Assembly: GCA_043817235.1 (NCBI GenBank)
Contig: JBDRHA010000006.1
Span: 10,041-74,040, forward strand
Source: Candidatus Shapirobacteria bacterium
Lineage (GTDB): Bacteria; Patescibacteriota; Microgenomatia; UBA12405; BS750m-G30
Direction of reading: 5' to 3'
DNA: 64,000 nt
The notes beneath the pieces were generated by a model, which saw only the letters and a list, made by a program, of their open reading frames with translations, was not told the origin of the DNA and did not search any database. A program made the translations under genes and the position numbers. This document shows positions 1 through 64,000 of the stretch, piece by piece (within the stretch, counting starts at the first letter, position 1; the number at the start of each line of letters is the position of its first letter).

Positions 1-3
1 GCG

Positions 4-429
4 ATGATTGCCATAGGAGCGCTGGTTCTTTTTTTGCTTTTGCTTTTTGCCAATCAGGTTGTGCCGCGGGTGCTTTTGTATTTAACCCAGGCCACAAATT
101 CGCCGGGCCAGTATTCATTAGCTAATTCTTATGTTTTTGGCTCACCCTTAGTAGCCGCGGCTAATGGCGAGGATAAAATTAGAGTAACGGCTTTTTTGCT
201 TGACGATAAGGGTCGGGGAGTGGCTGGCTCGCAGATTGACTTAAGGGTAGCGCCAGCAAGCCCGCCTACTGGCGAGGCAAGCCCCCAGATTGAAGCAGTT
301 ACACCCGTGACAGACGAATTTGGCCGGGCAGTTTTTGAGATATTTTCCTCTAGCAAGGGCCAGTTTGTGGTATCAGCTCAAGTCGGCGGGTTGGATTTTC
401 CTCAAACGACCACGCTGACTTTTAGGTAA
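4..429 (+). CDS. C-terminal fragment of a secreted protein with a bacterial Ig-like (Big_1/invasin-like) domain; 5' end lies outside the window
   Basis: ORF open from the window edge. The pattern GEDKIRVTAFLLDDKGRGVAGSQIDLRV...TDEFGRAVFEIFSS...VSAQVGG resembles Big_1 beta-sandwich repeats. Assigned from memory of that family, not from a search. Confidence 0.35.
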   Translation: MIAIGALVLFLLLLFANQVVPRVLLYLTQATNSPGQYSLANSYVFGSPLVAAANGEDKIRVTAFLLDDKGRGVAGSQIDLRVAPASPPTGEASPQIEAVTPVTDEFGRAVFEIFSSSKGQFVVSAQVGGLDFPQTTTLTFR

Positions 430-435
430 AAGCCA

Positions 436-766
436 CAGCGCCATTACGAAGGGCGTGTCGTCCCCGCGAAAGCGGGATTTCTTGTCATCCTCGCGAAGGC
501 GGGGATCTATAAAAATATTAATATAGATTCCCGATCAAGTTGGGAATGACACTGTAAATAGTCATCCTGAGCGCAGCCCCGCGAGTCGCGGGGCGCAGCC
601 GAAGGATCTTTTAATTCCGAAGATCTCTCGGCTACGCTCGAGATGACATTGTTTCTGGCAATGGCATTTGGTTGACTTGTCTTTTTGCAGGGGTTTGATT
701 TATCAAGCCCAAAGTTTAATTTCCCCACACACCCGGTGTGGTTCGGGTCACACCGGGTGTGTGTAA
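436..766. repeat. MITE-like palindromic repeat cluster (TGTCAT... family), ending with the hairpin CACACCCGGTGTG-GTTCGGGT-CACACCGGGTGTGTG
   Basis: Direct reading. gtcatcctcgcgaaggcggggatc and gtcatcctgagcgcagccccgcgagtcgcggggcgcagccgaaggatc are units that recur throughout the window. The palindrome is ccccgcgagtcgcgggg. Confidence 0.8.
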
Positions 767-769
767 GCA

Positions 770-1642
770 TTATTCGAATTTAGCAGTTTGCTTTGCTCGT
801 CTGCTAGAATATTTACGCCTAATTAGCAAATAGATGATAAGAGCGATAGCAGATAATAGCAAGATAGTGATAAAGAACGGGTGGTTAATTAGCCACCATT
901 GCCAAAAAGAAAGAGCCGCAAACTGAATAGTATTGCTTTTGGGCGACGGATTTTCTCCTAGTTGAGTTTTGGTGGCGCCCACGTAAAGTTTCCAAACTGA
1001 GGGTTTATCTGTGGGTAAATTAAATGAGAAATCGCCGCGACTGTCGCTCTTTATTTCTAAATTTGGCCCTTCGCGAGCTAGTATCGGGCGACTGAAAAGA
1101 CGGCCCAGAATACTCCAAAAATATATTTTATTATCCTCAAAAAGAAAAACGCGCACTTCGGAACTGGGAACAGTGGCGCCTTCGGCACTGTTTTCTTCGC
1201 CTAGCCAATAAACTCCTTTTTCTATGCTGATAGTGGGCGGCAAAATAATGCCGGAAATACTGGTGTAAGTTTCGGCGGCCGGAGGAGAGAAGCAGACAGG
1301 CGCGGAAGAACGGTTTTGGGTATCAATGGCCGTAAAGCAAAAATCGCCGCTGTAAAGAGGCATGAGCGCGTTATAAAAGTGGAAAATACCTTGGTCGTCG
1401 GCAATAGTTTCTAAGTTTACGTTGCCCTGGGAGGAAGAGAACTCAACTCGGGCAAAAGCCGAAGTTAAGCCCTCAATGTCAAATAAACAGCCGCCGACGC
1501 GAGCCGATACCTTAGTGGTGAACTCCGGAGGGATTTTAATTCGGTTGACGGTTGTTTCCTGTTCTAAGATGACAGCCTTAACAGAGGAGCAGCAAAGGAG
1601 AAAGAAAGCAAAGAAAAAAATCATTGGGGCAGTTTTTTTCAT
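770..1642 (-). CDS. hypothetical secreted protein with N-terminal signal peptide and C-terminal transmembrane anchor
   Basis: N-terminus MKKTAPMIFFFAFFLLCCSSVKA is a signal peptide. The C-terminal hydrophobic stretch PFFITILLLSAIALIIYLLI is followed by RRKYSSRRAK. Last gene of the minus-strand operon 770-7800. Confidence 0.5.
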   Translation of the reverse strand: MKKTAPMIFFFAFFLLCCSSVKAVILEQETTVNRIKIPPEFTTKVSARVGGCLFDIEGLTSAFARVEFSSSQGNVNLETIADDQGIFHFYNALMPLYSGDFCFTAIDTQNRSSAPVCFSPPAAETYTSISGIILPPTISIEKGVYWLGEENSAEGATVPSSEVRVFLFEDNKIYFWSILGRLFSRPILAREGPNLEIKSDSRGDFSFNLPTDKPSVWKLYVGATKTQLGENPSPKSNTIQFAALSFWQWWLINHPFFITILLLSAIALIIYLLIRRKYSSRRAKQTAKFE

Positions 1643-1667
1643 GAAATCATGATAGCATGAACTTCAA

Positions 1668-2002
1668 TTGCGAGCGCTTTGTCATTCCGAGCGACCCCGC
1701 AGCTGCGGGAGAGTCGAGGAATCTTTGGAAACTAACCGACCTTTTTTCTGGCTCAAAAGATCTCTCGACTGCGCTCGAGATGACAGACTCACTATCAACC
1801 CCGCGCAGGCGGAATTTCTTGTCATCCCCGCGAAGGCCGAGAGCCCTGGTCATCCTGAGCGTAGCCGAAGGATCTTTCTTGTTTTGCTTAATTCCCCAAA
1901 AGATTCCTCGACTGCGCCCCGCGACTTGCGGGGCTGCGCTCGGAATGACACTGGTAGCGGGGGCTCGCGATGACATGTTTCGCACACCCCTGGTGTGTGT
2001 TT
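1668..2002. repeat. MITE-like palindromic repeat cluster, several nested or tandem units in both orientations
   Basis: Contains tgtcattccgagcgaccccgcagctgcgggagagtcgaggaatcttt, gtcatcctgagcgtagccgaaggatc and cgcgacttgcggggctgcgctcggaatgacac. Ends with the cacacccctggtgtgtg hairpin. Confidence 0.8.
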
Positions 2003-2057
2003 CTTTTTGGGCGTGATAAATCACGCCTCCTGCAAACTGCAGTTTCGAATTTGGAAA

Positions 2058-3008
2058 TTAGGATTTTGCTTCCGCTTTAAGTTCTTTTGGTTTCTTGAAG
2101 TAGATGATCAAAAGCACGATTAAGACAATGATAAGCAGGGCAATAGTCATCGCTCTCCAGGGAATAATCCAGAAAAAAGTGGTAGCTATTAAGGTTTTGC
2201 CCTGATTGCCGTAGCCTGCTTCCAGCTGAACTTTATACTTGCCAAACCCCCATTTTTGGTTCCAAATATTTTCAAAAGCGCGAATGGTCGTGGGGAAAAT
2301 ATTTTGCTCTTCTAATTTTAAGGTTTGATTATGCTGTCCTAGCCAATTGGTGATTTTAATACTGCCCATCGGCCGGATATGAATGTCGGAAAGGTTATAA
2401 ATTTCTGTGTCAATGTTTACTGGGCCGTATTCTTGGAATTTAGGAGTAGAGAATAAGCTTACCCGGGCATCTTCTTTAGTGTCGCCGGCAATTGTTAAGT
2501 AAATTAAAGAGCCGACGTTGGGCTCAATCGAGGAAACACTTTCATTAGCTTCCAAAGATTCGCCTGCAGGGGCGTAAAAAATAACGGCGTAATGGCCGCC
2601 GGGAGCCGCATCTTCCGGAACTACAGCCACAAAATCAAGCACTTTAGTTTCTCCGGGGTTAAGCAAAAATTTTTGGGGAGAAACGGTAATCCATAGCGAA
2701 GCGGCATACTGGTCGGCAAGCCCTTCTTCTACCGGAAGGGGAGTGCCTTCTTTATCGTTAACTATAAAGTCCTGAATTTTAAGCTCGATGCCGAGCTGAG
2801 AATCACCTTCGTTTCTCACTTTTAGCTGGTCAACCACCACATCGCCGGGATTAGCGGAAATTTCTAATCGAGGCGGAATGGCCGTGAGCTTAATTAATTG
2901 CGCGGCACCAGCCTGAGAAGGCTGGAGTAGCAAGTAGAAAGTAGCAAGTAGTAAAGGCAATAAAGCAAAAGAGCCTATTTTGACAATTTTTTTCTTTTTT
3001 ATTTTCAT
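2058..3008 (-). CDS. surface-anchored protein B1: signal peptide, beta-sandwich-like ectodomain, C-terminal TM anchor. Paralog of the 4461-5471 gene.
   Basis: N-terminal MKIKKKKIVKIGSFALLPLLLATFYLLLQPSQA. C-terminal WIIPWRAMTIALLIIVLIVLLIIYFKKPKELK. Architecture is reminiscent of DUF916-type cell-surface proteins (analogy only). Confidence 0.55.
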   Translation of the reverse strand: MKIKKKKIVKIGSFALLPLLLATFYLLLQPSQAGAAQLIKLTAIPPRLEISANPGDVVVDQLKVRNEGDSQLGIELKIQDFIVNDKEGTPLPVEEGLADQYAASLWITVSPQKFLLNPGETKVLDFVAVVPEDAAPGGHYAVIFYAPAGESLEANESVSSIEPNVGSLIYLTIAGDTKEDARVSLFSTPKFQEYGPVNIDTEIYNLSDIHIRPMGSIKITNWLGQHNQTLKLEEQNIFPTTIRAFENIWNQKWGFGKYKVQLEAGYGNQGKTLIATTFFWIIPWRAMTIALLIIVLIVLLIIYFKKPKELKAEAKS

Positions 3009-3037
3009 ACTGTATACTTTCTACTCACTACTAGCTA

Positions 3038-4450
3038 CTAAAAGGTCGCCGTCGCCCGATATGTAATCGCGTTCCAATAATCGCCGGCTTGCTGGGTAGA
3101 AGAAACAATTGCTCGGTAGCAAACATAAGCATTTTCATTATCGGCCACTGTACCAGAATAGAAAATAGTTTGGTGAGCTTGAGTAGCGGATGCGTCTGCA
3201 AATTGTTTGGCGCAAAAAACGCCGTCGCAATCGTCGTCAGTAGAGGTATATTCAAAAGCTGCAGTATTCGCATCCACGTTTTCCAGGGAGTAGCCAAATC
3301 CCTTAGTATCAGTGCTTACCCATTCATCGGTTTGGGTGTGAGAAGCAGTGGTATTGTCTCCGGGCGTATCTGGAATTTCCGGAGCGGTAGCTCCTACCAT
3401 TGTTAGCTGATTATTTTCTAGAGCAGTGACAGCATAGCCGCCGTCAGCATTAGTGGAAACGGTCAAGTTTTGAGCCAGGTCAGCAAAAGAGCCGATAGAC
3501 AAAGAGCCAAAGGGTACAGTAGTTGCTGTAGAGGTAACATCAAGTGCATTGCCGCAGGCGGTTTCGCCGATAGCTATTCCGGCAATAGAAAAAGAAATAG
3601 TCGGATCAACTGTAGCAGTGACTCGCACTGACTCAATAACGGCAACTTTGGTAGTGGTGGAATCAATCGCTGTGTAGTTGGCATCAAGATTATCAACAAT
3701 AATACTGTAAGTATCGGCAGTTCCTGCAGTGTGGCCGGTAGTGGCCGAAGGATTAATTATTTCAGCAGCGCTGCCTACAACAAAAGTCATAGATCGGCCC
3801 GGGTCGCCTGGGCCGGAATAGCGGCATTCAAAGCAATGGTAGCCGGATGCACATCCTGATCCGGCGGAAGCGGTGGCCGTGCCGGTAACAAAGTCATAGT
3901 AGCTGGCCACATCATTCGGGCAGGTGACATCTGTGCCGGAAACTGAATTAAAATCCCAGCCTTCGTTATCAGGATGGCCGTCGTTGGGAGTAGTGGAATC
4001 GGCTTTAATCCGTACTTTAATGGCACCATTGGGGATAGCAGAAGTGGTTGTAAAAGTAATAGTGTGAGTGCCGGTCCGGTCAATGACAAATTCATCATTA
4101 GCATCATCGTCCGCCGCGTTTAAAGCGGAAGTAACGGCAAATTCGTCACTATCTATAACATAGTCAACAGTATAAGTATTGCTGGTAGCAGTGTAAACAA
4201 CTGTGTCTCCGGTAAAAATGTTGGCGGTGGTGGTGGAGGGAGTGCCGGCGCCAGCCATTTTAATAATCGTCGTGCCAGCGGTTAACTGCTCATTATTTTT
4301 GCCATGAAAAGAAAGGCGGGAGGTTTCTAAAGTATCGGCAATTGAAGTTAGGTTCGCGGATTCTAAAGAAAAAGGAAAAACAAAGCTCAGGCTAATAATT
4401 AGAATAAAATAACTTAAAACCCTAATTATTTTTTTGCTATTTTTCTTCAT
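3038..4450 (-). CDS. secreted Thr/Ser-rich protein A1: signal peptide plus C-terminal domain shared with the 6299-7072 protein
   Basis: Signal peptide MKKNSKKIIRVLSYFILIISLSFVFPFSLES. The C-terminus KQFADASATQAHQTIFYSG...AGDYWNAITYRATATF aligns with RQFADQEGAESAQIVMSS...AGNYENAITYIAVPGY of the 6299-7072 ORF. Confidence 0.55.
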   Translation of the reverse strand: MKKNSKKIIRVLSYFILIISLSFVFPFSLESANLTSIADTLETSRLSFHGKNNEQLTAGTTIIKMAGAGTPSTTTANIFTGDTVVYTATSNTYTVDYVIDSDEFAVTSALNAADDDANDEFVIDRTGTHTITFTTTSAIPNGAIKVRIKADSTTPNDGHPDNEGWDFNSVSGTDVTCPNDVASYYDFVTGTATASAGSGCASGYHCFECRYSGPGDPGRSMTFVVGSAAEIINPSATTGHTAGTADTYSIIVDNLDANYTAIDSTTTKVAVIESVRVTATVDPTISFSIAGIAIGETACGNALDVTSTATTVPFGSLSIGSFADLAQNLTVSTNADGGYAVTALENNQLTMVGATAPEIPDTPGDNTTASHTQTDEWVSTDTKGFGYSLENVDANTAAFEYTSTDDDCDGVFCAKQFADASATQAHQTIFYSGTVADNENAYVCYRAIVSSTQQAGDYWNAITYRATATF

Positions 4451-4460
4451 AACTGGTTTG

Positions 4461-4721
4461 CTAAATTTCTTTATTAATATTTTTACCTAATTTTAATTTC
4501 CTTGTCAATGGGTAGTATTTAAGCAAAACAGCGATTAGAAAGGCGATAATCAAAGCCGTTATAAGTCTAATAGGAACAATCCAAAACCTCGTAGCGAATT
4601 TAATTATAGGGCTATTTCCATTGGGCGCCAGACTTAATTCTGCCAAGTAAGGGCCGGGAAAGAAAGAAGAAAAGGCGCAGTCTTTTTCCTGGCAGGTGAG
4701 CAGGCGCCCGGAAAAAGACAA
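4461..4721 (-). pseudogene. C-terminal TM-anchor segment of surface protein B2, separated from its body (4746-5471) by an in-frame TAA
   Basis: Same frame as the 4746-6299 ORF; the stop is the reverse complement of tta at 4746-4748. ATRFWIVPIRLITALIIAFLIAVLL parallels TTFFWIIPWRAMTIALLIIVLIVLL of B1 (2058-3008). Confidence 0.4.
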
Positions 4722-4745
4722 AACATTATCTGGCCTTAATTCTAT

Positions 4746-5471
4746 TTATTTAATTTTTTTGCCAAAGATATTATAGATCTCTATTTTCCCGGCGCTTTTA
4801 AAAAAATTTTCTCCTAAATTAGCGGCCTTAATCGTGAATTTTATTTCCTGACCTAAATCAGCCAATTTAGGTTGGCTGAAAAACTCGCTTATTTCTCCTT
4901 TGGCTTCCAGATCAGCGGTTTGGGAAACTGTAATTAAAATATTACTGCCGATCTGGCCGGCCAAGCCGGGCTGCGCCTGCTGCTCGGAGAAGCTCACTTC
5001 AGGGATTTGCTGAATAAAAAACGTCGCATAATAATCTTTTTGGGGAAGATCCAAAGGCGCAGTAATTTTCAAAACCAGCTGCTGGCTTTGGTTAGGCTCC
5101 AGAACAAAAGTATCGCCCAAATTTATATTAGCGTTATTAAGTTTAAACTCGGGAAGACCCGTAAAAATATCCGGTTCTTGATATGTAATTTGGCCCTCCT
5201 TCGCCAAGGCTTCGGAGGGTAGAAAAAACCTAATTTCAGTTTGTAAATAGAGCAGGGAAGTGCCTAGGTTTTTTACCTCATAAGCTTGGGTGATGCTTTT
5301 TCCCGGCTGCAAGACAACTTCCAAAAGAGGAGGGGAAAGGGAGAGGGAGAAGCTCTGACCAGCGGCGAGGCAAGCCCTGTTTCCCCTGGCCGCTATAAAG
5401 GATATAACGGTTATAACGATTATAATTTTTATAGCGGCCAACAGGAAAAAAAGGACCAAGAGAGCAAGAGA
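4746..5471 (-). CDS. surface protein B2 ectodomain, paralog of 2058-3008. It has no start codon of its own and is read through in frame from the upstream four-helix-bundle ORF.
   Basis: Signal-peptide-like LALLVLFFLLAAIKIIIVITVISFIAA, then LLEVVLQPGKSITQAYEVKNLG..., comparable to LIKLTAIPPRLEISANPGDVVVDQLKVRNEG of B1. The ORF caller fuses it to 5520-6299. Confidence 0.45.
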   Translation of the reverse strand, partial: SLALLVLFFLLAAIKIIIVITVISFIAARGNRACLAAGQSFSLSLSPPLLEVVLQPGKSITQAYEVKNLGTSLLYLQTEIRFFLPSEALAKEGQITYQEPDIFTGLPEFKLNNANINLGDTFVLEPNQSQQLVLKITAPLDLPQKDYYATFFIQQIPEVSFSEQQAQPGLAGQIGSNILITVSQTADLEAKGEISEFFSQPKLADLGQEIKFTIKAANLGENFFKSAGKIEIYNIFGKKIK

Positions 5472-5519
5472 GGCGGTGCCCGCCTCTCGGCGGTAATTTA
5501 GCCGCTTTTTGAGGAGGTT

Positions 5520-6020
5520 TTCTCGAAAACCCCCATTTTTAACAAAGTCCTCCTCCAGCCAGCGCAGTTTTTGGTCTAAAAGCTGGTTTGTCTGGTTAAT
5601 TAGGCAGATCATGGTGTTGGCTGCGGTTTCTCCGCTGCTCTGGTATTTTTTATAATCGTTATAATTTTTATAACGCTTATATACCAAAGCTCTAACAGCT
5701 TTGGCGCTCGGATCGTCTTTAGCCCAAATTTTCAGCTTTTTTTGACGCAAAAAGTCTTGGTAGTCGTTGAGAAGCTCTTCTAAAGAAGCGCGGGCAACGG
5801 CTAAGAGATTGAGTTTGAGCGCACTACTTTTTTGCAAGTATCCTTCGGCGATGTTCTGTTTGCCGGAGCGTGCGGCCTGAATAAGCTGATCGCTTTGCCG
5901 TGAGAAGTTCTTATAACTTTTATGACGGTTATAATTTTTATAAGGGCCAGAAAAACATTTATCTATGTATTTCTCGCAAAACTCCACCGTAAAATCGTGG
6001 ATTATTTCTGCCTGCTGGAA
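5520..6020 (-). CDS. four-helix-bundle protein (TIGR02436-like; the 23S rRNA intervening-sequence protein family). N-terminus unresolved; the upstream part of the ORF, to 6299, is MITE-derived.
   Basis: SDQLIQAARSGKQNIAEGYLQKSSALKLNLLAVARASLEELLNDYQDFL matches the family hallmark Q..R.a.Si..NIAEG...s.......l.iA.gSl.El (from memory). Tyr/Asn-rich 9-bp repeats lie at both ends. Confidence 0.5.
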
Positions 6021-6039
6021 AAATGGAAGAGAGCGATAC

Positions 6040-6250
6040 CCTCCTTCGCTAAAGCTACGGCGGGCAGGCCCTCCTTCGCGGGCAAGCCCTCCTCTGTCAT
6101 TGCGAGGAGTCCCGATGCTTCTTTTAGTCACCGGGACGACGTGGCAATCCCGTTTTGAGATTGCTTCAGTTTCGTTCGCAATGACATTTTTGTTAACCCC
6201 TGTTGCTGCGGTGTGGTTCGGGTCACGCCCGGTGTGTGATTTATCTTCTT
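6040..6250. repeat. MITE-like repeat cluster embedded in frame in the 5' part of the 4746-6299 ORF
   Basis: tgtcattgcgaggagtcccgatgc ... gtggcaatcccgtttt ... gttcgcaatgacattt, plus the ggtgtggttcgggtcacgcccggtgtgtg hairpin. Confidence 0.75.
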
Positions 6251-6298
6251 TCTGGTCCCTATAACGATTATAATGGTTATAACTGTTATATCCCGTCA

Positions 6299-7072
6299 TC
6301 AGTACCCCGGAACAGCAATATAAGTAATGGCATTTTCATAGTTTCCGGCGGCCTGGGATCCGCTGATATTAACTTTATAAGTAACTGTTGCGGTTGAGGA
6401 GGAAGTGACGGCATCAGAGCTCATCACGATTTGAGCACTTTCCGCGCCTTCTTGGTCAGCAAACTGGCGAAAAAAAGTAGAATCTTCAAAATCTTCCGGA
6501 ATATCATCGCCGCTGATTTTAAAGCCAAAGCCGTAAATAGAATCATTTATCCAGGGATCAGCGTCTGTTTCATCGCAAGAAAGTGTGTCACAAGTAGTAT
6601 CAACTATATCATTGGCTTGCTCAGAGCGGAGCGGATGGTTTTCAAAAGCCAGAACTTGGTACCCGCCGGCGCCACCAGCCGATACATTTAAAGTATTGGT
6701 GTCTGTCGAGGGGGTGCCGGGGACTAGTGAGCCAAAAGCAATGCTTAAATCGGAAATTGTAAAAGTAAAGGGAATAATAGAATGAATATACTGGAACCCG
6801 GCTCTCAGCCAATAGCCGTCGGACTGATAATCGCCGGGGGCAATCTGGCCAATAGTGTCGGTTAGGTTATAGCTGTCGGAGGATTTTTCTCCGCCGCCGA
6901 TGTTCACGTTTCCGCCCTGAATTTTATAGCTATCGGAATCCATATTGGCCGCGTTCACCCTCCGATTCGGAAGGCTCACCCTCCGGATTGGAGGGCTGGC
7001 TGCTATAAAAGATATAATCATTATAATAGTTATAATTTTTATAGCGGCCAACAAGAAATGAAGGCGGGTCAC
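6299..7072 (-). CDS. secreted protein A2, a shorter paralog of A1 (3038-4450)
   Basis: N-terminal MTRLHFLLAAIKIITIIMIISFIAA is encoded by the 57-bp repeat at 7002-7058. The C-terminal domain aligns with the A1 C-terminus. Confidence 0.5.
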   Translation of the reverse strand: MTRLHFLLAAIKIITIIMIISFIAASPPIRRVSLPNRRVNAANMDSDSYKIQGGNVNIGGGEKSSDSYNLTDTIGQIAPGDYQSDGYWLRAGFQYIHSIIPFTFTISDLSIAFGSLVPGTPSTDTNTLNVSAGGAGGYQVLAFENHPLRSEQANDIVDTTCDTLSCDETDADPWINDSIYGFGFKISGDDIPEDFEDSTFFRQFADQEGAESAQIVMSSDAVTSSSTATVTYKVNISGSQAAGNYENAITYIAVPGY

Positions 7073-7800
7073 GCCTCATCTCCCTCCAAATCAACCAATC
7101 TTTGCAGTTTATTAGCTCCCCTTAGCAGATATTTAGTTCGTTTGCGAATTTTCTTTAAATGATCTTTTTGAGTATAAGATAGCTGATTTAAAGCAATAAG
7201 CATTTGGGAAACCCGATCCAAAATTTCTTCCAGTCCTGGCTTGAGCTTTAAAGTGAGCCAAAACAAAGTATTAGCTTCCTGATTTTCCAAATGCTTTTCT
7301 CCGGAAAGCCATTTTTGCATGTAAAGCTTAGTTCTTTTGTCAGCGCTTAAATTGCGCAAATAAAGCTGGCCAAAATATAAAGCTAAGGGAGTGATTAGGA
7401 ATAAAGATAGCAGAGCGGCAATTTCCTGGCTGTTTTGAACGGTGGGTGTTAAAAAAACCAAGAGAATAAAAGCTAAAGTGATAGTAATTGGTGGCTCAAA
7501 AAGAAAAGAGAGCCCAAAAAGAAGAAAGTATATTAAGAAAAAAAGCGGGGAGCTTGCCCCGCCGGTGGCAAAAACCAGCAAAAGGATAACAATCGTTAAA
7601 ATTAAAGCATCTATTGTTTTATGAGTAAGATTTTGTTCTTGGCAAAAGAGCTTGTGTTTTAAAAACCAGATAATGACTAAGCCGGCAATAAGCTGAAGAT
7701 TGTAAAAAGAAAGAATTGGGTGCTGGGTCCAAACATAGGTAGTAACCACGGCCAAGAATAAATAAACAAGATGGAGAAAGAATTTGACCGAAATAATCAT
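7069..7800 (-). CDS. hypothetical polytopic membrane protein, first gene of the minus-strand surface-protein operon
   Basis: About 5 hydrophobic helices in the first 150 aa, followed by a charged coiled-coil-like C-terminus. The 4-nt overlap (ATGA) with the next gene suggests translational coupling. Confidence 0.45.
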   Translation of the reverse strand: MIISVKFFLHLVYLFLAVVTTYVWTQHPILSFYNLQLIAGLVIIWFLKHKLFCQEQNLTHKTIDALILTIVILLLVFATGGASSPLFFLIYFLLFGLSFLFEPPITITLAFILLVFLTPTVQNSQEIAALLSLFLITPLALYFGQLYLRNLSADKRTKLYMQKWLSGEKHLENQEANTLFWLTLKLKPGLEEILDRVSQMLIALNQLSYTQKDHLKKIRKRTKYLLRGANKLQRLVDLEGDEA

Positions 7801-7918
7801 AAATTAATTTAAGCAAGATTAGCAAAGAATTGCAAACTTTGCACACCCCGGGGGTGGGTTAGGTAGACACCTCGGGTGCGGTTGAAAGTTTTTTTCTTTT
7901 TCTTCATAATCTTTTTTA

Positions 7919-8530
7919 ATGGCTGAGTGGTCAAAAGAAAGCATAATTAAAGCAATTTATCACTATTCTCCTCAAGCTGTAATAATTCTGGGAATACTTT
8001 TGGCGGCGGCCGGCGCAGCTTACGTTTTTCTTCCTTCCTCGTCTTCCTCCCAAGTAGAAATAATTAAAGCTGACGAGCAAGAGGAAACCGGAGTGCTAAT
8101 TGCAGATATCTCCGGAGCCGTTATTCAGCCCGGCGTTTACACTCTTTCGGCCGGCTCGCGCTTAAATGATCTTCTGATTGCCGCGGGCGGTTTAAGCATT
8201 GAAGCAGATCGGGACTGGGTGGAGAAAAATATTAATCGAGCCGCACCATTAATAGATGGAGCAAAAATTTATATTCCTAAAATAGGGGAGGAGGTGGGTC
8301 CGCCAGCTGGCGGAGTGGCGGGGCAGAGCACTTCGGGGCTAATAAACTTAAATCAAGCAGACTTAGCTTTATTAGAAACTTTGCCGGGGATTGGGCCGGC
8401 CACGGCTCAAAAAATTTTGGATTATAGAAAAGAAATCGGCTCTTTTTCTGCTCCCGAAGAATTAATGAGCGTTTCCGGAATTGGGCCAAAGACCTATGAG
8501 CAATTAAAAGACCTGATTTCCGTCTACTAG
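7919..8530 (+). CDS. comEA: competence protein ComEA (SLBB domain plus tandem helix-hairpin-helix DNA-binding domain)
   Basis: LINLNQADLALLETLPGIGPATAQKILDYRKEIGSFSAPEELMSVSGIGPKTYEQL is the classic ComEA HhH pair. There is an N-terminal TM. Confidence 0.85.
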   Translation: MAEWSKESIIKAIYHYSPQAVIILGILLAAAGAAYVFLPSSSSSQVEIIKADEQEETGVLIADISGAVIQPGVYTLSAGSRLNDLLIAAGGLSIEADRDWVEKNINRAAPLIDGAKIYIPKIGEEVGPPAGGVAGQSTSGLINLNQADLALLETLPGIGPATAQKILDYRKEIGSFSAPEELMSVSGIGPKTYEQLKDLISVY

Positions 8531-9699
8531 TGAGAAAAGCTTTTCTTTACTTTTTTATTTTTCTTCTTGCTTTTCGTATTTTTGGCTATTATTTTTCTTT
8601 AGCTTCCGGCTATCAGGCGGGGGATCAGGTGCTAATTCATGCTTGCCTGGATACTCAGCCGAAAATAACAAGCCGCAATCAGATTTTTTCTTTAAGCAAA
8701 CTAAGAATAATAACGTCGCAAAATGAGCAGATAAATTTTGGCGATTGTTTGCAAATTAAAGGCAAAGTGGGAGAAAAGGGCTTTTTGGTTGATCCGGAAA
8801 TTGAGTTTTGGGAGCCAGGTCTAGCAAAAGACTGGCTTAACGGCCTAAAGAAGTTCGGGTTTTGGCTTCAGCAAAAAGCCAAAAGCCATTACAATCATTA
8901 TTTGCCTGAGCCTGTTTCTTCTTTGCTTTCCGGCATTGTTTTGGGAGCCAAATCTAATTTGCCCGTTAATTTTTACCAGAAACTGCAAAATACGGGGACA
9001 TTGCATATCGTGGTTGCCAGCGGTTATAACCTTACTGTTATAAGCCAATATCCGGCTGATTTTTTAGCCTGGTTTACGGGCCGCAAGGCCGCTTTAGTCC
9101 TTGGTGGGGCATTGGTCTGGCTTTATGTATTGGTTGCTGGTTTTCAGCCGCCTATAATTAGAGCGGCATTAATCATTAGCTTAGTTTATCTAGCCCGGTA
9201 TTTAGGTAGGAAATTCGATGTTTGGCGTGGGTTTTGGTTAGTAATAGGCTTGATGCTTATTTTTTCGCCCAGCCTTATAGCAAGTATTTCTTTTCAGTTG
9301 AGCGTTTCGGCGATGTTTGGCTTGCTGTATTTTGAAGATAAGTTCCAAAGATTGAGAAATATTAGGTTCGTTGGCAAAGCGTTAGCCGAATCGCTAAGCG
9401 CTCAATTAATGGTTTTGCCGATTATAGGCTTTCATTTTGGAACTGTTTCCTGGGCTTCGCCATTAATAAATATGCTGGTATTGCCTTTTGTGCCGCTTTT
9501 GATGACATTGGGTCTAATATCTTTGGGAGCAAGACCTTTTTTATATCTTGTTTATCCGGCGGGTTATTTATTAGAGAAAATAATTAATTTTTTTGGCCGA
9601 TTCTCTTTTTTGCAAATTTCTTTTTCCTTTTCTTGGTTTTTGGTAATAATTTATTATTTGATTTTGTTTTATATTTTTGGATGGAGAAAAAAAGACTAG
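8530..9699 (+). CDS. comEC: ComEC/Rec2 DNA-uptake channel, N-terminal membrane part (DUF4131 plus competence domain)
   Basis: Polytopic membrane protein directly after comEA. Continues into the MBL-domain ORF in another frame. Confidence 0.75.
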   Translation: MRKAFLYFFIFLLAFRIFGYYFSLASGYQAGDQVLIHACLDTQPKITSRNQIFSLSKLRIITSQNEQINFGDCLQIKGKVGEKGFLVDPEIEFWEPGLAKDWLNGLKKFGFWLQQKAKSHYNHYLPEPVSSLLSGIVLGAKSNLPVNFYQKLQNTGTLHIVVASGYNLTVISQYPADFLAWFTGRKAALVLGGALVWLYVLVAGFQPPIIRAALIISLVYLARYLGRKFDVWRGFWLVIGLMLIFSPSLIASISFQLSVSAMFGLLYFEDKFQRLRNIRFVGKALAESLSAQLMVLPIIGFHFGTVSWASPLINMLVLPFVPLLMTLGLISLGARPFLYLVYPAGYLLEKIINFFGRFSFLQISFSFSWFLVIIYYLILFYIFGWRKKD

Positions 9700-10571
9700 T
9701 TGTTTTTTTACTGCTGGGGTTAATTATTTTATTTTGCCTCCAAAGGCCGGATAAGAATTTTCATGTTGTTTTTTGTGATGTGGGAGAAGGGGACGCGATT
9801 TTATTGATCCAAAAGAATAATCAGATTTTAGTAGACGGTGGACCGGGTTCTTCTGTTTTGAAGTGTTTGAGTAATAATGTCCCTTTTTGGGATCGGAAGC
9901 TAGAAGCAGTTCTCTTAACCCATCCGGACGCTGATCATTATTCCGGCTTAATTGAAGTTTTAAAAAGATACAAAATAGAAAATTTTTTTGCTCCGCCTTT
10001 AGGTCAAAAAAACGATCTGTCTTTTAAAAAACTTATTTCTTTGTTAATTGATCAAAAAATTACTCCACAAGCTTTAACTCAAGGAGATAAAATTAGAGTT
10101 GGTTTGATTGATTTTGATATTTTTTGGCCGACTAAAAATAAACTAAAAGAACTAGAGACATTTCAAGATATCTCTAGTTTTCAAAACGGCTTTTGGTTAA
10201 TAAGTGAGAGCTTGGTTAACAATAATGAGTTTTCTTTGGTTGCTCGAGCTACTTTCGACCAATTTGATCTATTGTTAACCGGTGACTTGCCAAGTAACTT
10301 AAGCCAAACTTTAGCCTGGCAAAATAAACTGCCCCAAGTAGAGATATTAAAGGCCAGCCATCATGGATCGGGAGCAGATAACCCGGATGAGCTCTATGAT
10401 AAGACTAACCCCAAGCTGGTGGCTATCAGTGTGGGCGAAAATAATTATGGTCACCCAGGTAAAGAGCTTTTGGAAAAACTCAAAAAACTGAATATTCCCG
10501 CCAAAAGAACCGATGAAAAAGGGGACATTGAGATTATTTCGGACGGAAAGTCTTGGTGGGTGGCCGACTAG
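9633..10571 (+). CDS. comEC: ComEC C-terminal metallo-beta-lactamase domain, either frameshifted relative to 8530-9699 or a genuinely separate polypeptide
   Basis: HVVFCDVGEGDAILLIQ...VDGGPG...LLTHPDADHYSGL...LKASHHGS are MBL motifs typical of the ComEC C-terminus. 67-nt overlap with the preceding ORF in a different frame. Confidence 0.75.
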   Translation: MVFGNNLLFDFVLYFWMEKKRLVVFLLLGLIILFCLQRPDKNFHVVFCDVGEGDAILLIQKNNQILVDGGPGSSVLKCLSNNVPFWDRKLEAVLLTHPDADHYSGLIEVLKRYKIENFFAPPLGQKNDLSFKKLISLLIDQKITPQALTQGDKIRVGLIDFDIFWPTKNKLKELETFQDISSFQNGFWLISESLVNNNEFSLVARATFDQFDLLLTGDLPSNLSQTLAWQNKLPQVEILKASHHGSGADNPDELYDKTNPKLVAISVGENNYGHPGKELLEKLKKLNIPAKRTDEKGDIEIISDGKSWWVAD

Positions 10572-10852
10572 CAAAAAATCACACACTCGGTGTGAATTCG
10601 AACCACACCGGGCGTGTGGGAAGCGGGGTGTCGTCGCGAGAGGTGTTCAGTGTCATTGCGGGGCTCGCAATGACAGTCCAAATAGTCATCCCGAGCGCAG
10701 TCGAGGGATCTTTTGAACCAGAAAAAAGGTCGGTTAGTTTCCAAAGATTCCTCGGCTACGCCCCGCAGTTGCGGGGCTGCGCTCGGAATGACACTGAAAA
10801 CAGATTCCCGATCAGGTTGAGAATGACAAAGGAGGTCAGAGTGAGGCTGTAA
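10572..10852. repeat. MITE-like palindromic repeat cluster
   Basis: cacactcggtgtgaattcgaaccacaccgggcgtgtg hairpin, gtcattgcggggctcgcaatgaca, gtcatcccgagcgcagtcgagggatctttt and cgccccgcagttgcggggctgcgctcggaatgacac. Confidence 0.8.
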
Positions 10853-10905
10853 TGACAAAAACCCTGACAATAACATTTCGATTTTAAGACCTTATTTGTC
10901 AAAAT

Positions 10906-11166
10906 ATGCTATATTCAATCATGGTTTATCTTTGGGATTATGATTTAAAAAAGCTAAAGAAAAACAAGAGCGAGCGGGCGAAAATTTTTCTTTTGGAAAG
11001 AATGATAAATTATGGCCCTGGCAAAGAAAAAATAGACTTAAAAGAAGTGAAAAAATATTGGGATAAACTCAATTTGTTTAAACTGCAAAGACGTTTATTT
11101 GAACTATTAATATGGGGAAAATATCAATCCTCACCCCGGACCAAAAAGCCTTTCTGGCGGGGTTGA
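10906..11166 (+). CDS. hypothetical small protein upstream of, and overlapping, the AbiEii-like gene. Possible cognate antitoxin or a fragment.
   Basis: Position only; no recognisable motif. Confidence 0.2.
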   Translation: MLYSIMVYLWDYDLKKLKKNKSERAKIFLLERMINYGPGKEKIDLKEVKKYWDKLNLFKLQRRLFELLIWGKYQSSPRTKKPFWRG

Positions 11167-11768
11167 AGAAAAATCATTATTTTTGCGATAATTTTTACTT
11201 TACTGGAGGCACTGCTTTGGCTGAGTATTATCTTAGCCATCGTTTATCAGAGGATTTAGACTTTTTTTCCGACAAAAGATTTGACAATCATAGGGTGTTG
11301 GGTGGAATAAGAGACTTAAGCAAACTTCTTAATTTTAGCTTTAATTCCCATTTTGCGGAGCCTGCTTACAGTTTTTTTCTCAAGTTTTCTTCTCATTCTC
11401 CAACGAAAATTGACTTTGGTTTTTTCCCTTATCCTAGGTTGGGAAAGAGATTGAAGAAGCAGGGAATTTTGATTGATAGTCAGCTGGATATTGCTGTTAA
11501 TAAATTAATGACTATCTCCCAAAGAACGGATATCAAAGATTTTGTTGATCTTTACTTTTTGCTTGATAAATATTCTTTTTGGGATTTGTTTAGGGGAGTG
11601 GAGGCAAAATTTAAGCAAGAACTTAACCCTTTAATTATTGCTTCTGATTTCTTAAAAATTGAAGAGTTTAATTTCTTGCCGAAAATGATTAGATCTCTCG
11701 AGTTAGAAGATCTGAAAATTTTTTATCGCAAATTAGCAAAAAGATTGGGGAAAAAGAGTTTGCAATAG
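11112..11768 (+). CDS. AbiEii/DUF1814-family nucleotidyltransferase (type IV TA / abortive-infection toxin family)
   Basis: FTGGTALAEYYLSHRLSEDLDFF matches the GGTAL...R.S.DiD nucleotidyltransferase core of the AbiEii family (from memory). Confidence 0.55.
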   Translation: MGKISILTPDQKAFLAGLKKNHYFCDNFYFTGGTALAEYYLSHRLSEDLDFFSDKRFDNHRVLGGIRDLSKLLNFSFNSHFAEPAYSFFLKFSSHSPTKIDFGFFPYPRLGKRLKKQGILIDSQLDIAVNKLMTISQRTDIKDFVDLYFLLDKYSFWDLFRGVEAKFKQELNPLIIASDFLKIEEFNFLPKMIRSLELEDLKIFYRKLAKRLGKKSLQ

Positions 11769-12030
11769 CTTGAGCAAGAGATTCAAGATCACTCCGAACG
11801 TCCACGCTTTCTGGAGCACAAACAAATTCAATATTTTGGGCAGGGTCGTAATTATGATGAAGCTGGTCAGCTAGCATCACTCCGCGGGCGCGGTTGAGCA
11901 GACGCTCTGCATAGCCAAGATCGGCAGTTTCTAGGCCAGGCAGCACTGAATAAATTAAAGCCTCTTTTGCCGCTGCGGGTCGGACTGGGTAGGAGCGAAT
12001 AGAAATAATGTCTTTTCTTTCTGGGGTCAT
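11689..12030 (-). CDS. hypothetical protein; overlaps the AbiEii gene 3' end by 80 nt on the opposite strand
   Basis: 113-aa ORF with ordinary composition and no recognised motif; may be spurious. Confidence 0.2.
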   Translation of the reverse strand: MTPERKDIISIRSYPVRPAAAKEALIYSVLPGLETADLGYAERLLNRARGVMLADQLHHNYDPAQNIEFVCAPESVDVRSDLESLAQAIANSFSPIFLLICDKKFSDLLTREI

Positions 12031-12051
12031 GAATGATTATAGCAATGGGTG

Positions 12052-12345
12052 AGTGTCATTGTGAAGGGCGTTGCCATCCCCGCGAAGGCGGGGTTCTCGT
12101 TATTCCCGCGCAGGCCGAGAGTCTCTGTCATCCCTGCGCAGGCGGGGATCTATGAAATAATCATATAGATTCCCGATCAGGTCGGGAATGACAAAGAGGA
12201 TGTCATCCCGAGCGCAGTCGAGGGATCTTTTGAACCAGAAAAAAGGTCGGTTAGTTTCCAAAGATTCCTCGGCTGCGCCCCGCGATTCGCGGGGCTGCGC
12301 TCGGAATGACACTGAAAACAGATTCCCAATCAGGTTGAGAACGAT
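12052..12345. repeat. MITE-like palindromic repeat cluster
   Basis: gccatccccgcgaaggcggggttc, gtcatccctgcgcaggcggggatc, gtcatcccgagcgcagtcgagggatctttt and cgccccgcgattcgcggggctgcgctcggaatgacac. Confidence 0.8.
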
Positions 12346-12376
12346 ATTATTGGCGTAAATTTGCTATTATTTTCCT

Positions 12377-13420
12377 ATGTCCGAAGCAGGTGAGAGCAGT
12401 AACTTTTCTACGAAAATAAGCCGACGCAAATTTTTGGCAGGGGTGGGGGCAACGGCTGGAGTAGCCATGATCGATTCTTTAACCAATCAACGATTTAGCA
12501 AAGCAGCCGGGAGTAAAGTGGCTGGAGCCCTTGAAGTTTCGCGCTCTTTGAGAGAATCAGCGGCTGATTATCGTCTTGACGAAGTAAGCATATCCCAGCA
12601 AGAGGAAGTATTATCCGAGCCAAGCTTTCAAATTGAGCGCTTATTAGTAAAAGTAAAAGGGGAAAATCGGGACTTTGAAGCGGTTTTGGCGACTTTTAAT
12701 CCGCAAGCCCAAGCAAGCATCGAAAAAACAGAAGATTTTCGCCGCGAGAGCTTATTGGCCGCCAAGCAGCCGCGGCTTGTCGGCCCGGTGGGCTATTTAC
12801 AGGGTGATTATCATCGGGATGCCGTAGTTTCGGAGCAAGAAAGAAGAGTGAGTTTAAAGTTAGCTGGTCGAGATTCAAGAGGAGAAAATTATGGAGAAAA
12901 TGAAATTGTGGATCGATTCCCAGGTTTGAGGCCCGAAATTAATTCTGCTTCTGGGGGTTTAATTATTGACCAGCAGGGAAAAGTTAGACTAGGCAATAAA
13001 AAAGAACTGATCCAAGCTCAAAGTGAAGGAAGACCATTTTTGCAAATGGTTTATTACCTTGATAATCAAAATCAAGAACAGGTTTTAAGCCAAAAATGGC
13101 ATCACTTTGGCAAAGAACTGGAAATAGGCAATACTAGCTATTTTTTTGGTGCATATGTTGAGTATGTGAAAGAGGGCGCTTGGCGTAGTGGTTATGTTGT
13201 CTTTGATAAAGACATGGTTCCGATTAGACATTTAGTGAAGCTAGTGGAAGGGTTGTCAGAAACTAGTGACTTTCGCTTAGCCCTGGCTGACGCTGGCAAC
13301 GGCTCTTCTTTATTAGTTAGCAGTGATAAGCTGGAGGAATCTAAGGCGGCTTATGGCGTCAATGAATTTAATACTCATTATTCCCCTTTAGGGGTAGTTA
13401 TTGAAGGAGGTGAGAGCTAG
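12377..13420 (+). CDS. secreted protein with twin-arginine (Tat) signal peptide; mature domain unknown
   Basis: N-terminus ...KISRRKFLAGVGATAGVAMIDSL fits the S/T-R-R-x-F-L-K Tat motif followed by a hydrophobic h-region. Confidence 0.55.
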   Translation: MSEAGESSNFSTKISRRKFLAGVGATAGVAMIDSLTNQRFSKAAGSKVAGALEVSRSLRESAADYRLDEVSISQQEEVLSEPSFQIERLLVKVKGENRDFEAVLATFNPQAQASIEKTEDFRRESLLAAKQPRLVGPVGYLQGDYHRDAVVSEQERRVSLKLAGRDSRGENYGENEIVDRFPGLRPEINSASGGLIIDQQGKVRLGNKKELIQAQSEGRPFLQMVYYLDNQNQEQVLSQKWHHFGKELEIGNTSYFFGAYVEYVKEGAWRSGYVVFDKDMVPIRHLVKLVEGLSETSDFRLALADAGNGSSLLVSSDKLEESKAAYGVNEFNTHYSPLGVVIEGGES

Positions 13421-13722
13421 TGAAAGGTTTTCTGGAATTTGTAAGAAAGCAGGGTGTGGTGGGCCTGGCTGTTGGTTTTATTTTAGGCGGCTCGGTTAAA
13501 GAGGTTGTTTCCGCTTTAATTGAAGATATTATTAATCCTGTTTTAGGAGTTTTGCTGGGTTCTACCAAAGGATTAGCTAGTGCCAGTTTAAAGCTTGGGC
13601 CGTTGGAGCTTTTGTGGGGGCATTTTGTTTCTGTTTTAATTGACTTTTTGGTAGTCGCTTTTGTAGTTTATTTTGGAATTAAGGGTTTGGGGTTAGAAAA
13701 GCTGGATAAAAAGAAGAAATAA
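13420..13722 (+). CDS. mscL: large-conductance mechanosensitive channel MscL
   Basis: MKGFLEFVRKQGVVGLAVGFILGGSVKEVVSALIEDIINPVLG...VLIDFLVVAFVVYFGIK is the canonical MscL TM1/TM2. GTG start overlaps the upstream stop. Confidence 0.85.
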   Translation: MKGFLEFVRKQGVVGLAVGFILGGSVKEVVSALIEDIINPVLGVLLGSTKGLASASLKLGPLELLWGHFVSVLIDFLVVAFVVYFGIKGLGLEKLDKKKK

Positions 13723-13766
13723 TTTGAATTTAGGCTTGCTGGCTGATAAAATCAATGGTCTTTTTC

Positions 13767-13840
13767 GCGCCCGTAGCTCAGTTTGGCAGAGCACCTGCCT
13801 TTTAAGCAGTGGGTCGGGGGTTCGAATCCCTCCGGGCGCA
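13767..13840 (+). tRNA. tRNA-Lys (anticodon TTT)
   Basis: Manual cloverleaf: acceptor GCGCCCG/CGGGCGC, D arm GCTC-AGTTTGGCA-GAGC, anticodon loop CTTTTAA, T arm GGGGG-TTCGAAT-CCCTC. No CCA encoded. Confidence 0.8.
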
Positions 13841-13935
13841 CTAAGTTTGCCCCTAATTATTATATAGGACTTTTGGTCATTGACAATATAGGATACTGGT
13901 TATTATTCGTTTCTTAGTGATATACTTTAATCAAA

Positions 13936-16641
13936 ATGACTAAACGAGATTTTAAAAAGCAGGAAAATAAGTGGCAAGTTGTTTGGGAAAAACAGGGCTG
14001 GTATCGGGCTAAGGATTTTGAAAAAAGGAAAAAGAAAAAATATGTTTTAGTTGAGTTTCCTTATCCTTCCGGCGAGGGTTTGCATATCGGCCATGCCTTT
14101 TCTATGACTGGCGCAGATATTTACGCTCGCTTTTGCCGGATGAGTGGTTTTAATGTTCTTTTTCCCATGGGTTGGGATGCTTTTGGCTTGCCTACGGAAA
14201 ATTACGCCATTAAAACCGGCATTTCGCCCCAAAAAGCGACCAAAAAAAACACTGATAATTTTCGGCGGCAGATGAAAAAGCTGGCTTTTTCTTTTGACTG
14301 GAGCCGGGAAATCAATACCACTGATCCGGATTATTATCGCTGGACGCAGTGGATTTTTATTCAGCTTTTTAAAAAAGGTTTGGCCTATAAAGAAGAAAAG
14401 CCAATAAATTGGTGTCCTTCCTGTCGAATTGGGCTGGCCAACGAGGAAGTGATTGACAGCAAGTGCGAGCGATGTGGGGCACAAACTCTTAAAAAGAATA
14501 TTAACCAGTGGATTGTTAAAATCACTGATTATGCTGAGCGCTTAATTTCCGGGCTGGAAGAAACTACTTTTGTTTCTAAAGTAAAAGCGGCTCAAATTAA
14601 CTGGATTGGCAGGAGTGAGGGGGCAAGGGTGAAGTTTAAACTTTCTCAAGACTCGGTCTCAATTTTGCGGTGCTCATCCCGCAGTGGCGGGACTCCTAAA
14701 ATTGAAACCTCGTCAGCTTTCTTGGAGGTTTTTACTACCCGTCCTGATACTTTATGGGGAGCGACTTTTATGGTGCTTTCTCCCGAGCACCGCCTTGTGG
14801 CGGAAATTCTAAATTCTAAATCCGAAGCTCCTGCCTCGCCGGCAGGCGGGCCAAATAAATCAAAAATTTCAAATTCTAATATTGAAGAAATTAAGAAATA
14901 TGTTAATCGGGCGAGGAGAAAGACAGATTTAGAAAGAGCCGAGCTGGAAAAAGAGAAAACCGGGGTCTTTACCGGGATTTATGCCCTAAATCCAGCGAAT
15001 AACGAAAAAATTCCGGTTTGGGTATCGGATTTTGTTTTAAGCACTTATGGTACCGGGGCGATTATGGCCGTGCCCGCTCATGACCAGCGGGATTTTGCTT
15101 TTGCTAAAAAATATAATCTGCCGATTATTCCGGTCATCAAGCCGCCGAAAAAATGGGACTTTGGTAAAGAGCCTTATGTGGATGTGGATCGGGGGGCAAT
15201 GATTAATTCCGGCCCGATTAATGGATTGGCACCGAAAGAGGCGATTAAAAAGACTTTAAATATACTAGAAAAAAAAGAAGCAGGGAAAAAAGCAATTGAT
15301 TATCACTTGCGCGATTGGATTTTTTCCCGCCAGCATTATTGGGGAGAGCCAATACCCATGACTTATTGCGCCAGATGCGGTTGGCAGCCGGTTAAAGAAT
15401 CGGATTTGCCGGTGGAATTGCCAAAGGTAAAAAAATATGAGCCGACTAAAACCGGAGAATCGCCTTTGGCCAATATTAGGGATTGGGTTAATGTTACGTG
15501 CCCAGTTTGTGGAGGTAAAGCTGAGCGGGAAACCGACACCATGCCTAATTGGGCCGGTTCAGATTGGTACTACCTCGCCTATTGCTTCGCAGGCAAACTC
15601 GGAAATTACAAATTACAAATTCCAAAGACCAAACAAATTACAAATTCCAATAACCAAAAACTAAAAAGTTTGGATACTTGTAATTTGGAGCTTGGAAATT
15701 CTCAAAATATTTTTGAGTCTTCAAAAGATGTTTTGAGCCATTGGCTGCCGGTGGATGTTTATGTGGGCGGAGACGAACATAATACTTTGCACCTGCTTTA
15801 TTCCCGGTTTATTTACCAGTTTTTGCGGGATCTGGGAGTAGTGCCCAAATCTATTCCCGAGCCTTATTATTGGCGGCTTTCCCATGGAGTAATTTTAGGG
15901 GCAGACGGGAGTCGTATGAGCAAATCGCGGGGCAACATAGTGGAGCCGGACAAGCTTTGGGAAAAATACGGCGTGGATGCTTTGCGCACTTATATGATGT
16001 TCATGGGCCCGTTTGAGGGAACGATTGTTTGGAATGATAATGCTTTAAAAGGGGTGGTGCGTTTTTTGGATAGATTTTATGATTTCGTAATAACTCCCGA
16101 GGTAGGCCTTGATTCCTCGAGAGCTGCTTCGAGTCCCGGAACTCCCGAGGTAGGCCTTGATTCCTCGGGAGTTGAGGTTGTTGCAATAAATAAGCTTGTT
16201 AATAAAGTTTCTCGTGACTTGTCTAGTTTTCAGTTTAATACGGCAATAGCGGCGATGATGGAATGGCTTAATCAGGCTGAAAAAGAGGCTTGGCAATTAA
16301 AAGACGAAGAAAAAAGAATTTTAATTCAGTTGATTGCACCGTTTGCTCCATATACGTCTGAAGATCTTTGGGAAAATTTGGGAGGAAAAGGGAGTGTGCA
16401 TTGGAGCAAATGGCCAGAAGTGGAAAAAAAGGCTCTTCGAGAAGAAGAGGTGGTTATTGCTGTTCAAGTTAATGGGAAGTTGAGAGCAACAATACAGCTT
16501 AAAACTAAAAGCTTAAAGCTTAAAGCCAGAATAGAAGAAAAAGCAAAGAAAGAAGAAAAAGTCGCAAAATACTTAAAAGGCAAGAAAATAATCAAAACTA
16601 TTTACATCCCGGGAAGATTAATTAACTTTGTGGTAAAGTAA
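13936..16641 (+). CDS. leuS: leucyl-tRNA synthetase
   Basis: HIGH motif PYPSGEGLHIGHAF; KMSKS motif SRMSKSRGN; TTRPDT editing-domain motif. Carries low-complexity and palindromic in-frame insertions (see findings). Confidence 0.95.
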   Translation: MTKRDFKKQENKWQVVWEKQGWYRAKDFEKRKKKKYVLVEFPYPSGEGLHIGHAFSMTGADIYARFCRMSGFNVLFPMGWDAFGLPTENYAIKTGISPQKATKKNTDNFRRQMKKLAFSFDWSREINTTDPDYYRWTQWIFIQLFKKGLAYKEEKPINWCPSCRIGLANEEVIDSKCERCGAQTLKKNINQWIVKITDYAERLISGLEETTFVSKVKAAQINWIGRSEGARVKFKLSQDSVSILRCSSRSGGTPKIETSSAFLEVFTTRPDTLWGATFMVLSPEHRLVAEILNSKSEAPASPAGGPNKSKISNSNIEEIKKYVNRARRKTDLERAELEKEKTGVFTGIYALNPANNEKIPVWVSDFVLSTYGTGAIMAVPAHDQRDFAFAKKYNLPIIPVIKPPKKWDFGKEPYVDVDRGAMINSGPINGLAPKEAIKKTLNILEKKEAGKKAIDYHLRDWIFSRQHYWGEPIPMTYCARCGWQPVKESDLPVELPKVKKYEPTKTGESPLANIRDWVNVTCPVCGGKAERETDTMPNWAGSDWYYLAYCFAGKLGNYKLQIPKTKQITNSNNQKLKSLDTCNLELGNSQNIFESSKDVLSHWLPVDVYVGGDEHNTLHLLYSRFIYQFLRDLGVVPKSIPEPYYWRLSHGVILGADGSRMSKSRGNIVEPDKLWEKYGVDALRTYMMFMGPFEGTIVWNDNALKGVVRFLDRFYDFVITPEVGLDSSRAASSPGTPEVGLDSSGVEVVAINKLVNKVSRDLSSFQFNTAIAAMMEWLNQAEKEAWQLKDEEKRILIQLIAPFAPYTSEDLWENLGGKGSVHWSKWPEVEKKALREEEVVIAVQVNGKLRATIQLKTKSLKLKARIEEKAKKEEKVAKYLKGKKIIKTIYIPGRLINFVVK

Positions 16642-16642
16642 G

Positions 16643-16753
16643 TTATTTCTTCTTGTTAGAATTCTTTTTGATCAGGCTGGCAATTGCGCTTAGAATCGCC
16701 GCAATTCCCAAGACTTTAAGAATTCCCGAACAGCATTTTTTCTTTTTCGCCAT
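16643..16753 (-). CDS. possible 36-aa small hydrophobic peptide (MAKKKKCCSGILKVLGIAAILSAIASLIKKNSNKKK)
   Basis: Found by manual reverse-strand reading; ATG at 16751-16753, TAA at 16643-16645. Single TM-like helix with charged ends. Below the ORF-track cutoff. Confidence 0.2.
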   Translation of the reverse strand: MAKKKKCCSGILKVLGIAAILSAIASLIKKNSNKKK

Positions 16754-16778
16754 TTATATTTTTTAAACTAATAATAGA

Positions 16779-16801
16779 TTGTCATTGCGTTCGCAATGAC
16801 A
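16779..16801. repeat. minimal MITE terminus palindrome TGTCATTGCG-TT-CGCAATGACA
   Basis: Perfect 10-bp inverted repeat. These are the same termini as the larger elements, with nothing between them. Confidence 0.8.
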
Positions 16802-16863
16802 ATAATTTCATGATATCAAAAAGAAAAGAGAACGGACTGCCACAAAACTATTTTAACATATTC

Positions 16864-16893
16864 TTGACAAGAATGAATGTGCGATTGTACAAT
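16864..16893 (+). promoter_or_regulatory. sigma-70-like promoter for the RHH-VapC module: TTGACA, 18-nt spacer, TACAAT
   Basis: TTGACA at 16864-16869 and TACAAT at 16888-16893. GGAGG at 16901-16905 lies 6 nt before the ATG at 16912. Confidence 0.55.
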
Positions 16894-16911
16894 GGTATCG
16901 GAGGATAAGAA

Positions 16912-17178
16912 ATGAATTATGTAGCAACCAATATCCGTTTTCCGGAAGAGGACTGGAAGTATTTTAAAATCAAGGCCTTGGAGGCTAGGAAAAGTTTGGC
17001 TGCTTGGATCAGAGATTCTTTAAGAGAAAAAGAGGGCTTAACTAAAAAAACTGTCAAAAGCCAAGAGAAAGATTCTTTTTGGGAATTTCCTGAACTTTTG
17101 AAAAAGAATAAAATTAGAGATAAGGCGCCCAAAAATCTTTCTTTAAATCTTGATCAATATCTTTATGGCCAAGAATAA
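16912..17178 (+). CDS. vapB: ribbon-helix-helix (CopG-like) antitoxin, partner of the downstream PIN toxin
   Basis: NIRFPEEDWKYFKIKALEARKSLAAWIRDSL follows the beta-strand-then-helix pattern of RHH antitoxins. Overlaps the PIN gene start. Confidence 0.55.
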   Translation: MNYVATNIRFPEEDWKYFKIKALEARKSLAAWIRDSLREKEGLTKKTVKSQEKDSFWEFPELLKKNKIRDKAPKNLSLNLDQYLYGQE

Positions 17179-17581
17179 GGTATATATTGACACTTCCGCT
17201 TTAGTGGCTTACTTAAGGCCAGCTGATAGCTGTCACAAGAAAGCCGTTAAGGTTTGGGAAAGATTAAGAAAAGACCAGCCAAATCTAATTCTCACTAATT
17301 ATATTCTGGCTGAATTTTTCACTGTAATTAGACAAAGAATTGGAATAAAGGCGGCGGTAAAAGCAGGCGAGATAATAAAAAGGTCTTCGTATTTTAAGAT
17401 AATTTGGGCAGATCAAGTATTAGATGAGGAAGCTTGGAAAATTTTTAAAAAAAACACCCAAAAAAATATTAGTTTTGTTGACTGTGTTTCTATAGCGGTA
17501 ATCGAGAAGTTGAAAATTAATGCCGTTTTTGGTTTTGATAAACATCTTGTTAAGGCCGGAGTTAAATTGATAGAAAACTAA
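17150..17581 (+). CDS. vapC: PIN-domain ribonuclease toxin VapC
   Basis: KVYIDTSALVAYL...LTNYILAEFFTV...FVDCVSIAVIEKL...FGFDKHL carries the PIN acidic residues in canonical positions. Confidence 0.75.
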   Translation: MINIFMAKNKVYIDTSALVAYLRPADSCHKKAVKVWERLRKDQPNLILTNYILAEFFTVIRQRIGIKAAVKAGEIIKRSSYFKIIWADQVLDEEAWKIFKKNTQKNISFVDCVSIAVIEKLKINAVFGFDKHLVKAGVKLIEN

Positions 17582-17596
17582 TCAGCAATTTAAAGC

Positions 17597-17645
17597 AGAG
17601 ATTGCCACGCCCCCCGATGTAGCGTCGGGGGACTCGCAATGACAC
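17597..17645. repeat. MITE fragment (ttgccacgccccccgatgtagcgtcgggggactcgcaatgaca)
   Basis: Same right end as the elements at 20084-20222 and 53583-53662. Confidence 0.7.
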
Positions 17646-17963
17646 ATTCATCGTTCCAAAAAGAAAAGAGAACCGACTGCCACAAGGCTATTTTAACATT
17701 CTTTCACCCTTGATATAATTTTATTTTGCGAGCGGGAAAACCTCGGAGCTTGCTCCGTGGATGAAAGCTATAATCCTCGCAAAGCGAGCAAAAGAAGAAA
17801 CTGCGCAAGCTTGCTGCGCAGAGGCTTCATTTTTTATGTTAACTTTAAAATTAGTTGAAAGGAAATAAAATTATGGAAACCATCACTACTCTAAAAATTA
17901 TTTCTTCTTATATTTCGTATTTAGAAACATTTTCTTCGCCGCTTTTTCTTAACTAGCAAGAAT

Positions 17964-18161
17964 TTGGAATTGAAAGAGATTAATCAAGAAATAGCCGATT
18001 GGGCGGCAATGCTCAGAAGAAATTATCACATCGCTACTCCTGATACTCTTCAGATAGCGACGGCAGCAGTCAGTAAAGCAAAACTATTTGTCTCTAACGA
18101 CAAAAACTGTCAGAAAATCAAAGAAATAAAAGTATTGGTTTTAAAAGACTATTTGGATTAA
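17964..18161 (+). pseudogene. C-terminal remnant of a PIN-domain (VapC) gene
   Basis: ATPDTLQIATAAVSKAKLFVSNDKN resembles the PIN C-terminus (D...IAATA...LVT.D). The upstream N-terminal part and the antitoxin are not intact. The 5' flank duplicates 16786-16866. Confidence 0.4.
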
Positions 18162-18235
18162 AAAACAGCAAGAGGCTGAATGCTGGGACATCTTATAGCT
18201 TGAAAAATTAAAAAAGAAATGATAAAAATATAGTA

Positions 18236-18547
18236 ATGGAAAAAGAAGCAGGAGTTCTATTAAGCGAGGCTGTTAACAGTTTGCCGGAAGATAGCCGCTG
18301 GAAAGGTCGTTTTGAAAAATGGGGGGCGCAGTTTCCGGAGGCTACCATATCAGAATTAACTTTAAGTGATATCCGGAAAGGCGCTAATCCTAAGAAGGGT
18401 GAAGTTTTTCGGGAAGTGGCTAATGGCGAAGGAAAAGGAAGCACCCATGAATCGGTGGCAAGCTTAAGTTTGAAAGCAGATCATAAATATGGGTTACCCA
18501 AGTCCCACAGAGCTAAAACTAGCCGAAGTGTTCGACGCAGGTGGTGA
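18236..18547 (+). CDS. hypothetical protein
   Basis: ORF only. Confidence 0.25.
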   Translation: MEKEAGVLLSEAVNSLPEDSRWKGRFEKWGAQFPEATISELTLSDIRKGANPKKGEVFREVANGEGKGSTHESVASLSLKADHKYGLPKSHRAKTSRSVRRRW

Positions 18548-18627
18548 TTCTTAAAGTGCCGAAATAATCTTTTCGACTTATTCTGCCACTTGACAGATTC
18601 TTTCTTTGGTAATAAAATATTACCAGT

Positions 18628-18927
18628 ATGAAAGTCGGAGTTATTACCACTGCTAATGATAAAGGTCAGGTAGTTATCCCCAAATATATGAGGGAAAAAT
18701 TAGGTATTAACAAAAAGGTGCCTCTAAACTTTGTTTTAAGAGGGGAAGGTATTTATATTTATCCGGTAGACGAGGTCTTAGTTTCTAGTAAAAATAGTTC
18801 TTCCTCTTATTTAGAAATGCTGAAATTAACCCAGGGAGGCTGGTCTAGTGAAAATTGGGAATCTATCAGAAAAAGTAGAGAGAGAATAGAAAAAAAAGCA
18901 TCTGAGCAAAGAAGAAAAAGATGGTAG
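18628..18927 (+). CDS. vapB: AbrB/MazE/SpoVT-type antitoxin
   Basis: TANDKGQVVIPKYMREKLGINKKVPLNFVLRGEGIYIYPVDEV is the swapped-hairpin AbrB-fold signature. Overlaps the downstream PIN gene (ATGGTAG). Confidence 0.7.
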   Translation: MKVGVITTANDKGQVVIPKYMREKLGINKKVPLNFVLRGEGIYIYPVDEVLVSSKNSSSSYLEMLKLTQGGWSSENWESIRKSRERIEKKASEQRRKRW

Positions 18928-19307
18928 TAATCGACACGAGTATTGTTATAGATCATCTTCGACAGAAAACTAAAATTAGATCTTATTTAGTAAAACTCGT
19001 CGAAAAACATCCTAAAAACGAACTAGCAATATCAGTTCTGAGTGTTCAAGAGCTATATGAAGGCAGGAGCACGAGGGATGTAAATCAGGAAAAAATACTT
19101 TTGGCGACAATAAGTCCCTTAAGAATCTTGCCCTATAATTATGAAACAGCTAAAATGGCGGGAGAAATAGCGCGTGACTTGGCGGAAACGATTCAATTTG
19201 CAGATGCGGCAATTGCGGCGACAGCCATCGTTAACGGTGGGCAATTAGCCACTTTAAATAAGAAAGATTTTCAGAAAATACGAGATTTAGATTTTTTTAA
19301 TTTTTAA
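18921..19307 (+). CDS. vapC: PIN-domain toxin VapC
   Basis: MVVIDTSIVIDHL...SVQELYEG...FADAAIAATAIVNGGQLATLNKKDFQKI. Confidence 0.75.
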   Translation: MVVIDTSIVIDHLRQKTKIRSYLVKLVEKHPKNELAISVLSVQELYEGRSTRDVNQEKILLATISPLRILPYNYETAKMAGEIARDLAETIQFADAAIAATAIVNGGQLATLNKKDFQKIRDLDFFNF

Positions 19308-22300
19308 ACTTTCAGCTTTTTGGATTTTTTGCCCTCCGGTTTTGAGCAAAATCTCTTTTTCAAACTCCTTTGGCCAGGAAGGAGCAAAAATAATTATTTT
19401 ATCGGTTAATTCTAAATTTTCTTTTCTTCGCAGCGTCTGGACTTCTCTAATTAAATCGCGCGCTTTACCCTCTTTTTTTAATTCTGGGGTTAATTTTGTA
19501 TTGAGCTTTATGCTTTTAGCTAATTTTATTTTTTTAATATTCAGCTCATCTAAAAGAAGATAGTCGATATTTAGCTTCTTAAAAAAGGAAGCGTTTGGCG
19601 AATACAAGGCGGAAAGCGGTTGCTTGACGGCAATATTTTTTGCTTTGCGCAAGGCATGACCTTCGGTAACTTCGTTTCTTAATTGAGCCATTGCTTTTTC
19701 TAAATCCAAATTTAAATATTTCTTTTCTATTTTTGGCCAAGACTGGAGATGAATGGAGTCTTTAACTTTTAATTTATTTTTATTTCCCTGAAGGTTCTGC
19801 CAGACGGTTTCCGGCAAAAAAGGAATAAAGATACCCAAAAGCAAGGAAAGCTGCTCCAGGCAATGATAGAGGGTGCTAAAACAAGCTTCGCGGTCCCTCG
19901 TGTTTTGGCTGTTGGGCGAGAGCCGCTCGCGGGAGCGGCGCACATACCAAAGGGAAAGATCTTCTATAAAGTTTTCTAAGCTTTTTAAGGCGTTTTGATG
20001 ACGAAAACGATTCAGTTCGCCTTGGGCCTCTTTTTTGGTGTTTTCCAGCCGAGAGAGAATCCAAGCGTCAAGCGGGCTAGTGTCATTGCGAGGAGTCGCT
20101 GAGGAGGCGTGGAAATCCAGTTTCCGTGTCATTGCGAGGATCGGAGCGACGTGGCAATCTTTCCAACGGGATCGCCACGCCCCCGACGTCACGTCGTGGG
20201 ACTCGCGATGACAAGGACACCAGCCATTTAAATTCGCATAAGTAGCTAAAAAGCGAAAAGAGTTCCAATAAAGGAAAATAAATCTTCGCCTGATTTCATC
20301 GGCAATAGAATAGCCAAAATTAAGGCCAAGATGGGGCCTTTGCCGGCAGTATAGCCAGCGCATCGTGTCTACTCCCATTTTTTCGACAGCCTCATCATAA
20401 GGAATGCCGTTTTTCTTGGTCTTGCTCATTCGCTCGCCTTTTTCGTCGCGCACTTCGCCGTGGTTAAGAACACTCTTGTATGGAGCCATATTTTCAAAAA
20501 TTACTCCGTAAACGAGCATCGAATAAAACCAGAGCCGGATTTGCTCAATCATTTCCAAAACTAAGTCAGCCGGGAACCACTTTTGCCAGTATTTTTTGTC
20601 TTCAAAATATTTTAAGGTAGAAAAAGGAACGACGCCTGCGTCCAGCCAGCAATCGCCCACGTCCAAAATTCGGTTTACGGGCTTACCGCACTGGGGGCAT
20701 TTGATTTTAATTTCATCAACCCAGGGTCGGTGCAAAGAGGGGAGTTTGTCGACTAAATTTTGGTTTACTGCCAATTTTTTTAGTTCTTTTTTAGAGCCGA
20801 TTACGGTTAGTTTTTTGCACTTAAGGCATTCATAAAAAGGCAAAGATAAGCCGTAAAAGCGCTTGCGGCTGATCATCCAGTCTCCCATATTATTGAGCCA
20901 GCCCTGCATTCTTTTTCCGGCAAATTTCGGAATCCAGTTGGCCGTGGCCGCGGCCTTTTTTAGCTCGGGCTTGATTTTGGTGCAATTAATAAACCAATTT
21001 TCTTCTAAGCGAAATAAAGTTTTTGCGCCGCACCGCCAGCAGTGGGGGTAAGAATGGGTAATGGTTTCCGTTTTATAAAGTAGATTTTTGTCTTTTAAAT
21101 AGTTAATTACTTCTTTTCCCACTTCGTGGGCGTATTTATTAGTTAAACTACCGTAGCCCGGGCCAAATTGGCCGGCTTCCGTTAAAGGAGAAAGAGCGGG
21201 TGCGCCCAAGCTTTTTCCCAGGAGAAAATCGTCTTCTCCACAGCCCGGAGCAATATGAACGATTCCGGTTCCTTCATCTGGATTAGCCAGCTTCCATTTT
21301 ACGACAGAATGCTTAATATTTTTTTGAGCGGGAATATCATAAAGCGATTCGTATTCTTGACCTAATAAATCTTTGGCGGCAACGGAGATTTGGTTTTTCA
21401 AGCCCAAGCGGTCGGCCGACTCTTTAGCCAAATACCAGTATTCGACTCCGCTGTCATCCCGAGCGTAGTCGAGGGATCTTCTTTTTTTTGTCATTGCGAG
21501 CGTAGCGAAGCAATCCCGAGTGGAATCTGTAATTTCAACGGGATCGCCATGTCCCGCAGCTGCGGGACTCGCGATGACACGATTCTTCGCGACGACACGG
21601 ACTTTCACATACTCATATTCTGGATTGATCGCCAAAAGGACGTTAGCAGATAAAGTCCAGGGGGTTGTAGTCCAGGCTAAGAAATACTCATTCTTTTTAT
21701 TTTTTAAAGGGAATTTAACATGAACGGAAAAATCTTGAATATCTTTATAGCCTTCGGCCTGTTCATGGCGGGATAAACCGGTTTCGCACCTCGGGCACCA
21801 GGTGGTGGCGGATTTTGCCTTATAAAGTAATTCTTTTTGGCGGCAGATTTGCAAAAATTTCCAAATATATAAATTATTAGTTTCCGAATAAGTATAATAG
21901 GAATTATCCCAATCCATAAAATAGCCCAAGCGCTTGGACTGCTCGGCTTGCAAGGCAGCATAAGTTTTGACCCGGTCTTGGCATGATTGGGTAAATTTAG
22001 CTAAACCATATTTTTCAATATCTTTTTTGGAATTAAAGCCTAAGGCTTTTTCCACCTCTACTTCAACCCAAAGTCCCTGGCAGTCAAACCCGTTTTGAAA
22101 TCTTTGCTGATAGCCTTGGGCGTTTTTGTATTTTTGATAAAGGTCTTTTAAGGTTCGGCCCCAGGCATGGTGCGCACCCATGGGGTTATTGGCAGTAATT
22201 GGGCCGTCAATAAAAGAAAAGCGCTTTTTAGAATTTTTATTTTTGGCTAAATATTTTTCAAGCAAGCCGTTTTTTTCCCAAAACTTAAGAATCTTTTTTT

Positions 22301-22370
22301 CGTTTTGAACAAAATCAAATTGAGCTTCGGGTAAAGCAAAATAATTTTCTTTCTTTTTCTTAGTTTTCAT
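19287..22370 (-). CDS. ileS: isoleucyl-tRNA synthetase carrying two in-frame MITE insertions
   Basis: HxGH-type motif NPMGAHHAWG; KMSKS-like ERMSKTKKNG; Zn-finger-like WCPRCETGL; CP1 editing region. The ORF is continuous across repeats at 20084-20222 and 21437-21600. Confidence 0.95.
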   Translation of the reverse strand: MKTKKKKENYFALPEAQFDFVQNEKKILKFWEKNGLLEKYLAKNKNSKKRFSFIDGPITANNPMGAHHAWGRTLKDLYQKYKNAQGYQQRFQNGFDCQGLWVEVEVEKALGFNSKKDIEKYGLAKFTQSCQDRVKTYAALQAEQSKRLGYFMDWDNSYYTYSETNNLYIWKFLQICRQKELLYKAKSATTWCPRCETGLSRHEQAEGYKDIQDFSVHVKFPLKNKKNEYFLAWTTTPWTLSANVLLAINPEYEYVKVRVVAKNRVIASPAAAGHGDPVEITDSTRDCFATLAMTKKRRSLDYARDDSGVEYWYLAKESADRLGLKNQISVAAKDLLGQEYESLYDIPAQKNIKHSVVKWKLANPDEGTGIVHIAPGCGEDDFLLGKSLGAPALSPLTEAGQFGPGYGSLTNKYAHEVGKEVINYLKDKNLLYKTETITHSYPHCWRCGAKTLFRLEENWFINCTKIKPELKKAAATANWIPKFAGKRMQGWLNNMGDWMISRKRFYGLSLPFYECLKCKKLTVIGSKKELKKLAVNQNLVDKLPSLHRPWVDEIKIKCPQCGKPVNRILDVGDCWLDAGVVPFSTLKYFEDKKYWQKWFPADLVLEMIEQIRLWFYSMLVYGVIFENMAPYKSVLNHGEVRDEKGERMSKTKKNGIPYDEAVEKMGVDTMRWLYCRQRPHLGLNFGYSIADEIRRRFIFLYWNSFRFLATYANLNGWCPCHRESHDVTSGAWRSRWKDCHVAPILAMTRKLDFHASSATPRNDTSPLDAWILSRLENTKKEAQGELNRFRHQNALKSLENFIEDLSLWYVRRSRERLSPNSQNTRDREACFSTLYHCLEQLSLLLGIFIPFLPETVWQNLQGNKNKLKVKDSIHLQSWPKIEKKYLNLDLEKAMAQLRNEVTEGHALRKAKNIAVKQPLSALYSPNASFFKKLNIDYLLLDELNIKKIKLAKSIKLNTKLTPELKKEGKARDLIREVQTLRRKENLELTDKIIIFAPSWPKEFEKEILLKTGGQKIQKAESLKIKKI
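20084..20222. repeat. MITE pair inserted in frame in ileS (encodes ...CPCHRESHDVTSGAWRSRWKDCHVAPILAMTRKLDFHASSATPRNDTSPLDA...)
   Basis: gtcattgcgaggagtcgc ... gtcattgcgaggatcggagcgacgtggcaatcttt ... cgtgggactcgcgatgaca. The host frame is not broken. Confidence 0.85.
21437..21600. repeat. MITE pair inserted in frame in ileS (encodes ...ASPAAAGHGDPVEITDSTRDCFATLAMTKKRRSLDYARDDSG...)
   Basis: gtcatcccgagcgtagtcgagggatc, gtcattgcgagcgtagcgaagcaatcc and cccgcagctgcgggactcgcgatgaca. Confidence 0.85.
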
Positions 22371-22493
22371 CCTCCTTATTTTACCCCAATTTCCTTAAAA
22401 AATCTGCCGATATTCAACCTCGGGAGTTGATTACCCTTGCAACATCGGGAATCTGAAAAAAGTTGAACACAGGGCGCGTGCGAGTCAAATATT

Positions 22494-24947
22494 TTGCTAT
22501 ACTGGAATTTAATGAAGCGTTTAGGCTTAACTGCTTACCAAGTGGATCAGGCTAGACAAAAGCATGGCTCCAATGTTTTGCCGGAAGAAAAAAGAAAATC
22601 AGCTTGGCGCCTAGTCTTTAGTCAGCTCCAAAACCCTCTAATTTATATTTTGATTTTTGCCAATTTAGTCACTTTAGCTTTAGGCGACTATTCCGACTCC
22701 TTGGTTATTTTTTTGGCGGTAGCAGTTAATACTTTTTTGGGATTTTGGCAAGAAAAAAAAGTTGATCAGGCTCTATCGGCCTTGAAAAAGGCGATTCCTT
22801 TTAAGGTTGTAGCGATAAGGGACCGGAAAGAAGAGGAGATTGAGGCCAAGGACTTGGTTCCGGGAGATTTGGTTAAATTATCCGCCGGCCAGAAAATTCC
22901 GGCGGACGGAAGGCTGCTGGAAAGCCACGATTTGGCAATTAATGAAGCGGTTTTGACCGGGGAATCTCATCCAGTGCGCAAAAAGGCCAGCAGTAAAAAA
23001 AGCCGAGAACATGCTGTTTATTCCGGCACGGTAGTTGTCGGCGGCAGTGGTCTATTTGAAGTGACCAAGATTGGGTTAAGCACTAAAATTGGCCAAATTG
23101 CCCAAACTTTACAGCACACTGCGCAAGAACCTACCCCGCTGCAGCAGCAATTGACCAAATTAGCTAAAACTTTAGCTATAGTCGTTGGCGTCTTGTGTTT
23201 GTTGATTTTTGTTTGGGAAGTTTTGGAGGGAGGAGAGGTGGCGGAGATGTTTGAGCTAGCGGTGGCTATTGCTGTTTCGGCTATTCCTGAGGGCTTGATT
23301 ATTTCTTTGACGGTAATTTTGGCCATTGGGATGCAGAAGATATTTCAAAATAACGCTTTAGTGCGCCGTTTGGTTTCTGCCGAAACCTTAGGGGCGACCA
23401 GTGTTCTTTGTGTTGACAAAACAGGAACAATTACTTTAGGCGAAGTGCAATTAGTGGACTTAAAGGCCGACAAAAAGCGAGCGGCCTTGCGAGCGGCGGT
23501 TTTAGGAGCGGATTTATCTTCGGCGGAGGGCTTAGGAATTTGGGAATTTGCTAAAGAGAAAAAAGTTTTTGACCCCCAAAGAATAAAAGAAGCGGTCAAA
23601 AAAATTTATTTTGCCCCTTTTTCTTTTAAAAAAAAGCTTACCTACGCGATATATGAAGAAAAAGAGAGGAAATTTTGCTATACCGTTGGTGCACCGGAGG
23701 TATTATTGCGCTCCTGCTGTTCAGCCGATCAAAAAAAGTGGTTAAAGTTAATTGATCGCTATTCTGCTCAGGGCTATCGTTTATTAGGCATAGCTGTTTC
23801 GCAAAAAAAGGGCAAAGCGCGAAAAATAGCTGATTTTGGCTGTTTTCAATTTTTGGGCTTACTCAAATTGGAAGACCCGCCTCGGAGGCGGGTGAAAAAA
23901 ACTCTCCAAGAGTGTAGGCAAGCCGGACTGAAAATAAAAATTATTACCGGTGATTATTTGGCCACGGCTCGCGCTCTTTTGGAAAAAATTGGGATTGAGC
24001 TTAAAGCGGGAGAGTATTTGGAAGGCGAAGAACTAAAAGCTTTAAGCGAAGCGCAAAAGAAAGAAAGGATAAGCAAAACTGTTTTATTTGCCCGCACCGA
24101 TCCTTTTCAAAAGTTAGAAATTGTTCAGTCTTTAAAAGAGAGCGGGGAAGTAGTAGCGATGACTGGAGACGGAGTGAATGATGCTCTGGCCTTGAAAAAA
24201 GCGGACATTGGTGTTGTGGTGGCAGAAGGTACTCAGGTAGCTAAAGAAACAGCGGATATGGTTTTGCTGGACAATAATCTGTCCACAATTGTTCAGGCGA
24301 TTGCCCAGGGCCGAGTGATCTTTCAAAATATTCGTAAAGTAACGGTTTATTTGCTTGCCGATAGCTTTACGGAAGTAGTTTTAGTTATTGGTGCGCTGAT
24401 TTTAAGACTGCCCTTGCCCTTGCTGCCGGTGCAAATTCTTTGGGTCAATCTCATTGCCGATTCCTTTCCTTCTTTTGCTCTGGCTTTTGAAAAAGAAGAT
24501 GGCTGGTTGATGAAACAGCCGCCCCGTCGAAAAGATCAGCCGATTTTAGACAAAGAGGCCAAAATAATTATTTTTATTATTGGCTTGGTCACTGATCTAA
24601 TTTTATTAGGTTTCTTTTGGTATTTTAATCGCTCTAGTCTAGATATTCATTATATCCGCTCTTTTATCTTTGCCGCTTTATCAACAGACTCTCTTTTATA
24701 CGTATTTGCCTGCAAAACATTTGCCAAAAGCATCTGGCATACTCGGGTTTTGGACAATAAGTATTTGAATCTTTCGGTTCTTTTAGGTTTTGTTATGTTA
24801 ATCGTTACTTTTGTTTTTCCGCCTTTGGCTCGGCTCTTTGAGCTAACCCCTTTGGGTTGGGACAGCGTCCTCTTAATCGCCGTTTTAGCCGTAGTGGAAA
24901 TCGGCTTGATTGAGTTTGTCAAATTGTTTTTTCTTATTGACAAATAG
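22494..24947 (+). CDS. P-type cation-transporting ATPase (type II-like, HAD superfamily). The true start is probably the ATG at 22512.
   Basis: DKTGTIT phosphorylation motif (LCVDKTGTITLG), GDGVNDALALKKADIGV hinge motif, TGES-like TGESHPV, N-terminal cation-ATPase domain, 8-10 TM helices. Confidence 0.9.
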   Translation: MLYWNLMKRLGLTAYQVDQARQKHGSNVLPEEKRKSAWRLVFSQLQNPLIYILIFANLVTLALGDYSDSLVIFLAVAVNTFLGFWQEKKVDQALSALKKAIPFKVVAIRDRKEEEIEAKDLVPGDLVKLSAGQKIPADGRLLESHDLAINEAVLTGESHPVRKKASSKKSREHAVYSGTVVVGGSGLFEVTKIGLSTKIGQIAQTLQHTAQEPTPLQQQLTKLAKTLAIVVGVLCLLIFVWEVLEGGEVAEMFELAVAIAVSAIPEGLIISLTVILAIGMQKIFQNNALVRRLVSAETLGATSVLCVDKTGTITLGEVQLVDLKADKKRAALRAAVLGADLSSAEGLGIWEFAKEKKVFDPQRIKEAVKKIYFAPFSFKKKLTYAIYEEKERKFCYTVGAPEVLLRSCCSADQKKWLKLIDRYSAQGYRLLGIAVSQKKGKARKIADFGCFQFLGLLKLEDPPRRRVKKTLQECRQAGLKIKIITGDYLATARALLEKIGIELKAGEYLEGEELKALSEAQKKERISKTVLFARTDPFQKLEIVQSLKESGEVVAMTGDGVNDALALKKADIGVVVAEGTQVAKETADMVLLDNNLSTIVQAIAQGRVIFQNIRKVTVYLLADSFTEVVLVIGALILRLPLPLLPVQILWVNLIADSFPSFALAFEKEDGWLMKQPPRRKDQPILDKEAKIIIFIIGLVTDLILLGFFWYFNRSSLDIHYIRSFIFAALSTDSLLYVFACKTFAKSIWHTRVLDNKYLNLSVLLGFVMLIVTFVFPPLARLFELTPLGWDSVLLIAVLAVVEIGLIEFVKLFFLIDK

Positions 24948-24964
24948 GCAATTAGCGTAATAAA

Positions 24965-26536
24965 TTGGGAAAAGTGAAAAAATTAAAAGATCGTCTTTCT
25001 TTAAAAAGCTGGCTGCTGGTTTTTTTAGGACTAGCTCTTTTTGTAACGGTTTTGCAGATAAATGAAAGTCGGGAACCGCGCGGCGGGGCTCAAGCAGGAG
25101 AGAAGAAAATTGAAGTTGCTTTTTATAATTGCTCTGCTCATGCTTTGATCGTTGGTGAAGAATGCTATCTTTCCGCTTTAGTTCGGGATGAGAATAACCG
25201 ATCTTTGTTTGATGGATATCGCTACGATTGGAGCATTTCTTCAGATGGCTCTTTAGGGGAGCTTATTTTTGGCACTGACAAAATCGCGACTTTAAAAGTG
25301 CGAGAAGCAGGAAAGGGTGATTTAGTGGTGCGGGCGATCTCTGTGAGTACGGGAGAAATTATCACGAGAAGTATTGCTATTACCGCTTTAAATGAGCCTT
25401 TGGAGAGCGATTGCCAAAGAAGAGGGAGCAAAATTTCTGTTACGCCCTTGGGTGGCGAGGGGAAGTGCCATGATGTTCAGCAGGCGATAGATGTCGCTCA
25501 AAGCGGGGATGAGATTTGGTTATCGCCGGGAACATACCAAGTTAAAAGTAAAAACTGTTTTTCACTTCCGTATTCCTCCGAAGGTGGCCCAACATGCGGT
25601 CTAGAGATTAACGGAAAAAATAATCTTAGAGTCTTGTCGTCCTATGGTTCGTCTATTCTGGAATTTCAAGGCAGTGAGCATGGTTTGGTTCTTTCCTCTG
25701 TTAGTAATATTACCCTTAGAGGGTTATCGTTTCAAAAACAAGCGAATAATGCAATATATATTGTTAATAGTAATAATATTCATTTAGAAGAATTATCTTA
25801 CAATCAGTTTAATGGCAATTTAATTCTGGCGGAAGATTCTGATGGTCTGATGATTGCCCGAAATGTTTTTTATAACTATGATGGCCAGGACCAAGTTGAT
25901 TCTTTAGTTTTTTCACATATTCAAGGAGTGATTAGCAATAGCGTGTTTACTGGTGCTAACATTTTAGTCCGGGTAGATTCTGACTCAGATTTACAGGTTT
26001 TGCATAATACTTTTAACCAGAACAGAGCGGCTAGAATTATTCTTGGCGACAATGGGGTAAATAAAGTAGCTTTTAAGAATAATCTCGTCTTGGAAAGTGA
26101 GGGAGAGATGGTAGTTGGATCGCAAGGCGAAGTTGAGGCTGATTATAACTCTTTTTGGAATGTTCATGGGTCAGTTCAAGGGCTGATTAATTTAGGGATG
26201 CACAATATGTACACCGAGCCCAAAATTGATAGTAGAAATTTATGTCTCATGCCCGGGTCGCCCCTAATTGGTGCTGGAGAAAATGGTGGTAATATTGGAG
26301 CTTATTCTGAATGTAGATACCGAGGTTTTTGCTCTTGCTCGTTTGATTTAGGAGTAATTTATAAATCAAAAGGTGACGCCAATTGTGATAACAGGACTGA
26401 CCAAATCGATTACAATGCTTGGTTTGATAGCTTTATTAGAGGAAGTACTAAGTACGGCTTAGAGGCCGATTTAAACTGCAGTGGCAAAGTGAGCATTGAT
26501 GACTATGAGGTCTGGCGGCGATTTTTTATGTGGTGA
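24965..26536 (+). CDS. secreted right-handed parallel beta-helix protein (pectate-lyase fold-like) with a C-terminal dockerin-like double Ca-binding repeat
   Basis: N-terminal TM/signal. Repetitive N.....G.l. beta-helix rungs (NNIHLEELSYNQF...; ISNSVFTGANILVRV...; LHNTFNQNRAARIIL). C-terminal DANCDNRTDQIDYNAW and DLNCSGKVSIDDYEVW resemble dockerin type-I repeats. Confidence 0.55.
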   Translation: MGKVKKLKDRLSLKSWLLVFLGLALFVTVLQINESREPRGGAQAGEKKIEVAFYNCSAHALIVGEECYLSALVRDENNRSLFDGYRYDWSISSDGSLGELIFGTDKIATLKVREAGKGDLVVRAISVSTGEIITRSIAITALNEPLESDCQRRGSKISVTPLGGEGKCHDVQQAIDVAQSGDEIWLSPGTYQVKSKNCFSLPYSSEGGPTCGLEINGKNNLRVLSSYGSSILEFQGSEHGLVLSSVSNITLRGLSFQKQANNAIYIVNSNNIHLEELSYNQFNGNLILAEDSDGLMIARNVFYNYDGQDQVDSLVFSHIQGVISNSVFTGANILVRVDSDSDLQVLHNTFNQNRAARIILGDNGVNKVAFKNNLVLESEGEMVVGSQGEVEADYNSFWNVHGSVQGLINLGMHNMYTEPKIDSRNLCLMPGSPLIGAGENGGNIGAYSECRYRGFCSCSFDLGVIYKSKGDANCDNRTDQIDYNAWFDSFIRGSTKYGLEADLNCSGKVSIDDYEVWRRFFMW

Positions 26537-26553
26537 ATTTATAGAGGTCGGAA

Positions 26554-27072
26554 CTAGGGCGAGGTTATTTCTCGTGGTGGAAGAACGCGCTCTCTGATTG
26601 TATAAATCGTATTTGCTAGGGTTTCATGTCTTTCTTTTTTGGTTTCGTATTCTTGCTCGTAAACAATAGCTAAAAGAACAGATGCTCGATGCAGGGGGTA
26701 ATTTAGTGCTTTTAGGCTGGGGACACAATCTATTAGCCCTTGGGCGCTTTTCCTATAAAAGTCAGTAACCTGTTGAAAAGTTGAACCAGCTTTTTCTGCC
26801 AAGCTGCTTATTGGATGAAACCAGCTCATCCTTAGAACTTCTCCGGCTGCTTGGCGAAAAGGCCCGCTTATTTGAGCATCTTTTTCTTTCATTCTTCGGG
26901 CGGAAAATAAATATTGAAGAAGGCAAGATTCCACTCCGTTTAACTGCAATCTTTGCGCTATTCGGGCGGCTTGAAAGAAAGTGCCAGTTTCTTTGTCTTG
27001 CCCGTTGCGGACCAGTCTAAAAAATAATGATTGTTCTTGTTCAAAACCAGGAGGAGCAAATTCAGGCCTCAT
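26554..27072 (-). CDS. hypothetical protein
   Basis: 172-aa ORF with no recognised motifs. Confidence 0.35.
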   Translation of the reverse strand: MRPEFAPPGFEQEQSLFFRLVRNGQDKETGTFFQAARIAQRLQLNGVESCLLQYLFSARRMKEKDAQISGPFRQAAGEVLRMSWFHPISSLAEKAGSTFQQVTDFYRKSAQGLIDCVPSLKALNYPLHRASVLLAIVYEQEYETKKERHETLANTIYTIRERVLPPREITSP

Positions 27073-27230
27073 AATAACCTATATTATACCAGCCTCTTTC
27101 TTGTTTATCCAGAAAAAAGTTTATAGAATAATAGAAGACTAGGAGTGGAAGAACAAGAGAAAGAGAAGAAGAAAGAGGAAAATTAGAATTATTTCGGCTC
27201 GGAGTATGAGTCGAAAAGAAAGGGGTATTT

Positions 27231-27521
27231 ATGAATAAAGATAAAAAGGTAAGATTAGTGCCTAAATTTAAAAATGAGGCGCAAGAGCGAAAATTTTGGG
27301 CTAATCATGATTTAGCTGATTATCTTGAACAGTTCCAGTCAGTTAATCTTGATTTATCAGAGTTAAGACCGTCTACTAAGCCAATTACCATCAGGTTGCC
27401 CGTTTCTCTAATTTCAGCTTTAAAAGGGTTAGCTCACAAAAGAGACGTTCCTTACCAATCTTTACTGAAAATATTTTTAGCCGAAAGAGTGGAAAAAGAA
27501 ATTAAAAATATCCATGCTTGA
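27231..27521 (+). CDS. BrnA/COG3514-like antitoxin (ribbon-helix-helix family)
   Basis: KNEAQERKFWANHDLADYLE...KPITIRLPVSLISALKGLAHKRDVPYQSLLKIFLAERVEKE matches the BrnA-family pattern E.eF.E.HD...KR.TIRLP..ll..lK..A...G.pYQ.Lik.flae (from memory). Confidence 0.5.
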   Translation: MNKDKKVRLVPKFKNEAQERKFWANHDLADYLEQFQSVNLDLSELRPSTKPITIRLPVSLISALKGLAHKRDVPYQSLLKIFLAERVEKEIKNIHA

Positions 27522-27780
27522 ACGGGAAGAGCTAACCGAACCCAGAGAAATAGAATTAGTGGAGCTAGCGGATGATCAAAAAGTAACTTGGTATACTCCT
27601 GATTTGGGAGGAGTGGAAATTGAAGTTAAAGGAAAGTTTATTAAAAGGGCAGCCGAGGTGCTAGAAGAATACGGCCGAGAAATAAAATTGACAGTCATTG
27701 GGGCGACAGTATTAGCTATGGTTGTGGCTATTGTTCGCAAAAAGCGAAGCAAAGCAATTCCAGAAGCTGAACTTCCTTAG
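27514..27780 (+). CDS. small protein with a C-terminal TM helix, translationally coupled to the BrnA-like gene (ATGCTTGA overlap)
   Basis: ...EIKLTVIGATVLAMVVAIVRKKRSK is a single hydrophobic helix followed by a basic patch. Confidence 0.35.
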   Translation: MLEREELTEPREIELVELADDQKVTWYTPDLGGVEIEVKGKFIKRAAEVLEEYGREIKLTVIGATVLAMVVAIVRKKRSKAIPEAELP

Positions 27781-27795
27781 TGTATAATCAGAAAA

Positions 27796-28362
27796 ATGAA
27801 GAGGAGAAATAGACAAAGATGCCTTATTTTAATAGACGGCAGCAATTTCTACTTTAAGCTCAAAGAAATAAAACTTCAAAATCTTCTTGAATTTGATTTT
27901 TATAGATTTTCTGAAATGCTAGCAAGAAGGAAAGGGGAAGTAGCTCAGGCTACATATTATGTTGGCAGAATTCGCACAGATGGAACGGCAAAAACAAAAC
28001 GTTTGTTTAATGACCAAAGAAAGCTTTTGGCCCACTTAAAAAAATGTAAATTTTCCTACTCTCTTGGATATTTGATGAAAACAGATGGAAAATACCACGA
28101 AAAAGGAGTGGATGTTAATATTGCCGTAGATATACTGGTCTCGACGTATGAAAATTTGAGTGATAGGATAATTGTTGTTTCGTCAGATACGGATTTATTA
28201 CCAGCAATCCAAAAGGCAAAGGAAAAAGGTAAAATTGTGGAATATATTGGTTTTTCTCACCGGCCGAGTGTTGCTATGGTAGCTACTTGTTCTGTTTCTC
28301 GTCTTTTAGGGAGAGAAGATCTTGAAAAATTTACCAAAAGAAGAAACAAAAAAAGCCTGTGA
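27796..28362 (+). CDS. NYN-domain (LabA-like, PIN-related) putative ribonuclease
   Basis: CLILIDGSNFYFKLKE...VDVNIAVDIL...IIVVSSDTDLLPAIQKAKEKGKIVEYIGF are the conserved acidic residues of the NYN/LabA family. Confidence 0.65.
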   Translation: MKRRNRQRCLILIDGSNFYFKLKEIKLQNLLEFDFYRFSEMLARRKGEVAQATYYVGRIRTDGTAKTKRLFNDQRKLLAHLKKCKFSYSLGYLMKTDGKYHEKGVDVNIAVDILVSTYENLSDRIIVVSSDTDLLPAIQKAKEKGKIVEYIGFSHRPSVAMVATCSVSRLLGREDLEKFTKRRNKKSL

Positions 28363-28441
28363 AGACCTTGCGGCGTCACAGGCGGTTTTAGTAATTGAAT
28401 ATATCATGAAAAAAGCTTATTTGTCAATGAATATAAAATAA

Positions 28442-29692
28442 TTGTCGCATATAATTAAAAAAATGAAAGTTGAGCAATTTAGTTTAAAAAACGGCCTGAA
28501 TGTTTTTTTAGTTCCCCAAAAAGAAGCGACTTCAGTAGCTGTCCAATTATTAGTTGCGGCTGGTTCGAAAAACGAAAAAAAAGGCAATTACGGTTTGGCT
28601 CATTTTTTGGAGCATATGGCTTTTAAGGGTACTAAAAAATGGCCGACGGCTAAAATTTTGGCTAAAATTTTGGACAGTTCCGGAGCAGTTTATAATGCTT
28701 CCACTGGTAAGGAAGGGACTGATTACTGGATTAGAGTTACTCCCAAAAAGCTGGATCTGGCTTTGGAAATCATCTCCCAGATGCTTATTCATGCTTTGCT
28801 TCCCTCTCCCGAGCTTGAAGTGGAGCGGGGAGTAATTATTGAGGAAATGAATATGTATCAAGATCAGCCGCGGGATCTGGTGGGCGATTATTTTGAAGAA
28901 CAGCTTTTCGGAAAAAACGCTTTGGGTCGGGCGATTATTGGCAAAAAGAAGGACATTTTAAGGGTAAAAGCCCAGGACTTTTTGGATTTTAAAAAGCAGT
29001 GGTATTTGGGCTCTAATATGAGCTTGGCTGTAGTGGGCGCTATTCCTGATTTAAAAAAAGTCAGGCAGAATATCAAAAAATTGTACGACGTAATCGAAAA
29101 AGGAGAAGTAGAAAGACTAGAAATAGGGGCAGAGTCCAAAAAAGAAGAAATCTTTTGGCAAAAAAAGAAAGCAGAGCAAACGCATTTTGTTTTAGGCTTT
29201 CCTGGAGTAACAGTTACAGACGAGCGCAAATGGGCTTTAGAGATACTGATGGCTATTTTGGGCCAGGGCATGAGCTCTCGGCTTTGGGAGGAAGTTCGAG
29301 AGAAAAGGGGACTGGCTTATTATGTTTATTCTTTTTACGGAAATATGGAAACAACGGGGTGTTTTGGTGCGGCCGCAGGCGTAAAGAATCAATCCTCAAA
29401 GCTGGCTATTGAGCTGGTGAAAGATGAGTTTGTAAAGCTTACGAAAAATTTAACTAAAGAAGAGGTTACGCGGGCCAAAACAATGTCGAATGGGCAGTTT
29501 TTAATTTCTGTTGAAAGTCCTTTAAAAGTGGCAATGCTCTTAAACGGCCATTGGCTGAATGTGGGGAAAGTGATGACTCCGGAAGATCTTATTAAAAGAT
29601 CAAATAAAGTTACTTTTGATGAGGTGAGAAAAGTGGCTAAAGAGCTTATTGATCTTTCTGATCTTCGAGGAGCGGTGATTGGCCCTCGTTGA
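28442..29692 (+). CDS. M16-family zinc peptidase (pitrilysin/insulinase-like)
   Basis: Inverted zincin motif GLAHFLEHMAFKGT (HxxEH) with downstream Glu. About 410 aa, typical of single-chain M16B. Confidence 0.85.
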   Translation: MSHIIKKMKVEQFSLKNGLNVFLVPQKEATSVAVQLLVAAGSKNEKKGNYGLAHFLEHMAFKGTKKWPTAKILAKILDSSGAVYNASTGKEGTDYWIRVTPKKLDLALEIISQMLIHALLPSPELEVERGVIIEEMNMYQDQPRDLVGDYFEEQLFGKNALGRAIIGKKKDILRVKAQDFLDFKKQWYLGSNMSLAVVGAIPDLKKVRQNIKKLYDVIEKGEVERLEIGAESKKEEIFWQKKKAEQTHFVLGFPGVTVTDERKWALEILMAILGQGMSSRLWEEVREKRGLAYYVYSFYGNMETTGCFGAAAGVKNQSSKLAIELVKDEFVKLTKNLTKEEVTRAKTMSNGQFLISVESPLKVAMLLNGHWLNVGKVMTPEDLIKRSNKVTFDEVRKVAKELIDLSDLRGAVIGPR

Positions 29693-29852
29693 GGTAAATA
29701 ATCCTTCCTTGTTTAATAGCAATAGCTTCGGCCAAATTGTGCTCGTGAGGATTTTTTCCTTCAATTATATCTTGCACTCCCGCCAGTTCTTTGCAAGGAT
29801 TTAAGCGCACAGCACGACCTCTCCAGTTTAAGGGAATATGTTCAGCGGACAT
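29646..29852 (-). CDS. hypothetical small protein
   Basis: 68-aa ORF overlapping the 3' end of the M16 gene on the other strand. Weak call. Confidence 0.2.
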   Translation of the reverse strand: MSAEHIPLNWRGRAVRLNPCKELAGVQDIIEGKNPHEHNLAEAIAIKQGRIIYLNEGQSPLLEDQKDQ

Positions 29853-30198
29853 GATTGGTTTTGATTACTTTAATAAACCAGTAAAATAAATAGCTAAGAG
29901 CGAAAAGCGAAAAACTTAAAGCCAGAGAATCTAAATATTTTAGACCCGATCCCAGAATACTGGGCAGGGGGATATTAAAAAAATATTTTAAAACTAAATA
30001 AATTGCGCTAAATGAAAAAGCAAAAATCAGCGGGCCGCTTAAAGCGAATACTATTAAACTTATTTGGGAAAAATCTTTTTTATTAAAAATCCTATTTAAG
30101 GTTAAAAAGGGATGAAATATTAGTCCCAAAAGATTAACCAAAAGCAGATAAATCTCTTTAATAAAAATTAAAAAGCTTAATTTAATTATTCTCCCCAT
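29842..30198 (-). CDS. small polytopic membrane protein immediately downstream of the ECF sigma factor; possible anti-sigma factor
   Basis: 3-4 hydrophobic helices. Gene order sigma then membrane protein on the same strand with a 9-nt gap. Confidence 0.35.
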   Translation of the reverse strand: MGRIIKLSFLIFIKEIYLLLVNLLGLIFHPFLTLNRIFNKKDFSQISLIVFALSGPLIFAFSFSAIYLVLKYFFNIPLPSILGSGLKYLDSLALSFSLFALSYLFYWFIKVIKTNHVR

Positions 30199-30206
30199 CT
30201 ACTAAT

Positions 30207-30752
30207 TTAGTCGTTAGTTTTAAGCAATATCCTTCGCAACAAGCGGCGGGCGCGGGACAAGGCGGACTCAACGGCTTTGGGAGAAGTGGCTAATTTTACG
30301 GCAATTTCTTTAATTGAATATTCTTTAAAATATTTTAATCTAATTAGCTTTTGGTAGCGTTTAGGCAGGCGTTCTAATATCTTTATTATTTCTTGTTTAA
30401 GCTCGCTTTTTAAGGCCTCTTCTTCCGGCGTTAGTGCTTTGCTTGCCAATACTTCTAAAAAAGGAAAATGGGAAAAAAGAATGGTTTTAATTCTTTTTTT
30501 TCGATAATAGTCGGCAATTTCGTGCTTGGCAATGCTAATTAAAAAAGTAGAAAGTGAACATTGAAATTGAAAATTAGATAAAGAATTATGAGCGGCCCAA
30601 AAAGTGTCCTGAACTATTTCTTCGGCGTCTTTCGGATTATCGATTCGGCCAAGAACATAGTTAGTTACTTTTTTTTCAAATTTTTGATAAAAAATTATGC
30701 TTGCGCCGGGCTTTTTTTGAAGAATTTGATTAATTAGTTTTTTTTCGATCAC
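30207..30752 (-). CDS. ECF-type RNA polymerase sigma-70 family factor
   Basis: Region-2-like DAEEIVQDTFWAAHNSLSNF and region-4 HTH YSIKEIAVKLATSPKAVESALSRARRLL. Confidence 0.7.
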   Translation of the reverse strand: MIEKKLINQILQKKPGASIIFYQKFEKKVTNYVLGRIDNPKDAEEIVQDTFWAAHNSLSNFQFQCSLSTFLISIAKHEIADYYRKKRIKTILFSHFPFLEVLASKALTPEEEALKSELKQEIIKILERLPKRYQKLIRLKYFKEYSIKEIAVKLATSPKAVESALSRARRLLRRILLKTND

Positions 30753-30778
30753 TATTTTATATTATAATAGCTTTAACA

Positions 30779-31348
30779 GTGAAAAATAAAAAAGCTTATT
30801 GGCAGCAGAGTGTAGTATTAATCAAGCCCGATGGGGTAGCCAGAGGGCTAATTGGCGAGATAATCTCTCGGTTTGAAAAAGTGGGCTTGAAAATGACTGC
30901 TTGCAAGTTAGTGGTGATTCCTCGGGAAATAGCTTTTAAACATTATGGCTATAATGATGAGTGGTTTGAGAATGTGGGAAAAAAAGTAATGGAATTTTAT
31001 AAAGAGCACGGAAAAGATCCCAACGAAGAGCTGGGAACCATGAAGTCTAAAGAGATTGGCAAAATGGTTCAGGAGTGGAACGTGAATTACTTAACTTACG
31101 GTCCGGTTTTGGCTATGATTTGGGAAGGCCAGCACGCCATAGAAGTAATAAGAAAGATTGTTGGCTCCACGTATCCAAATCAGTCAGCTCCGGGAACCAT
31201 AAGAGGAGATTACGCTTTTGACTCGCCCTTAATTTCGAATTCGGAAAAAAGATCAGTTTTTAACTTGATTCATGCTTCAGGAAAAGAAGAAGAGGCAAAA
31301 TTGGAGATTGAGCTTTGGTTTAAAAAGGAAGAGATTTGTAGGTATTAA
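30779..31348 (+). CDS. ndk: nucleoside diphosphate kinase (long form with insertion); GTG start
   Basis: QQSVVLIKPDGVARGLIGEIISRFEKVGLKMTACKL and NLIHASGKEEEAKLEIELWF are NDK signatures including the catalytic His region. Confidence 0.9.
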   Translation: MKNKKAYWQQSVVLIKPDGVARGLIGEIISRFEKVGLKMTACKLVVIPREIAFKHYGYNDEWFENVGKKVMEFYKEHGKDPNEELGTMKSKEIGKMVQEWNVNYLTYGPVLAMIWEGQHAIEVIRKIVGSTYPNQSAPGTIRGDYAFDSPLISNSEKRSVFNLIHASGKEEEAKLEIELWFKKEEICRY

Positions 31349-31474
31349 GATTGTCAACCTCGGGGGTTAATTGCCCTTGCAACATCGGGAGAACCCCCAG
31401 TCTTGCGCTTACCTGCCCGCCATCCGGCCTAAGCCGTCAGGCGCTGGCAGGCGGGGGATGCGCTCTTTTCCTTG

Positions 31475-31546
31475 TGCCCCCGAAAGGAATCGAACCTTTA
31501 TCTGTCGCTTAGGAGGCAACTGCTCTATCCATTAAGCTACGGGAGC
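31475..31546 (-). tRNA. tRNA-Arg (anticodon CCT)
   Basis: Reverse complement folds as GCTCCCG-TA-GCTT-AATGGAT-AGAGC-A-GTTGC-CTCCTAA-GCGAC-AGATA-AAAGG-TTCGATT-CCTTT-CGGGGGC-A. Confidence 0.8.
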
Positions 31547-31573
31547 GATAGGCCTATTATTATAGCTCAAAAA

Positions 31574-32869
31574 TCACCTGATGGTGACACCGTAGAGATT
31601 GGGAGGCAGGTGAGGATGCAGACTAGTTAAGACAATAAGTTTATTGCCGTCAGGTGAGGGGAAGGCATACCCATTTTCAAAAGGCCCGGCAAAGACCGTA
31701 ATTTTGTTGGTGGCTTCTGCTTCAATTACTTTAACCTGATTATCTTCTAAAAAGAGCAAGTGATTATTGGTGCTTAGCCAGTAAACAGGAGATTGGGTTT
31801 GGGCCAAGTACCGGATTAGCAGATTTTCTTTGTTTTCTAAATTCTCTAAATTAATTCCTATTTTGTTTGCCTCGCCCATAAAGAAGTTAGTGTCGTCTTC
31901 CAGCTGGTAAATATAAACTCTTCCTCTTTTAATTTCTCTTTCTTCTGCTTGGGTGGAGCGGGCTGGCGGATGGACAATTAAGTTATTAGGAATACTGGCG
32001 TCTTGGCTGGCAAGATAATAAAGTCTTTTTTGGTTTGGTGAAAAAGTGATTAATTGGGCGGAATTGCTGGCAACTTCGGCGAGCTCAGGAGGCAGTTTTT
32101 CTAAATTTCTACCAAGCTGCTGATCAAGCTCGTCCTGCCAGGTGCTTAAAGTAAAGTTTAATTGCAACACTTCGTTTCTAAGCTCATCTTGGCCGGTAAG
32201 CCCATCACTAGGGAGGCGGTAAACAGAGGAAGGATTGTCTAGCGGGCCAAAAATAGCCAAAACCTGGGTGGAATCCGGGCTCCAGACTAAAACAGCTTTT
32301 GACCAGTCTAAAAAGTTTACCGGAGCCACCAGCTGGCGAGTATTGTTTCTGAATAAACCCAAGCCGCTTTCATCAATGCGGGAAACCCATAAACCGTTTT
32401 TGGTTTCCGCCGAAGCGCTGGCTACGGCATAAACAATTTTTAGGCCATCCGGAGAAAGAGTCGGATTAGCCGCGCCGGTATTGGTAAGAGTGGTTAAATC
32501 AGGGGCGGAGCGGAAAAGATAGGCGTCGGTTTGGAAAACCACCTCTTTTTTGATAGTTGCATTTTTCTCCCAAGGAAGATAGCCGTCTTTGACCAGTTTT
32601 ATTTGGTATTCGCCGGGGTTCAGGTTAATCGTATCATCCGTTGCCGTTACTAGTTTATCGTCTATATAAACTAAGGCTCCTTTAGGAAGAGAAGTAGCGG
32701 CCAGTAATCCGGTGGGCAAAAAGCCGCCGTTTTTTATATCGGGCCGATAACCCCTAATGAAAAAAGAAATAAGGGTAGTGCCGATTAAAACAAAGGTCAA
32801 AACTCCGGCAATAACGAAGGCGGGTTTAAATTGCTTAAGCTTCATTGTGAATTGGGTATATGATAACAA
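31574..32869 (-). CDS. membrane-anchored protein with a PEGA domain followed by a TolB-like beta-propeller
   Basis: N-terminal TM; GALVYIDDKLVTATDDTINLNPGEYQIKLVKDGYLPWEKNATI is PEGA-like; repeated SPDG../FSPN... blades (SPDGLKIVYAV, WSPDSTQVLAIF, FSPNQKRLYYLAS, PSPDGNKLIVLTS). Confidence 0.6.
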   Translation of the reverse strand: MLSYTQFTMKLKQFKPAFVIAGVLTFVLIGTTLISFFIRGYRPDIKNGGFLPTGLLAATSLPKGALVYIDDKLVTATDDTINLNPGEYQIKLVKDGYLPWEKNATIKKEVVFQTDAYLFRSAPDLTTLTNTGAANPTLSPDGLKIVYAVASASAETKNGLWVSRIDESGLGLFRNNTRQLVAPVNFLDWSKAVLVWSPDSTQVLAIFGPLDNPSSVYRLPSDGLTGQDELRNEVLQLNFTLSTWQDELDQQLGRNLEKLPPELAEVASNSAQLITFSPNQKRLYYLASQDASIPNNLIVHPPARSTQAEEREIKRGRVYIYQLEDDTNFFMGEANKIGINLENLENKENLLIRYLAQTQSPVYWLSTNNHLLFLEDNQVKVIEAEATNKITVFAGPFENGYAFPSPDGNKLIVLTSLHPHLPPNLYGVTIR

Positions 32870-32892
32870 ATTTAAGGACTAAATTCTTTAGG

Positions 32893-33068
32893 AGATCCTT
32901 CGGCTACGCTCAGGATGACGAAGAGAGTGTCATTGCGAGAGCTTTGACTTGCACACACCCGGTGTGGTTCGGGTCACACCGGGTGTGTGGCGATCCCGTT
33001 GAGATTGCCATGTCAGTCGCCCCGTAGCTGCAAGGCTCCTTCCTCGCAATGACAGGGAGTTGTTGGTA
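32893..33068. repeat. MITE-like repeat cluster with the cacacccggtgtggttcgggtcacaccgggtgtgtg hairpin
   Basis: ccttcggctacgctcaggatgac; a full element tgtcattgcgagagc...ttcctcgcaatgaca with the hairpin nested inside. Confidence 0.8.
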
Positions 33069-33121
33069 TAATGATTTTAGTTCAAAATTAACACTATCCA
33101 ATATAATCATAGTATATCAAA

Positions 33122-34132
33122 ATGGCATTAAGTAAGCAGTTAGCGATCGACTTAGGCACGGCTAATTGTTTGGTCTGGGAAATTGGCAAGGGGTTGGTAA
33201 TCAACGAGCCGACGGTCGTGGCTGTTACTCTGGAAGAAAGAAAAGTTTTGGCCGTAGGCAAGGAGGCAAAAGAAATGCTGGGCCGCACTCCTGAATACAT
33301 TGAGGTAGCTCGGCCAATGCGCGAGGGAGTAATTGCTGATTACCAAGTAACCGAGTCTATGCTTCGCTGGTTTATTCGCCAAACCGGAACTGGCATATTG
33401 AGTTTTTTTAAGCCGGAAGTGATGGTTTGCGTGCCTACAGGAGTGACCCAAGTAGAGCAAAGAGCGGTTTTGGATGCGGCTTTAAGCGCCGGGGCCCGGG
33501 TGGCTTATTTAATTGACTCGCCCTTGGCGGCGGCAATTGGAGCTGGTATTCCTATCAGTTTGGCGGCCGGCAATATGATTGTGGATATTGGTGGCGGAGC
33601 GTGTGAAGCGGCAGTAATCGCCTTAGGAGGAGTAGTGGTTCATAAAAGTGTTCGGGTGGCGGGCAATAAACTGGATGAGGCCATTATTAATTGGCTGAAA
33701 AAAAATCATAATATTGTTGTTGGCGATCAAACGGCCGAGCAAATAAAAATCGAAATTGGTACAGCTCTGCCCAGTAAAAGCAAAGAAAAGAAGATGGCTA
33801 TCCGCGGGCGGGATTCGGTCTCCGGCTTGCCGCGAAAAGTTGACTTGGCTTCTGTTCAAGTTAATGAGGCTATAAATGAGCCCTTAGCAGAGATTTTAAG
33901 TGCTGTTCGCGGGGTTTTAGAAAAGACGCCGCCAGAGTTGGTTGCTGATATTGTAGATAAAGGGATTATTCTTTCCGGCGGAACAGCACTATTAAATAAC
34001 CTAGATAAATTTTTAACAAGACAGATAGGAGTTTCTTTTCATGTGGCTCAAGAGCCGCTTCTTTGCACTGTTAAGGGAACGGCTATTGCTTTAGAGAACC
34101 TAGAAGAGTACAAGAGCTCTTTAAGATTTTAA
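33122..34132 (+). CDS. mreB: rod-shape-determining actin homolog MreB
   Basis: LAIDLGTANCLVWEIGKGLVINEPTVVAV phosphate-1 motif; DIGGGACEAAVIALGG phosphate-2; about 336 aa. Confidence 0.95.
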   Translation: MALSKQLAIDLGTANCLVWEIGKGLVINEPTVVAVTLEERKVLAVGKEAKEMLGRTPEYIEVARPMREGVIADYQVTESMLRWFIRQTGTGILSFFKPEVMVCVPTGVTQVEQRAVLDAALSAGARVAYLIDSPLAAAIGAGIPISLAAGNMIVDIGGGACEAAVIALGGVVVHKSVRVAGNKLDEAIINWLKKNHNIVVGDQTAEQIKIEIGTALPSKSKEKKMAIRGRDSVSGLPRKVDLASVQVNEAINEPLAEILSAVRGVLEKTPPELVADIVDKGIILSGGTALLNNLDKFLTRQIGVSFHVAQEPLLCTVKGTAIALENLEEYKSSLRF

Positions 34133-35601
34133 ATCCTATATAGATAAGAGTGCTAAAAGTATATTATATGCATTTTGAATATTAATAACCTCTTATAGTA
34201 TAAAGATAATTAATTTAAAACATTATTTAAGAATAATAAAGAGTATTAGTAGATTATTTACATCTTTATGAATAATATAAAAATAATTTAGAGCAAAATA
34301 TTTATACTAAAAAGGAAAAATATTGTTTCAGGCCTGAAGATATTCATATCTTATAGAAAAGATAGCGAAAAACTATGTTAAGAAGAATAATATTATTAGC
34401 ATAATTAGATTATTATAGGAAAGATTAAGAGAATTTTAGTTAATTTATTAAAGTATTAATAAAATATATCTCTTGAAAAAAGTTAAAATAATTAAAAAAT
34501 TATCAAAATAATTTAGTAGACCTAGAGAAAGTATAAATAAGGATGCGAAAATAGTGAAAAGATTATCGTTAATTAGAAAAATCTTATCTTAAAGACAAAA
34601 AAATGACCCAGAAAGGCCATTCTCTTGGGTTAGAATACTCGTAAAGAATGGGTAAAAAACTATATTTTATTCCTTTAGCAAAGCATACAAAGCTCTGATA
34701 AGTTCACCTGCGTTCTAATATTATATTTCCTATCTATAGGGATTTTATTGTAAATAGTCTTGTTTCGTGCCTGAGCGGGAAGACGCTGGGTTTTCATAAG
34801 AAAGAAGAATCAAAAAACCAAAAAGAATAGTTAGTTCTTTTAAAAGATTTAATGCGGAAAATATTTTTGCTTTTTTTTAGCACACGGCCAGGAAAGCAAA
34901 AAATATTCGGTATATGGCTTATTATGGCCCACTAGAGCGGTGCTGAGCAGCTTTGAGCTTCTTTGACTACTTGAGTAGAGGTAATTTCCTTAAGTTAACA
35001 ACTCTAAAATAATCTTGAGGGCTTAGCAAGAAAAGCAGTTCTTTGATAAATTTCAGGATAAAAGCATAATTGGAGGTGAGAAATAAGTGGTGAATAGATA
35101 GTGGATAGGGATAAATATCTGAAGTTTTTTTTGCCTTACCCCAGGCGTATTTTTTTGGTGATTCAGGAGAGATTTAAGAGTGATGTAGGGTGTGATTAAG
35201 ATGTAGGCAAAAGAGCCGCTGAATTTCTTTGTTGCCTTGAAAAATACAGAAAAAGCCCTTTTTTTCCATTGATAGTTTTTTATATCTTTTAATTATCAGT
35301 ATAGTCTTTTAATAGCCAAAGATAGGGGGAGTTATATTAGCAATTTCAACTTTTCACGAAGCATGCACTCGGGGTTAGGATAAATAAAATATTATCGCAG
35401 GTTATCCGATTGTGTAGCAGTGTATGCCTAAATATGTAAAATAGATTGTGAAAATAGACTAAAATATTTTTCGCAAAATAATTATTAAATCAACCATGCT
35501 TTTAAAAACTAGTTCTTGACATGCTAACAGATGATTTGTTATTGTTGTTTTAATAAAGACATTCATTGTTATAAATAATAGTAGAAAATTAAAAGAAGAA
35601 A

Positions 35602-35817
35602 ATGACGCAAGAAAAAAAAGAAATTTCTCTAGAAAATCTTCCTGATTTATTGACTGTTAGAGAAGTGGCGGAATTGCTCCGAGTTTCTCCCTTAACAGTA
35701 AAGCGCTGGGGGAATAGAGGAAAGTTAGTGCCGATCCGAATAAATGCTCGAGGCGACAGGCGATACCGCAAGGAGCAGGTTTTATATTTACTAGGAATGT
35801 ATCAAAAAGAAGAATAG
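35602..35817 (+). CDS. excisionase/MerR-superfamily HTH DNA-binding protein (Xis/AlpA-like)
   Basis: LLTVREVAELLRVSPLTVKRWGNRGKLVPIRINARGDRRYRKEQV matches the excisionase-family DNA-binding domain pattern (TIGR01764-like, from memory). Confidence 0.5.
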   Translation: MTQEKKEISLENLPDLLTVREVAELLRVSPLTVKRWGNRGKLVPIRINARGDRRYRKEQVLYLLGMYQKEE

Positions 35818-35859
35818 TTTATTAGTTGCCAAATAAATAAAAAAGGACTAAATTAGTTT

Positions 35860-36813
35860 ATGGGCAAAATCCAAATAATTTCTGGAAGTGCCCATCCCAG
35901 GCTCGCTCGCCAAATTTGCTCCTATTTAAAAATAAAGTTAACTCCTGTACAAATTGAACATTTCGCTGATGGCGAAATTTACGTTAAGATCAAAAATAAG
36001 GTGCGAGGCGATGATGTGTTTATCATTCAAAGCATGGCGCCGCCAATCAATGACCACTTAATGGAGCTTTTGATTATGATTGATGCTTTAAAAAGAGCTT
36101 CGGCCGATAGGATTAATGTGGTTTGCCCTTATTTATGCTACTCTCGACAAGAGAGGAAGGCCAGCTCGCGGGAACCGATTAGTGCCAAGCTCGTGGCCGA
36201 TTTAATTACCAAAGCCGGCGCAACCCGCCTGCTGACAGTGGACTTGCATGCGGACGCAATTCAGGGTTTTTATGATATTCCCGTAGATCACTTTGTTGGA
36301 TACCCAAAGTTTGTCGAGTATTTGGAAAAAAAGAAATATAAAGATTTAGTAGTAGTTTCGCCGGACGTGGGGGGAATGAAAAGAGGAAGAGCAATGGCCA
36401 AACTGTTAAATGTCCCTTTGGCGGTAATTGATAAAAGGCGGCCGCGAAAGAATAGGGCCGAGGTGTTGGCGATTATCGGCGAAATTAAAAACAAAACGTG
36501 CATAGTGCTAGACGATATAATTGATACTGCGGGCACGATTAGTAACGTGACTCAGGTTTTAAAAGATCGGGGAGCCAAAGAAGTAATTATTTGTGCCACT
36601 CATGCCCTTTTTTCCGGTGAAGCTTGCAAGAAAATTAATGGCTGTCCGGCTTCCAAAGTCCTGCTTTTAGATACTCTGCCCCTGGCTAAAGAAAAGCAGT
36701 CGGAAAAAGTGGAAATTATTTCTCTGGCTAAGCTTTTTTCCAAGATAATCAGAAGAATTCACTCCGGCCGCTCCTTAGGCGCGCTTTTTGATTGGGAAAG
36801 CAAGATAAAATAA
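35860..36813 (+). CDS. prs: ribose-phosphate pyrophosphokinase (PRPP synthetase)
   Basis: VRGDDVFIIQS; PYLCYSRQERKASSREPISAKLVADLITKAGATRLLTVDLHADAIQGFYDIPVDH; PRPP-binding VVSPDVGGMKRG. Confidence 0.95.
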   Translation: MGKIQIISGSAHPRLARQICSYLKIKLTPVQIEHFADGEIYVKIKNKVRGDDVFIIQSMAPPINDHLMELLIMIDALKRASADRINVVCPYLCYSRQERKASSREPISAKLVADLITKAGATRLLTVDLHADAIQGFYDIPVDHFVGYPKFVEYLEKKKYKDLVVVSPDVGGMKRGRAMAKLLNVPLAVIDKRRPRKNRAEVLAIIGEIKNKTCIVLDDIIDTAGTISNVTQVLKDRGAKEVIICATHALFSGEACKKINGCPASKVLLLDTLPLAKEKQSEKVEIISLAKLFSKIIRRIHSGRSLGALFDWESKIK

Positions 36814-36836
36814 GAATATTAATACACAGACGCAGT

Positions 36837-37068
36837 GTGGGGGTTGATAGTCATCCCGAGTGCATCCCGAGGGATCTTTGGAATTAAGAAATCTCTCCTT
36901 TAACAAGATCCCTCGGGATGCACTCGGGATGACGAGAAACATGTCATTGCGAGCCCCAAAGGGGCGTGGCAATCTTGCTTTCCCAATGGGATTGCCGCGT
37001 CAGTCGCTTCGCTTCCTTCCTGGCAATGACACTCTTTCTGTCATCCTCGTGAAGGCGAAGGATCTATA
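36837..37068. repeat. MITE-like repeat cluster
   Basis: gtcatcccgagtgcatcccgagggatcttt, its inverted partner, and the full element tgtcattgcgagccccaaaggggcgtggcaatcttgc...cctggcaatgaca. Confidence 0.8.
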
Positions 37069-37216
37069 AAAATTGCTCGCACTATATAATATGTTATAGT
37101 ATAGTTATTGGGACTTGAACAATTGCGTTCAACGTCCACAAAGCACGTTTAAATCGAGAGAGACCCCCCCTCTCTCGGTTCTCTACTAAATAGAATATGC
37201 TAATATCTTCTTATCA

Positions 37217-39667
37217 ATGAATTTTCTTTCTTGGCATTATCAAAAGGGAATTGGCTACTATTGGAATCGCTATTTACATGCCTTAGGCTGGATTAAACAT
37301 CAATATTCTTATGTGTTGCTTTTAAAAACCCTTTTTTCTCCTTACAAAAGAATGGTTATGGACGAAAGGGCAGGCTTTAATTTGCAAAAATGGGCGCAAA
37401 ATCTGACCTTTAATTTAATTTCCCGCGGTATTGGCGCTATTGTTCGCTCCCTTTTTCTTATTTCCGGTCTGATCCTTTTAATCTTAGCCTTAATTTTAGG
37501 ATTTTTAGGATTAATTATCTGGACCTTTATTCCTGTTTTTAGTTTGCCTGCTTACTTTTGCCAAAAGAAATCTTATTCTAATTTGCTTTCTAAAATAGCC
37601 AAAAAGATAAACGGTCATCCTCAAGATGCTTTAAAAATAATTTTTTCTAACCCCGCTGGAAAGTTTATTTTAAATAAAAGCGGAATTGAAAATTTGGAAA
37701 ATATCAAGATAAAAGAAAGCCCCGCTTTGCTTGAGGCAAAAACTTGGGAAAAAGCGGTTATTTGGCTTAAGGAAAACACCCAAGACTTAGAGGAAGTTCT
37801 TAGATCAAAAAATCTTGATTTTGAAGATTTGCGCTTAGCCGCCGTTTGGCAGGATCAAAAAATTAAACATTCTTTAGAAAAAGAAGAAGAAAAAAATAAA
37901 TTTGGCCGGCCGGGAATTGGGCTGGAGCTTCTTTTTGGCTTTACCCCCAACTTAGATCAATACACAAAAGACTTAAGCATCAGCCAGCCGTTTTTTCACC
38001 GCCTAATCGGCCGAGACAAGCTAATTGCCGAAATTGAGCGTACGCTAACAAGCGGTAAAAGCGTTTTTTTAATAGGCCAGCCGGGAGTGGGCAAAAAAAC
38101 CAGTGTTTTAGAGTTTGCCAAAAGAGCGGCTAATGGAGATTTGGGCAAGCAAATGGCTTATAGAAGGGTATTGGAGCTAAATTGTGGATTTTTGCTGGCG
38201 GAAAGCGCTGATCTGGATGCCAAAAAGACCAAGCTGAGCAAAATTTTAGCCGAAGCGGCTCGGGCAGGGAATGTTATTCTAGTAATTAGAGATATTCACC
38301 GTTTAACTAATTCGGAGACAGAGGGCCATGATTTTGCCGATATTTTCGCAGAGTATTTAGAGAAAAAAGACTTAAAAATAATGGCGATTCTAAGCTCGAT
38401 TGAGTATGAGCGTTTTGTAGCTCCGGACAGTCGGCTAGCCAAGTTTTTTTCAGCAATTGAAGTGGTTCCTCCTAACTTCCGGCAAGCCTTGCTTATTTTA
38501 ATGATTATTGCTGATGTTATTGAGAAAAGAGAAAAATTAGAGATTAAAATACCGGTTTTGCGTCGAAGCTTGGAGGGGAGCGATCAGTACATAACGGAAA
38601 TTCCTTTTCCGGAAAAAGCGATTGCTTTGCTTGAAGAAGCGGTAGTTTTGGCTGGACAAAGCGGCAAGCAAGAAGTAGTGCCCGAAGACGTAAACACGGT
38701 TTTAGCTCAAAAAACTGGGATTTCTTTTTCTCATCTTACTCAAACCGAAAAAGACCGCCTGCAGAATATTGAAGAAATTATTCATCAGAAATTAATCAAT
38801 CAAAACGGAGCCGTTGACCTGATTGCTAAAAGTTTGCGAGCCAGAAGCGTGGGGGTTAAAGACGAGAAGCGGCCGATCGGCTCTTTTTTGTTTTTGGGGC
38901 CGACCGGAGTAGGAAAAACTCAAACCGCTAAAGTGCTAGCCGAAGTTTATTATGGAAGCGAGAAAAACATTCTTCGCTTTGATATGGCCGAATATTCTGG
39001 AAATAACGGGCTGAATCGGCTTATTGGCTTGGTGGAAAAAAATCAGCCAGGGGCTCTTACAACCGCCATTAAAAATAGTCTGGCAAGTTTGCTGCTTTTG
39101 GATGAAATAGAAAAAGCTCCGCCGGAAATTATTAATCTTTTTTTGGCTCTTTTAGATGAGGGTCAGATTACTGATGCTTGGGGCAAGAAAATAAATTGCC
39201 GGCATTTGTTTGTAATCGCCACCTCTAATGCGGGGAGCGAGTTTATCCGCCAATTGGTTTCAGGAGGAGCAGAAAGAGAAGAACTGCAGTCTCAAGTTTT
39301 GAATTATATTCAAAAAGAAAAATTATTTTCTCCGGAGTTTTTGAACCGATTTGACGGAGTAGTAGTTTATGAACCTTTAGAAAATGAGCATTTAGTAAAA
39401 ATTGCCGGCTTACTGCTTGCTGAACTTCAGGATAAATTGAAAAAAAAGAATATCAATTTAGAGATTGCCTCTCGGGTTTGCGAAAAAATTGCGGTTGATG
39501 GGTATCAGCCAGAGCTGGGCGCTAGGCCGATGCGTCGGATTATTGATCTGGTTTTGGGAGATTTGCTGGGCAAGGCGATTTTAAATGACCAGATCAACAG
39601 CGGGGATAAAATTATGATTATTCCTCAGGAAGGGAAAGACCACTATTCCTGGGAAAAAATAAATTAA
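37217..39667 (+). CDS. ClpA/ClpB-family double AAA+ ATPase with an unusual N-terminal transmembrane region
   Basis: Two hydrophobic helices at aa 70-110. Degenerate D1 Walker A GQPGVGKKT; D2 LFLGPTGVGKTQTAKVLAE...FDMAEYSGNNGLNRLIG. Confidence 0.65.
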   Translation: MNFLSWHYQKGIGYYWNRYLHALGWIKHQYSYVLLLKTLFSPYKRMVMDERAGFNLQKWAQNLTFNLISRGIGAIVRSLFLISGLILLILALILGFLGLIIWTFIPVFSLPAYFCQKKSYSNLLSKIAKKINGHPQDALKIIFSNPAGKFILNKSGIENLENIKIKESPALLEAKTWEKAVIWLKENTQDLEEVLRSKNLDFEDLRLAAVWQDQKIKHSLEKEEEKNKFGRPGIGLELLFGFTPNLDQYTKDLSISQPFFHRLIGRDKLIAEIERTLTSGKSVFLIGQPGVGKKTSVLEFAKRAANGDLGKQMAYRRVLELNCGFLLAESADLDAKKTKLSKILAEAARAGNVILVIRDIHRLTNSETEGHDFADIFAEYLEKKDLKIMAILSSIEYERFVAPDSRLAKFFSAIEVVPPNFRQALLILMIIADVIEKREKLEIKIPVLRRSLEGSDQYITEIPFPEKAIALLEEAVVLAGQSGKQEVVPEDVNTVLAQKTGISFSHLTQTEKDRLQNIEEIIHQKLINQNGAVDLIAKSLRARSVGVKDEKRPIGSFLFLGPTGVGKTQTAKVLAEVYYGSEKNILRFDMAEYSGNNGLNRLIGLVEKNQPGALTTAIKNSLASLLLLDEIEKAPPEIINLFLALLDEGQITDAWGKKINCRHLFVIATSNAGSEFIRQLVSGGAEREELQSQVLNYIQKEKLFSPEFLNRFDGVVVYEPLENEHLVKIAGLLLAELQDKLKKKNINLEIASRVCEKIAVDGYQPELGARPMRRIIDLVLGDLLGKAILNDQINSGDKIMIIPQEGKDHYSWEKIN

Positions 39668-39669
39668 GT

Positions 39670-40320
39670 ATGCTAGTTTTAGGCTTGGGCAATCCGGAAA
39701 AAGAATATCAAGATAATCGCCATAATACGGGCAAGCAGTTTTTAGACTTTTTAGACCAAAATAACGAATTAAATTGGCAAAAAAGAAAAGACTTGCTTTG
39801 TTTTTTGGCCAAGAAAGATGATTTATATTTGGCCAAATCTCTAACTTATATGAATGATTCGGGTCAAGCTGCTCAGGCTTTAGTAAAAAAATTAAAAGTA
39901 AAATTAAATAATTTTTATTTAGCTCATGATGAGCTGGATTTAAAATTAGGGGAGTATAAAATTAGCTTTGGCAAAAGTTCGGCTCTTCATAAAGGAGTTT
40001 TATCAGTAGAGCGGGAGCTAAAAAGTAAAGATTTCTGGCGCGTTAGGATTGGGGTAGATAATCGCGATTCAGAAAACCGGATTGCGGGGGAAAGATATGT
40101 TTTGCAGGATTTTCGATCAGAGGAAGAAAAAAAGCTAAAAAAAGTATTTGAGGAAATCATTGTGTCATTGCGGGGGTATTGTCATCCTGAGCGAAGTCGA
40201 AGGATCTTTCCGAAGATTCCTCGATCCCGCAGCTGCGGGACTCAAGATGACTATTTAAACTGTCATTCCGAGCGCAGCCCCGCTACTGCGGGGCGTAGCC
40301 GAGGGATCTTTGAGAATTAA
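39670..40320 (+). CDS. pth: peptidyl-tRNA hydrolase with about 45-aa C-terminal extension encoded by MITE repeats
   Basis: MLVLGLGNPEKEYQDNRHNTGKQFLD is the Pth N-terminal signature with catalytic His. Residues after about 170 (GYCHPERSRRIFPKIPRSRSCGTQDDYLNCHSERSPATAGRSRGIFEN) are the translation of the repeat units at 40168-40317. Confidence 0.9.
   Translation: MLVLGLGNPEKEYQDNRHNTGKQFLDFLDQNNELNWQKRKDLLCFLAKKDDLYLAKSLTYMNDSGQAAQALVKKLKVKLNNFYLAHDELDLKLGEYKISFGKSSALHKGVLSVERELKSKDFWRVRIGVDNRDSENRIAGERYVLQDFRSEEEKKLKKVFEEIIVSLRGYCHPERSRRIFPKIPRSRSCGTQDDYLNCHSERSPATAGRSRGIFEN
40168..40317. repeat. MITE-like repeats forming the 3' end of pth
   Basis: gtcatcctgagcgaagtcgaaggatcttt, cccgcagctgcgggactcaagatgac and tgtcattccgagcgcagccccgctactgcggggcgtagccgagggatctttg. 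Confidence 0.8.
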
Positions 40321-40353
40321 GTAGGGATTTCCCTCTGGTAAAATTATTATTAA

Positions 40354-40644
40354 ATGCAAAAACAGTTCTTTGTTTATATCTTAAGCAATTTCAAAAGAAA
40401 CGTTCTTTGCATTGGGGTTACCAGTAATTTAAGGAAAAGGGTTTGGGAACACAGGCAAGATTTAGTTCAAGGATTTACCAAAAAATATCAAGTTCATGAC
40501 CTGCTCTATTACGAAGTGTTTACTGATTCTATGCTGGCGATTGCCAGAGAAAAACAGCTAAAAAAATGGAACAGAAGAAAGAAAAATGCCTTAATTGCGA
40601 CGACCAATCCTAAACTTAAAGATCTTTATTCAATAATTTCTTAG
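40354..40644 (+). CDS. GIY-YIG nuclease superfamily protein (UPF0213-like small standalone GIY-YIG)
   Basis: FFVYILSNFKRNVLCIGVTSNLRKRVWEH contains the GIY/YIG motifs and the conserved Arg and Glu. 96 aa. Confidence 0.8.
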   Translation: MQKQFFVYILSNFKRNVLCIGVTSNLRKRVWEHRQDLVQGFTKKYQVHDLLYYEVFTDSMLAIAREKQLKKWNRRKKNALIATTNPKLKDLYSIIS

Positions 40645-40790
40645 ATTGACAAAAGATCTTTCGACTTCGCTCGGGATGACAGGAAACAATGTCATTCCGA
40701 GCATAGTCGAGGAATCTTTGGCGATTAAGCGAAGTATTTTTCTGATTTACGAAAGATCCTTCGGCTACGCTCAGGATGACTTATGGATCA
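40641..40790. repeat. MITE-like repeat cluster
   Basis: ctttcgacttcgctcgggatgaca, tgtcattccgagcatagtcgaggaatcttt and ccttcggctacgctcaggatgac. Confidence 0.8.
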
Positions 40791-41783
40791 ACTAACCTGA
40801 TTTTCTGTCTTGTTTGCCAAAAAGGAGCGAATATTTTCATAAGTAGTTTGAATAATGCGTTTTATAGCCTCTTTGCTGTTAAAGGCATTGTGCGGGGTGA
40901 TAATCACGTTCGGCATTTCTCTTAGCAGGTGAACCGCGACTAATTCTTTTAAATCATCATTAGAAATATAGCGAGAAAATAAAGCGGACGGATCATCTAA
41001 AATTTCTTCTTCCTCTAAAACGTCCAAGCCTGCCCCTCTCAAAATCTTTTGTTCTAGAGCCCATAAAATTGCTTCGGTTTCCACGACCGGGCCGCGGGCG
41101 GTGTTGATAAGCAAACTTCCTTTTTTCATTCTTTTAATATTTTGCTTATTTATTAAGTGATGAGTGGCTTTACAGTAGGGAACATGCAAGGAGATAATAT
41201 CTGACTCTTTTAAGCACAGCTCAAGGGGAACACGCTGATAGCCAAGCTTTTTTTCCAGTTTGGGGTGGCCCTCGTTGGTTACTCCCAGGACTTTCATCTC
41301 AAAGGCCTTGGCATAGCGCGTCATCCATTGGCCAATCTTTCCAACGCCTACCACTCCCAATATTTTCCCTTTTAAGTCAAAGCCGGTTAAGCCATTAGGT
41401 GAAAACCCACCTTGCCTGACTCTTTCCGAGCCTTCCACGATACGGCGGGATAAGGCCAAAATTAAAGCAAAAGTATGCTCGGCGACCGTATTTTCGCCAT
41501 AAGAAGGAACGTTGCAAACTATGATTTTGTTTTTTTGGCAATATTCAAGGTCAATATGATCAAATCCGGTGGAACGGGTAGCAATCATTTTTAAAGCGGG
41601 TAGTTTTTTTAAGATTTTGGCCGATAGATCAGAGTAAATAAAAGTGGAAATAATTTCATACTCGGCTGCGGTTTTTAAATCTTCTTCTACTTCAGAAGGA
41701 TAAATATCTGCTTTTAGCTTTTTGGCAAAAGAAGGCAAAACCTCTTTTTCCCATTCTTTTAATTCAAAAAAGGCAATTTTCAT
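40788..41783 (-). CDS. D-isomer-specific 2-hydroxyacid dehydrogenase (NAD-binding Rossmann enzyme)
   Basis: GKILGVVGVGKIGQWMTRYAKAFEMKVLG dinucleotide-binding motif; catalytic R/E/H context (NTARGPVVETEAIL...PHNA). Confidence 0.8.
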   Translation of the reverse strand: MKIAFFELKEWEKEVLPSFAKKLKADIYPSEVEEDLKTAAEYEIISTFIYSDLSAKILKKLPALKMIATRSTGFDHIDLEYCQKNKIIVCNVPSYGENTVAEHTFALILALSRRIVEGSERVRQGGFSPNGLTGFDLKGKILGVVGVGKIGQWMTRYAKAFEMKVLGVTNEGHPKLEKKLGYQRVPLELCLKESDIISLHVPYCKATHHLINKQNIKRMKKGSLLINTARGPVVETEAILWALEQKILRGAGLDVLEEEEILDDPSALFSRYISNDDLKELVAVHLLREMPNVIITPHNAFNSKEAIKRIIQTTYENIRSFLANKTENQVS

Positions 41784-41788
41784 ATTTT

Positions 41789-43261
41789 TTAAGGACAGCT
41801 GGCAGTGGAGCCATTATCGCATATTTCCGGGCCGTAAAGAAGACCGGTGGCAGGGTTGTATGCCTGAGCACAGTATTGATAAGTTGTCCCACATTCTAAA
41901 TAGGCTTGGGCTGTCACAAAGGGGACAGCCATACTGGTGTAGGCAGATAAAATATCTGTCCAGCCAGACGGGTTACGGTAAAGATGAATTTCGTGACCGG
42001 TTGGGCAGTCGGTCACGATTGTCACAATTTGGATTTGGCTGGCGTATTTTTGATCGCTGGCGGCAATCGATAGGAGCCTGCACTCGCCCTGAAGCTGAGG
42101 GGTGGGCAAGGATGTGGGAGTAGCGATCACTCGGGGGCCCAAACTATTGGCTGCCTGGTCAAAGTCGCCAATAAAAGACCAGAAATTAAACATTTCTTTG
42201 CCTTGATAAATAATTCCGTTATTTTTCCCGGGAAGATTTTGCATCCACCAGACATAATAAGCTACCTCCGTGCAAGTGGAGTCAGTGAAAGTGTTGCTGC
42301 AGCTCTTGCACCCAAAGTACTTTCCCCAAGTCTGACAATTAAGATTTTTTTGCGCCCCGCCCTCCGGCTTCCAGTTTTCGCAGTCAGAAAGAATGATTTG
42401 ATAATTTTGGTAATCATATTCTTTTAAAGAATTTGGGGGGTTATGGGTGTTTCCGCAATGTCTTTGGGTGCCTACCCATTCCGGCTTTTGAGGACAGCAG
42501 GAATATTTTACTCCGGCAAACTTATCAGAAAACAAAGATTTATCTACCCATTCTGAAATTGCCTCTAGGTGATGCATATGATTGTGCAAAGGAAATCTTT
42601 CCAAATAAGGCTCATTGGCGTAAGCGGGAAGGGTATAGTTATAAACTGTGTAAGTGTTTTGGCAGCGAGGATAGCTTAATCCGGAAGCTTTAATAGTTGC
42701 CAAAGACCCGACCTGAAAAGACTCAATCGGGTGAACCTGGTCATTATGGGGCATCCAGATCCAAATTTCTTTAATTCCTTTGTTGTCTACATAATCGCAG
42801 ATATTAAAGCCCAATTCGGTGAAGATAGCCTGGTGATCCGCCGGCCGGCTCTTGCCCTCACCTGCCTGGCGGGGGACAGATTGGCTGAAATTTTTTCTTT
42901 CAACGAAAGTATAATGCAAAGAAGAGGAGGCATTGGCGTTACGATAGCCATGATAGATGCTTCCTTTTTCCAAGGCGGCGGCAATTTTATTTTCTACTCC
43001 CTGTAATAAGGATTTGGCAGTTGCCACCGAATACTTAGCTCTAGTTTCCGGGTCCAGCTGGCCGTTCTTATCAGCGTCGGTTAAAAAGCGTAAAACTAAA
43101 ACGGGAATTTTGTACTCATAATTCGGTTCTTGAAGATTGGGCCGAAAATTGCGGTCAGGCGGGGGAGAGAAGCTCTTGCTATACTGAGCAAAAGAAAAAG
43201 AAAAAATACCCAAACTGACGGCCGCCAAAAAAAAGATTAGATACCCCAGTTTCTTACTCAC
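41789..43261 (-). CDS. hypothetical secreted Cys-rich protein with signal peptide
   Basis: N-terminus MSKKLGYLIFFLAAVSLGIFSFSFA; 20 or more Cys residues. Confidence 0.45.
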   Translation of the reverse strand: MSKKLGYLIFFLAAVSLGIFSFSFAQYSKSFSPPPDRNFRPNLQEPNYEYKIPVLVLRFLTDADKNGQLDPETRAKYSVATAKSLLQGVENKIAAALEKGSIYHGYRNANASSSLHYTFVERKNFSQSVPRQAGEGKSRPADHQAIFTELGFNICDYVDNKGIKEIWIWMPHNDQVHPIESFQVGSLATIKASGLSYPRCQNTYTVYNYTLPAYANEPYLERFPLHNHMHHLEAISEWVDKSLFSDKFAGVKYSCCPQKPEWVGTQRHCGNTHNPPNSLKEYDYQNYQIILSDCENWKPEGGAQKNLNCQTWGKYFGCKSCSNTFTDSTCTEVAYYVWWMQNLPGKNNGIIYQGKEMFNFWSFIGDFDQAANSLGPRVIATPTSLPTPQLQGECRLLSIAASDQKYASQIQIVTIVTDCPTGHEIHLYRNPSGWTDILSAYTSMAVPFVTAQAYLECGTTYQYCAQAYNPATGLLYGPEICDNGSTASCP

Positions 43262-43307
43262 AATATTTTGATTATATTGAGATTTATCTAAATAGTAAAG
43301 TTCTAGC

Positions 43308-43560
43308 TAGTCATTCCGAGCTTCGAGACCAGTGTCATTGCGAGTCCCGATGGTTCTGTTAGCCATCGGGGCGCGGCAATCCCGCTGGGATTACGGGTTA
43401 CGCACGGGATCGTTCCGCTACGCTCAGGATGGCGATTTAAACTGTCATTCCGAGCGCAGCCCCGCAGTAGCGGGGCGCAGTCGAGGAATCTTTGGCAATT
43501 AAGCGAAGTATTTCTCTGATTTACGAAAGACCCTTCGGCTACGCTCAGGATGACGATCTC
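43308..43560. repeat. MITE-like repeat cluster
   Basis: gtcattccgagcttcgagacc, tgtcattgcgagtcccgatggttc...ggcgcggcaatcccgctgggatta, tgtcattccgagcgcagccccgcagtagcggggcgcagtcgaggaatcttt and ccttcggctacgctcaggatgacga. Confidence 0.8.
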
Positions 43561-43562
43561 TT

Positions 43563-45347
43563 TTACCAGCTTCCTCCGCCGCCGCCGCCAAAGCCGCCAC
43601 CGGAAGAGCCGCCGCCGCTAAAGCCTGATCCTCCGGACCAAGAGGAGCGGCCGGACCAAGATTGACTGGGTGAAGAAACTAGATTGGCGCTGGCTTGCCG
43701 GGAAAAACGATTAAAGTCAGCGTTAAAAGTACTCACGGCAAAGCCATTTAAATAAGAAGGCGGAGGAACTTCAAGTTTGGCCATATCGGAAGTTAATTTG
43801 GTGACTACGCTTAAGCAAATGGCCAAAGGCAGCATTTCCTCTAAAAATAAATGCTTTTCGCTAATTTCTTCCCGCCACTTTCCTTTGCCCAAATAGTACC
43901 GCAAGCCCGTGATTTGGCGAAAAAGCGAATGGCCCCAGGCCGTGCGGCGGGGCATGTTTTTGCCAAATAAAATCGCCGGGAGAATACCAGCGATTAATAA
44001 TAATATAGGGCCAGGGTTGGCGGTTAAACTAACAAAAGAAATAATCGGGCCAAAAACTGCCCCTGCCAAAACAAAGTAAATAATCAGCCACTTGAGGCGG
44101 ACTTTTTCCGGGTTGCCGGAAAAAATATTTTCTTGGGCTAGATATTCATAAAGCTTTTTCTTAAAAAGATTTAAAGAAGAGTAGAATTTATTTTTTAGTT
44201 CAGAAAGCTTAATTTCGCCGTCTTTAGCTTTGCTAAATATTTCTTGATATAAATATTTTTGGTAGCTTTTTAAGCTTTTCGTGTCTTTTTGTTTTTTAAT
44301 AAATAAATAGTCTGTTTTTTGGCCAATTAGCCTCTTTTTCTTTATTTTCTTAATTTCTAAAAAACCTAAACGGGCAAGCTCAATAATTTCAGCTACCACA
44401 TCTTGAATATCTACCTTTTCGTCTAAAATAGTGCCTACCTCGGCCGGGGTAAGGTTATCAATCGGGTGGTAAACCAAGGGCAGGTGCTCCCGAGCAAAAA
44501 CAGAAACAGTTTTTGTTTTTTGATTTTCTGGCTGGTAATAAACATTGCCAGAAACAAAGCGCAGATCCCGGCCCTTTTTATACCAGAAGAAAAATATTAT
44601 GGCCAGCGGAAGCAGCGCTAAAGGATAGCCCCAATTAGCAGCCAAAAAACTAATACTTCTTTCTAAAATCCCCGGAAAAATTAAATTATTTTCGGGTTCT
44701 AAGCCGACGACAATCGTAAAATCATCTCCCCAAGATAGGGGAGAGACAGCCGAAAATTCGGCAGAATTTTCGGTTTGATTAATTAGTTTTCCGTTAAAAC
44801 TTTCGGTTTTTGCTATTTTGCCATAAGGCGAAGTAATAATAGCCTTAGCTTGTTTAATAGTTGTATCCCACTCTGATCCAGTCACGTTCCAATAAAGTTC
44901 CGGCATACCCTCCGATTCGGAGGGCGAGTAAACTAAAAGAATATTTTTCATCTGATATTTAATAATATAAATATGTTCTCCTATAATGGTTTTACCAGGA
45001 TCGCCGATTTGGATTTTAATACTCTGATTTAGCCGGGAGGTTTGATACTGATAAGGCTGGCTCATTTCGTTTTCGATTGAGAGAATTTTAAGTTGAGCAT
45101 TAATCGTTCGGCCGTGGGCAGTGTATATCGTGGGAATAATTCGGAAGATTCCGTGTTTATTAATATTAAAATTAACCAAAATAGTTTCGGCGACTGTTAA
45201 AGAGGTATCCTGATTAATCGTAATTTCACTTTTAAAGTCTTCGATAATATAGTCAGAAGAAGTAGCCAAAGCAGGGGAGAGGAAAGCAAAAAACAAGAAA
45301 ATAGCTAAGCTGATTAAAAGCTTTTTCATGGTTAATAATGATAGCAT
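43563..45347 (-). CDS. DUF2207-family membrane protein with Gly-rich C-terminal tail
   Basis: Signal peptide, large ectodomain, TM helices around aa 230-250 and 420-470, and the tail GGSGFSGGGSSGGGFGGGGGGSW characteristic of DUF2207 proteins. Confidence 0.6.
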   Translation of the reverse strand: MLSLLTMKKLLISLAIFLFFAFLSPALATSSDYIIEDFKSEITINQDTSLTVAETILVNFNINKHGIFRIIPTIYTAHGRTINAQLKILSIENEMSQPYQYQTSRLNQSIKIQIGDPGKTIIGEHIYIIKYQMKNILLVYSPSESEGMPELYWNVTGSEWDTTIKQAKAIITSPYGKIAKTESFNGKLINQTENSAEFSAVSPLSWGDDFTIVVGLEPENNLIFPGILERSISFLAANWGYPLALLPLAIIFFFWYKKGRDLRFVSGNVYYQPENQKTKTVSVFAREHLPLVYHPIDNLTPAEVGTILDEKVDIQDVVAEIIELARLGFLEIKKIKKKRLIGQKTDYLFIKKQKDTKSLKSYQKYLYQEIFSKAKDGEIKLSELKNKFYSSLNLFKKKLYEYLAQENIFSGNPEKVRLKWLIIYFVLAGAVFGPIISFVSLTANPGPILLLIAGILPAILFGKNMPRRTAWGHSLFRQITGLRYYLGKGKWREEISEKHLFLEEMLPLAICLSVVTKLTSDMAKLEVPPPSYLNGFAVSTFNADFNRFSRQASANLVSSPSQSWSGRSSWSGGSGFSGGGSSGGGFGGGGGGSW

Positions 45348-45600
45348 GAAATTCCCAGAGTCATTCCGAGCGAAGTCCCGAGTACTCGGGACGAAGTCGA
45401 GGAATCTTTAGGAGTAAAAAGATCCTTCGGCTGCGCCCCGTGAATCGCGGGGCTGCGCTCAGGATGACAGGAAACAATGTCATTGCGAGCCCCGCAGCTG
45501 CGGGGGAAGTAATCCCAGGCGGAATATGCAATCCCGTTGGATAGATTGCTTCGTTAGTCACTAGCGTTTCTTCCTCGCAATGACAAAGGAGGTTGAGATT
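45348..45600. repeat. MITE-like repeat cluster including a full 113-bp element with perfect 12-bp TIRs (45476-45590)
   Basis: tgtcattgcgagccccgcagctgcggggg ... ttcctcgcaatgaca; also gtcattccgagcgaagtcccgagtactcgggacgaagtcgaggaatcttt. Confidence 0.85.
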
Positions 45601-45665
45601 TTCCTAAAAATATGATATTATAGGCTGTTTTCACCAAACAGAGCCAGCAATCGCGCTGACTTGCT

Positions 45666-46067
45666 TTGGTTGAAAAGCACATTAAAAGCCAGCAGTGGAC
45701 AAAACTGAAAGGAGACGCAATGAAGGGCTTGGCGATCGTCGTTCTTTTCTTGGTTTCTCTTTGTCTCCTTGTCGAGACACCTACAGTTTCTCCGACTCCA
45801 GTTTTCCGGATCGGGGATTCGGTGGAGGTGGAGGGCATCGGCCTTCCTGACCCCGATTGCGCCGGCCTTTGGGGCGGCTGGAGGCAGTTCACGAGGGTAA
45901 GTTTCCTCGAAAAATGCTCTCAGCTTACTCCTGCAGGTCCGGCTTTCGGGATTGTCCGAGACGACGAAAGCGGAAGTTACCAGAACGGTGACTACGTTTT
46001 TGTCTGTTTATATTATGAACAGGGATGCGCCTGGTTCAGCCAGGTTTATCCCGTCGCCGGGGACTGA
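45666..46067 (+). CDS. hypothetical small secreted protein (likely start at the internal MKGLAIVV...)
   Basis: The hydrophobic signal MKGLAIVVLFLVSLCLLV is followed by a Cys-containing domain. Confidence 0.35.
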   Translation: MVEKHIKSQQWTKLKGDAMKGLAIVVLFLVSLCLLVETPTVSPTPVFRIGDSVEVEGIGLPDPDCAGLWGGWRQFTRVSFLEKCSQLTPAGPAFGIVRDDESGSYQNGDYVFVCLYYEQGCAWFSQVYPVAGD

Positions 46068-46170
46068 ATTTTCACTCGAGAGAGAGCCAACTGTGTCCAT
46101 CTGGACACAAAAAATCCCACTGCTGGCTTCTCTCTTTTAAAAAAATTATTATTTTTGTTATAATTCAAAC

Positions 46171-46788
46171 ATGAGCGAGCAAGAAACCAGAGAACATAAA
46201 GAGATTGAAAGCACTACCGATCTTGGTGAGTTTGTCAATCGCTTTTATGAGAGCAAGGTGTTTAAAGATGGATTTTATAATTCGCTGTCCCGAACAAATA
46301 TTGAAGGCTACTCTCAATATCGAGAAGTTGTTTTAAGCAGAGTTGCGTCTTTAGACGAGAAAGTGGATGAAAAAGAAGTTTTTGATACTTTTTTAGAAAC
46401 GGACCAAGCTAAGCAGCTTTTGCTGGCTTTTGCTCAAAATGATTTGAAATTTGAGTATGATCCTGATCAATGCACTCCTAAGGTCAAAACAGCTTTTACG
46501 ACCTATCAAAACGCTATTAGGGCAATGGAGTCATCAAGATATAAGGCATTAGCTTCGGACGCTCTATGCGGAGGTGCAGATTCAAAAGAGAGAATCGAAG
46601 AAGCAGACCAGCTTCGCCAGCACCGACATAATCGACTAGCCACTGCTTTGCAGGAATCAGGAATCGTTGCCAGCTATCGAATGGCAAGGACTTTAGCCAG
46701 AATAATGATGGTCTCTATCGACATGGACACTTTTGATTCTATCCAGGCTGACGAAAAAATAAGATTTAAGATATTAGCTGGCCTTTAA
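46171..46788 (+). CDS. hypothetical protein
   Basis: 205-aa ORF with no recognised motif. Confidence 0.35.
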   Translation: MSEQETREHKEIESTTDLGEFVNRFYESKVFKDGFYNSLSRTNIEGYSQYREVVLSRVASLDEKVDEKEVFDTFLETDQAKQLLLAFAQNDLKFEYDPDQCTPKVKTAFTTYQNAIRAMESSRYKALASDALCGGADSKERIEEADQLRQHRHNRLATALQESGIVASYRMARTLARIMMVSIDMDTFDSIQADEKIRFKILAGL

Positions 46789-46789
46789 C

Positions 46790-47233
46790 TTATTTCAATT
46801 CTACTTTCGCTCCGGCTTCACCTAATTTTTTCTGCGCTTCTTCGGCCTGATCTTTTTTCACATCTACCAAAACTTCTGCCGGAAGTTTTTCCGTCATGTC
46901 TTTAGCTTCTTTTAAGCCCAAATCCGGCTTAATTTCCCGTAAAGCTTTAATGACATTAATTTTATTAGCTCCGGTTTCAGTCAAAACTACAGTAAACTGA
47001 GTTTTTTCTTCAGCGGGAGCGCCGCCGGCATCTTGCCCGCCTGCCGATGAGGCAGCCACTGGAGCCGCGGCCATGGCTTGCACCCCGAATTTTTCTTCCA
47101 AGCCTTTGACCAGATCAGATAATTCCAGAACAGATAATTCTCCGATTTGATCTAAAATTTTGGATAATTTTGGATCTAGGTTAACAGAAATTTTTTCCTC
47201 TTGTTTTTCTTCTTTCTTTTTTTCTTTTGCCAT
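46790..47233 (-). CDS. rplL: 50S ribosomal protein L7/L12
   Basis: N-terminal dimerisation helix and C-terminal domain [54 protein letters not shown]. Confidence 0.95.
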
Positions 47234-47754
47234 TAATTTTCACCTCCTTTATCTTTTTCTAGTGCTTTTAATACTAAAAGCAGTTTTTGCTGATTATAAT
47301 TTAAAGAGTAAGCTAAGCGAGAAAGGGGATTGGCTAGCCCGCCGACAAACCTAGAAAGCAAGACCTCTTTTCCGGGCAAGCTAATTAATTTTTCTAACTC
47401 TGTCAAAGTTAATAACTTCCCCTGAAAAACCCCGAGTTTAAATTCCGGTTTTTCGTACTGTTTTCTGGTTTCCTCAATTTGCTTTAAAGGAGCAATTTCA
47501 TCCTCGTTGGCCACTACTAGGGCGGTGGGGCCGGTTAGTTTTTCGGAAAGCTCAATTCCCAAAGCTTTTAGGGCAAACATTATTAAAGTATTTTTGGCAA
47601 CCAGCATTATTCCGCCATTTTCACCAATAGCTATTCTTAAAGCACGGACTTGTTCGGCTGATAAGCCCTGATAATCAATTAAAGCACTGCTTTTACTGCC
47701 TTCGATTAAAGCTTTTAAGTTTTCTACCTCGTAAATTTTAGCTTGGTTGACCAT
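47233..47754 (-). CDS. rplJ: 50S ribosomal protein L10
   Basis: [40 protein letters not shown]... with immediate rplL downstream (ATGA overlap). Confidence 0.95.
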
Positions 47755-47778
47755 TTTTAAAATCCTAATTAATTACCT

Positions 47779-47878
47779 TGTCATTCCCGATTCTGATCGG
47801 GAATTCTCTGTCATCCTGAGCGTAGCCGAAGGATCTATTGCTTCCAAAGATTCCTCGGTTGCACTCGGAATGACCTTT
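47779..47878. repeat. MITE-like repeats inside the rplJ leader
   Basis: tgtcattcccgattctgatcgggaattc, tgtcatcctgagcgtagccgaaggatctat and ctcggttgcactcggaatgac. Confidence 0.75.
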
Positions 47879-47892
47879 TAGTAACGTGCACA

Positions 47893-47925
47893 AAAAAAGC
47901 CTCGAATCCGAGGCTGCTTTAAGCT
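47893..47925 (-). terminator. Rho-independent terminator/attenuator hairpin in the rplJ leader (minus strand reads GCCTCGGATTCGAGGC followed by TTTTTTT)
   Basis: Perfect 6-bp stem GCCTCG/CGAGGC with a 4-nt loop and a 7-T run on the minus strand. Lies between the inferred rplJ promoter and the rplJ start. Confidence 0.55.
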
Positions 47926-48014
47926 TTAAGTTTTTGGCTTTAAGCTAATTACCGCCTCGGTAAGATTTTTAAGTCCCGCAGCTGCGGGAGACTTACTGTC
48001 TTGGGCTAGACTTA

Positions 48015-48043
48015 TATTACCAGATTATCCTTTCTTGTCAAGC
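48015..48043 (-). promoter_or_regulatory. candidate sigma-70 promoter for rplJL: TTGACA, 16-nt spacer, TAATAT on the minus strand
   Basis: Reverse complement of 48038-48043 is TTGACA; reverse complement of 48015-48020 is TAATAT. Confidence 0.45.
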
Positions 48044-48050
48044 TAGATTT

Positions 48051-48080
48051 TGACATATCCCTCTTTCTTATGCTATTATA
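48051..48080 (+). promoter_or_regulatory. candidate divergent sigma-70 promoter (TTGACA, 18-nt spacer, TATTAT) driving a ~200-nt structured leader upstream of 48285
   Basis: TTGACA at 48051-48056; TATTAT at 48075-48080. Confidence 0.45.
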
Positions 48081-48284
48081 CACTTCGTTGACAGATCGTA
48101 GGGAGACCCCTTTGCTCTCAACCGCGAGAGCAGAAAGAAGGGCGCTTCCTTTCAATCATGACCGGGGAAGCGAGAAAAAGAGAGAAGGCAACGATGCCTC
48201 TCAACAAACTTTTTCCTGCTTCCCCCGGTCGACAATACTTCCTTTATTATTGACTTCTTTCCCTTACTTTGCTAATTTTTAGTT

Positions 48285-48539
48285 ATGCAAGAAAGCGGAT
48301 CTTCTTTAGAAAACCAAGTTCAAGAACTTAATCAATACCTTAAGGTTTTAATTAAAAGAAAGTCTCCGGCTTATTTATTTTTATCCGGAGCCCTGCATTC
48401 TTTAGGTTCTGTTTTTGGTACCGTGGTGGTTTTAGGTATTTTAGGATTTTTAGCTTCGCAAGTTTTTCGGAATTTTGACTTTACCAAAATAACTGCCGAT
48501 TGGGTAAGCAATATCTTAAAAACAGTCAATGAGCATTAA
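48285..48539 (+). CDS. hypothetical small membrane protein
   Basis: Central hydrophobic span FLSGALHSLGSVFGTVVVLGILGFLASQVF. Confidence 0.35.
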   Translation: MQESGSSLENQVQELNQYLKVLIKRKSPAYLFLSGALHSLGSVFGTVVVLGILGFLASQVFRNFDFTKITADWVSNILKTVNEH

Positions 48540-48921
48540 TCCTTATGTAAAAAAAGTTGAAAAGCCCTGGGGTTATGAGCTAATTCTAACCCAGCCTGAC
48601 CTTCCTTATACCGGAAAAATTCTCCACATTAATCAAAAAGAACGTTTTAGTTTGCAGTATCATGAGCAAAAACAAGAAACTTTATGTTTGCTTAAAGGAG
48701 AAGCAAAATTATATTTAGAGGATGAAAAAGGGGAGCTTTTAGAGTTAGAGATGGAGCCACTAAAAGGATACTTAATTGCTCCTTATCAACAGCATCGAGT
48801 AGAGGGGATTACTGATTGCGACATCCTAGAAGCCTCTACTTCGGAAAAAGGAAATACGATTAGAGTGAAAGATGATTATCAGCGGGGAGTAGAGACTGAG
48901 GAGGAGAGAAGCCGGCGATGA
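48529..48921 (+). CDS. cupin-domain protein (mannose-6-phosphate-isomerase-type small cupin)
   Basis: EKPWGYELIL...GKILHINQKERFSLQYHEQKQETLCLLKGEAKLYL fits cupin motif 1 G(X)5HXH-like with the WG.E prefix typical of type-II PMI/GMP cupins. Confidence 0.65.
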   Translation: MSINPYVKKVEKPWGYELILTQPDLPYTGKILHINQKERFSLQYHEQKQETLCLLKGEAKLYLEDEKGELLELEMEPLKGYLIAPYQQHRVEGITDCDILEASTSEKGNTIRVKDDYQRGVETEEERSRR

Positions 48922-49691
48922 AACCAATAACAAATTTATCTAACAAGAACATCGCTCCCTTAAAATTACTGTGTTTTGACTGCGACGGGGTAACGGTGCC
49001 GGAGGGAACCAAGATTTCTGAAAGCAGGGGTCGGTTAGTCGTGGAAACAAAATTAATTGAAGATCGTTTAGTGCAAAAACTAAATAAACTTAAAAGTAAA
49101 TATTATTTGGTTTTTTCTTCCGGCCGAAGCCTTCTTTATTTAACTAGGATGTTTGAACCGGTTTTGGGTAAAAAAGTAATTTTGCAGGCAGAAGTGGGTT
49201 TATTTACACTTTTAAACGGCGAAGTTTTACAGCTTGATCCGTTAAGCGAAGAACAACTAGGGTTATTGACTAAAATCAGGAGAAGAATCAGGGCGGAGGC
49301 GAAGAATAACTCGGATATTTTGGGGTTTGAGCCTAAGCAATTTTTAGCAACCGTGCATTGTAAAAAAGAATTGCCAGTAATCGAGGAAATTGTCAGACAA
49401 GAAGCTCAAGGGGAAGATTTATATTGTTTGTGGAGCGGGGAAGCTTATGATATTAACTTTGCTCATCTAAATAAGGGCAGGGGATTAGAAAAATTATGTG
49501 CTAAGCTAGGAGTAAAAAGAGAGGAAGCACTTGCTATTGGCAATGATCCTAATGATCGGGAAATGGTTGAGTGGGCAGGCATTGGCGTTACTTCCAATAA
49601 AGAGACAATGAGTTCGGCTGATTATTATACTTTAGGCAAACAGGAGCTGGGCGGGGAGGAATTAATAGATAGGATTTTGGAGTTAGTTTAA
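48918..49691 (+). CDS. HAD-superfamily hydrolase, Cof/IIB subfamily-like (sugar-phosphate phosphatase)
   Basis: Motif I LLCFDCDGVTVPEG (DxDGT) and motif IV GNDPNDREMVEWAGIGV. Confidence 0.7.
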   Translation: MKPITNLSNKNIAPLKLLCFDCDGVTVPEGTKISESRGRLVVETKLIEDRLVQKLNKLKSKYYLVFSSGRSLLYLTRMFEPVLGKKVILQAEVGLFTLLNGEVLQLDPLSEEQLGLLTKIRRRIRAEAKNNSDILGFEPKQFLATVHCKKELPVIEEIVRQEAQGEDLYCLWSGEAYDINFAHLNKGRGLEKLCAKLGVKREEALAIGNDPNDREMVEWAGIGVTSNKETMSSADYYTLGKQELGGEELIDRILELV

Positions 49692-50699
49692 AAAATTTTG
49701 GAAAAATTCCAAATCTCTTTGCACTACCAGGTCCCAATCTGGCTCTAAATTGTGATCGGAGCGAGGATAATAAAAGTAATTTACCTCTTTATTCAAGCTA
49801 TTAAGCTCCTTAATTAACTTCTCCTGCCATTCGGCCGGCACTAAATAGTCTGCTCCTCCTTGATGAATTAACAAAGGCGCTTTTATTTTTCCATAATAGC
49901 TGGTAGTGGAATACTTTTGAGGGTCATAGCTTTTAGTAAAATTATTTATTGCTTCTAAGACCTTTTGGGAGTCAGGGGTTAAATTATCTTGATCAATATA
50001 ATTGATAATGCATTCCGGAAAACTTTCGGTAACTGGAGCCCAAAGACTGGTCGGGTAAGCAAATTGGCTAATCTCCAAAACCGATAAGGCAATTTGGCCG
50101 CCATTGCTATGGGCCCAAAGAAATATTTGATCAGGATTGGCTTCGGGTAAAGTTTTAACTGAAGCGATTAGATTTAAAACCGTAATTGGCCGTTTAAAAC
50201 GATTGAGAAGAACGTCGGTTGTTTCCGGGTCAGAGCCGCCAAAGCCCAAAAAATCAGGGGCTAGGGTAATAAACCCGTTTTCTGCCAATGCCCCGGCCGC
50301 TTTCCGAGTGCCTAATCCTGTAAAATATATTTCTTTATCTGCATAGCCTCGGAGCATAATTACTGCCGGAAGTTTGCCTGCTTTTTGGGGCAAATTTAGC
50401 TGGCCTGTTACTTTTTGGCCGTCGGGCAAATAAGAAAAAAGATAACTGGTGAAATTTTCTTCTTTGCTGATTTCCTTTTCGATTTTAATTTCGCTTCCGG
50501 CGTATTCTCTTTCGCCTAAAGCTTCAAAACTATAGGGAGCATAAACGCCATTATTTTTATTTTTTTCCGGCTCTTCGGTTCTACTGACTCTACTGACCAA
50601 GGGAGAGAGGATAAAGATGCCCTGGGGCTTGAATAGGTCGTAAGCCAAGATTCCTGCGCCTAAAACCAGAATCAACCAGCCAATTCTTTTGAAAGACAT
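49683..50699 (-). CDS. alpha/beta-hydrolase (dienelactone-hydrolase/peptidase S9-like) with N-terminal TM anchor
   Basis: Nucleophile elbow LWAHSNGGQIAL (GxSxG-like) and downstream Asp/His (GGADYLVP...DHNLEP). Confidence 0.65.
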   Translation of the reverse strand: MSFKRIGWLILVLGAGILAYDLFKPQGIFILSPLVSRVSRTEEPEKNKNNGVYAPYSFEALGEREYAGSEIKIEKEISKEENFTSYLFSYLPDGQKVTGQLNLPQKAGKLPAVIMLRGYADKEIYFTGLGTRKAAGALAENGFITLAPDFLGFGGSDPETTDVLLNRFKRPITVLNLIASVKTLPEANPDQIFLWAHSNGGQIALSVLEISQFAYPTSLWAPVTESFPECIINYIDQDNLTPDSQKVLEAINNFTKSYDPQKYSTTSYYGKIKAPLLIHQGGADYLVPAEWQEKLIKELNSLNKEVNYFYYPRSDHNLEPDWDLVVQRDLEFFQNFLN

Positions 50700-50750
50700 A
50701 GGATATTATATAAATTTCTAAACCCCAATGCTTTGTGATATAATTCTTCC

Positions 50751-50933
50751 ATGCCTAAAGGGGTAAACTTTTTTAGTGAAGTTTTTGAACAGTTAAAGCA
50801 AGTAACTTGGCCGGATAAAGAAACCTTGACAACTTTGACTGTTGTCGTTATTGTAGTTTCGGCGGCAGTGGCTGTATACTTAGGCGCTTTGGATGTTTTC
50901 TTTACCCGGGCAGTAGGAATTTTAGTTAAATAA
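50751..50933 (+). CDS. secE: preprotein translocase subunit SecE
   Basis: 60-aa protein: FFSEVFEQLKQVTWPDKETLTTLTVVVIVVSAAVAVYLGALDVFF is the SecE amphipathic helix plus TM. Immediately precedes nusG. Confidence 0.85.
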   Translation: MPKGVNFFSEVFEQLKQVTWPDKETLTTLTVVVIVVSAAVAVYLGALDVFFTRAVGILVK

Positions 50934-50944
50934 TTTTTTTAAAG

Positions 50945-51559
50945 ATGGCTGTTAAAAATAAAAAAGAGAAGAAAAAAGGCAGTAGGATTAAAAAAAGCGA
51001 ATATCGCTTTAAAATTAGCGAAAAGCCTGCTTCCTGCCGAGCGCTGTGGTTTGTCATTCATACTTATTCCGGCCATGAGCATCGGGTAGTGGAAGCATTA
51101 AAACAACGGACAGCGAGCATGGGATTGGAGGACCGGGTTTTTGAGGCAGTTGTTCCCTTGCAAACAAAATTTATTATCAGAAGGGGCCAAAAGGTAAAGG
51201 CCAAGGAAAAAGTATTTCCCGGCTATATCCTGGTGAAAATGATTTTAGATGATAATTCTTGGATTGTGGTAAAAACTACCCCCGGTGTGACTGGTTTTGT
51301 CGGCGGCGAGGAAAAACCCTTGCCTATTCCCAGCTTGGAAGTGGAAAAGATTTTGGAGACCGTAGAAAAAGAAAAACCGCAGTATAAAGCAAAATTCAGC
51401 GTAGGCGAGGCAGTAAAAGTTACCGATGGGCCCTTCGCCGATTCTTTGGGTACCATAGAGTCAATAGACCGAAAACGAGGCAAGCTAAGGGTCTTAATTT
51501 CCATTTTTGGCCGGGAAACGCCGGTAGAACTGGACTTTTTACAAATAAGTAAAATATAA
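50945..51559 (+). CDS. nusG: transcription termination/antitermination factor NusG, with a Lys-rich N-terminal extension
   Basis: NGN domain WFVIHTYSGHEHRVVEALKQ and KOW domain FSVGEAVKVTDGPFADSLGTIESID. Confidence 0.95.
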   Translation: MAVKNKKEKKKGSRIKKSEYRFKISEKPASCRALWFVIHTYSGHEHRVVEALKQRTASMGLEDRVFEAVVPLQTKFIIRRGQKVKAKEKVFPGYILVKMILDDNSWIVVKTTPGVTGFVGGEEKPLPIPSLEVEKILETVEKEKPQYKAKFSVGEAVKVTDGPFADSLGTIESIDRKRGKLRVLISIFGRETPVELDFLQISKI

Positions 51560-51560
51560 A

Positions 51561-51989
51561 ATGGCTAAAAAAGTAAAAGCAATTGTCAAGCTAAACTTGC
51601 CAGCTGGAGAAGCAACGGCCGGTCCTCCGGCCGGGCCCATCTTAGGCCAGCATGGGGTCGCAATTATGGATTTCATTAATCAATATAATGCGGCTACCAA
51701 AGAACAAAAAGGCAATATTATTCCGGCTGTTTTGACCATTTACGAAGACCGGAGTTTTAGTTTTGTTACCAAGCTTCCGCCGGTAGCGGATTTGATTAAA
51801 AAGAAATTAGGAATAGAAAAGGGCGCGAAGGAAACCAAAAGAGAGAAAATAGGCAACTTGAATAAAGTGGACTTGGAAGAAATTGCCCGGCAAAAAATAA
51901 AAGATTTAAATACCAAGAGCCTTGAATCAGCGGTTAAAATAGTTCAGGGAACAGCTAAAAGCATGGGCGTGGAGGTGGATAATGGCTAA
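51561..51989 (+). CDS. rplK: 50S ribosomal protein L11
   Basis: AKKVKAIVKLNLPAGEATAGPPAGPILGQHGVAIMDF. Confidence 0.95.
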   Translation: MAKKVKAIVKLNLPAGEATAGPPAGPILGQHGVAIMDFINQYNAATKEQKGNIIPAVLTIYEDRSFSFVTKLPPVADLIKKKLGIEKGAKETKREKIGNLNKVDLEEIARQKIKDLNTKSLESAVKIVQGTAKSMGVEVDNG

Positions 51990-52746
51990 ATCAGCAAAAG
52001 AAAAAGCTCAAAAAAAACAAGAAAAAAAGGCGGCAGAAATAAAGGTTACCGGCTTGAAAGGTGGAGAGCGGGTAAAGGTAGTCGAGGGTGAGAATATTCA
52101 GGCGCCCAAAATTGAGCAAGAGGAAGAGAAAGCTGAAACCAAATCTAAGAAAGGAAAGAAAAAAAGCCGCGGCAAGCTTTACAAAGAAGTCTTGGCTAAA
52201 GTGGATAAAAATAAGCTTTATTCTTTAAAAGAAGCAATTAAATTAACTAAAGACACTTCAATTTCAAAGTTTGTCGGAAATTTGGAAGCACACTTAGTAG
52301 TTGATAAGATTGGCGACTTTGGTGAACTGAAGCTGCCTCATTTTCAGGCTAAAGAAAAGAAAATTGCTTTGGTGGATGCCAAGACCATAACTAAGATTAA
52401 AGAAAGTAAAATTGATTTTGATGTTCTTTTGGCTTCTCCGGCGGAAATGAAAATTTTGGTGCCTTTGGCTAGAATATTGGGCCCCAAGGGCTTAATGCCT
52501 AATCCGAAAAACGGCACTTTGGTAAAAGACCCCGCAAAAGCAGTTAAAAACTGGGGCCAAAAGGGAATAGACTTAAAAACTGAAAAAAAGGCGCCAGTTG
52601 TTCATTCTGTTTTGGGAAAACTTGATCAAAAAGACGAGGAGCTTATCGCCAATGTAGAAGAACTAATCAGAGCAATTGGCCGGGACAAAATTAAAAAAAT
52701 TACCTTAACCTCTACCATGGGCCCAGGAATAAAAACGGCTCCCTAA
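51982..52746 (+). CDS. rplA: 50S ribosomal protein L1, with a ~60-aa Lys/Glu-rich N-terminal extension
   Basis: Core KLYSLKEAIKLTKD...; GPKGLMPNPKNGTLV; C-terminal L1 fold. The extension MAKSAKEKAQKKQEKKAAEIKV...KKGKKKSRGK precedes the canonical start region. Confidence 0.9.
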   Translation: MAKSAKEKAQKKQEKKAAEIKVTGLKGGERVKVVEGENIQAPKIEQEEEKAETKSKKGKKKSRGKLYKEVLAKVDKNKLYSLKEAIKLTKDTSISKFVGNLEAHLVVDKIGDFGELKLPHFQAKEKKIALVDAKTITKIKESKIDFDVLLASPAEMKILVPLARILGPKGLMPNPKNGTLVKDPAKAVKNWGQKGIDLKTEKKAPVVHSVLGKLDQKDEELIANVEELIRAIGRDKIKKITLTSTMGPGIKTAP

Positions 52747-53414
52747 TGGAAAAAAATCTAAAAAGTTTTTTAAATCAGTATTTTGCTCTTGAAATAATCC
52801 CCGGCAAAAAAATTCGTATTCCTTATTGGCGCAATAAATTTCCCCCTTGGGGCGGAAGAATTCAGGGGCCATATGGGGGCAAGGGAATGCCGGCTCAAAT
52901 CAAAAGAATTACCCTGAAAAAAGCCAAGCAGGCCAGGATTAATTTGACGGATTTAAATTCCGATCAAATTCGTAACTTTATGAAGCAGAAAAAGATTGGG
53001 GTTGAATGTTCCGGCTTTACTTTTCAAGTTCTAAATTTTTTAAAACCGGGGTTTTACAAGCACTTGAAAAAAGCGCCGGGAATAAGCCCTAATCCGATCA
53101 GGAGATTTAATGCGGCTGCTCTCACTTCAGCAGAAAACAGCCGCCCAATAAAAAAAGTAAAAGAAATTCAAGTAGGAGATTTAATCGCCGCCAGCTTTGA
53201 GAAGAACATTATTGATCATGTTTTAATAATTGTTGATATTTCTAAAAAGGAAATTATTTATGCTCATTCTTCCAGTCAAACCCCCACTTCCGGCCCGCAT
53301 CTGGGCAAGCTAAAGATAGCCAACCCGAGCGCCAGCCCCCAAGAGCTTAAATTTGTCGAAAAAACCAAGAGGCCTTTGAAGATTTTAGGAATAAGAAGGA
53401 TCGAGGGGCAGTAA
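52746..53414 (+). CDS. hypothetical protein, possibly NlpC/P60-like papain-fold hydrolase; overlaps rplA stop (ATGA)
   Basis: Candidate catalytic Cys in ECSGFTFQVLNFL and His in NIIDHVLIIVDISKKEIIYAHSS. Assignment is tentative. Confidence 0.35.
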   Translation: MEKNLKSFLNQYFALEIIPGKKIRIPYWRNKFPPWGGRIQGPYGGKGMPAQIKRITLKKAKQARINLTDLNSDQIRNFMKQKKIGVECSGFTFQVLNFLKPGFYKHLKKAPGISPNPIRRFNAAALTSAENSRPIKKVKEIQVGDLIAASFEKNIIDHVLIIVDISKKEIIYAHSSSQTPTSGPHLGKLKIANPSASPQELKFVEKTKRPLKILGIRRIEGQ

Positions 53415-53457
53415 AAGCTAAAGGAGGTCTTTGTCGTTCCCGACTTAATCGGGTTTC

Positions 53458-53662
53458 CCTTGTCATTCCGAGCGCAGCCCCGCCGTTGCGGGGCGTAGTC
53501 GAGGAATCTTTTGGGGAATTAACCAAACACCGCTTGGACAAGAAAGATCCCTCGACTGCGCTCGGGATGACCATTTGAACTGTCATTGCGTGGCAATCTT
53601 GCTTTTCCGACGGGATCGCTGCGCCCCCGACGTGACGTCGGGGGACTCGCGATGACATTTAA
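53458..53662. repeat. MITE-like repeat cluster
   Basis: tgtcattccgagcgcagccccgccgttgcggggcgtagtcgaggaatctttt, ccctcgactgcgctcgggatgac and the full element tgtcattgcgtggcaatcttgc...gggactcgcgatgaca. Confidence 0.8.
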
Positions 53663-53743
53663 GAAATTTTAACCCTATTTTATCTACGATCGTGAAGAAA
53701 ATGAGGGAGATTATTAAAATCAAAGCCAAATTATTCTGAAAGT

Positions 53744-56215
53744 TTGATATACTGGAAAAAAGTGAAGTTTATAATAAATAAAGAAATATTTAATCGTTGG
53801 CCTGGTTTAAAAATAGGTGTAATTGTCGGTTTAGAAATTGATAATATCAAGGCCAGAAGAAAAAGCCTTGACTTGTTAAGACAAGAAGAGCAAAAACAAA
53901 GAAATAGTTATTCTTTGGAAGACTTAGAAGAGAAAAAAGTTCTTCAAGCCTGGCGCCAGACATATCAGGATTTTGGGGCAAGCTCCAAAAAGTATAGTTC
54001 TTCAATAGAAGCTTTACTAAAAAGAGTTCTTTCAGGCAGTGTTCTTCCAGATATTAATCCCTTGGTAAACTTTTATAATTATCTTTCTTTAAAATACTGC
54101 CTTCCTTTGGGAGGAGAAGACTTAGACAAAATTAAAGGAGATATTTCTCTTGCCTTTGCCGTTGGCGAGGAAAAAGGGCAATATATTGGTTCTGATAAGA
54201 TTGAGGCTGCTCTTCCCGGAGAAGTAATTTATAAAGATGAATTAGGATTTATTTGCCGCCGTTTTAACTGGAGGGAAGCAGATCGGACTAAGTTTACGAC
54301 TCAAACTAAAAATGCAATCTTGATTGCCGAGTACTTACCCGAGGGCGAGTTTTCCCTATTTGATCAAGCAGGAGAAGAATTGGCCAAGATAGTTGAGGAG
54401 GAGCTGGGTGGAAAGACTTTAAAAATTATTTTAGATAAAAAAAATCCCGGTTTTGAGTTTAAGTTTTCTTCGAAAGCGAGCTTGAGAGCAGAAAAAGAAA
54501 AAGTAATTTATACTCCATCGGCGGGGTGGATGGTCGAGGAGAAACTAAAAATCTTGCTTGCCAAAGCAGTAAAAGATATTTGGGGCAAGAAAATTAGTAA
54601 AAAAGAAATTAATATTGAGCACCCGACGATAGCTAATCACGGCGACCTTTCGTCTAATTTAGCTTTAATTTTAGCCAAAGAACTTAAAAAATCTTCCCAA
54701 GAGCTTGGCCAGGAGCTTCTTTCCTATTTTAATAAACAAGAAATTTCCATGATAGAAAAAATTGAATTTGCTTCACCAGGATTTTTAAATTTTTGGTTGA
54801 CTCCCCGATATCTGACTTCCGAAGCAAAAAAAATTTCTAACCAAAAGAGCTTTGAGAAAGAAATGCGGGAACTTGGCAAGGGCAGGACTGTAGTGATTGA
54901 TTATTCGGCCCCGAATATTGCTAAAGCTTTTGGCATTGGCCATTTGCGCTCGACGAACATTGGCCAGGCAATTTACAATCTTTATTCTTTTCTAGGCTGG
55001 AAAACAATTGGCGACAATCACTTGGGCGATTGGGGAACGCAATTTGGCAAGCTGATTGTCGCGATTCAAAAGTGGTGGAGAAAAGATTTGAACAAATTGA
55101 CAATCAATGATTTAGAAAAGCTTTATGTCAAATTCCACAAAAAAGAGAAGCAAGACAAAAGATTAGAAAAGGAAGGCCGGCTTTGGTTTAAGAAATTAGA
55201 AAAGGGGAACAGAGAGGCCAAAAAAATCTGGCAATGCTGTGTAAATATTTCTTTAAAAGAATTTGACCGTGTTTATCAGCTGCTGGAAATAAAGATTGAT
55301 TATGCGTATGGCGAGGCTTTTTATCATTTTAAAGGCTGGATGGAGAAAGTAGAAAAAGATTTGGGGAAAAATAATCTTTTGGAAAAAAGCCAAGGAGCAA
55401 CAGTAATAAAGATTCCCGGTTTTAAAGTGCCTGGGATGATGATTAAATCAGATGGAGCAACTACTTATTTACTGCGAGATATGGCGACCCTGTTTTTTAG
55501 GAAAAAGACTTGGAATCCGGATTTAATTATTTACGAGGTAGGGGCGGATCAAAAATTTCACTTTCGCCAACTTTTCGCCGCCGCTCAAAAGGCCGGTTAC
55601 TTTCAAAAAGAGCAATTAATTCACGTTGCCCATGGTTTAATCCGCTGGAAGCATGCCAAGTTTTCAACACGCAAGGGAGATACGATCCATTTAGAGGATA
55701 TTATAAAAGAGGGGATTAAAAAAGCCGGAAAGCTGGCTGAAAAAAAAGACCGAAAGATTGCCCAAGCAGTAGGGATTGGGGCAATTAAATTTAATGATTT
55801 AAAGCAAGAGCCGGAAAAAGATATTATTTTTGACTGGGATAAACTATTAGCTCTCAATGGCTACAGCGCGCCCTACTTGCAGTATACTTATGCTCGCTGT
55901 GCTTCAGTAGAAAAAAGGGCAGGCAGTAGTAAGCTTACGGTTCAAAGCCAAAAGCTGAATGCCGAAGAAATTAATTTGCTAAGAATTTTTTACCAGTTTC
56001 CCGAAGTGATTTTGGCAGGGGCGAACTTTTTTGCTCCGCACCTGCTGGCCCAGTATTTGTTTAAGCTTGCCCAAAGCTTTAATTTGTTTTACCAAAAAAA
56101 TAGAATTATAGAAGAAGAACCAAATTATTTTAGATTATTTTTAACCAAGACTACCGGGCAAATCTTAAAAACAGGCTTGAGAATTTTGGGTATTCCGGTT
56201 TTAGAAAGGATGTAA
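53744..56215 (+). CDS. argS: arginyl-tRNA synthetase fused to a ~280-aa N-terminal extra domain (B3/4-like)
   Basis: From about residue 290: HPTIANHGDLSSNLALILAK (N-terminal Arg-RS add-1 domain); SAPNIAKAFGIGHLRSTNIGQAIYNLYSFLGWKTIGDNHLGDWGTQFGKL (class I HIGH region); C-terminal DALR anticodon-binding region. Total 823 aa versus about 550-600 for typical bacteria. Confidence 0.9.
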   Translation: MIYWKKVKFIINKEIFNRWPGLKIGVIVGLEIDNIKARRKSLDLLRQEEQKQRNSYSLEDLEEKKVLQAWRQTYQDFGASSKKYSSSIEALLKRVLSGSVLPDINPLVNFYNYLSLKYCLPLGGEDLDKIKGDISLAFAVGEEKGQYIGSDKIEAALPGEVIYKDELGFICRRFNWREADRTKFTTQTKNAILIAEYLPEGEFSLFDQAGEELAKIVEEELGGKTLKIILDKKNPGFEFKFSSKASLRAEKEKVIYTPSAGWMVEEKLKILLAKAVKDIWGKKISKKEINIEHPTIANHGDLSSNLALILAKELKKSSQELGQELLSYFNKQEISMIEKIEFASPGFLNFWLTPRYLTSEAKKISNQKSFEKEMRELGKGRTVVIDYSAPNIAKAFGIGHLRSTNIGQAIYNLYSFLGWKTIGDNHLGDWGTQFGKLIVAIQKWWRKDLNKLTINDLEKLYVKFHKKEKQDKRLEKEGRLWFKKLEKGNREAKKIWQCCVNISLKEFDRVYQLLEIKIDYAYGEAFYHFKGWMEKVEKDLGKNNLLEKSQGATVIKIPGFKVPGMMIKSDGATTYLLRDMATLFFRKKTWNPDLIIYEVGADQKFHFRQLFAAAQKAGYFQKEQLIHVAHGLIRWKHAKFSTRKGDTIHLEDIIKEGIKKAGKLAEKKDRKIAQAVGIGAIKFNDLKQEPEKDIIFDWDKLLALNGYSAPYLQYTYARCASVEKRAGSSKLTVQSQKLNAEEINLLRIFYQFPEVILAGANFFAPHLLAQYLFKLAQSFNLFYQKNRIIEEEPNYFRLFLTKTTGQILKTGLRILGIPVLERM

Positions 56216-56217
56216 AA

Positions 56218-56778
56218 ATGCCGACTAGAGCCGAAAGTAACATAACAAGGACAGAAGAAAAAATTAGCAGGGAAGCCAACTACTTTTTTCGTTTAACTGG
56301 ATCAGAGACGGCCTGTTTTTTACTTGCTTGCGCTAGAGCCTTGGAAGGAAAAAAAAGATTTTGTTTTAATCTTTATTTTTACCCAACCGGCAATGCAAAG
56401 GTAGGGGTTGACAGTGCCGATTTAGCGCGAGAAGGTTTGCGTTGTTGGCGAGATTCCGGATTATCCGAACTTTCAGCGAGCTTTTATGCTAAAAGCTATC
56501 AGCTTTTGTATTGTTTCGCCCAGGTAGTTGCTTCTGGCGAAAAAGTCAGAACATTGACTTCAGGGGATGAAATTACTTTAGAAGTGCTAACCGAAACATA
56601 TCCGGAGCAGAATTTGGCAGGTTTGTTTCGCGGCCTACATTCCGGCAGCAGACATTTAATTGATTCTCAGCCAGAGTTATGCTCAACAAGAGTCATCCTG
56701 GTCGATGTTTGGGAAAACAAGTTTTCTGATGGACAAAGGAATGAATTAAGCGGGATGGCGCCGGGTAATTTATTTTAA
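56218..56778 (+). CDS. hypothetical protein
   Basis: 186-aa ORF 2 nt after the argS stop. Confidence 0.35.
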   Translation: MPTRAESNITRTEEKISREANYFFRLTGSETACFLLACARALEGKKRFCFNLYFYPTGNAKVGVDSADLAREGLRCWRDSGLSELSASFYAKSYQLLYCFAQVVASGEKVRTLTSGDEITLEVLTETYPEQNLAGLFRGLHSGSRHLIDSQPELCSTRVILVDVWENKFSDGQRNELSGMAPGNLF

Positions 56779-57021
56779 CCGTGCAAATAATTCAGAATCT
56801 CTAGTGGTGATAGGTAAGAGGGTAAAAAACATTTTGCGACGTGGAAGTGGTGAAATTACCCCTGGTTTTTAATTCTTTCCTATAGATTAGTGGTTTTTAT
56901 TCTGCTGATAAATTTTGATACATTAATTGCTACTTGACACTTTTCCGTGGTTGTTTTTTACTAAGAAGCTTTCTTTATCTGCCCGATAAGTTTTTAGTGA
57001 GTTTAATATTGTATTAAATCT

Positions 57022-59097
57022 ATGTTCCGCGCCAAAAAAGAAATTAAAATTAAAAAAATCAAAAAAAGGAGTGGAAAAATTGTCCGCTTCGCGCCTTCTA
57101 AGATTGAGCGAGCAATTCATCAGGCTTTTAAAGCTGCTGGCGAGGGTGATAGAAAAAAAGCTAAGCTGCTAACCCAAAAGGTAATCAAAGAACTGGAAAA
57201 ACGCTTTAATTCTACTATTGTTCCTGAGGTGGAACAGGTGCAGGATATTATTGAAGGAATTTTCCAAAGACATAATCTGGAAAAGACGCTTAAGGCTTTT
57301 ACTTTATATCGGGAATTGCACCGCAAACTGCGGGATATTTCATCATTAGTGGACTCCGATGAGCTAATTGAGAAATATTTAGATCATAGCGATTGGCGAG
57401 TAAAAGAAAATGCCAACATGACCTACTCTCTTCAGGGATTAAATAATCATGTGGCAAGCATAATTTCTTCTAACTTCTGGCTGAATAAAATTTATTCTCG
57501 GGATATTCGAAAAGCTCACGCCCAAGCTGATATTCATATTCATGACTTAGCTTCACTTTCTCCTTACTGCACTGGTTGGGATTTAAAAGACCTGCTTATT
57601 AAGGGGTTTGGGGGAGTGCCCGGCAAAGTAAACAGCAAGCCGGCCAAACACTTTGGTGCGGCTTTGGGTCAGCTAGTTAACTTTTTCTACACCATCCAAG
57701 GAGAAGTGGCGGGAGCGGTTGCTGTTTCTAACTTTGATACTTATCTGGCTCCTTTTATTCGCCTTGATAAGCTTAAATATTCCGAAGTTAAGCAGGCAAT
57801 GCAGGAATTTCTTTTTAATATGAATGTGCCTACTCGGGTTGGTTTTCAAAGTCCTTTTACTAATGTTACCTTGGATTTAAGACCGACTAAAACAGTTGGA
57901 GAGGAGGCAGTTATCATCGGCGGTAAGCCGACTAAACACAAATATAAAGAATTTCAAAAAGAAATTGACATCTTTAATCAGGCATTTGCTGAAGTAATGA
58001 TGGAAGGAGACGCGCAAGGCCGGGTTTTTACTTTTCCCATTCCCACTTATTCTATTACCAAGGACTTTGATTGGGATAACCCGAAGCTGGAGCCGGTTTG
58101 GGAGATGACCCGAAGGTATGGCGTGCCCTATTTTTCTAACTTTGTCAATTCGAGCATGGATCCGGATGACGTTAGAAGTATGTGTTGTCGGTTGCGGCTA
58201 GACAATCGGGTTTTAAGAAAACGCGGCGGTCTTTTTGCCGCCAACCCGTTGACAGGCTCTTTGGGAGTAGTGACGATTAATTTATCGCGCATTGGCTACC
58301 TAGCTAAAAAAAGAGGAGGCAGTGAAAAAGACAAAAAAAATCAATTTTTGAAAATCTTAAGACAGATGATGGATCTAGCCAAAGACTCTTTGGTTACCAA
58401 AAGAGAAATGGTAGAGCAATTTACTAAACAGGGTCTTTATCCTTACTGTCGGTTTTACTTGGCTGATATTTATGAGCGCAATAATGTTTATTGGAAAAAC
58501 CACTTTAATACGATTGGTCTAAATGGGATGAATGAAGCCTTGATTAATTTATTGGGAGCATCTATCGCCGATTTTCAAGGAAAGGAATTTGCTTTAGAAA
58601 TAATGAGGTTTATGCAAGATAGAATTTTGGATTATCAAAAAGATACTGGAGAAATGTTTAATTTAGAGGCCACCCCGGCTGAAGGAACAAGCTACCGCTT
58701 TGCTCAAATTGATAAAGCTAAATATCCTAAAATCAAAGCGGCTAACGAGAAAGATGTTCAGAATAAAAATATTCCTCCTTTTTATACAAACTCTACCCAT
58801 CTACCGGTGGATTATACGGATGATATTTTTGAAGCTCTAGATCATCAAGACGATCTTCAGTGCATGTATACCGGCGGAACGGTTTTGCATGGCTTTTTGG
58901 GAGAGAGTCTGCCCGACACAGGGAGTGTCAAAAGTTTGGTAAAGAAAATAGCCCAGAACTATAAACTTCCTTATTTTACCCTTACTCCTACTTTTTCAAT
59001 TTGTCCTACCCATGGTTATCTTAAGGGGGAGTGGAAGTATTGTCCTAAATGCGATGAAGAAATTGGTTATTCTAAAAAAAAGAAAGGAGGTAAATAA
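57022..59097 (+). CDS. nrdD: anaerobic ribonucleoside-triphosphate reductase (class III) catalytic subunit, lacking the glycyl-radical tail
   Basis: N-terminal ATP-cone (KIKKRSGKIVRFAPSKIERAIHQAFKAAG); large barrel domain; C-terminal Zn-ribbon-like CPTH...CPKC. The ORF ends before any RVxGY glycyl-radical motif. Confidence 0.85.
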   Translation: MFRAKKEIKIKKIKKRSGKIVRFAPSKIERAIHQAFKAAGEGDRKKAKLLTQKVIKELEKRFNSTIVPEVEQVQDIIEGIFQRHNLEKTLKAFTLYRELHRKLRDISSLVDSDELIEKYLDHSDWRVKENANMTYSLQGLNNHVASIISSNFWLNKIYSRDIRKAHAQADIHIHDLASLSPYCTGWDLKDLLIKGFGGVPGKVNSKPAKHFGAALGQLVNFFYTIQGEVAGAVAVSNFDTYLAPFIRLDKLKYSEVKQAMQEFLFNMNVPTRVGFQSPFTNVTLDLRPTKTVGEEAVIIGGKPTKHKYKEFQKEIDIFNQAFAEVMMEGDAQGRVFTFPIPTYSITKDFDWDNPKLEPVWEMTRRYGVPYFSNFVNSSMDPDDVRSMCCRLRLDNRVLRKRGGLFAANPLTGSLGVVTINLSRIGYLAKKRGGSEKDKKNQFLKILRQMMDLAKDSLVTKREMVEQFTKQGLYPYCRFYLADIYERNNVYWKNHFNTIGLNGMNEALINLLGASIADFQGKEFALEIMRFMQDRILDYQKDTGEMFNLEATPAEGTSYRFAQIDKAKYPKIKAANEKDVQNKNIPPFYTNSTHLPVDYTDDIFEALDHQDDLQCMYTGGTVLHGFLGESLPDTGSVKSLVKKIAQNYKLPYFTLTPTFSICPTHGYLKGEWKYCPKCDEEIGYSKKKKGGK

Positions 59098-59237
59098 TGA
59101 AAAAAATAAAGAAAAAGGAAAGAACTAAATGCGAAATTTTCTCTCGGATTGTTGGCTATTTACGCCCCATTTCTCAGTGGAATGCCGGAAAAGAAGCAGA
59201 GTATAATAAAAGAGTGACCTATACTATGGCGAAATGA
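59097..59237 (+). CDS. 46-aa ORF encoding the NrdD C-terminal glycyl-radical motif (MKKIKKKERTKCEIFSRIVGYLRPISQWNAGKEAEYNKRVTYTMAK)
   Basis: SRIVGYLRP..WN.GK..E...R matches the class III RNR glycyl-radical tail (RVCGY...W..GK..E). The ATG overlaps the nrdD TAA (TAATG) in the -1 frame. AAAGGAGG lies 7 nt upstream. The stop overlaps the nrdG start. Confidence 0.55.
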   Translation: MKKIKKKERTKCEIFSRIVGYLRPISQWNAGKEAEYNKRVTYTMAK

Positions 59238-59926
59238 AATTAGCGGGCCTGCAAAAAACTACTTTAATTGATTTTCCGGGAATAATTGCCTGTAGCGTTT
59301 TTACCCTAGGATGTAATTTTCGGTGTCCTTTTTGTCATAATAAACAGCTAGTTGACCCAAGTTTTTTTTCTGAATTAAAAATAATCAGCCTTGGCGACTT
59401 CTTTTCTTTTTTAGCAAAAAGAAAAAATATTTTAGATGGAGTTTGTATTACTGGCGGCGAACCTACTCTACATAAGGACCTGGTTTCCTTTATCAGCCGA
59501 ATTAAAGATTTGGGATTTAAAATAAAACTGGATACTAACGGAAGCAACCCAGTAGCAGTAAGTAAGCTTATTAAAAATAATTTGGTTGATTTTTTCGCTC
59601 TTGACTTCAAAACTAGCTGGGAAAACTATCCAAAATTAACTGGCTTTAAAAATACAGAAAAAATTAAAGAATCAATTAGATTAATATTAAAAGCTAAAAA
59701 AAAGCTGCAGATAAGAACAACTCTTGTGCCCAAAATTCATAACCAGAAAGTCTTGCTTGCCATGGCCAAAGAGCTAAAAGAATTTGAGGGCAAATTTACT
59801 TGGAAATGGCAGGACTTTCGGCCGAGAAATACACTTGAGCCTCGATTTAGTAAGCTAAAATCTTATTCGGGTAAAGAAATTAAGGAGTTAACTTTTGCTT
59901 GTCAAAAGATTATTCCGGTCGGGTAA
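59234..59926 (+). CDS. nrdG: anaerobic ribonucleotide reductase activating protein (radical SAM)
   Basis: CNFRCPFCHN is the CxxxCxxC radical-SAM cluster motif. Located immediately after nrdD. Confidence 0.85.
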   Translation: MKLAGLQKTTLIDFPGIIACSVFTLGCNFRCPFCHNKQLVDPSFFSELKIISLGDFFSFLAKRKNILDGVCITGGEPTLHKDLVSFISRIKDLGFKIKLDTNGSNPVAVSKLIKNNLVDFFALDFKTSWENYPKLTGFKNTEKIKESIRLILKAKKKLQIRTTLVPKIHNQKVLLAMAKELKEFEGKFTWKWQDFRPRNTLEPRFSKLKSYSGKEIKELTFACQKIIPVG

Positions 59927-60599
59927 AAAGGCCGAGAATTTTTTTCTTGAACTCCGATCCGTATTCCTTATAAAAGTGATAGGCGGAAGGAAGAAGAGAG
60001 ACAAATATTACTGCCAAAACAAGATAGTGAAAGTATTTATCCGCTCCGGGGAAATATGTGCCAATTAAATAGCCCCCAAAACCCATTGTCAAAACCCATA
60101 AGATTCCGCCGATAACATTAAAAGAGACAAAGCGATCATAGTGCATCTGAGCTACTCCGGCCATAATCGGCACAAAGGTGCGAATAATCGGCATAAATCG
60201 GGCAATGACTATTGCTTTTCCGCCATGAAGTCTATAAAAATCTTCTGCTTTTTCTAAGTGCTTTTTTTTAAAAATTAAAGATTCTTTTTTTTCAAAAAGG
60301 CGGCGGCCCCATTTGTGGCCAATCCAGTAGCCGGCTGTATCGCCGCCAATAGCGCCGATAATTGATAAAATTACCAAGTAATAAATATTTAAATATCCAC
60401 GGGAAGCAAGCAAGCCAGCGGTTAAAAGTAGACTGTCACCCGGGAAAAAGAAACCAAAAAGTAATCCGGATTCGGCAAAAACAATACCAAATATTCCGAC
60501 GTAACCTACAGTTCTGATTAAGCCCTCAATGTCCCAGTGCATGCTTTGAATTGTAATCAAGTTAATAAAATATGTCAATAAATAGCAAGACGAGGTCAT
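59910..60599 (-). CDS. DedA/SNARE-associated (TVP38/TMEM64) family membrane protein
   Basis: FFPGDSLLLTAGLLASRGYLN...GAIGGDTAGYWIGHKWGRRLF is the DedA signature. Confidence 0.8.
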   Translation of the reverse strand: MTSSCYLLTYFINLITIQSMHWDIEGLIRTVGYVGIFGIVFAESGLLFGFFFPGDSLLLTAGLLASRGYLNIYYLVILSIIGAIGGDTAGYWIGHKWGRRLFEKKESLIFKKKHLEKAEDFYRLHGGKAIVIARFMPIIRTFVPIMAGVAQMHYDRFVSFNVIGGILWVLTMGFGGYLIGTYFPGADKYFHYLVLAVIFVSLLPSAYHFYKEYGSEFKKKILGLFTRPE

Positions 60600-60670
60600 T
60601 GCGAGGCAGGAATGAAATGACTAACGAAGTAATCTCCCAACGGGGTTGCTTCACTTGCGTTCGCAATGAC
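60595..60670. repeat. single 76-bp MITE with 10-bp perfect TIRs GTCATTGCGA...TCGCAATGAC
   Basis: gtcattgcgaggcaggaatgaaatgactaacgaagtaatctcccaacggggttgcttcacttgcgttcgcaatgac. Confidence 0.85.
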
Positions 60671-60903
60671 AAAGCGGTTGTCTTTTGGCCTTAATCTGTT
60701 AAAATAGCAAACAATGGCAAAAAAGGGGAATAGGCTAATTCTTGGTTTAGTTTGTTCGGTGTGCAATAGTTTTAATTACATTACCGAGCGTAACAAAATT
60801 AATACCACCGAAAAGCTGAAAATAAGCAAGTACTGCAGAAAGTGCAAAAAGCGGACCGAGCACAAAGAAACGCAGAAATTAAAATAGCTTTAAGTTAACT
60901 TGC

Positions 60904-60977
60904 GGGCCCGTGGCTCAGTTGGCTAGAGCGCCTCGATGGCATCGAGGAGGCCGCCGGTTCAAGTCCGGCCGGGTCCA
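60904..60977 (+). tRNA. tRNA-Ala (anticodon GGC) with G3:U70 identity pair
   Basis: GGGCCCG-TG-GCTC-AGTTGGCTA-GAGC-G-CCTCG-ATGGCAT-CGAGG-AGGCC-GCCGG-TTCAAGT-CCGGC-CGGGTCC-A. Confidence 0.8.
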
Positions 60978-62081
60978 CTAATAATATTTTTTTGCCCAAG
61001 TTTGAACTTCTCTAAATTTATTTTCCTCTATGCTTTTTCTAATCCAGGCCATTAAGCGCATGTAAAAAGTTAGATTATGAATAGTTAATAAACGAGAGGC
61101 GAGCGGCTCTTTGACTCGCAGTAAGTGATGCAAATAAGAGCGGGTATAGGTTTGGCAGGTCAAACAGGGGCAATTTTTATCCAGGGAAGCTTGATCTAAT
61201 CTGTATTGACTCTTTTTTAGATTTAGTTTGCCAGAAAAAGTATAAATAGTGCCATGGCGGGCGTTGCGAGTGGGAATTACGCAGTCAAATAAATCCCAGC
61301 CCATGCTGACGGCTTGAACAATTTGTTTTGGCGGCCCGCCGCCCATTAAATAGCGCAAGCGATTGTTAGGAATAAGTGAAGCAGTGTAAGCTAGAATCTC
61401 GTTATTTTCCGGCGGGCCGCCAAACCCATATCCCGGAAAACAAGAAATTGCTTCCAGCTCTTGAAAATTAATTTTCCGCAGTTTTTTGTTATTTGCTCCC
61501 TGAATAATAGACAGCAGCATTTTATTTTTGCTATTTTTTGATTTTTGAAAAGCTTCTAAGCTTTCTTTAGCCCATTTAGTTGTTAGCTTTACTGACAATT
61601 TGTTGTCTTTTTTGCTGCCTTTGGGAGCAATGGGGTAATCTAGACACATTAAAATATCTGCGCCCAAATTAAGCTGGATTTTAATAGATTCGGCTGGCGT
61701 AAAAAAGTGTTTGGCTCCGGTCAGATGGTCGCGAAATTCCACGCCCATATTTCCGACTCGGCCCATCTTTTTTTGGTAAACCAAAGAGAAAACCTGCCAG
61801 CCGCCGCTGTCGGTAAGCAATGGCCTTGGCCAACCCATAAACTTTTTTAAGCCGCCGGCTTTTTTAATAACTTCAAATCCTGGCCGTAGCCAGAGGTGGT
61901 AGCTATTGCCTAAAATCATTTGCAAGCAGATTTCTTTTAAATCTAAAGCGGATAAGTGCTTAACCGCGCCGTAAGTGGCATCAGGAATAAAGCAGGGAGT
62001 AAAAACTTTTCCCGAAGGGGTATTAATAACCCCAGTTCTGGCTTGGGTTTTGCTGTCGCTTTTCAGAACAGAAAATTTCAT
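60978..62081 (-). CDS. tgt: queuine tRNA-ribosyltransferase
   Basis: MKFSVLKSDSKTQARTGVINTPSGKVFTPCFIPDATYGAVKHL; Zn site CPCLTCQTYTRSYLHHL. The stop abuts the tRNA-Ala 3' end. Confidence 0.95.
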   Translation of the reverse strand: MKFSVLKSDSKTQARTGVINTPSGKVFTPCFIPDATYGAVKHLSALDLKEICLQMILGNSYHLWLRPGFEVIKKAGGLKKFMGWPRPLLTDSGGWQVFSLVYQKKMGRVGNMGVEFRDHLTGAKHFFTPAESIKIQLNLGADILMCLDYPIAPKGSKKDNKLSVKLTTKWAKESLEAFQKSKNSKNKMLLSIIQGANNKKLRKINFQELEAISCFPGYGFGGPPENNEILAYTASLIPNNRLRYLMGGGPPKQIVQAVSMGWDLFDCVIPTRNARHGTIYTFSGKLNLKKSQYRLDQASLDKNCPCLTCQTYTRSYLHHLLRVKEPLASRLLTIHNLTFYMRLMAWIRKSIEENKFREVQTWAKKYY

Positions 62082-62102
62082 GCTCCTATTTTAGCAATAC
62101 TT

Positions 62103-62290
62103 GCCCAACTAGTCATTCCGAGCGAGTCAAGATAGAAAGATCCTTCGGCTATGCTCAGGATGACTATTTAATCTGTCATTCCGAGCGAAGCCCCGCGATT
62201 CGCGGGGCGCAGTCGAGGAATCTTCGGAAAAATCCTTCGATCCCGCCGGTGCGGGGCTCGCAATGACAATAGGTGCGGTATTATTGAGTT
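62103..62290. repeat. MITE-like repeat cluster
   Basis: gtcattccgagcgagtcaagatagaaagatccttcggctatgctcaggatgac, tgtcattccgagcgaagccccgcgattcgcggggcgcagtcgaggaatctt and gatcccgccggtgcggggctcgcaatgaca. Confidence 0.8.
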
Positions 62291-62325
62291 TAAGCGGGGG
62301 AGTAGGATAAAATATAGTAGTCTTT

Positions 62326-62396
62326 TAGGCCCGTGGTGAAATGGCTATCATCAACGTCTCCAACCCCGCAGCTGCGGGGCGAGTCCTGGAAGGGCC
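62326..62396 (+). pseudogene. disrupted copy of tRNA-Trp: the first 38 nt are identical to the intact gene, then a MITE-core palindrome CCCCGCAGCTGCGGGG replaces the middle
   Basis: aggcccgtggtgaaatggctatcatcaacgtctccaa is identical to 62665-62701. It is followed by ccccgcagctgcggggcgagtcctggaagggcc, which keeps only T-loop/acceptor-like remnants. Confidence 0.55.
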
Positions 62397-62408
62397 TTTT
62401 AGATTAAA

Positions 62409-62666
62409 ATGTTTTACGTTTATGTCTTGTTGAGTATAAAAGACAAGAATATTTATACTGGGCTTACCTCTAATTTGCTGGCTAGACTAACCGAACATAA
62501 AGAAGGTTTAGTGAGGTCAACCAGAAGCAGAAGACCGGTAAAATTGATATACTATGAGGCTTATTTATCTAAGGTAGACGCTTTACGCAGAGAAAAATAT
62601 TTAAAATTGGGCGGCAAAGCCAAGACGACTTTAAAAAAACAAATACAAGAATCTTTATTATTTTAG
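62409..62666 (+). CDS. GIY-YIG nuclease superfamily protein (second copy; 85 aa)
   Basis: MFYVYVLLSIKDKNIYTGLTSNLLARLTEHKEG...KLIYYEAYLSKVDALRREKYLK. The TAG stop overlaps the 5' end of tRNA-Trp. Confidence 0.8.
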   Translation: MFYVYVLLSIKDKNIYTGLTSNLLARLTEHKEGLVRSTRSRRPVKLIYYEAYLSKVDALRREKYLKLGGKAKTTLKKQIQESLLF

Positions 62667-62736
62667 GCCCGTGGTGAAATGGCTATCATCAACGTCTCCA
62701 AAACGTTGGTTTCAGGTTCGAGTCCTGACGGGCCTG
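62665..62736 (+). tRNA. tRNA-Trp (anticodon CCA)
   Basis: AGGCCCG-TG-GTGA-AATGGCTA-TCAT-C-AACGT-CTCCAAA-ACGTT-GGTT-TCAGG-TTCGAGT-CCTGA-CGGGCCT-G. Good acceptor, anticodon and T arms. Confidence 0.75.
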
Positions 62737-62764
62737 CCGCGATTTTGAATGCTATAATTATTCT

Positions 62765-63229
62765 ATGGATGTAAAGATTAAGAAGGCTCGGACAAAAGAT
62801 TGGAAAGTGATTCAAAAACTCAATAATCAAGTTTATCTTAATGATAAAAAGAACGATGACGACCTTGATTTAACCCAGCCTTTTACCGAAAAAGGAATAA
62901 AATATTACAAAGATTTGGCTGAGGGCAAATATGGACATTGTTTGATTGCTTTTTTAGATAATAAGCCGGTTGGCTATATCGCTTTGGCCAAGAAGAGTTT
63001 CAGTTATCGGAAAAGCAAGTACGTAGAGGTTGAAAACATGGGAGTTGATCCTGAGTATCGTTCTAAAGGAATAGGGAAGAAATTGATGGATGCAGGAAGC
63101 AAGTGGGCCAAAAGCACGGGGGCAGCCAAAATGTGGGTGGTTGCTTACTGGGGGAACAAGGAGGCAATTAAGTTCTATAAAAAGAATGGTTTTTATGAGT
63201 CGGGTTTAGAGTTGGATAAAAAGCTATAG
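62765..63229 (+). CDS. GNAT-family N-acetyltransferase
   Basis: VENMGVDPEYRSKGIGKKLMDAGSKWAKSTGAAKMWV carries the acetyl-CoA-binding motif A (Q/RxxGxG/A). Confidence 0.8.
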   Translation: MDVKIKKARTKDWKVIQKLNNQVYLNDKKNDDDLDLTQPFTEKGIKYYKDLAEGKYGHCLIAFLDNKPVGYIALAKKSFSYRKSKYVEVENMGVDPEYRSKGIGKKLMDAGSKWAKSTGAAKMWVVAYWGNKEAIKFYKKNGFYESGLELDKKL

Positions 63230-63302
63230 TCTTTTTCTTAAAATAGGTTCTAACTCAAGTCCCTGCCAATCCGGCGGGCAAGTACCGGAATCTGCTGCTG
63301 TT

Positions 63303-63785
63303 TCATTCTATGGGGGAGAGGGCGAAAACATGGACGAAAACTAGTTCCCCTTGGTAAAAAATGCTTTCTTTTCCTGTGGTGACTGGAATATCATCTTCTC
63401 TGTCCATTATTTGGTATTCATATTGCCAATCTCCTTCTGATTCTGGCCCGAAGTCCTCGTAAAGTCGTATTTCGTCTCCGTTTTTAGTGATTTGTCCTTT
63501 AAGAAAGGCTATTACCTCTTTTTTAGTTAGTCCTAGCGACTCCAATATTTCTTCTGAAACAGTTCCTCCAGCGTAAACTCTGGTAAATCTTTTTCCATCT
63601 ACCTCAACTATTTCTTGTCCACCGCCTACCCTGTTTGCTAGCCACTCGTCGTGGTAAACATTGCCTTCTTCGGTTTCATAATGGCTTGATTCTAGCTCAA
63701 AAGGTCCTCTTTGAACATTTTCTCTAACTGTTTTGCCACCAAAACCTTCTTCTAGTCCTTTAGAGAGTAAAGCTTCTGTATTCAT
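63303..63785 (-). CDS. hypothetical protein
   Basis: 160-aa acidic ORF with no recognised motifs. Confidence 0.35.
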   Translation of the reverse strand: MNTEALLSKGLEEGFGGKTVRENVQRGPFELESSHYETEEGNVYHDEWLANRVGGGQEIVEVDGKRFTRVYAGGTVSEEILESLGLTKKEVIAFLKGQITKNGDEIRLYEDFGPESEGDWQYEYQIMDREDDIPVTTGKESIFYQGELVFVHVFALSPIE

Positions 63786-64000
63786 ACTCTTATTATATCA
63801 ATTGTTGAGTAGAGACTTACCCAAAACACAGGATTTAGGCTCAAAACAGGTTCTAGCATAGTAGTTCGGTAAACTCACTATAAATCCACAAGGGCCTGCT
63901 GCGTGTTTTCAGATGATATACTTTATTTATGAGAAGACCTATTAGGGTAGTGGGGATAATTATTAATAAAAATGGAATCCTTTTAATCCACAGAAAGAAG

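Follow-up and report, generated by a model that had tools for sequence, protein, structure and literature searches.

We studied a class III ribonucleotide reductase (RNR) locus in a window of 64,000 nucleotides (the whole stretch of DNA that was analysed) from Candidatus Shapirobacteria. Its sequence makes it likely that the locus encodes a two-polypeptide enzyme, in which a radical subunit of 5 kDa, activated by NrdG, would dock in trans in the barrel of a catalytic body that carries no radical segment of its own. A real split of this kind, into a catalytic body and a separately translated radical tail, was one of two readings offered in the original prediction and was strongly supported by comparative evidence (see below); the other was a frame disruption in a single gene, either an indel or a programmed -1 shift.

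Organization of the locus

All features given here are on the positive strand. The nrdD ORF (57022..59097) encoded 691 aa, with the C-terminal end ...ICPTHGYLKGEWKYCPKCDEEIGYSKKKKGGK and the stop codon TAA at 59095-59097. This body contained an ATP-cone, the class III RNR barrel and a zinc ribbon, without the glycyl-radical loop. The zinc-ribbon-like segment (59002..59052; C661-P-T-H664 ... C674-P-K-C677) was directly followed by a D-E-E-I-G-Y motif (59053..59070), and the body ended 14 residues past the zinc ribbon; the radical motif was not on the same polypeptide but on an ORF of 46 aa. This mini-ORF (59097..59237; MKKIKKKERTKCEIFSRIVGYLRPISQWNAGKEAEYNKRVTYTMAK), in the -1 frame relative to nrdD, encoded, as a polypeptide of its own, what corresponds to the glycyl-radical loop and the C-terminal tail of NrdD. 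Its ATG shared bases with the nrdD stop TAA in a TAATG overlap (59095..59099), and a Shine-Dalgarno sequence, AGGAGG (59085..59090), was located 6 nt 5' of the ATG, within the last nrdD codons. At the other end, the mini-ORF stop TGA (59235-59237) overlapped the ATG of nrdG (59234-59236) in an ATGA sequence (59234..59237). The nrdG gene (59234..59926) encoded a radical-SAM activase of 230 aa, which matched TIGR02495 NrdG2 with 189 bits (cut-off 131) as well as Pfam Radical_SAM and Fer4_12. The original prediction had described this arrangement, i.e., an nrdD stop right after the zinc ribbon and before any glycyl-radical motif, a 46-codon ORF starting at the overlapping TAATG and bearing the canonical NrdD radical motif, and a mini-ORF stop overlapping the nrdG start, and the ORFs and their translations bore it out.

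Profile searches partitioned the two products cleanly. The body matched positions 1-531 of the 562 of Pfam NRDD (PF13597) with an E value of 5.9e-177 and the mini-ORF matched positions 532-562 (E 1.3e-9); with NCBIfam PRK08270 (684 positions) the partition was the same, positions 2-652 for the body and 649-683 for the mini-ORF. This partition of NRDD is not due to chance. Both overlaps and the AGGAGG sequence indicate that the three genes are translationally coupled, as judged from their sequence, and body, tail and activase would therefore be made together. Upstream of nrdD there was no Rfam match, even at E <=1, and a promoter/terminator scan of that region gave no signal above the shuffled background.

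The tail-less NrdD body

Pfam placed the ATP-cone at aa 12-101 and NRDD at aa 129-679 of the body. The scores were well above the cut-offs: 590 bits for PF13597 (cut-off 26.2), 980 bits for NCBIfam PRK08270 (cut-off 548) and 502 bits for TIGR02487 (cut-off 326). The finger-loop residues S386, M387, C388 and C389 were invariant, at the level of sequence, in an alignment of 95 homologues, and so were C661, H664, C674 and C677 in alignment A2. Among the conserved structural elements of the body the zinc ribbon came last, and the body could be aligned with the NrdD of T. maritima (4COI) as far as residue 609; the tail profile matched 4COI residues 614-645, including RIVGY.

The sequence C..C-D-x-E-I-G-[YFW] was present in 96 of 97 tail-less close homologues, and D-E-E-I-G-Y was not found in the short-linker fused relatives with which they were compared. 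A D-x-E-I-G-Y motif just after the zinc ribbon is a hallmark of tail-less bodies. It is unlikely to be a second radical site: it has neither the Arg nor the RP..WN.GK anchor farther downstream, and its glycine lies 5 residues past the zinc ribbon as compared with 12 in fused enzymes. As a separate observation, D-E-E-I-G-Y shows a short resemblance to the SRIVGY of the tail, of which it might be a decayed duplicate.

The mini-ORF tail

A Pfam scan of the mini-ORF gave PF13597 NRDD as sole match, without the PFL-type Gly_radical domain or IPR011140. Within SRIVGY, Gly20 (codon 59154-59156) is predicted to carry the radical. Eleven tail positions were invariant among 42 stand-alone homologues (C12, E13, S16, R17, G20, P24, N29, G31, K32, E35 and R39). 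A total of 129 database homologues of the tail were 40-72 aa long, and in the search with the tail profile the best 120 of 7,996 significant matches were all stand-alone proteins of 40-72 aa. RefSeq has entries for the tails from isolates (e.g., WP_133513801.1 and WP_018247994.1), among them cultured Halanaerobium and Orenia. Substitutions in the tail core were mostly synonymous, with 9 synonymous and 0 non-synonymous between loci L024 and L028 and 9 and 2, respectively, between L056 and L064; mean pS was 0.86 vs a mean pN of 0.21. The tails are under purifying selection.

These data bear on the reading of the locus as a decaying gene, in which the body would be a truncated pseudogene and the mini-ORF a meaningless remnant. 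From established NrdD enzymology, loss of the glycine leaves a class III RNR body inactive on its own, in agreement with such a reading. However, the body is full length, its catalytic residues are invariant across 95 homologues, the tail is under strong purifying selection, and the operon structure is kept across CPR bacteria, DPANN archaea, Halanaerobiales and Thermodesulfobacterium, so that we give decay next to no probability.

Position Cys12 was occupied by cysteine in 44 of 44 split tails as compared with 24 of 36 fused ones. A role of this residue in completing the zinc site, as a zinc tether between tail and body, was not supported: the body already provides C661, H664, C674 and C677, and residue 12 is often T, N, A or V in fused relatives and in phage tails. 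Neither the Pfam scan nor the tail alignment revealed an extra docking domain in body or tail, and no obvious tethering device was recognised between the 46-aa tail and the body. A peptide of 46 aa without a covalent link may bind weakly.

Split and fused forms among relatives

Comparison with related genomes, a check that accompanied the original prediction, showed that the orthologues were by no means uniformly unsplit. The split was found at the same structural point in 45 of 81 related genome loci, and of the 120 body homologues nearest in sequence (at least 69% identity), 97 had no tail. In long cellular contigs the gene order was [nrdR]-body-tail-nrdG. Five Halanaerobiales loci, including those of cultured Orenia and Halanaerobium, showed the order body-nrdG-tail, with 718-835 nt from body to tail. 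Each cellular locus had exactly one tail motif, and the adjacent body had no tail of its own; the 3 kb to each side of fused genes contained no extra tail copies, which would have been cellular spare parts. Split and fused relatives had an NrdG of equal type and length, which ruled out a different activase for split systems.

The junctions themselves were diverse. Among the split relatives the tail was placed in relative frames 0, 1 and 2, and the two ORFs either overlapped (-1, -4 and larger) or lay up to +82 nt apart; a Shine-Dalgarno-like site was present 3-12 nt 5' of the tail start codon in 29 of 44. The TAATG-type -1 overlap of this locus recurred in L019, and an ATGA overlap was present in L001, L004, L026 and L071; L001, the nearest split relative (82% identity), thus had another junction, ATGA with a TGA stop. 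A single in-frame stop separated body and tail in L012, L014, L016 and L055. In P0131, 83% identical, the two parts were fused (...CPKCDEE-KQRTKCEIFSR...), and P0163, P0168 and P0174 presented the split layout within one ORF. Fused forms occurred in the midst of split ones, and split forms in the midst of fused ones (L006, P0131 and L055). Fused and split states are therefore interchangeable among close relatives, and the split state prevails, among the sequences compared, in a large, ancient section of the family.

A sequencing or assembly indel in what would truly be one continuous nrdD has a practically negligible probability. The original prediction had pointed to homopolymer error near the junction, and A-rich runs do flank it (A8 at 59074-59081 and A7 at 59100-59106); moreover, one A inserted in the AAA at 59092-59094 would join the frames. 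That suggestion failed on the A8 run: an indel there cannot restore a single ORF because the mini-ORF frame has a TAA at 59091-59093, and only changes within 59092-59096 could rejoin the frames. Besides, the mini-ORF has its own Shine-Dalgarno sequence and ATG, an independent assembly (Logan SRR27458547) had an identical junction and differed over 2,758 nt by 1 SNP only, which lies at window position 59293, the nearest split relative, L001, has a different junction, and hundreds of independent assemblies and isolate genomes show the split.

We consider it very unlikely, too, that a fused NrdD is produced by programmed -1 ribosomal frameshifting or by stop-codon read-through. The body does contain a dnaX-like slippery heptamer, A_AAA_AAG (59076..59082), in the nrdD frame, and the four relatives in which one in-frame stop lies between body and tail (L012, L014, L016 and L055) would suit read-through. 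Nevertheless, a -1 shift at the heptamer meets the TAA at 59091-59093 after 3 codons, before the mini-ORF ATG, and there is no slippery site at 59092-59097. In the relatives the frame relation is not conserved: all three frames are used for the tail, which may be separated from the body by as much as 82 nt or lie past nrdG. One recoding mechanism could not account for every one of these layouts, while independent initiation does. The TAA that closes the -1 frame, the use of three frames, the junctions ranging from overlaps to gaps of 82 nt, and the presence of nrdG between body and tail refute the indel or -1 shift proposed as the second reading.

Orphan tails in viruses

In 76 of 80 phage loci the tail stood alone: the 10 kb to each side encoded neither an NrdD body nor NrdG. 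The phage contigs were mostly genome fragments, and some of these phages may have a body gene farther away. The neighbours of these phage tails were terminase, portal, helicase or RepO genes. The archaeal virus ANMV-1, with a genome of 38.5 kb, had only a 144-aa protein consisting of a zinc ribbon plus a tail, whose sole Pfam match was PF13597 NRDD. Since viruses encode the tail alone, tails would be able to join a pre-existing body in trans, and we infer from the viral orphan genes some support for action of this kind.

A proposed two-polypeptide enzyme

In the proposed enzyme, the body would contribute the catalytic barrel, in which the Cys finger loop lies, together with ATP-cone and zinc ribbon, and the 46-aa product would be the radical-bearing subunit; assembly in trans, activation by NrdG and a benefit from repair or exchange are what we infer for it. 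The tail would supply the buried loop, where NrdG would turn Gly20 into a glycyl radical, and also the C-terminal stretch that crosses the top of the barrel in fused enzymes. The chain would be cut in the short connector that leads from the zinc ribbon to the strand entering the Gly loop, a region that, in fused enzymes, already has to leave the barrel when the enzyme is activated. The glycyl radical domain of P. copri NrdD is known to be flexible, which fits a break here (PMC11226230). NrdG may activate the tail either free or docked. The tail would then insert non-covalently beside Cys388/Cys389, and the radical would be handed to the active site as in ordinary NrdD. An AlphaFold2 model of body and tail concatenated (95 homologues) had a mean pLDDT of 77.5, with values <50 for the Gly loop (709-713) as well as the Cys loop (386-394); with this moderate confidence, the model lent docking no structural support. 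Oxygen cleaves glycyl radical enzymes irreversibly at the radical glycine, and the YfiD/Y06I part for pyruvate formate-lyase is the one remedy known. Exchange of the oxygen-sensitive part would be a likely consequence of the split, and possibly a selective advantage; a tail destroyed at the radical site could be replaced without remaking a body of 80 kDa.

The split could instead be functionally neutral: the connector would tolerate a break, the tail would stay permanently bound with no role in exchange or repair, and the arrangement would have spread by drift and horizontal transfer. The nesting of fused and split forms within each other (L006, P0131 and L055) fits such a neutral origin, and frequent switching between the two states agrees equally well with a break that has no selective effect; an NrdG of the same type and length in both states and the absence of an added docking domain in body or tail (see above) also agree with it. 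We nonetheless regard neutrality as rather unlikely in view of the dominance of the split in a large, ancient part of the family (97 of the 120 nearest homologues), of the conserved features specific to split systems (D-x-E-I-G-[YFW] in 96 of 97 bodies, Cys12 in all 44 split tails vs 24 of 36 fused), and of the viral tail-only genes, which would make sense only if tails associate with a pre-existing body.

Comparison with known systems

The proposed two-polypeptide enzyme shares with the canonical single-chain NrdD/NrdG systems (T4, E. coli, T. maritima 4COI and P. copri 8P23) the ATP-cone, barrel, Cys finger loop and zinc ribbon, the SR-x-V-G-Y...W-N-x-G-K loop, the adjacent radical-SAM activase and, in some loci, nrdR. 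It differs from them in that the chain is cut between zinc ribbon and Gly loop, the radical segment being a separate protein of 40-70 aa with its own start signals, and in that the Halanaerobiales tail is on the far side of nrdG.

Two other RNR classes offer partial parallels. In Pseudomonas aeruginosa, the split class II RNR NrdJa/NrdJb (Crona et al. 2015, cited in PMC9669993) likewise has a catalytic subunit derived from two adjacent genes whose products must assemble, but the class and the break point are different and NrdJb bears a C-terminal zinc-finger plus an IscU-like redox module instead of the radical site. In class I RNR (NrdA plus NrdB) the stable radical is also on a polypeptide apart from the catalytic barrel (PMC9669993), a conceptual parallel to the enzyme proposed here; the subunits are not homologous, however, and the class I radical travels from NrdB, a ferritin-like subunit, by long-range proton-coupled electron transfer, whereas the radical loop of the split NrdD is expected to occupy the interior of the barrel, just as it does in ordinary NrdD.

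YfiD/GrcA (E. coli) and Y06I (phage T4) serve pyruvate formate-lyase as autonomous spare parts that bear a glycyl radical (PMC8683613; PMC13450708). Like them, the NrdD tail is a small free-standing homologue of the C-terminal radical region of a large enzyme, presumably activated by the activase and acting in trans, and there are viral versions of it, as Y06I is viral. The tail is homologous to NrdD and not to PFL, and has about 5 kDa as compared with 14 kDa. The analogy with GrcA/YfiD drawn in the original prediction held for the small free-standing radical-loop protein; it did not hold at the cellular loci, where there is one tail motif each and the adjacent body has no tail of its own. There, unlike YfiD, the tail does not back up an intact enzyme but provides the only radical site for a body that lacks one, and therefore would be an obligate subunit, not a spare. 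The phage orphan tail genes are the closer parallel to YfiD and Y06I.

Reviews from 2021 and 2026 gave spare parts as known only for formate lyases, and whether other glycyl radical enzymes have them is a question explicitly raised in the field. No description of a split NrdD was found in the searchable literature (subscription-only papers lay outside its scope), which points to the detachable radical module for class III RNR as undescribed. A wider proposal, which we hold tentatively and at slightly short of an even chance, is that NrdD-type tails form an unrecognised family of autonomous exchangeable cofactors. They would be a detachable RNR radical subunit, cheaply replaced after oxygen damage, in many CPR, DPANN and Halanaerobiales, and the viral orphans would plug into the host NrdD body and use the host NrdG, sustaining dNTP synthesis in infection. 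If so, exchangeable NrdD tails would be the first spare-part system outside formate lyases, and a naturally split class III RNR would answer the spare-part question for an essential enzyme. The split enzyme would also bear on DNA synthesis under fluctuating oxygen in CPR and DPANN organisms with reduced genomes, and the orphan phage tails would point to a new kind of viral auxiliary gene. The presence of the split enzyme in cultured Halanaerobium and Orenia makes these ideas testable, and the radical subunit could be labelled, mutated and titrated apart from the catalytic barrel. Annotators should not label an nrdD gene as partial or as a pseudogene when it lacks the tail, nor should they discard the ORFs of 40-70 aa.

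Organization of the nrdD-nrdG locus

The nrdD gene (57022-59097, + strand) encodes a 691-aa protein, here called the body, with an ATP-cone at its N-terminus (Pfam) and a C-terminal end reading ...ICPTHGYLKGEWKYCPKCDEEIGYSKKKKGGK, followed by TAA. The glycyl-radical segment, or tail, is encoded separately by a translationally coupled mini-ORF of 46 aa in the -1 frame (59097-59237, + strand), whose ATG shares one base with the nrdD stop (TAATG) and is preceded, six bases 5', by a Shine-Dalgarno (SD) sequence AGGAGG (59085-59090, + strand). The ATG of nrdG (59234-59926, + strand) overlaps in turn the TGA stop of the mini-ORF (ATGA). ORF coordinates and sequence bear out exactly the three-ORF layout of the original prediction. 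The 562 positions of the Pfam NRDD profile are divided with neither overlap nor gap between body (1-531) and mini-ORF (532-562, E 1.3e-9); NCBIfam concurs with this partition and assigns nrdG to NrdG2. The window has a G+C content of 40.9%, and its closest relatives are CPR genomes of the Shapirobacteria/Microgenomates type.

Alignment to Thermotoga maritima NrdD (4COI) showed that the body reaches residue 609 and that the tail profile begins at 614 (DEYMRIVGYLVPVS...), placing the break within the handful of residues that connect the zinc ribbon to the barrel-entering strand. The glycyl radical domain of P. copri NrdD is highly mobile and comprises, in order, a Zn site, a buried Gly loop and a surface tail (PMC11226230). 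Short-linker fused relatives read C-x-x-C-x3-C-E-V-Y-S-R at this point; split bodies read C-x-x-C-D-x-E-I-G-[YFW] (96 of 97 tail-less homologues) and then continue into a variable basic segment. The D-x-E-I-G-[YFW] motif (window 59053-59070), directly 3' of the zinc ribbon, is restricted to split or long-linker forms. It bears a weak likeness to C-E-x-x-S-R-I-V-G-Y of the tail.

Besides a real split, a sequencing indel or a programmed -1 shift had been proposed, and the region does contain an A8 run and a dnaX-type heptamer, A_AAA_AAG (59076-59082, + strand), in the nrdD frame just 5' of the SD. A TAA in the frame of the mini-ORF (59091-59093), however, ends an indel or -1 slip at these sites after three codons, so that slippage would alter only the last few nrdD residues; fusion of the ORFs is possible only by a change inside 59092-59096. 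An A8-run error therefore cannot join them, and an independent per-run assembly (Logan SRR27458547, 2,758 nt) has the identical junction, its one SNP relative to the window lying within nrdG. The heptamer probably just reflects the Lys-rich end of nrdD. In five Halanaerobiales loci, moreover, the gene order is body-nrdG-tail, with 718-835 nt from body to tail, which no recoding event could produce.

Conservation and evolution of the split

Comparison of the window with loci from 80 related genomes (81 loci in all) revealed a split at the same structural point in 45 and a fused gene in 36; orthologues are thus not uniformly unsplit, in agreement with a real division of NrdD. Split loci occur in CPR bacteria (Shapiro-, Dojka- and Saccharibacteria, Microgenomates), DPANN archaea (Woese-, Pace-, Micr-, Aenigm- and Nanoarchaeota) and the cultured taxa Orenia, Halanaerobium and Thermodesulfobacterium. 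Among them the tail ORF is found in all three frames relative to the body, with junctions of -1 overlap (TAATG), -4 overlap (ATGA), bigger overlaps or gaps as wide as 82 nt. ATG is the start codon of almost every tail, and in 29 of 44 an SD-like site precedes it by 3-12 nt. Long cellular contigs show the order [nrdR]-body-tail-nrdG. Near several split operons lies a thioredoxin-reductase-like Pyr_redox_2 gene (597-1716 in loci L247-L249; 6388-7308 in L246), a possible sign that the reductant system is thioredoxin-dependent (NrdD2-like).

In a database search, the tail was missing from 97 of the 120 homologues nearest to the body (identity 69% or higher). A profile built from 42 tails matched at least 7,996 proteins significantly, the best 120 of which, from NCBI, JGI, ENA, Tara and Logan, were all stand-alone (40-72 aa). 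Isolate tails are present in RefSeq (e.g., WP_133513801.1, WP_018247994.1), and split-NrdD genes are already visible in public annotation, without interpretation there.

In a neighbour-joining tree of bodies, split loci make up one large part. Fused forms are nested among them, such as locus L006 and homologue P0131 (83% identity; ...CPKCDEE-KQRTKCEIFSR...), one split locus (L055) lies inside the fused clade, and the fused proteins P0163, P0168, P0174, P0176 and P0185 hold the whole split layout within a single ORF. The two states are interchangeable, having interconverted more than once.

Many close body homologues are long, 830-1,150 aa or more (P0164, P0167, P0169, P0170, P0172, P0181, P0184, P0186, P0188 and others; loci L230, a 2,553-codon ORF, and L246, 1553-4996). 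Several have intein and LAGLIDADG domains (PF14890, PF14528) inserted in the barrel; in some cases, therefore, an nrdD gene separated from its tail also harbours an intein.

Judging from sequence comparison, body and tail are both under selection. Finger-loop cysteines and zinc ligands are invariant in bodies, and the tail has 11 invariant positions, among them S16, R17, G20, P24, N29, G31 and K32. Synonymous versus non-synonymous tail changes were 9 versus 0 (loci L024/L028) and 9 versus 2 (L056/L064), with pS 0.86 versus pN 0.21 over all pairs. Cys12 of the mini-ORF (codon 59130-59132), which precedes E-x-x-S-R, is present in 44/44 split cellular tails versus 24/36 fused enzymes and 30/47 phage tails; it is also invariant in 129 database tails, a set biased by the search profile.

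Orphan tails in viruses

Viruses also encode tails. The tail profile detected 80 loci in IMG/VR, 65 with stand-alone tails. Viral orphan tails (among L082-L240 in IMG/VR, and L241/L242 of archaeal virus ANMV-1) measure about 40-145 aa. The neighbours of the IMG/VR tails are phage genes (terminase, portal, SNF2 helicase, HNH endonuclease, replication protein O, LysM lysin). A search of the 10-kb flanks of every locus (1.19 Mb altogether) with an HMM built from 81 bodies found neither NrdD body nor NrdG in 76 of the 80, although most contigs are fragments and a more distant body is possible; the remaining four are ordinary fused nrdD genes. Most phage tails lack the zinc ribbon, which two (L216, L232) include, and many share an N-terminal extension, ...NGDLxLDNGxxIPAEKR. 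Three contigs carry two distinct tail genes ~10.6 kb apart, with 69% and 72% identity to the query, respectively: IMGVR_UViG_3300025600_000014 (L165, L169), 3300025750_000007 (L166, L172) and 3300002565_000008 (L167, L173). ANMV-1 (KP703175.1) encodes a 144-aa zinc ribbon plus tail protein (AJP62049.1, 25525-25959), with neither body nor activase anywhere in its 38,465-nt record.

Proposed function of the separate tail

The data are best explained by a two-subunit class III RNR with the 5-kDa product as radical subunit. The tail would be activated by NrdG and insert non-covalently next to finger-loop residues Cys388/Cys389 of the body; such assembly and activation in trans is suggested by NrdD homology and by the way YfiD and Y06I act on PFL (PMC8683613). 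In an AlphaFold model of body plus tail both critical loops (Gly loop, Cys loop) had pLDDT <50. Replacement of oxygen-damaged tails is a plausible purpose of the break; the main rival explanation is that the break is selectively neutral. The only validated spare parts are YfiD and Y06I, both for PFL, and other glycyl radical enzymes may have them too (PMC8683613). Neither a split NrdD nor an NrdD-type autonomous radical protein is described in the open full-text literature that was searched. A split RNR already known, NrdJa/NrdJb (PMC9669993), is of class II, whereas that in the window is of class III.

Other features of the window

The ~800 nt 5' of nrdD (56218-57021) contain no convincing gene, only a 186-aa ORF without Pfam match, and gave no Rfam match even at E <=1. 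No nrdR precedes nrdD in the window, whereas relatives L246 and L247 have one. The arginyl-tRNA synthetase (53744-56215, + strand, 823 aa) has an unusual architecture, with a B3/4 domain (PF03483, aa 69-200) N-terminal to the normal ArgRS domains. Four tRNA genes (13767-13840, 31475-31546, 60904-60977 and 62665-62736) and an L10 leader (RF00557, 47884-48023) are ordinary.

Follow-up and report, generated by a model that had tools for sequence, protein, structure and literature searches.

Introduction

Several systems are known in which an endonuclease gene lives at the expense of an essential gene. In fungal mitochondria, free-standing mobile open reading frames (mORFs) that encode an endonuclease reside within an essential gene and bring a replacement for part of it, while the native part stays behind as an unexpressed remnant (PMC3630166). 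Such 'gene hybrids' are described for atp6 of Allomyces macrogynus and for atp6, atp9, cox2 and nad3 of Glomus, and the endonucleases concerned are of the LAGLIDADG type or, in atp9, of the GIY-YIG type (PMC3630166). The Seg and I-TevI endonucleases of phage T4 are inherited selfishly via double-strand break repair, and such an endonuclease can bring about local segmental amplification (PMC2330249, PMC13096335). Within CPR bacteria, a survey of rRNA genes traced every GIY-YIG protein to an insertion belonging to neither of the intron groups I and II (PMC11270868).

Few known genomes are smaller than those of CPR bacteria (Patescibacteria), in which each tRNA usually has a single gene. Here we describe a locus from Candidatus Shapirobacteria at which a small GIY-YIG nuclease gene lies between a broken and an intact copy of tRNA-Trp; the window is the whole stretch of 64,000 nucleotides that was analysed. 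We read the locus, from its sequence and that of its relatives, as a homing-endonuclease-like selfish cassette that is housed in a tRNA transcription unit and makes good the damage it does to the tRNA, and we give this reading a probability of about 0.6. Searches of the open-access and bioRxiv literature revealed no linkage of small GIY-YIG genes to tRNA genes, and no palindrome-capped tRNA fragments, in CPR bacteria; the large set of tiny, putatively selfish nucleases of tRNA genes in these bacteria is apparently undescribed.

Results

Two copies of tRNA-Trp flank an 85-codon ORF

The features of the locus, from 5' to 3', are as follows.

60904-60978, plus strand: tRNA-Ala(GGC), called by ARAGORN and Rfam; ancestral upstream neighbour of tRNA-Trp
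62112-62270, plus strand: two MITE-like repeat units of the GTCATTCCGAGCG type, with GC palindromes at the hairpin tips (62191-62207 and 62241-62256)
62284-62313, plus strand: promoter-like TTGAGT-18-TAAAAT, from a consensus scan only, 13 nt 5' of the dead tRNA copy
62318-62363, plus strand: direct repeat, upstream copy; last leader bases and tRNA-Trp positions 1-37
62327-62397, plus strand: pseudo-tRNA-Trp; positions 1-37, palindrome, then diverged sequence from position 56 to the 3' acceptor strand
62364-62379, plus strand: GC palindrome CCCCGCAGCTGCGGGG, in place of tRNA positions 38-55
62409-62666, plus strand: GIY-YIG nuclease gene, 85 aa, catalytic domain only; the TAG stop (62664-62666) overlaps tRNA nucleotides 1-2
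62656-62701, plus strand: direct repeat, downstream copy; 3' end of the ORF (doubling as tRNA leader) and tRNA positions 1-37
62665-62738, plus strand: intact tRNA-Trp(CCA); ARAGORN 62665-62738, Rfam 62665-62736 with 54.3 bits

A 41-nt duplication had been noted in a sequence-only reading of this DNA. The repeat is real, but the coordinates given for it were 1-2 nt off: the exact 41-mer TTTTAGGCCCGTGGTGAAATGGCTATCATCAACGTCTCCAA occurs at 62323-62363 and at 62661-62701, on either side of the ORF. It grows to 46 nt (62318-62363 and 62656-62701) if two mismatches are allowed, and the chance expectation for such repeats in 64 kb is about 1.6e-15. The remaining anatomy was as that reading had it. 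Its claim that the downstream repeat runs into a complete tRNA-Trp(CCA) is borne out by both ARAGORN and Rfam, and the ORF does lie between the two copies with a stop codon that shares nucleotides 1-2 of the intact tRNA, so that the last codons of the nuclease and its stop are built from tRNA leader and tRNA sequence. The palindrome said to be swapped into the upstream copy can be read directly from the sequence: after ...CTCCAA, CCCCGCAGCTGCGGGG substitutes for the 17 nt AACGTTGGTTTCAGGTT, and is followed by CGAGTCCTGGAAGGGCCT, in which T-loop and 3' acceptor strand are present in diverged form. The two copies are identical over positions 1-37, and the difference between them is confined to the 3' remnant.

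Folding of the dead copy gives an acceptor stem, a D arm and a palindrome hairpin. Neither ARAGORN nor Rfam called a tRNA at 62327-62397, even at E<=1. The possibility that this copy is a working, non-canonical tRNA was rejected, since it is uncalled by any tool and lacks the 3' strand of the anticodon stem. An assembly artefact was likewise rejected, because the identical layout is present in NCBI, JGI, ENA and Logan assemblies.

The promoter-like site at 62284-62313 is likely the original tRNA-Trp promoter, and transcription of dead copy, nuclease gene and tRNA may now all start from it. Because the nuclease gene lies between promoter and tRNA, the nuclease of the tRNA-Trp lineage is probably expressed by read-through. 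A comparable TAAAAT is found 5' of the dead copy at a related locus, L138. tRNA-Ala(GGC) lies 6-70 nt upstream of tRNA-Trp in relatives; in the window, a minus-strand tgt gene (60978-62081) lies between the two tRNA genes.

The ORF encodes a bare GIY-YIG catalytic domain

The 85-aa protein matches the GIY-YIG family PF01541 over residues 1-68 (56.9 bits versus a cutoff of 22.6, E=2.5e-15). GIY-YIG nucleases share a catalytic pattern of two tyrosines about 11 residues apart, an arginine about 10 residues after the second tyrosine, then a histidine and a glutamate. Alignment of 22 homologues left 29 of the 85 columns invariant, the GIY/YIG tyrosines, R26, H30 and E50 among them, and Y5, Y16/G18, R26, H30 and E50 are unchanged throughout; we take their spacing to correspond to Y6/Y17/R27/H31 of I-TevI. 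The structure model (pLDDT 87.5) has the three-stranded sheet and helices that the GIY-YIG fold requires. Foldseek matched it to the UPF0213 protein 1ZG2, to Slx1 (probability 1.00) and to the catalytic domain of I-TevI (probability 0.8), and identity in these structure matches was 29-35% for Slx1/UPF0213 versus 14-15% for I-TevI. The score against TIGR01453, which describes group I intron endonucleases, was 16.6 bits, below the cutoff of 56. The ORF is an intact member of a tiny (85-95 aa) Slx1/UPF0213-type GIY-YIG family. The exact window protein was absent from the contig index, and the window holds a second GIY-YIG gene at 40354.

According to the model, the catalytic domain fills residues 1-68 and the rest of the protein is a single helix. 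Unlike canonical GIY-YIG homing endonucleases, the 85-aa protein has no DNA-binding domain, and a bare catalytic domain offers no obvious basis for sequence-specific homing of the I-TevI or Seg kind. Slx1, for its part, has an extra zinc-finger domain and requires the partner Slx4.

GC palindromes cap tRNA fragments at loop positions

The palindrome is a separate repeat family. The 16-mer that interrupts the pseudo-tRNA occurs exactly once more, at 45490, and with 1-3 mismatches at 11 more sites, giving 13 sites in the window versus 0.07 expected. Most of these are the tips of GTCATTCCGAGCG-type repeats, and both GIY-YIG genes of the window (62409 and 40354) adjoin such repeats with palindrome tips. 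In the L10 leader, one palindrome forms the tip of a hairpin. Direct repeats of 5 nt border some of the palindromes in MITE hairpins (for example CGCAG...CGCAG); the palindrome in the pseudo-tRNA has no flanking direct repeats, the 17 nt being replaced instead.

The junction in which position 37 is joined through a palindrome to position 56 recurs at six other loci (L002, L031, L134, L138, L140 and L145). Fragment ends concentrate in the tRNA loops, between positions 37 and 38 and between 55 and 56, with peaks at position 37 (7 fragments) and position 56 (at least 9 fragments, the T-loop end at L002 having been numbered by eye), and nearly all of the ends at these two positions touch a palindrome. 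Palindrome-capped tRNA fragments with no GIY-YIG gene between them are also found (L035, L109, L050 and L063), and there are tRNA-Ala and tRNA-Ile fragments as well; the nuclease gene is therefore unnecessary for explaining every fragment. The sequence-only reading had named partial tRNA duplicates without a GIY-YIG gene as one observation that would speak against it, and in part, at these four loci, that observation is made.

Related tRNA-Trp loci are occupied, decayed or empty

The layout of the window, in which a pseudo-tRNA-Trp with palindromes is followed by a GIY-YIG gene whose stop overlaps an intact tRNA-Trp, is shared by four other Shapirobacteria lineages (L001, L002/3/4, L005 and L031), with a nuclease identity of only 66-67%. 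The same architecture was seen at L133, L134, L138, L139 and L140. At L001 and L005 the junction between dead copy and gene is free of palindromes. The downstream fragment array comprises two units at L002 and one at L003.

Upstream regions were compared at 31 species-level tRNA-Trp loci that have 300 nt or more of upstream sequence. An intact GIY-YIG gene precedes tRNA-Trp at five loci (L021, L031, L062, L068 and L117) and a degenerate fragment at one (L107), while three (L038, L102 and L106) retain only the last ~57 nt of the gene, a C-terminal stump. At L062, a stump has a second, different GIY-YIG gene nested beside it, and distinct GIY-YIG lineages occupy the same tRNA-Trp spacer at L021 and L062. 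About 20 of the 31 loci have no GIY-YIG gene upstream of tRNA-Trp. Relatives of this kind had been proposed as a check, and empty sites were indeed seen, with tRNA-Ala directly followed by tRNA-Trp at nine loci (L027, L129, L052, L056, L058, L073, L086, L087 and L119, the last with just 119 nt upstream); L099 keeps the tgt neighbour (62% aa identity) with the GIY-YIG site empty. No occupied and empty pair within one species was found among the compared loci. The closest pair, L002 and L123, shares ~80% nucleotide identity in the flanks; it was rejected as a clean insertion boundary because the tRNA-Ala-tRNA-Trp segment of L123 is inverted.

At two loci, L138 and L140, a whole intact tRNA and the nuclease gene are both nested within another tRNA-Trp, which is dead and whose two pseudo-halves represent one tRNA-Trp type, unlike the nested tRNA. 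This nesting indicates that the replacement can be an entire tRNA. A 5-nt sequence, CTAGC, is repeated at both insertion junctions of L138, and duplicated target lengths vary overall, at 5, 34 and 41-46 nt.

Homologues are linked to tRNA and other structured-RNA genes

Among 80 metagenomic homologues of the nuclease, 46 lie within 250 nt of a tRNA, versus 5.9 expected from the tRNA density of the flanks (P=3e-31), and all 46 are co-oriented with that tRNA. These neighbours comprise at least 16 anticodon types in two different geometries. Protein clades follow tRNA identity, with a Trp clade, an Asn clade and a Glu/Lys clade, a match that could in part reflect vertical inheritance at orthologous sites and not target specificity. 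The stop codon overlaps tRNA nucleotides 1-2 at no fewer than eight Trp loci and one Cys locus.

A further proposed check had been to look for tRNA-flank duplication at other GIY-YIG copies. Such duplication was found among the metagenomic homologues: in at least 12 of the 80 the neighbouring tRNA recurs as a partial copy beyond the other end of the gene (z of at least 6 versus shuffles), namely tRNA-Trp at L133-L136 and L139, tRNA-Tyr at L167 and L169, tRNA-Cys at L204, tRNA-Ser at L211 and L159, and tRNA-Asn at L195 and L199. Members of another clade lie in hairpin-bounded insertions inside RNase P RNA and 23S rRNA genes (L182 being in 23S rRNA), and a long terminal inverted repeat, CCCCCACACC...GGTGTGGGGG, encloses the genes of that clade in its loop. 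The CCCCCACACC motif is absent from the 64-kb window. A phage origin of the family was rejected, since 2.9 million viral contigs yielded only four weak or partial matches.

Discussion

The comparisons give a strong indication that the small GIY-YIG gene is mobile and selfish and is bound up with tRNA genes, and their best reading is that in CPR bacteria this nuclease family acts selfishly, settling in structured-RNA genes. The cassette would consist of the nuclease gene and a functional tRNA, whole or in part. On the mechanism that we propose, the nuclease would break a tRNA gene, probably where its DNA forms hairpin or cloverleaf loops; the occupied allele would serve as template for repair of the break; a working tRNA would be restored from cassette-borne sequence; and the displaced piece would be left as a pseudo-fragment. 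The upstream pseudo-tRNA would then be the previous, promoter-proximal tRNA-Trp copy, redundant once the cassette had been copied in. GC palindromes would come to lie at the breakpoints in the loops, and positions 38-55 would have been replaced through two insertions and the loss of the intervening DNA.

Two claims of the sequence-only reading come through in modified form. The idea of a small, mobile, homing-endonuclease-like unit gains from the occupied, decayed and empty sites and from the tRNA linkage, but the missing DNA-binding domain tells against the homing-endonuclease part of it. The footprint of a cassette that replaces the displaced part of a tRNA is visible in the partial repeats of the same tRNA; the tRNA is not, however, cut neatly at the anticodon with its 5' half supplied by the cassette: upstream of the gene, the dead copy in the window still has T-loop and acceptor remnants of its own. 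It also counts against a selfish interpretation that positions 1-37 and the T loop are common to the intact tRNA and the dead copy, which gives the intact tRNA no obvious protection from the nuclease.

Could the palindromes and MITEs have done this by themselves, inserting at hairpin loops and duplicating or deleting tRNA DNA, with the GIY-YIG gene a bystander in permissive spacers? The palindrome found at almost every pseudo-fragment end, the capped fragments without a nuclease gene, the spread of the family over the window (the hairpin tip in the L10 leader included) and the short direct repeats beside some palindromes all fit, yet we consider this unlikely. A 16-nt palindrome is unable to put a 258-nt gene between tRNA copies, the placement of that gene is precise down to its stop codon at both Trp and Cys loci, the junctions of dead copy and gene at L001 and L005 lack a palindrome, and the linkage and strict co-orientation with tRNAs go with stumps and nested replacement that point to turnover of the gene itself. 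A partnership, in which the nuclease mobilises itself and the palindromes or MITEs through recognition of DNA hairpins, in the manner of RAYT and REP and not by homologous-repair homing, would account for the GTCATTCCGAGCG repeats beside both window genes, the clade within a terminal inverted repeat, the breakpoints in loops, a fold nearest to the structure-specific nuclease Slx1, and CTAGC at both junctions of L138. We regard it as quite unlikely nonetheless, as the duplicated lengths are unlike a fixed target-site duplication, there are far more palindromes than genes, and the sequences of the different palindrome families show no relationship.

It is less plausible again that tRNA-Trp was duplicated in tandem and decayed beside a vertical, non-mobile host gene that is co-transcribed with tRNAs, for example a nuclease with a role in repair or one related to tRNA. 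Many bacteria have a UPF0213 protein encoded by a single-copy host gene (PDB 1ZG2, 1YWL), the architecture is kept across lineages diverged to 66% protein identity, and co-orientation is compatible with co-transcription. Against this, the gene is patchy among Shapirobacteria species, with stumps and clean tRNA-Ala-tRNA-Trp empty sites; different lineages share one spacer; family members lie inside rRNA and RNase P RNA genes and beside many tRNA types in two geometries; and the dead and intact tRNAs of L138 and L140 differ in type. As for the remnant of an integrase-type island, or a degenerate group I intron with an anticodon-loop homing endonuclease, integration into tRNA genes is classical, Patescibacteria are known to have group I introns in tRNA genes (PMC13011429), and the dead copy breaks in the anticodon loop. 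But the 338 nt between the repeats hold the 85-aa ORF alone, without an integrase; nothing interrupts the intact tRNA; what is repeated is the 5' half of the tRNA and not its 3' end; and no intron or other RNA family was found by Rfam at 62050-62800 with E<=1, the hits being tRNA and a sub-threshold mascRNA-menRNA match overlapping it (E=0.16, 20.8 bits versus a gathering score of 42.5). ORF content and the Rfam search effectively refute this explanation for the window locus, which leaves it barely credible.

The selfish cassette that we favour might be part of something broader, a new class of mobile element. A GIY-YIG core of ~85 aa would recognise DNA structure (hairpin or cloverleaf loops) and not a long sequence, invade tRNA, RNase P RNA and rRNA genes, and carry a replacement tRNA for survival of the host; the palindromes would be non-autonomous partners or footprints, and successive invasions would build up stacked, palindrome-capped tRNA fragments. 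We offer this only as a tentative and rather doubtful generalization.

If the selfish reading is correct, CPR genomes hold abundant unrecognised selfish DNA that repeatedly breaks and rebuilds essential tRNA genes. It would explain the spurious short ORF calls and odd partial tRNAs in CPR metagenome-assembled genomes, as well as why contigs often break at tRNA loci (several in this analysis end in fragment arrays), and would offer a way for tRNA genes to be replaced horizontally. It also raises the question of how an 85-aa GIY-YIG core without a DNA-binding domain locates tRNA genes. Should it recognise DNA structure at the 37/38 and 55/56 junctions, it would be the smallest targeting nuclease of its kind.

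Comparison with known systems

The best matches in sequence and fold are UPF0213/COG2827 proteins (B. halodurans BH0048, 1ZG2; E. faecalis EF2693, 1YWL) and Slx1. UPF0213 proteins are equally small and single-domain, and the solved ones have neither an assigned function nor a reported link to mobile DNA. Integrase islands differ from the window locus, where no tyrosine or serine recombinase gene lies between the repeats and the repeat is the 5' half of the tRNA. The resemblance to the Seg proteins, especially SegB in its tRNA gene cluster, lies in the GIY-YIG motif and in a gene placed between or beside tRNA genes, whereas Seg and I-TevI proteins are 200-250 aa long with a C-terminal DNA-binding domain, unlike the window protein. 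Canonical GIY-YIG homing endonucleases are likewise sporadic, as is the gene here, with intact, truncated, replaced and empty sites among the 31 loci. The GIY-YIG ORFs of CPR rRNA insertions share host group and protein superfamily with the present family, which includes the 23S insertion L182; the text of that survey, restricted to rRNA genes, makes no mention of tRNA, and describes no tRNA linkage, partial tRNA duplications or palindrome caps (PMC11270868).

By analogy, the closest parallel to the putative window cassette is provided by the fungal mitochondrial mORFs. The order of dead copy, gene and intact tRNA in the window, found likewise with Tyr, Cys, Ser and Asn tRNAs, resembles theirs, as does the mismatch between native remnant and incoming piece at L138 and L140. 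Differences lie in the targets, which here are bacterial tRNA, RNase P RNA and rRNA genes and not mitochondrial protein genes; in the replacement, which may be a 5' part, a 3' part or a whole tRNA; in the small size of the nuclease (85-95 aa); and in the remnants, which are capped by GC palindromes at tRNA loops. If the selfish reading holds, the strategy of pairing an endonuclease with a replacement gene part extends from fungal mitochondria to bacterial RNA genes.

Partial duplication of tRNA-Trp around the GIY-YIG gene

The locus comprises the following features:

62327-62397, + strand: dead copy of tRNA-Trp, in the upstream repeat copy, tRNA positions 1-37 kept
62409-62666, + strand: GIY-YIG ORF, 85 amino acids, its TAG stop overlapping tRNA nucleotides 1-2
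62665-62738, + strand: intact tRNA-Trp(CCA), into which the downstream repeat copy continues

The sequence-only reading had described a 41-nucleotide string running downstream into a complete tRNA-Trp(CCA) and upstream into a palindrome followed by T-loop and acceptor remnants, with the ORF lying between the two copies and ending over the first two tRNA nucleotides, and all of this was borne out. The 41-mer TTTTAGGCCCGTGGTGAAATGGCTATCATCAACGTCTCCAA is exact at 62323-62363 and 62661-62701, and the repeat lengthens to 46 nucleotides when two mismatches are allowed; the chance expectation for such repeats is ~1.6e-15. The two tRNA copies are identical over positions 1-37, after which the dead copy carries CCCCGCAGCTGCGGGG (62364-62379) in place of AACGTTGGTTTCAGGTT and then a diverged 3' remnant, CGAGTCCTGGAAGGGCCT, representing a T loop and 3' acceptor strand altered at about three positions. 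No tool called the dead copy as a tRNA, even at E ≤ 1. A promoter-like match, TTGAGT-18-TAAAAT, lies 13 nucleotides upstream of the dead copy, which thus adjoins it.

The 85-amino-acid protein matched the PF01541 profile (E = 2.5e-15). One Candidatus Shapirobacteria genome has an identical protein annotated; identity drops to 67% in the next relatives. An alignment of 22 homologues leaves 29 of the 85 columns invariant; the catalytic centre is conserved, since the motif tyrosines, R26, H30 and E50 are among them. By sequence, the only solved relatives were the UPF0213 proteins 1ZG2 and 1YWL, both of unknown function. A confident structure model (pLDDT 87.5) matched 1ZG2 and the Slx1 nuclease domain at 29-35% identity, and the I-TevI catalytic domain at only 14-15%. 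The nuclease is a bare Slx1/UPF0213-type core, too short to accommodate a DNA-binding domain as well. Against TIGR01453 (group I intron endonucleases) it scored 16.6 bits, where the cutoff is 56.

A second small GIY-YIG gene in the window (40354-40644, + strand; 96 amino acids, PF01541 E = 2.7e-13) belongs to a different subfamily and has no adjoining tRNA.

The locus in relatives

Loci encoding 66-67% identical proteins had the same layout as the window. In L002, L003 and L004 (L-numbers denote loci compared from other assemblies and metagenomes) the order is tRNA-Ala, AGGCCCATAG-[CCCCGCGGCGGCGGGG]-CCAAGGTCTCCAA-[TCCCGCAGCTGCGGGA]-CGAATCCTCA, the GIY-YIG gene, and a TAG overlapping intact tRNA-Trp, followed by one or two tandem units of GTCTCCAA-[palindrome]-CGAATCCTCATGGGCCTGC and a trailer. 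L031 likewise has two palindromes, as in L002. In L001 and L005 a palindrome stands in for the D arm of the dead 5' half, which ends ...TCTCCAA directly before the start codon. In each of these genomes the retained dead-copy pieces differ from the tRNA of the same genome at one position at most.

A pattern scan of species-representative genomes yielded 39 CPR tRNA-Trp loci, 31 of them with at least 300 nucleotides of upstream sequence. Among these 31, an intact GIY-YIG gene lay just upstream of tRNA-Trp in five and a degenerate fragment in one. In three loci (L038, L102, L106) all that is left of the gene is its last ~57 nucleotides, joined to the tRNA leader, and in L062 a second, different GIY-YIG gene was inserted beside a stump of this type. 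Relatives without the gene were also found: ~20 of the 31 had nothing upstream, and the empty locus L099 shares its tgt neighbour with the window (62% amino acid identity). No occupied/empty pair within one species was found among the compared loci. This mix of occupied, stump, replaced and empty sites is what a selfish gene passing through gain, decay and loss is expected to leave.

Nine loci have tRNA-Ala(GGC) 6-70 nucleotides upstream of tRNA-Trp, evidently the ancestral state. It is usually directly upstream in relatives; in the window tgt, on the opposite strand, intervenes (tRNA-Ala and tgt together span 60904-62081), its end overlapping the tRNA-Ala 3' end by 1 nucleotide, and L123 has the tRNA-Ala-tRNA-Trp segment in the opposite orientation to L002. 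This part of the genome appears to rearrange readily. Contigs end in or right after arrays of tRNA-Trp/tRNA-Cys pseudo-fragments (tRNA remnants) in L001, L004, L005, L063 and L145, and L002 has two downstream units where the otherwise identical L003 has one; the arrays look like assembly breakpoints, and their copy number may vary. Shapirobacteria-type tRNA-Trp in CPR-like context also occurs in records labelled 'uncultured Gammaproteobacteria bacterium' (L017, L021, L027, L035, L038, L044, L056, L080, L109, L116, L117, L126), labels that are probably wrong; L117 and L001 are one contig.

Linkage of the nuclease family to tRNA genes

Of at least 565 metagenomic hits the 80 best were analysed, so that clade proportions are not a census. 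A tRNA lay within 250 nucleotides in 46 of the 80, against 5.9 predicted from outer-flank tRNA density (P = 3e-31), always on the strand of the nuclease gene (46/46) and covering at least 16 anticodon types. Either the gene ends at or inside the tRNA 5' end (Trp, Cys, Val, Thr, Tyr, Ala, Pro, Ser-GGA, Met), or it starts 0-230 nucleotides past the tRNA (Glu, Lys, Asn, Ser, Arg, Gln, Leu, Ile). In a neighbour-joining tree, protein groups follow tRNA identity. At least 12 loci carry a partial copy of the same tRNA on the gene's other side.

In a third clade there is no tRNA, and a long terminal inverted repeat, CCCCCACACC...GGTGTGGGGG, of 10-20 bp holds the gene in its loop (L156, L178, L182 and ~12 further metagenome loci: L161, L166, L176, L177, L183, L184, L187, L191, L192, L198, L203, L208). 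Insertions of this clade occur in RNase P RNA genes (L156, L178), close to the sarcin-ricin region of 23S rRNA (L182), and between protein genes.

Two loci bear on what moves. In L138 a dead 5' part (AGGCCTGTGATGAAACGG...TCTCCAA-[palindrome]-CGAATCCTAGC) precedes the gene, and its matching 3' end (CTAGCAGGCCTGCA) follows an intact tRNA-Trp of quite different type (AGGGGTGTCGTTCAGTGG...); CTAGC recurs at the two junctions. L140 shows a comparable arrangement, with a 34-nucleotide repeat. In both, a resident tRNA encloses the nuclease gene together with an entire second tRNA.

Palindromes and breakpoints

The 16-mer CCCCGCAGCTGCGGGG family has 13 sites in the window against 0.07 expected, most of them in the hairpin tips of GTCATTCCGAGCG-type MITE-like repeats. 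Pseudo-fragment ends are non-random: right ends peak at position 37 (seven fragments), left ends at position 56 (at least nine), with further ends in the D loop and at 34|35 and 57|58. A GC-rich palindrome abuts nearly all of these ends, and the 37|palindrome|56 junction recurs in tRNA-Cys (L145). Palindrome-capped fragments also occur without an intervening GIY-YIG gene (L035, L109, L050, L063), and a copy (TCCCGCAGCTGCGGGA) lies at 47974-47989 in the loop of the first hairpin of a ribosomal protein L10 leader (47884-48023, - strand); because of these we regard the palindromes as a repeat family in its own right that comes to lie at loop breakpoints, where they could either mark nuclease cuts or have inserted independently. 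The L10 leader loop has 18 nucleotides against 11 in the Rfam model, the palindrome extending the hairpin tip, and the leader is presumably a functional RNA element.

GTCATTCCGAGCG-type repeats with palindrome tips flank the 40354-40644 gene (40160-40310 and 40650-40780); the window thus has such repeats beside each of its GIY-YIG genes. The peptidyl-tRNA hydrolase ORF at 39670-40320 (+ strand) has 216 residues, of which the Pfam domain ends at 168, and its last ~50 codons run through the MITE-like repeat (tail ...VSLRGYCHPERSRRIFPKIPRSRSCG...); its natural 3' end and stop codon were probably replaced by repeat insertion. In the Glu/Lys clade (L006, L008, L152, L160) two palindromes of another family (CCAAGCTnAGCTTGG-like) lie between the tRNA 3' end and the gene. 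The pairing partner of the first is the terminal ..TCACC of the tRNA itself, and after each comes a brief repeat of that 3' end (GCTCACC or GCTCACT), resembling a target duplication. The 'empty' tRNA-Ala-tRNA-Trp spacers of L119, L056, L052 and L087 hold a small hairpin insert flanked by repeated TCCAC (the tRNA-Ala 3' end); small hairpin insertions thus occur at tRNA ends even without a nuclease gene.

Origin of the arrangement

We favour, at a probability of roughly 0.6, a homing-endonuclease-like selfish cassette that would reside in tRNA transcription units and restore the tRNA disrupted by its arrival. The sequence-only reading of a mobile, homing-like cassette carrying a replacement was thus right in spirit, given the occupied, decayed and empty sites and the tRNA linkage, but partly wrong in detail: the dead copy keeps a 3' remnant, and in L138 and L140 a whole tRNA is nested. 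Because the promoter-adjacent dead copy retains its own 3' remnant, the window cassette would plausibly be gene plus tRNA, or have been rebuilt by gene conversion.

That palindromes alone drove the rearrangement, the GIY-YIG gene being a bystander, is unlikely; the sequence-only reading had counted partial tRNA duplicates without the gene against itself, and the palindrome-capped fragments with no intervening gene go part of the way towards that case. Slightly less likely is a transposon-like partnership of nuclease and palindromes, for which the repeats adjoining both window genes speak. Less probable again is plain tandem duplication next to a vertically inherited host gene, with the mixed occupancy of relatives counting against it. 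An integrase-type island or degenerate intron is highly improbable.

Comparison with known systems

Open-access full texts and preprints yielded no account of small GIY-YIG cassettes linked to tRNAs, or of tRNA fragments capped by palindromes, in CPR bacteria. GIY-YIG ORFs are on record in non-intron rRNA insertions of CPR bacteria, for which the authors doubted homing and the text makes no mention of tRNA (PMC11270868). In phage T4 the GIY-YIG homing endonuclease SegB is encoded within a tRNA cluster and can drive local amplification (PMC2330249, PMC13096335); unlike the 85-amino-acid protein, it has a DNA-binding domain. Closest in mechanism to a tRNA-linked GIY-YIG cassette are the mobile endonuclease ORFs of fungal mitochondria, which enter atp6, atp9, cox2 or nad3 with a replacement C-terminal part, leaving the native part behind, and for which endonuclease-driven mobility is reported to have been shown biochemically in Allomyces (PMC3630166).
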